15,683 bases of DNA, taken from NCBI GenBank assembly GCA_054661495.1, contig BAAFSQ010000231.1, positions 1-15,683 of the forward strand, written 5' to 3'. A program made the position numbers and the translations under genes. Each line of letters opens with the position of its first letter. Positions within the stretch are counted from its first letter, which is position 1. Below are positions 1 through 15,683 of this stretch, piece after piece. Below the pieces are notes generated by a model. The model was not told where the DNA came from. It was given only the letters and a program-made list of their open reading frames with translations, and did not search any database. The stretch comes from Zygophlyctis sp. KS116 (Eukaryota > Fungi > Chytridiomycota).

Positions 1-127
1 GAGAGAAGAGTAACCAGATCCCAATCAGTTGGGCCTAGCCGTCTACCAGTAGCAACAAGGGCTACAAATCCAAACACTCAAAAGCTCACTAGGTTATGTA
101 TGAGGAGTTATCTCTCGCAGGTTTTAA
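1..127 (+). CDS. 3' end of an unknown gene entering from the left (ERRVTRSQSVGPSRLPVATRATNPNTQKLTRF*)
   Basis: Frame 1 is open from base 1. A candidate 28-nt intron at 93..120 (gttatg...cgcag) gives AG|G TTT TAA ending at 127; unspliced, the frame stops at TAG 160..162. No recognisable domain. Confidence 0.4.
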
Positions 128-130
128 ATT

Positions 131-2791
131 TTATTTCTCTTCTAGGTCAGGGTCCAAGTTAGAGTCTTCCCATCGGACAAGTGGGACTTGAATGTCAATC
201 TCTTCTTCTCCTAAAACTTGTTCCCCTCCATCATCAAGTACAACACGTGTATTTCCCCATGAGAAATCATCAAAGTGCCAAAAGGAATACAACTACATTT
301 TAAACAAGTAAAAATACAGGAAGAAAAAATGAAAATAATGGCATCGCCATAATATGTATAATCATCCATCCAATATGTTGCCATTCTCGTTTAAGGATAA
401 ATATAATAATTTGAAGTCCATATATAGACGCAATCATTATCAAGGATACAATTGGAATGGCATGGTCTTCATCAGTAACAGTTGAATAAATCAAATATGC
501 TACATATACCAATCCGGCTGGTTGAACTGCAGTAGCAAATAAATCCATAAAAACTATAAAGCGCATTGAAAATATTGAGAAGCCACACATGTCTTTGAGC
601 ATTACTAATTCAAAAAGATTATGGATGGTGGAATTTATCCATCTTCGGCGTTGAGAAATTAATATATTCCATTTCTCGGGTACAACAGTCAAGGCTTTGG
701 CATCTTGGGTAAAGTTGAGTTTTTTTCCTGGAAAGAATTTCATCATGAGTGTTGTTAAATATCGGTCTTCTCCTAATGTAAGCAGATTTTTAAGATGGAG
801 TGTATTGATATTGATGATTCCATACTCTTTAATAATACTTTTATGGATAATAATGGGCAAAGTATCATCTGGGCTTTTTATACGATACATACAAAAACAT
901 CCAGGTAAACAGGTTACACTACCAAAAAGTGATTCAAAAGCTTTAGCCATATGATGAGATATGAAATATTCATAGACTTGAATCATTGTTACCCATGAAT
1001 CATCTTCATTTTTAATAAGAGTTTCTCCACAAATTCCAATAATTCTAGAGTCTTGAACTAAACATGATACCATTCGGTTAATAGAATCGCTGTATATTTC
1101 AGTGTCTGCATCTACCTAGAATTTAGATGATGTTAGATTTACCCACAAGATAAATTCAAAGAATTCCGGACGAAATCCAATCACATTCTGGACATGATCA
1201 TAAAGTTCCAATTCAAGAGGACACATGGGCTCTTTGAAATATACACGAGAAAGAAACTGTAACAGAATCATTTGAGAGTCTCGTTTTCCCCGATTTCCAG
1301 ACTTGTGAGTTTCAAATCCATTTCCAATTTTAGCAACTACAATATACGGTACATACGTCCCTTCAACATGGTATAGACCACTATATATTTTGCCCCTGTT
1401 GTATTGCTTAGATCCTTCCGCTAAAGACTGAAACCATTGAGGTTCTGGATCTTCTCCATCCCATCCGAGTACGTTTAAAACTATGCTTGGTGTTGGCAGA
1501 TCGTTTCCTGCACCAGTAATCATTCCATCTGCAATAATAAACATCAGCTTTCTTTTTGAATCGTATCGACTTAATGCAAATGATTGGAAAGTTTTGGTTA
1601 AAGATTCAACACCCTCTGTATAGCACGGAATACAACAAATAACAAACTTGTCGTGTTCTTCGGGGTCTCTATGAGCTGAAAATTGAAGAGCAGCAATGAA
1701 TTTAACTCCAATAATCGCCACTAAAATAGCTGTACTTACTAAAAGCATCCAATTTGAGAATTGGCACTGTGGGCTATTTCTACTATCCACTACTCCAGTG
1801 AATAATAATCCATCCATACATTTCTAGCTATTAAATCCAGAGTCAAAGTACCATATACTTTGCCCACTGCACCTTCCCTTCTGATTCTTTAATTTTTTCA
1901 ATAAACTGAGTTGCATCACTCCCAGTTCTTCCCAGATTTGTGAATATCTTTTTTAAGTTATCTCCTTGAATGATTATTAATCAAAATACCCAAAAAGTTA
2001 GCTTTTGATCCTTCAGCCATATATGTACTTGCATCATAAACCTTTCCATATGCAATAATAATGAAATTGTTTGGATTTTTCAAATAATCATCAATCCAAG
2101 CTTTATCACGAGCGATTTGTCCCTTTATCATACTCTTGATCATTGCAATGTAGTCTATAGATTTACCAGCTGCATCCTTCCCATTATGAAACATCCAGAC
2201 TGTTAATGACTTATCTGGTACGTTTCGAACTATATTATCCCAACCTGATGGCTGAGAAAGCCCTGGACAATATGTGTTCCAATGACTAGTTTTAAAGAAC
2301 ATTGGCGAGACATCTTGACCCAAAACATGTTTTTCCATAGCTTGTTCATTGATCCACATATTATCAGTGACATGATTCTTTATAATTGGTGGGATTTTGT
2401 AATAATTCCCATAAATTCCTACATATGGGTCATTGATTGAGTTTCTTCCATCTAATTCCCCCTGACTTAACAAATTGACTTTTGGGCAAATGATCCTTCC
2501 TATAAATTAGCATGATGCGGGTTGAAGGATTTCATCAGATAAAGTCGTACCGAGGCCAATAATATAAAACAATAGCAACGCACAGCAAAACATGATTATA
2601 ATGCACAATGCAACCTTTTCTCTCCATGCCATGATAACTTCAGAGTTGACCATTTTCCCTATTTTATGAATGCAACAAGTTGGGATCCACCATGTCAAAC
2701 TCCATGTCAAACATTTCCACTGACGTCGCTGTAGCGTTTCTTTGGCTCTCGGTACCTTTGGTTTTGGATCATCCAGTTCTATTTGTTCCAT
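131..2791 (-). CDS. chs: Chitin synthase, division 2 (class V/VII-like core, cytochrome-b5-like region, no myosin motor), about 834 aa; complement(join(131..292,318..1115,1143..1823,1852..1964,1990..2499,2551..2791))
   Basis: Motifs [22 protein letters not shown]|[27 protein letters not shown] and [15 protein letters not shown]. Five GT-AG introns (25, 27, 28, 25 and 51 nt) restore one frame of 835 codons. Confidence 0.96.
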
Positions 2792-2912
2792 AACTTTCAA
2801 TAATAAGTGTGGGAATAGTATATCTCATGCCATTTTTATATCATGGGTAAAACTTAAATTCGTCCGATGGCATTTCATGGAATTCATGGCATCAAATGCA
2901 AACGGCCGGGAG

Positions 2913-2936
2913 TTACGTGATGTGATGATTACGTCA
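2913..2936. promoter_or_regulatory. ATF/CREB (CRE)-like sites TTACGTGA (2913..2920) and TTACGTCA (2929..2936) in the 169-bp divergent chs/PKA spacer
   Basis: TTACGTCA matches the fungal ATF/CREB consensus T(G/T)ACGT(C/A)A and the other is a one-mismatch variant. They lie 24-48 nt upstream of the PKA ATG. Confidence 0.4.
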
Positions 2937-2960
2937 CTGCGACTTGTTAAAACCTCCTAA

Positions 2961-4044
2961 ATGGCAGAACTCAAGGGAGCAACAAAATCTGTTAGCGGAG
3001 GAGATTTAATTAAAAGTCTCCCTGGATTGCCAAAAAAACTTGTTTTGAATGACTTTGTTGTTGGAAGAACGATTGGAACTGGAAGTTTCGGACGAGTCCA
3101 TATGGTAAAAGATAAAGTATCAAATCAATATTATGCTATGAAGGCACTTATCAAATCAGAAGTAATCCAGAATAGACAAGTAGAACATACAATCAATGAA
3201 AAAAATATTCTAGAACTGATAGATCATCCATTTGTAGTCAAATTAATAACTACATTCCAGGACTCAAAGCATTTATTCTTTGTTCTAGAATATATACAAG
3301 GAGGAGAGCTATTCACATATTTAAGAAAATGTGGGTCTTTTCCAAATCATATAGCGAGATTTTATGCAGCACAAGTATGTTCTGCATTTGAATATTTACA
3401 TTCTAAAAACATTGTTTATCGCGATTTGAAGCCAGAAGTAATTCAAAAATCTAATTCATAATAGAATTGTTTAATTGATAAAAGTGGTAACTTAAAAGTT
3501 ACAGACTTTGGGTTTGGTAAAGTTGTTAATGGATTTACATGGACTCTTTGTGGAACTCCAGACTATATTGCGCCTGAAATAGTTCAGTCCAAAGGTTATG
3601 GTAAAGCAGTGGATTGGTGGTCATTTGGTGTCTTAATTTATGAAGTAAAGTTATTAGAATATTTTCTAAATTTAGATGACTGCTGGATATACTCCATTCT
3701 ATGATGATGATGCTTGCAGATTATTTGAAAATATAATAGCATGCAAACCAAAATTCCCTTCAAATTTTGATCCAAACGCAAAAGATCTTGTAAAACGATT
3801 ATTGACCACAGATCTTACAAAGCGTTTTGGTAATCTCAAGAATGGAGTTGAAGATATTAAAAAACACAAATGGTTTGCTGCAATAGATTGGGCTAAACTT
3901 GTAAAGATGGAACTTACTCCACCATATGTTCCAGCAATTAAAGGCGAAGGCGATACTTCTCAGTTTGATAAATATGATGAAAATCACGAACCATATGGAT
4001 CCAATGCTCCAGATCCTCACAGCAGTAAATTTGCCGAATTTTAA
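2961..4044 (+). CDS. pkaC: cAMP-dependent protein kinase catalytic subunit, about 341 aa; join(2961..3437,3465..3644,3676..4044)
   Basis: [79 protein letters not shown] and a C-terminal FxxF (FAEF). Introns of 27 nt (3438..3464) and 31 nt (3645..3675). Confidence 0.97.
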
Positions 4045-4090
4045 TACAGCATTGTTGTATTATAATATACTTAGCCTTACCAATAGTCTG

Positions 4091-4612
4091 ATGACATCTA
4101 ATCATATTGAACTTGATCCACTCATTGATTTCCCCGTCCAAAACAAGTCTCTCGCCGATGAAAAGGTGGCGCTATCAGTAACGAAAATGGTGAATGTAAA
4201 TATATTTTGGTTCTCATACCAACTATTTTGGTTCTTGTTATTAATTGTTATCATGCCCAAACATATTGAAATGATCATGGGTAATGAATGGGTAAGTAAT
4301 CTAGTAGTTTGATTGCAGAAAGGGACGGGACTAGCAATTGTAAGTATTGTCTCTGGCTGCTTCAACTTGTTTCTAGCAGTTATTTTCCATATAACGGTTT
4401 AATTGCAGATGTGACCCCAGAGTTTCAGAAAAGTAAAATGTCAGCTATACAAGAGGTGATGCATCAGAGGCAAAAAATATATCGATTTGGCATTCTGCAA
4501 TGTCTTGCCTCAGATAATTGCAACTCCGATTGCAGGATATATTCGAGATTGTTTTGAATTTCTAGGAAAAGGCAACATTGAAAAGTCATCTTTCCTATAT
4601 AGGATAGTCTAA
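4091..4612 (+). pseudogene. Internally deleted, frameshifted MFS transporter remnant
   Basis: Four segments joined by three frame changes: TM1-TM2 (IFWFSYQLFWFLLLIVIMP...W|KGTGLAIVSIVSGCFNLFLAV, 27-nt intron 4292..4318); YFPYNGLIADVTPEFQKSKMSAI (4381..4449); RGDASEAKNISIWHSAM (4452..4502); VLPQIIATPIAGYIRDCF (4502 to stop 4612). These resemble the TM4/5 and TM10/11 regions of MFS carriers. Confidence 0.72.
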
Positions 4613-4657
4613 CATTTTATTAGGTGCTGAAATGACTGGAAGGATTCACGGTATGGC

Positions 4658-6729
4658 CTAAGCTGGAGGGAGAGGCTCCATCTCTCCAAAATCCAATGAT
4701 TTCCGTTTTGTTTGCGTCTTTCTCTTGTTACTATCTAATTCTTTTTTTCTGCATCTCAAAACTGTTGGTGTGATTTCAATTACTTCGTCGTCTTGGATAT
4801 ATGAAATCAATTGCTCTAACGAAAATGAGGTACTGGGTGATAGTCGAACGGCATCTTCCTTTCCAGCAGCACGGAAATTGGTTAGAGCTTTTGCTTTTAC
4901 TGGGTTTACTTCTAAATCATTTTCTCTACTATGCTCTCCAATAATCATACCAGGATACACTTTTGCGCCCGGTTCAATGAAAAGTTTTCCTCTAAGTCTA
5001 AATTATCAATAAAATACCTAGGCTCTATATCTTTTAAAGTATATGCTGTCGCTTCTCCAGAGCTCATAGATATTATTGACCCCTTTCGAGTTTTTTCGAT
5101 TGGTCCCTTAAACGGCTCATATCCAATGAACATGTGATTCAAAATACCCTGACCATGAGTATCATTTTTGAACTCAGAAGGATAACCAAGAAGCCCGCGA
5201 GTGGGAATGTGAAAGACCAGTTTTGCACGATCAGTTGACTCAGCAAAGCTTTTCATATCACCCTTTCGTTTAGACATCTTTTCTATAATTATTCCACAAA
5301 ATTCAAGATCTACTTCCATTGTAACTTCTTCGATTGGTTCATGAACTACTCGATTTTTCCCTTCACCTCTATATTTATATAGCACTCGAGGAGGGGACAC
5401 GGAAAGTTCAAAACCTTCACGCCTCATTGTTTCAATCAGGACTCCCATCTGTAATTCTCCTCTTCCTTTAACCTCGAATGCATCATCCGCTTCTCGTATT
5501 TGTAAAGCGATATTAGTTTCGGCTTCCTTAAAAAGACGATCTCTTACATTTTGGGAGGTGAGATATTTTCCTTCTCGACCACCCAAGGGTGAATCGTTGA
5601 CAAAAAATGACATTGCAATAGTAGGAGAATCAATTTGAGAGAACTAAATTTTAAGTTATATTATACTTACTGGAAGGGGGTTCTCAACTACCGGATCACA
5701 CATCGTTTGATTGATCATGGCACCTTCAATACCCGCAACTGATACGATATCCCCTGCACCGGCTTCTTCAATAGCTATTTGTTTTAAGCCCTGACGAAGG
5801 AAAATCCTTTGACATTTTCCTTCCCCAATTAATTTTCTATTTCCATCAATCGCCTTTATTTTATCCCCAATCTTTAAAGTTCCAGACTGAATTTTACCCA
5901 TGTAGCATTTTCCAACATACGGATCATTTTCAACTTGCGTAATTAACATTGAAAATGGATCATTTCTATTTCCATTTGGTGGAGGAACAAATGAAATTAT
6001 CTTATCCAAAAGAGGATAAATTGATTCAGACTTTTCAGTTGGACTTTCCGAGGCCCAACCTTCCTTTGCAGAAGCGTATAAGACGGGATAATCTAATTGT
6101 TCATCCGAGGCATCAAGATTGACAAAAAGTTCCAGCAAATCTAGTCAATTAATTTGACCAAATATATACCATTCTCAACACCTTCGACTCTAGCTGTTGG
6201 GCGATCAACCTTATTGAGAATCACTAAAGGTTTCAACTTTTGTTCTAATGCTTTTGTCAATACAAACTTTGTTTGGGTCATTGGACCCTCAGTTGCACAA
6301 ACTACCAAACAGACTCCATCAACCATTGAAAGAATTCGCTCCACTTCCCCACCGAAATCAGCATGTCCTAAAGTTTCGACAGTATTGAAGTACCTGGAGT
6401 ATCTACTATATTTATCCTCGTTCCCTTGTAATTAATGCTTGTGCATTTTGAGAGAATAGTGATTCCTCTTTCTTTTTCCAATGCATTAGAATCCATGGCT
6501 CTTTCATTCAACTTTGAACTTTCACCCGACTGCTGCAGGAATTGATCAACGAGAGTTGTTTTACCATGATCTACATGCGCCTATTGAGATTAGCAGTTAT
6601 AATTACAATGATTGCTAGCTAAAGTGTTAAGATAATAAATATTACATTGCGGATTTTGGATTGATCAATGATACCGACTGCATTGGTAGAGTATCGTTTA
6701 AAGATTTGTGGCACTCGGCGGAAAATCAT
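4658..6729 (-). CDS. typA: Translational GTPase TypA/BipA, probably mitochondrial, about 636 aa; complement(join(4658..4991,5018..5643,5671..6140,6170..6367,6394..6580,6607..6618,6646..6729))
   Basis: IRN|LAII|[24 protein letters not shown]|[66 protein letters not shown]. Six introns (26-29 nt) give one frame of 637 codons. The N-terminus [15 protein letters not shown] is basic with no acidic residues. Confidence 0.96.
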
Positions 6730-6767
6730 CGAGGGTCAGGTTAATAACAAGGTCGGTGCTAAATTAT

Positions 6768-8236
6768 CTATTTCATGTTGTTAAACGTTGCGGTCACTTT
6801 CGGACGAGCTGAAGAGCTGCTAGAATGTGTGCTTGCTGTTCCATATTTAAGATCATCATTTTTAAATTTGCGAGCTGACTTTTTTTGTTTTGAAAACTGA
6901 GATGCCGGAGTAATCCTTACACTATCGAAAGCGTTTGGTGATGGCGGGTACTCTGAGTAAATGGAAGAAGTAGTTGATTCAATGGGTGAAATTGGAGACA
7001 TTACAAAAGAAGGAATTCCATCAGATTTACCAGGACTTGGGAAATCTTTAACAGTCGAACGGCCTTGATTTTCGGCATCTGACGGATCCGTTCTCGATAT
7101 TCTGACAGAATTGTATACATCTTCAATGTTACGGTGCTTGGTTGGTGATGGTTTTGTGATTTTGACTGTATCGTAAAGACTTTGAGTATAAGATCGAGCC
7201 TTTGTTGGGATATTAATAACTATATCACTATCAGGCCTATCAATGATTGGTATAAGTTTGGAGCTGTAAAGTGACACAGCTTTGGGTTTTTGATCCTCTT
7301 TGGTAAGAGAAGATTCCCTGATAGAATGAAATATTTCACCACTAGATTTGTCAGCATCAGTGCCATCAATAGATCCAAGACAGTTTAATGGAAAACTTCC
7401 TTCGTTTTCTGTCGTTATGTTGATACCAAATCCCCATCCATCGTCAAACTTTGCCTTGACTATTATAATATCACCCATTTGCAGTTTTATTTCATCGATT
7501 AGTACAGGATGATAGTTTTGTATAACTTTCATAGTATCTTGATCCTGTGTATTATTTGAAGTGATTTGCTGGTGCCTACGACGATAAACCCATATTAAAG
7601 CACAAATTAGTAAAAGTAGACAAAAAGCGCCCATAGAAAGTCCGATTGCCAGATTTCTATTTGTAGGAGAGTTTGGTTGTGTGTTATTGGCGCTGCAGCA
7701 GCTATCTTGCGGATTGATATTTGTACAGTAGTTAGTAGCTTCATTTTGGCCTACGAATCCTATATAATTAATAATATATGTTTCCTACCACACTGTTGCC
7801 GTTCTGCAAAAAAGCCAGAAAAACAGCCATCTTCATTGGTCCGGGAATTGACCATTGCCAAATAATTATCCATTCTACTAGTGAAAGATTTTGAACATTG
7901 ATTTTTAATTAAATAATCATCAAAGGACTTTTTCGCTGTCTCTACAATATTTTTACATAGAATTGGGACTTGTTTTGTATTATTGCAGTTCTTGGCTTGA
8001 TCAGCGACAATCGATGCAATATATGCACTTGAGAAATATCTGACTTGGCCATAGTCATCATTTTTTGAGCAATTGAATGCACTTCTACCATTTTTTGCAG
8101 CAGTTCCCAGTTGCTTAAAGTATGTTTCTAGAGCTGCTTGATTTCTCACATTTGGTAATGCTATCATAATGTCATTATACTCTGCAAGAATTGTAGAGTT
8201 AACAACCTGAAAGCAAGAACCAGAGCTAGCACTCAT
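6768..8236 (-). CDS. Paralog A: Cys-rich ectodomain, one TM, SH3, long Ser/Pro-rich tail, about 479 aa; complement(join(6768..7759,7789..8236))
   Basis: A 29-nt phase-1 intron at 7760..7788 joins QQC-G-FVGQNEATNYC. TM LAIGLSMGAFCLLLLICALIWVY followed by RRR. SH3 MKVIQNYHPVLIDEIKLQMGD...FDDGWGFG...EGSFPLNCL. Confidence 0.88.
7801..8071. repeat. 271-nt direct repeat; second copy at 10249..10519 (exon 1 of paralogs A and C)
   Basis: Manual alignment at offset 2448 shows a single mismatch (7873 t versus 10321 a). Confidence 0.9.
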
Positions 8237-8255
8237 TTTATTTTTTCTTAGTTAT

Positions 8256-8294
8256 CTATAAATAGTTACGAGTAGATAGGATTACTAAAAATAG
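8256..8294. promoter_or_regulatory. Two CTA(W)4TAG (MEF2/Rlm1-type) boxes upstream of paralog A: CTATAAATAG 8256..8265 and CTAAAAATAG 8285..8294
   Basis: Exact consensus matches; the proximal box is 19 nt from the ATG. Confidence 0.55.
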
Positions 8295-8623
8295 AGCGGC
8301 AGTTTCAGTGGCCGCTTCTCACTTTACTTATCTCATACTCAGGACGATCAGCATCAGATATTCATCGAAACCTTTTTACTTAGCTATTACGGGCTACAAT
8401 GAGATATCCCTAAAACGTCTGAACAGGCCTTTTTGTCGCTCATTCAATTGGATATAATAGTAATTAATTTATCATTCTCATTCTCAGTATTTTGTGTTTT
8501 TCACATGATTAAATGTCTTGAAAAACTAGTATAAATCTGTGCAAAATTTATTTGTAATGATCTTATGTCGCATACTAGTGTGGCAGGACTTGGTTGATAA
8601 AATACTACAAGTCCGCTCCCCGA

Positions 8624-9592
8624 TTATTTTTTAAGTGAAGACATCCTTGCCGAATGAGAAGTGATCTCAATATCTTTTATGTATGAATTCTTCCGAACAT
8701 CTTGTTGAATAGATCCAAGACAGTTCAATGGGAAACTTCCTTCACTTTCTGTGGTTGTGTTGACCCCGAATCCCCATCCATCGTCAAACTTTGCCTTGAC
8801 CAAAATAAGATCACCCATGTTCAGCTGAACTTCATCTATTAATGCAGGGAAATATTCTTTGATTACTTTCATGGTTTCTTGATTGTAGCTAGATTTCTTG
8901 AAAATATTTGGTAAAAGATTGCGACGATACATCCAAATTAAAAATCCACAAAATAGCAAAATAACTGTTCCAGCTGATAGTCCGATTAAAAGATTTCTAT
9001 TCAAAGTAGAATGAGATTGTATCGGGAGGGATTTGCAGCAACTGTCTCGCGGATTAATATTTGTACAATAGTTAATGGCATCATTTTTGCCCATGAATCC
9101 TATATATTAATGCTGATATATTATACCACACTGTTGTTCTTCTATATAAAAGCCAGAGAAACATCGGGGCTGGTTCCCCTGTCCGATAATCAAATCTAAA
9201 TAGCTTTTTGAAGCTTCTACATATTGTCCCGTACACTGGTTCCTAGATACAAAATCATCAAATGTCTTCTTTGCTATTTCAGTGATATTTTTACATAATA
9301 TTGGGAATTGTTTTGTGTTACTGCAATTCTTGGCATGGATTTCCAGAACAGAAGTTATATAAGCACTTGAGAAATATCGGACTTGACCATAATCATCATT
9401 CTTTAAGCAATTGAATGCATCTTTTCCATTTTCCATTGTGTAGCCCAGATCTTTAAAATATGATTCCAGAGATGCTTGGTTTTTTATGTCTTCTGTTGAA
9501 TTGCTTATCAGAATATCATTAAATTCTGGGAGTAGTTTAGAATTCCTAACAGGAAAACAAGTACTATCAGAGGGCTGATTAGATGGATTCAT
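8624..9592 (-). CDS. Paralog B: Cys-rich ectodomain, TM, SH3, short tail, about 313 aa; complement(join(8624..9099,9127..9592))
   Basis: 27-nt phase-1 intron at 9100..9126, at the same QQC-G position as in A. TM LLIGLSAGTVILLFCGFLIWMY followed by RR. SH3 with FDDGWGFG and EGSFPLNCL. Confidence 0.88.
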
Positions 9593-9611
9593 TTATCCTA
9601 TAAACACTAGT

Positions 9612-9647
9612 CTATTAATAGTACTTATGGCTCATTGCTATATATAG
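9612..9647. promoter_or_regulatory. Two CTA(W)4TAG boxes upstream of paralog B: CTATTAATAG 9612..9621 and CTATATATAG 9638..9647
   Basis: Exact consensus matches; the proximal box is 19 nt from the ATG. Confidence 0.55.
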
Positions 9648-9768
9648 CCGCGCAACCAAATCATTAAAGGTAAAACAATACGGTCTTAATCATTTTTAAT
9701 ATACTGCATTATGATTCTATGATGATTACTTAGTCTAATTCTTTAAGAGATAACCGGAAGAAATTAAT

Positions 9769-10690
9769 TTAAAAGCTACACTGACTTGAGGGTGAACTGA
9801 ATTGGAGCTGAAGCTTTATATTTGAATGTTTAGGCGATTCTTTTGGTTGAATTTGTCCTGTAGGCGAACTTATTGCATTAGTTTTCAAAGATTGATGGTT
9901 CAAGGCATATTCGAGGCGTTTCATCCGACGATACATTACAAGTAAAATGCCGCATAGTAAAAGTAATACGAAGAGGCATATTGACAGACCGATTATTAGA
10001 TTTTTATCTTGCGAGGGGGTTGATTCTGAATTTACATTAGTTGTTTTTGGACTTGTAAGATTTTTTTGTGGAGCCATTGGTGATTTGGGATTAAAATGAC
10101 CATTCTCTACGGTAGGTTTTGATGTTGTGTTAACGATGCTGCAGCAGCTATCTTGTGGATTGGTATTTATACAGTAGTTAAAAGCTTCATTTTGGCCTAT
10201 GAATCCTGTAGTATTAAAATTCATAGTAATTCATACCACATAATCGCTGTTCTGCAAAAAAGCCAGAAAAACAGCCATCTTCATTGGTCCGGGAATTGAC
10301 CATTGCCAAATAATTATCCAATCTACTAGTGAAAGATTTTGAACATTGATTTTTAATTAAATAATCATCAAAGGACTTTTTCGCTGTCTCTACAATATTT
10401 TTACATAGAATTGGGACTTGTTTTGTATTATTGCAGTTCTTGGCTTGATCAGCGACAATCGATGCAATATATGCACTTGAGAAATATCTGACTTGGCCAT
10501 AGTCATCATTTTTTGAGCATTGGAATGCACTTCTACCATTTTTTGCAGCAGTTCCCAGTTGCTTAAAGAACGTTTCTAGAGCTGTTTGATTTCTCACATT
10601 TGGTAATGCATCACTTATCATAATGTCATCATACTCTGCAAGAATGGGAGAGTTAACAACCTGAAAGCAATTACCAGAGCTAGTGCTCAT
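9769..10690 (-). CDS. Paralog C: Cys-rich ectodomain, S/T/P stalk, TM, short SH3-less tail, about 296 aa; complement(join(9769..10205,10237..10690))
   Basis: 31-nt phase-1 intron at 10206..10236 at the shared position. Exon 1 is nearly identical to that of A. TM LIIGLSICLFVLLLLCGILLVMY followed by RR. No SH3 motifs. Confidence 0.85.
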
Positions 10691-10714
10691 TCTATATTTT
10701 CCTCTGTTCCTACT

Positions 10715-10753
10715 CTATTTTTAGATGGAATTGACTGTCCTGGCTTAAAATAG
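10715..10753. promoter_or_regulatory. CTATTTTTAG box (10715..10724) plus a one-mismatch box CTTAAAATAG (10744..10753) upstream of paralog C
   Basis: Exact match 24 nt from the ATG. The second box is offset by 29 nt, as in A. Confidence 0.5.
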
Positions 10754-10907
10754 AATACGGCTGTAATGTAGTTATTGATTCATAACTCTCTTAGTGTGTC
10801 CGATCCCTATCATAACGAATCAACTCAAAAAATCACACTGCAAACGAAGAAATTTCTATTGAAGACCAATCAAAATTAATAAGGATTGATCAATATATGT
10901 ACTCCTT

Positions 10908-11901
10908 TCAGCTAGGAAATCCATAAAGGGAGGATGCCCTTTGCTTTATTCTGGTATCCTGCTGCGTACTATATCTCTGATTAGGCGAAGCCACACATGC
11001 CATTGGGAAGCTTCCTTCCTTCTTAGAAGACATATTCATCCCATATGCCCATCCATCATCAAATTTAATCTTTACCAGAACTTGTTCGCCAACAGCTACA
11101 TATTAAAACATAATATAAATTACATAATTGAATTTCATCAAACAGATTTGGAACATATTCATAAATAACATCCATAGTCTCAAAGTCATCTTCATTTTGA
11201 TGAGGAATTACTGGCTTATCCTTACGAGATCGTTTGATACAAATAATGGCAGTAATTATAACAATTATCAGAATTGCAGAACCTACTGAAACACCAACTA
11301 TAAAGTATGTTCCTCCGATTTGAAGTTCATTTACAGAACTTGCAGGAGTAGAATTCCCTGACGATCCATTTGATTCTGATGCTAGGATGCAAGTTTTGCC
11401 AGATGGGTCGTCTATTGTAAGAGAGGAAGAGTAATTTTTCATAAATTGAGGTACTTGAAATGTACCATTGCTCTTACAAACATCCCTTTTTAACTTTTCA
11501 AATGAGTTAATTGTAGCAGCAGCATTGCTCTTACAAATCGGATTTGGAGTTTGTGCATTGCATTGAAAGCTAAGTGTGCTTGTCTGCATGATATAACCAC
11601 AGAAAAAAGCCTGAAGATTATCAATAGCTTCTTCTTTGTATTCTGGGCATCCCAATTGAGATCGGACATATGTCTGAAAGTTCTGATTGCTGGGAGAGAA
11701 ATCACTCATATACCTATCAAATGAAACTAGATTGTCAAACTGTTCCTTGCTAGGATAGACACTATATTGTGAGTACATCATGCAGGTTTTAGTCCCCTGC
11801 AGAGAGAAGCAAGATGTAGAAGGATTAGAGCTCATTGTCTGAATTCTAAAAATAACTAATCCGTAAATAGCAAGCGCCACCAAGACCGCAATGTGCAACA
11901 T
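10908..11901 (-). CDS. Paralog D (divergent): Cys-rich ectodomain, TM, SH3; about 321 aa from ATG 11901 or 299 aa from ATG 11835; complement(join(10908..11095,11124..11901))
   Basis: A 28-nt phase-1 intron at 11096..11123 inside the SH3 restores DEIQL-S-VGEQVLVKIKFDDGWAYGMNMSSKKEGSFPMACV...QRASSLYGFPS*. TM FIVGVSVGSAILIIVIITAIICI followed by KRSRK. Confidence 0.87.
11846..11855. promoter_or_regulatory. CTAAAAATAA (MEF2-type YTA(W)4TAR) 10 nt upstream of the second ATG (11835) of paralog D
   Basis: Match to the wider MEF2 consensus at a position comparable to the boxes of the other paralogs. Confidence 0.35.
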
Positions 11902-12181
11902 CTAGTCCCTGTGTAATAAAACAGATGATGTAAGTCCGGTATTATATGTACAAAGAGTATCTACTTTTTGCATGATACTACCTACTTCTTTCTCATGATC
12001 GTAGCGAATACGCAATATATATTTTTAATAGGTATTGCAATTGCTTGGCCGTTACTGATTACTAATACTAATATGGGAATTTATTTATCATTATCTCAAT
12101 ACCGAAGCCTCTTATTGAATTAATGAATTTCTGCGAACTGTCTGCTAATCAGTTGTTTAAATTGCAATTATGACATCAAAT

Positions 12182-12191
12182 CTATTTATAG
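12182..12191. promoter_or_regulatory. CTATTTATAG box upstream of paralog E
   Basis: Exact CTA(W)4TAG match 19 nt before ATG 12211. Confidence 0.55.
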
Positions 12192-12210
12192 AAGTGCCGT
12201 TTGAAATCAG

Positions 12211-13251
12211 ATGAACTCCAGCACAGCTACTGTTAGTAATTGCTTTCAGATAAAGAATTCACAAGTTCTTGGAGAGTTTAATGATTTTCAAATTGCTGAA
12301 ATGTTCCAGATAAAAAACCAGACATCTCTAGAATCATATTTTAAAGACCTTAGCTACACACTAGAAGGTGGAAAAGATGTATTTCAATGCTTAAAGACTG
12401 ATGATTATACCCAGGTCAGATACTTTTCCAGCGTTTATATTGCATGGTTTTTGGCAGAACAGGCCAGGAATTGTGATAACAAAAAACAATTGCCAATATT
12501 ATGTAAAAACATCATTGAAATAGCAAAGAAGACATTTGATGATTTTTTATCTAGAAACGAGTGTTCTAGAAATAATTCAGCCGTTGAACGAACAAGATTC
12601 GAAAACTATCTGTCAATAGTTAGCTCTAAAGGCGATCAGGATACATGCTTATCTGGTCTGTATACAGAACAAAAACAGTGTGGTATGTTATATATATTTG
12701 ATGTGTTAGGATTCTTAAAGGAAAATGATTTAAACAATTATTGCACAAATATCAATCCAGAAGATAACTGCTGCAGCTACTTTATCGTTAAACGTACAAA
12801 TTCAGTTCTTATATTCGGAGCATCTGCGGGGGCATTGCTTTTGTTTTTACTAGTTGTAACTTTTATTTTGTGTCGTCGTGGGCCCAAACGGAAAGATTCA
12901 AATACTTTCTCCGATAATGAAATGGAATTTGAATCTCAAAAGGGATCAGCTAAGGTGGAAAATATTAAAAGAGTTTCTAGTATATCTGAGCCGAATGAAT
13001 TTCGGCAGATTATAAGCGATGAAAATCTAAACCCATTGATGCTATTAGACACTCCATTGATAACTATGAAACTGGAAAAGCCAAGCGAGCATGTAGATGC
13101 TACGAAAACTTCCCAGCGATTTCCAAGTATACATCTTGACATACCAGATTCAATGGTCTCCCCGACTACACCCACCGAATATCGAAATGGTAGAGGCATG
13201 GTTAGAAAGTTTGGAAAGCAGGATAACAAATATGGATTCGTTAAGAGATAA
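12211..13251 (+). CDS. Paralog E (inverted): Cys-rich ectodomain, TM, SH3-less tail, about 337 aa spliced; join(12211..12682,12710..13251)
   Basis: DDYTQVRYFSS, LPILCKNI and YCTNINPEDNCC are shared with A, B and C. An in-frame 27-nt intron at 12683..12709 sits at the shared QC-G site. The tail RKFGKQDNKYG aligns with RKFKNDDLKYG in A. Confidence 0.88.
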   Translation: MNSSTATVSNCFQIKNSQVLGEFNDFQIAEMFQIKNQTSLESYFKDLSYTLEGGKDVFQCLKTDDYTQVRYFSSVYIAWFLAEQARNCDNKKQLPILCKNIIEIAKKTFDDFLSRNECSRNNSAVERTRFENYLSIVSSKGDQDTCLSGLYTEQKQCGMLYIFDVLGFLKENDLNNYCTNINPEDNCCSYFIVKRTNSVLIFGASAGALLLFLLVVTFILCRRGPKRKDSNTFSDNEMEFESQKGSAKVENIKRVSSISEPNEFRQIISDENLNPLMLLDTPLITMKLEKPSEHVDATKTSQRFPSIHLDIPDSMVSPTTPTEYRNGRGMVRKFGKQDNKYGFVKR

Positions 13252-13416
13252 CCCGACCCCCTAGACTCACTACTTAAGTCATAACACATAAATAAATACA
13301 CAAAAAAGTACGTTTTTGTATATGTTGCATTGCGTATAAACAGTTCTTAGTCAGTCTGTACTCCGTCTTTGGCTTCAGATATTGATAGTTAAAAGCTCCA
13401 TTGATTGCGATTGAAT

Positions 13417-15291
13417 TTAGGGGTTGGCGGTAGTAGGACTGGCATCAATTTTGAAATTTGGTTTTAATTCTGTACATATTTTTTTCTTGATTTCAGCCCA
13501 TTTCAGAATCTTTTCGTATGACCGATATAAAAAACATTCTGAAATATCCTTGTCCTTATTCTGTAAATATATCCAAGTATCGTCTGTTGCAAAACGAAAC
13601 ATTTCTGCCTTAGGAATGATCATGATTTCTGTCCTGCTATTAGACACGACTGACGATTAGCTAAGAATTTATAATTCACCAGAAAATCTTGAATTGCCTT
13701 GTCCGATAGATCCAGTGAAGAATTTCATGTCATTAATATTGCGTCCTAAATAGCCTTCACCAAAATGGTCACCCACTTTCAGCTGGCCTACCACCACCAA
13801 GTGATATTCAACAAAAGGCGACGGGGCTCCCTGCTCCAAAAGTTTAGATTTCCCGTCAATTGTCTTGAGCAGAAGTGTACCGTTTTTGATTTTTTTAACT
13901 CTAACAGTTTTCAAAAGTCTACAATCTCCAGCTTTTATAAAATACAAATTAGGACTATCTTCACCTAATAATTAGATTGAATAGGCGGCCCACCTTCAAT
14001 CAAAAGGGGTTCATTCACTGTTACAGACTTGAAAGTGCAGTAGTAAGCTAAAGTCTTTTCGTCTACTCTAAGTGATTTCAAAAGAGGTAAGGAGGATATA
14101 AAATTAATCTTTTCTGAAAAAGAATTATCATTGTGCGTTTGAATGATATGATTTGCGCGATGAATTTCCACTAAAAAGAATTCAGTTTTCTTCAGAGTTG
14201 TCACAGTTGCAGCTCTTGTATGATCGCTTGTCATCGTGAATGCGACTTCTCCAAAAGAATCACCACTAAAAAGTGTAACCAATCGAATCATATTATCCCC
14301 ATTCCATTTTTTGTACCTACTTTGAAGGCCATTAGTACCATGATCAAAATCATCATTGGTCTGATTACTTGCCTTATGTCCATTTTTCATTTTTGAGACT
14401 GAAACTTCCCCATCAAGAATAAAATACAGAGCCAATGCAGGATAACCTTCTTTTATGATATGCCGTCCTTTTTCCCATGAATTATATTCTCCTCTGGTTA
14501 AGAATTCTCTTCTTGATTGTTCGTTATACTTTTTGAAAGATTTCATTGTCGAGAAATATTTCATAAGAGTATCAATATCTGTATCTCTACGATTAGAGGG
14601 ATGAACTCTCAAAAGGGCTCTTATATCTTCCTTGATCCAGCCAGAATAATGTTCTAGTCCATTTGATGAGTTTGGAACCACTGTAAAATCTGCTGCCGTT
14701 TGACCATTTTTCTTGAAAGGATTCTTATAAAGATAAGTTGCCGGATCATAGGTCCACGACCACTATCAAGGTTAGATTAGATAATAAAACCTGCAGCTTA
14801 ATTTTAGCTTGATCTGCGATCCATCGAAAGAATGAAAGAAAAATCCAAACACTTTTCGCAACTGATTTGAACCTTTGATAAGGCGTGACATTTTTCTGTA
14901 ATTGCAATGCAGTTAAAAATAATTTAGATTTTCCAGAATTATCATCAAGCATTGATCTTTTTACAATATTTGCTTTAATATCAGGAAGAATATTAATATT
15001 GATATCTCGAGCCATTTTCCTTTGATTTGCCGTTACTCTATTATACGATGCATTCAAGGATATTCCATCTCCATACATAAATAAATTATTACTAGATTCA
15101 TCAAATCGTATAATGGGTAAAGTAAAAGGCTTCGAATTAGATATTTCCTTGAGTTTGACAATTCGCTGAGATAAATAACTCTCCACATCATGAATGAGCT
15201 TTGGTTTGTCCGGAGAAAGAAGATATCTTGCATAAATATTCTTTTTAGCCTTGATTAGCTGAAGCTGACGGTAGAGTTCGATATCTTGCAT
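13417..15291 (-). CDS. Two-domain cyclic-nucleotide-binding protein (CNBD2-like), about 595 aa or longer; complement(join(13417..13649,13680..13964,13994..14762,14791..15291)); start uncertain
   Basis: Domain 1: IIKEGYPALALYFILDGEVSV...GDSFGEVAF...TRAATV. Domain 2: LLIEG|EDSPNLYFIKAGDC...GDHFGE...SRFS|VVS. Introns of 28, 29 and 30 nt restore the frame. Confidence 0.85.
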
Positions 15292-15563
15292 ACGTAAGGA
15301 TTTTGGAATTGATAATGGGAAAGGAATGACGTTGATTAGTGCAATCGGCAGCTCATATATAATTTACGGCAGAAGTTACTTTTGGTTTGAGAATTTCGGA
15401 CATCTTTGCATCTCTCATCATGAACGATGGTCTTAGAATCAATAACACAGCTTATAGATTTTCTTAAAACTATTTAATCAGATCCAGCATCTTCTTCAGA
15501 ATCATAAACCATAGAATCTCTATCAGAATGTAATATCTGATGGCAAATCACTGTATTCATCTT

Positions 15564-15683
15564 CTAGATCATAGAATTAGGCATTCTGCCGGAGTAGACT
15601 CTAGGATCTGATAATAAGACTTCAAGTAGTTCTGAATGCCCATTTTCTTCTGCACTTGTGATAGCCCACTTTGGATCTACTTC
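15564..15683 (-). CDS. 3' part of an ankyrin-repeat protein entering from the right (EVDPKWAITSAEENGHSELLEVLLSDPRVYSGRMPNSMI*)
   Basis: Ankyrin-like pattern A..NGH.E....LL.DPRV. The frame is open from the window end to TAG 15564..15566 and may extend to TAA 15474 if spliced. Confidence 0.65.
   Translation of the reverse strand, partial: EVDPKWAITSAEENGHSELLEVLLSDPRVYSGRMPNSMI

What the first reader, a model, noticed from the sequence alone, without database searches (positions are those of the whole stretch)
6768..13251. Five-gene cluster of receptor-like Cys-rich/TM/(SH3) proteins with shared sensor domains and variable cytoplasmic outputs
Seen: five homologous single-pass membrane proteins (A-D on minus, E inverted on plus). 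A, B, C and E share CF...F.C.K.DDY.QVRYFSS...C....Q.PILCKNI...C...C.SG...E...CG...YC.N.NP.D.CC and one intron position. The cytoplasmic sides differ: A has SH3 plus a long tail, B and D have SH3 plus a short tail, C and E have no SH3. Known: TM plus cytoplasmic SH3 is the architecture of fungal surface signalling proteins such as Fus1 and Sho1. Inference: this is a locally expanded sensor family in which signalling (SH3+) and decoy or modulating (SH3-) members share a ligand-binding domain, like paired receptors. The Cys spacing and P(I/L)C motif suggest a Frizzled-CRD-like fold, which is unverified.
Basis: partly seen in the sequence, partly recalled or inferred. Interest (0 to 1): 0.8.

Follow-up and report, generated by a model that had tools for sequence, protein, structure and literature searches.

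The report
Chytrid Frizzled-like, Fus1-type receptor cluster
Five neighbouring genes of a lake chytrid fungus encode single-pass surface proteins whose outer part is predicted to fold like the ligand-binding domain of animal Frizzled receptors and whose inner part usually carries a docking (SH3) domain resembling that of the yeast mating protein Fus1. They belong to a large, unnamed family found across fungi.

Summary
Window 6768-13251 carries five paralogous genes (A-D on minus, E on plus). Each has a Cys-rich N-terminal domain and one transmembrane helix. A, B and D also have a cytoplasmic SH3 domain; C and E have none. A, B, C and E share one phase-1 intron of 27-31 nt.

The cluster is not a local novelty. 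A profile of the ectodomain finds 455 clusters (at 50% identity). All named members are "hypothetical" or "SH3 domain-containing" proteins from chytrids, Ramicandelaber and Pezizomycotina. At least six more members lie elsewhere in this genome.

The family SH3 carries Leu14 and Cys54, which only Fus1 shows among the yeast SH3 domains compared. Half of the SH3-bearing members also carry an R-x-S-S-L motif like the Fus1-SH3 ligand.

A, B, C and E form a young clade that lost two disulfides and has no visible signal peptide. D is an old paralogue. SH3-less C is under purifying selection (dN/dS about 0.3). Decoy or "paired receptor" function is untested.

No earlier scan note on other DNA describes this family.

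The parts
6768..8236 (-). Gene A. Exon 1 (8236-7789) encodes the CRD. Intron 7788-7760. Exon 2 (7759-6768) encodes the 4-Cys juxtamembrane module, TM helix (7649-7587), SH3 (about 7538-7365), an R-E-S-S-L motif and a tail of about 200 aa.
   Evidence: Pfam SH3_9 scores 31.7 bits.
8624..9592 (-). Gene B. Exon 1 9592-9127, intron 9126-9100, exon 2 9099-8624. TM helix 8992-8930, SH3 8887-8693, and R-M-S-S-L three residues before the stop.
   Evidence: SH3_9 E-value 6e-6.
9769..10690 (-). Gene C, which has no SH3. Exon 1 10690-10237, intron 10236-10206, exon 2 10205-9769. It has an extra stretch of about 31 aa before the TM helix (9999-9937) and a 55-aa tail.
   Evidence: dN/dS against the sister-species copy is 0.35 and 0.31.
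10908..11901 (-). Gene D, an old paralogue. Exon 1 runs from 11901 (or, more likely, from the Met at 11835) to 11124. Intron 11123-11096 lies inside the SH3. Exon 2 is 11095-10908. TM helix 11304-11242. SH3 about 11181-10950. R-A-S-S-L lies near the C-terminus. There is no juxtamembrane Cys module.
   Evidence: The orthologue P0004 starts at the second Met.
12211..13251 (+). Gene E, which has no SH3. Exon 1 12211-12682. The 27-nt intron 12683-12709 is in frame and has no stop codon. Exon 2 12710-13251. TM helix 12805-12867. The tail keeps R-V-S-S-I.
   Evidence: The orthologue P0001 is 85% identical. The AF2 model of residues 1-195 has pLDDT 85.4.
7672..8247 (-). Tract of A that is 91.6% identical in DNA to C (10118-10701). 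It covers 11 nt upstream of the start, exon 1, the intron and the first 88 nt or so of exon 2. Beyond it A resembles B (70.7% over 877 nt).
   Evidence: C exon 1 is closer to A (93% aa) than to its own orthologue (85%).
8256..12191 (.). Six CTA(W)4TAG boxes just upstream of the starts of A (8256, 8285), B (9612, 9638), C (10715) and E (12182).
   Evidence: 7 boxes in the window against 0.61 expected, and 0 of 200 shuffles reach 7. Boxes also lie upstream of F, H, I, K and the E orthologue.

Best explanation
SHOWN. The five genes encode N-out, single-pass membrane proteins of a large, unnamed fungal family. The canonical architecture has these parts:
- a signal peptide;
- a 10-Cys helical domain with Frizzled-type CRD topology;
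- a 4-Cys juxtamembrane module (C-G-F...Y-C...C-C);
- one TM helix and a disordered tail;
- a non-canonical SH3 domain (small residue at position 37, Cys at position 54, Leu at position 14);
- often an R-x-S-S-L motif near the C-terminus.

A, B, C and E, together with F on another contig, form a chytrid-specific clade. This clade lost two CRD disulfides (C2-C4 and C7-C9) and has no visible signal peptide. Three of its five members in this genome (C, E, F) lost the SH3. D is an old paralogue that happens to sit next to them.

INFERRED. The proteins sit in the plasma membrane with the CRD outside. The CRD binds an extracellular ligand; by analogy with Fz, Smo and ROR CRDs this would be a lipid- or sterol-like molecule or a protein. 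The SH3 tethers cortical polarity, actin or MAPK-scaffold proteins, as Fus1 does in yeast. It may use R-x-S-S-L-type, non-PxxP ligands, including the motif in the family's own tails, in cis or between paralogues. SH3-less members keep the CRD and TM helix, and E keeps the motif, so they most likely modulate SH3-bearing partners by competing for ligand or by offering SH3 ligands. The shared MEF2/Rlm1-type box suggests the genes are co-regulated.
For: Family:
- The ectodomain profile finds 455 representatives at E<=1e-3.
- SH3 is present in 70 of 87 long members.
- Named members are chytrids and Ramicandelaber, plus Pezizomycotina with 84-94 bits to the ectodomain-only profile.

Fold:
- The AF2 model has pLDDT 85.4 and pTM 0.81, with a beta-hairpin followed by four long helices.
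- In the second look, 25 of the top 26 rows are Fz, Smo, ROR or MuSK CRDs.
- The ESM Atlas gives TM 0.66 to Ascomycota "SH3 domain-containing" clusters and weaker matches to Mid1, carboxypeptidase Z and corin Fz domains.

Cysteines:
- C2/C4 are both present in 77 members, both absent in 17 and discordant in 0.
- C7/C9 are both present in 56, both absent in 38 and discordant in 0.
- The C6-x3-C7 spacing is invariant.
- This matches the Fz connectivity C2-C4 and C7-C9 and its CX3C element (PMC4256011).

SH3:
- Pfam matches; PDB SH3 matches.
- Position 37 is Ala or Gly in 78 of 82 members. Position 54 is Cys in 58 of 82. R-x-S-S-[LIMVF] follows the SH3 in 41 of 82, against about 5 of 82 at any position in shuffled sequences.
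- Fus1 has Cys at positions 37 and 54 (PMC5823434). It is the only one of 28 yeast SH3 domains with Leu14.
- The Fus1 SH3 binds R(S/T)(S/T)SL (PMC4908317).

Topology: the positive-inside rule holds.

Selection: dN/dS is 0.35/0.31 for C, 0.26/0.12 for D and 0.40/0.73 for E.

Clade structure.
Against: - Foldseek E-values are about 1.
- Pfam Fz, and a family profile searched against PDB sequences, give no match.
- Cys spacings other than CX3C differ from the Fz pattern.
- The A/B/C/E clade has no signal peptide. Translocating a 190-aa N-terminal domain would then need signal-anchor insertion or an unseen 5' exon.
- No Fus1 sequence could be aligned by reference, so the Fus1 link rests on a few signature positions. 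A's N-terminal SH3 half is as identical to yeast Bzz1 SH3-2 (15 of 35 by eye) as it is to Fus1.
- There is no expression, localisation or binding data.
- E's tail evolves almost neutrally (0.73, on small counts).
Confidence: 0.6

Rival explanations
1. The family is the ancestral, CRD-bearing form of the Fus1 cell-fusion scaffold. On this reading its main job is polarised secretion or cell fusion (for example gamete or zoospore events in chytrids) rather than sensing a diffusible ligand. Yeast Fus1 and the Ser/Thr-rich Dikarya forms would be descendants that lost the CRD.
For: - The topology and the C-terminal SH3 are the same as in Fus1 (PMC2063912).
- Leu14 and Cys54 are shared only with Fus1 among yeast SH3 domains.
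- The family R-x-S-S-L motif resembles the Fus1 ligand R(S/T)(S/T)SL.
- The full-length family profile also pulls CRD-less Dikarya proteins (Ser/Thr-rich ectodomain, TM helix, SH3) that have Cys54: P0167-P0170 at E 8e-19 to 1.5e-6.
- Member J of this genome has a CRD plus a long mucin-like stalk.
- A Eurotiales TM-SH3 protein is treated as a Fus1 homologue in PMC10315666.
- An Atlas lead points to a 510-aa Kluyveromyces SH3 cluster, at a score of only 0.81.
Against: - Fus1 itself was never aligned here.
- The signature rests on three positions.
- SH3 domains converge easily.
- Eleven or more paralogues per genome is unlike the single-copy FUS1.
- Sexual fusion in this chytrid is undocumented.
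Confidence: 0.4
2. The ectodomain is a generic disulfide-stapled helical domain unrelated to Frizzled CRDs. On this reading the proteins act as cell-wall or mechanical-stress sensors or adhesins, like Wsc1 and Mid2, with the SH3 linking them to the cortex.
For: - One family member weakly matches Pfam Mid2, and several have mucin-like stalks.
- The upstream CTA(W)4TAG box is the consensus of the yeast wall-integrity factor Rlm1 (my own knowledge), and it is enriched here.
Against: - The top-ranked structural matches come from one fold family and cover whole CRDs.
- Two cysteine pairs are lost only as pairs, matching the Fz disulfide map.
- A wall-sensor role does not exclude an Fz-type fold.
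Confidence: 0.2
3. The SH3-less copies (C, E) are duplicates on their way to loss and have no function of their own.
For: - E exon 2 has dN/dS 0.73.
- An E-like copy on contig C783 is broken into fragments.
- SH3 loss recurs in the family: 17 of 87 long members lack it.
Against: - C and E have intact reading frames in two species.
- dN/dS is 0.31-0.35 for C and 0.40 for the E ectodomain.
- C's ectodomain is kept like A's over a 92%-identical tract.
- Both genes keep the upstream box.
Confidence: 0.1

Closest known systems
Frizzled-type cysteine-rich domains (FZD, Smoothened, ROR2, MuSK, sFRP; Pfam PF01392; ECOD FZ-CRD group)
   Same: - An N-terminal beta-hairpin followed by four core helices.
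- Ten cysteines in the same order, with an invariant C6-x3-C7.
- Pair losses that fit the C2-C4 and C7-C9 disulfides.
- They are the best structural matches.
   Different: - There is no Pfam or profile match.
- The C3-C4, C4-C5 and C7-C8 spacings are longer.
- An extra 4-Cys juxtamembrane module is present.
- The domain is attached to a single TM helix and an SH3, not to a 7TM bundle, a kinase or a netrin domain.
- The A/B/C/E clade keeps only three of the five disulfides.
Saccharomyces cerevisiae Fus1 (cell-fusion scaffold)
   Same: - N-out single-pass membrane protein with a long cytoplasmic tail and an SH3 near the C-terminus.
- A non-canonical SH3 surface: Cys54, a non-aromatic residue at 37 and Leu14.
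- A ligand-like R-x-S-S-L motif.
   Different: - Fus1 has a short, Cys-free, O-glycosylated ectodomain and no CRD.
- Fus1 is single-copy and pheromone-induced.
- Homology outside the signature positions was not tested here.
Sho1 (osmosensor adaptor)
   Same: A membrane protein with a cytoplasmic C-terminal SH3.
   Different: Sho1 has four TM helices, no ectodomain and a canonical PxxP-binding SH3. The proteins here have one TM helix.
Mid1 / FAM155 CRD (Ca2+/NALCN channel subunit)
   Same: A fungal extracellular Cys-rich domain already classed as a divergent Fz-CRD (Pei and Grishin 2012, as cited). It gives a weak Atlas match (TM 0.39).
   Different: There is no PF12929 match and no SH3. Mid1 has a different architecture and partner (Cch1).
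Paired activating/inhibitory receptors of animal immune cells
   Same: Near-identical ectodomains on neighbouring genes with different cytoplasmic parts, kept alike by sequence exchange (A versus C).
   Different: No opposing signalling motifs are known here. The analogy is one of gene architecture only.

Membership tests
Frizzled-type CRD (PF01392 / ECOD FZ-CRD) | Match to the Pfam Fz profile | tested here: not met
   No Fz hit at E<=1 for any exon of A-E or for members G-K. None among 87 long members at E<=1e-3. The family profile against PDB sequences finds no CRD.
Frizzled-type CRD (PF01392 / ECOD FZ-CRD) | Fold: N-terminal strands plus four core helices | tested here: met
Frizzled-type CRD (PF01392 / ECOD FZ-CRD) | Ten-Cys pattern C*C*CX8CX6C*CX3CX6,7C*C*C | tested here: inconclusive
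   Ten cysteines occur in the same order and CX3C is invariant (56 of 56). But C3-C4 is mostly x15, C4-C5 is x10-12 and C7-C8 is x16.
Frizzled-type CRD (PF01392 / ECOD FZ-CRD) | Disulfides C1-C5, C2-C4, C3-C8, C6-C10, C7-C9 | tested here: inconclusive
   C2/C4 and C7/C9 are lost only together (0 discordant of 94, with at least two independent losses each). The other three pairs never vary, so they could not be tested.
SH3 domain (PF00018 / PF14604) | Profile match in the cytoplasmic part | tested here: met
   A: SH3_9 at 31.7 bits, above the cut-off. B: E 6e-6, below the cut-off. D: two halves split by an intron. C and E have none.
Fus1 | N-out single-pass topology with an SH3 near the C-terminus | tested here: met
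   One TM helix, positive-inside flanks and an SH3 after the TM helix in A, B and D. Fus1 description.
Fus1 | Non-canonical SH3 surface (Cys at positions 37 and 54) | tested here: inconclusive
   Cys54 is present in A, B, D and in 58 of 82 members. Position 37 is Ala or Gly, not Cys. Leu14 is shared only with Fus1 among 28 yeast SH3 domains.
Fus1 | Sequence homology to Fus1 over the SH3 and tail | not tested
   No Fus1 sequence was available by reference. I only compared by eye with the first 37 SH3 positions printed in a paper's supplement: 15 of 35 identical, the same count as for Bzz1 SH3-2.
Fus1 | Short Ser/Thr-rich, Cys-free ectodomain | tested here: not met
   The ectodomains here are folded domains of about 190 aa with 8-10 cysteines.
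Sho1 | Four transmembrane helices before the SH3 | tested here: not met
   There is a single hydrophobic helix per protein.
Mid1 (PF12929) | Match to the Mid1 profile | tested here: not met
   No Pfam hit. No PF12929 match in the genome search, although the control genomes did not match either.

The most novel reading that the evidence does not exclude
Fungi have their own class of Frizzled-CRD receptors: a CRD, one TM helix and a Fus1-type SH3. The class is ancestral to fungi, multi-copy in chytrids and retained in Pezizomycotina. [quoted passage not shown] The SH3 would bind the family's own R-x-S-S-L tail motif, so that SH3-less, motif-bearing paralogues such as E act as trans-regulators of SH3-bearing ones.
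Probability: 0.3. Interest if true: 0.8.

Novelty: new variant of a known kind. Interest (0 to 1): 0.62.

Why it matters
- Frizzled-type CRDs are best known as lipid- and sterol-binding sensor domains of animal development. In fungi only Mid1 and a few chytrid 7TM Frizzled-like genes have been linked to them.
- A pan-fungal family that joins such a domain to an SH3 scaffold would be an undescribed class of fungal surface receptor.
- The possible link to Fus1 gives a testable origin for a long-studied yeast protein whose extracellular part is featureless.
- The chytrid cluster shows step-wise loss of disulfides, signal peptide and SH3, with sequence exchange between an SH3-bearing and an SH3-less copy. 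That makes it a natural series for asking what each part contributes.
- Orthologues exist in Spizellomyces punctatus (SPPG_07058, SPPG_08330), which to my knowledge can be transformed.

Tried and rejected
- Word search with E found only an 85%-identical metagenome orthologue. Word search with the ectodomain of member J found nothing. Only the full HMM search opened the family.
- The first AF2 model (member G, 12-sequence alignment) had pLDDT 64.7, and its Foldseek matches were meaningless.
- Foldseek against the PDB with the good model gave no match at E<=1e-3.
- The family profile against PDB sequences gave no relevant hit.
- Searches for PF01392 and PF12929 in this genome found nothing, and the controls also found nothing, so this is uninformative. 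It meant I had no Fz sequences for a profile-profile test.
- I looked for a signal-peptide exon upstream of A, B, C and E and found none. Stop codons lie in all frames, and the 19 nt after the box in A carry an in-frame TAA.
- D's upstream hydrophobic extension is not kept in its orthologue's called protein.
- Complex prediction on the A SH3 against the following 45 residues (with R-E-S-S-L) gave no verdict. It is evidence neither for nor against binding.
- Synteny beyond C in the sister-species contig ends in a dispersed repeat. I cannot say whether A and B are absent there.
- Literature searches for a described fungal CRD-TM-SH3 family found nothing. Pei and Grishin 2012 (PMC3537238) and Trueheart and Fink 1989 (PMC298613) are not held, so an earlier description cannot be excluded.
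All searches were run exon by exon, by reference. E was used as its natural read-through ORF, which adds nine intron-encoded residues (159-167) to the model.


Full report
**Setting.** The window is contig C231 of a 12.7-Mb, 1175-contig assembly. Earlier notes of this scan call it a lake chytrid. GC content is about 35%. The flanking genes are ordinary: a chitin synthase, a protein kinase, an EF-G/TypA-like GTPase and a cNMP-binding protein.

**Gene models.** Six-frame translation and the junction sequences give five genes.
- A, B, C and E each have a GT...AG intron of 27-31 nt in phase 1, inside the Gly codon of a C-G|F junction.
- In A, B and C the reading frame changes across the intron.
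- In E the 27-nt intron is in frame and has no stop codon, so E reads as a single 346-aa ORF.
- Splicing recreates the C-G-F junction, which is contiguous in annotated full-length homologues from other chytrids.
- D lacks this intron. It has a 28-nt intron inside its SH3, and splicing there restores the family SH3 consensus.
Every search used exon references or E's read-through ORF.

**Checking the observation.**
C is 93% identical to A, B 56%, E 51% and D 25%.
- Pfam finds an SH3 in A and B and half of one in D's second exon. It finds none in C or E, and there is no SH3 relic in the DNA near them.
- Each protein has one strong hydrophobic helix with basic residues on its C-terminal side.
- None of A, B, C or E has a signal peptide, and no upstream exon that could supply one is visible.
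- D's in-frame hydrophobic extension upstream of the Met that aligns with the other starts is not part of the sister-species protein P0004.
- The clade's relatives in other species also begin M-S...C. I therefore treat the lack of a signal peptide as real but unresolved. It implies either signal-anchor insertion or an unseen 5' exon.

**The family is large.**
- Searching this genome with E, G and D found six further members on other contigs, here called F to K. It also found fragments of an E-like copy.
- G, H, I and J have clear signal peptides. G, H and J have an SH3. J is a single 514-aa exon with a CRD, a long Gln/Pro/Ser-rich stalk, a TM helix and an SH3.
- A profile of 12 ectodomains searched against 1.84 billion representatives gave 455 hits at E<=1e-3 and 119 at E<=1e-10.
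- The named hits are all "hypothetical" or "SH3 domain-containing" proteins. They come from Spizellomyces, Gaertneriomyces, Synchytrium, Chytriomyces, Rhizophlyctis, Cladochytrium, Entophlyctis, Polychytrium and others, and from the kickxellomycete Ramicandelaber.
- Of 87 members with at least 300 aa, 70 have a Pfam SH3 and none has another recurrent domain.
- A word search with the full-length alignment added Pezizomycotina proteins of 586-644 aa from Trichoderma, Diplocarpon and Cadophora. These score 84-94 bits against the ectodomain-only profile.
- Many short database entries are exon-1 ORFs that run into the intron after C-G. This shows that the intron position is shared widely among chytrids.

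**Fold of the ectodomain.**
- With a 94-sequence alignment, AlphaFold2 models residues 1-195 of E at pLDDT 85.4 and pTM 0.81. The model has two short strands followed by four long helices. Confidence is low only at the nine intron-encoded residues.
- Foldseek finds nothing significant, though Smo, FZD and ROR2 CRDs recur among its weak rows.
- In the second-look search, 25 of the top 26 entries are Fz, Smo, ROR or MuSK CRDs, aligned over nearly their whole length.
- The ESM Atlas search gives TM 0.66 to three Ascomycota "SH3 domain-containing protein" clusters. It gives weaker matches to Mid1 and to the Fz domains of carboxypeptidase Z and corin.

**Independent sequence evidence for the fold.**
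- The family has 14 conserved cysteine columns.
- Across 94 aligned members, C2 and C4 are both present in 77 and both absent in 17. C7 and C9 are both present in 56 and both absent in 38. There is no discordant case.
- On the tree each pair was lost at least twice.
- Frizzled CRDs pair C1-C5, C2-C4, C3-C8, C6-C10 and C7-C9, and have a CX3C between C6 and C7 (PMC4256011).
- The family's C6-x3-C7 is invariant.
- The A/B/C/E/F clade has lost exactly C2, C4, C7 and C9. D and K have lost C7 and C9.
- The other spacings differ from the Fz pattern, and Pfam Fz does not match.
- I therefore call this a divergent Fz-type CRD by fold and disulfide logic, not by profile membership.
- C11-C14 form a separate juxtamembrane module. 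It is absent from D and J.

**The SH3 and the Fus1 lead.**
- The SH3 is genuine. Its PDB sequence matches include vinexin, sorbin and Sla1 SH3 domains.
- Its binding surface is unusual. Position 37 is Ala or Gly in 78 of 82 members, and position 54 is Cys in 58 of 82. A, B and D read F-P-L/M-x-C at this site.
- A paper on yeast SH3 domains singles out Fus1 for having Cys at positions 37 and 54 (PMC5823434).
- In that paper's alignment of 28 yeast SH3 domains, only Fus1 has Leu at position 14 within Y-x-P-x-L-x-D-E. This is a family consensus here.
- Half of the SH3-bearing members (41 of 82) have R-x-S-S-[LIMVF] downstream of the SH3, against about 5 of 82 at any position in shuffled sequences. 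A has R-E-S-S-L, B has R-M-S-S-L, D has R-A-S-S-L, and SH3-less E has R-V-S-S-I.
- The Fus1 SH3 binds R(S/T)(S/T)SL rather than PxxP (PMC4908317).
- The family profile also retrieved Dikarya proteins with a Ser/Thr-rich, Cys-free ectodomain, one TM helix and an SH3 with Cys54 (P0167-P0170). This is the Fus1 architecture. A Eurotiales TM-SH3 protein has been published as a Fus1 homologue.
- These are leads, not proof. Fus1 itself could not be aligned by reference. Overall identity of A's first 35 SH3 positions is 15 of 35 to Fus1 and also 15 of 35 to Bzz1 SH3-2, counted by eye.

**Evolution of the cluster.**
- A quick maximum-likelihood tree of 94 ectodomains puts A, B, C, E and F, with five metagenome relatives, in one clade (SH-aLRT 99, long stem). 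D falls in a different, widespread clade.
- A and C share a 584-nt tract of 91.6% identity that includes the intron and ends about 88 nt into exon 2. Beyond it A resembles B.
- C's ectodomain is closer to A (93%) than to its own orthologue in a sister species (85%). This fits gene conversion or a recent chimeric duplication.
- Metagenome contigs from a sister species carry orthologues of D plus C (L022) and of E (L001) at about 90% DNA identity.
- Nei-Gojobori dN/dS, computed exon by exon, is 0.35 and 0.31 for C, 0.26 and 0.12 for D, and 0.40 and 0.73 for E. Counts are small.
- SH3-less C is thus under purifying selection. E's ectodomain is constrained and its tail much less so.
- In the alignment, E looks like an A-type gene with the SH3 core deleted between E-I-K and R-x-S-S. 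It shares a weak C-terminal R-K-F...K-Y-G motif with A.

**Regulation.** The palindrome-like box CTA(W)4TAG occurs 7 times in the window against 0.61 expected. Six copies lie 19-50 nt upstream of the starts of A, B, C and E. It also precedes F, H, I, K and the E orthologue. This is the MEF2/Rlm1 consensus (my own knowledge). Its closeness to the ATG leaves open whether it is a core-promoter element or the 3' end of a 5'-UTR intron.

**Verdict.** The Frizzled-like guess is supported at the level of fold and disulfide pattern. The "paired receptor/decoy" idea remains a reasonable but untested inference. The binding test I tried gave no verdict.

Noticed in passing
window 8256-8265, 8285-8294, 9612-9621, 9638-9647, 10715-10724, 12182-12191; also L006:1412 and 1447, L020:1481 and 1512, L016:2035, L015:105, L001:190: CTA(W)4TAG boxes (the MEF2/Rlm1 consensus) lie just upstream of 8 of the 11 family genes. 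In A, B and E one box sits exactly 19 nt before the ATG, although the 19 nt themselves are unrelated. The window holds 7 boxes against 0.61 expected. The box could be a transcription-factor site, a core-promoter element or a 3' splice site of a 5'-UTR intron.
   Followed up: partly
window 7672-8247 versus 10118-10701: A and C share a 584-nt tract of 91.6% identity that includes the intron. A is a mosaic: a C-like ectodomain joined to a B-like SH3 part.
   Followed up: yes
L008 (G000 contig C783): 1492-1587 (-) and 73-243 (+): Fragments of an E-like copy: the first 31 codons (83% identical) with E-like upstream DNA, and the last 32 codons or so on the other strand. An unrelated 186-aa ORF with a signal peptide and a TM helix lies between them. 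This looks like a rearranged, dead copy.
   Followed up: no
L022:2440-2570 (sister-species contig); at least 13 places in G000: A dispersed repeat of about 130 nt, 83-95% identical between copies, sits exactly where synteny with the window ends after the C orthologue.
   Followed up: partly
window 12683-12709 and database proteins such as P0002, P0003, P0005, P0007, P0008: The introns are only 27-31 nt long. Gene callers built for prokaryotes read through them or stop inside them. As a result many public "proteins" of this family are exon-1 ORFs that end with a few intron-encoded residues after C-G.
   Followed up: partly
window 11836-11901: D has an in-frame upstream ATG followed by a 22-codon hydrophobic extension that looks like a signal peptide. 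The sister-species protein P0004 starts at the second Met, so the extension may not be translated.
   Followed up: partly
L023 (NCBI GCA_031546785.1 contig): 799-1263 and 1522-1764: Downstream of a clade relative (P0008) there are two separate SH3-like stretches. They could belong to one gene with two SH3 domains or to two tandem genes.
   Followed up: no
proteins P0085 and P0092: Automatic database names ("DOMON domain-containing protein frrs1L" and "CFEM domain-containing protein") are attached to family members. My Pfam scan of the 87 long members found neither domain among the families matched.
   Followed up: partly
Chytriomyces hyalinus proteins (locus tags HDU77_009601/009602, HDU78_004689/004690, HDU81_006313/006314): Family members carry consecutive locus tags in three assemblies, so tandem pairs of this family also occur in another chytrid.
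   Followed up: no
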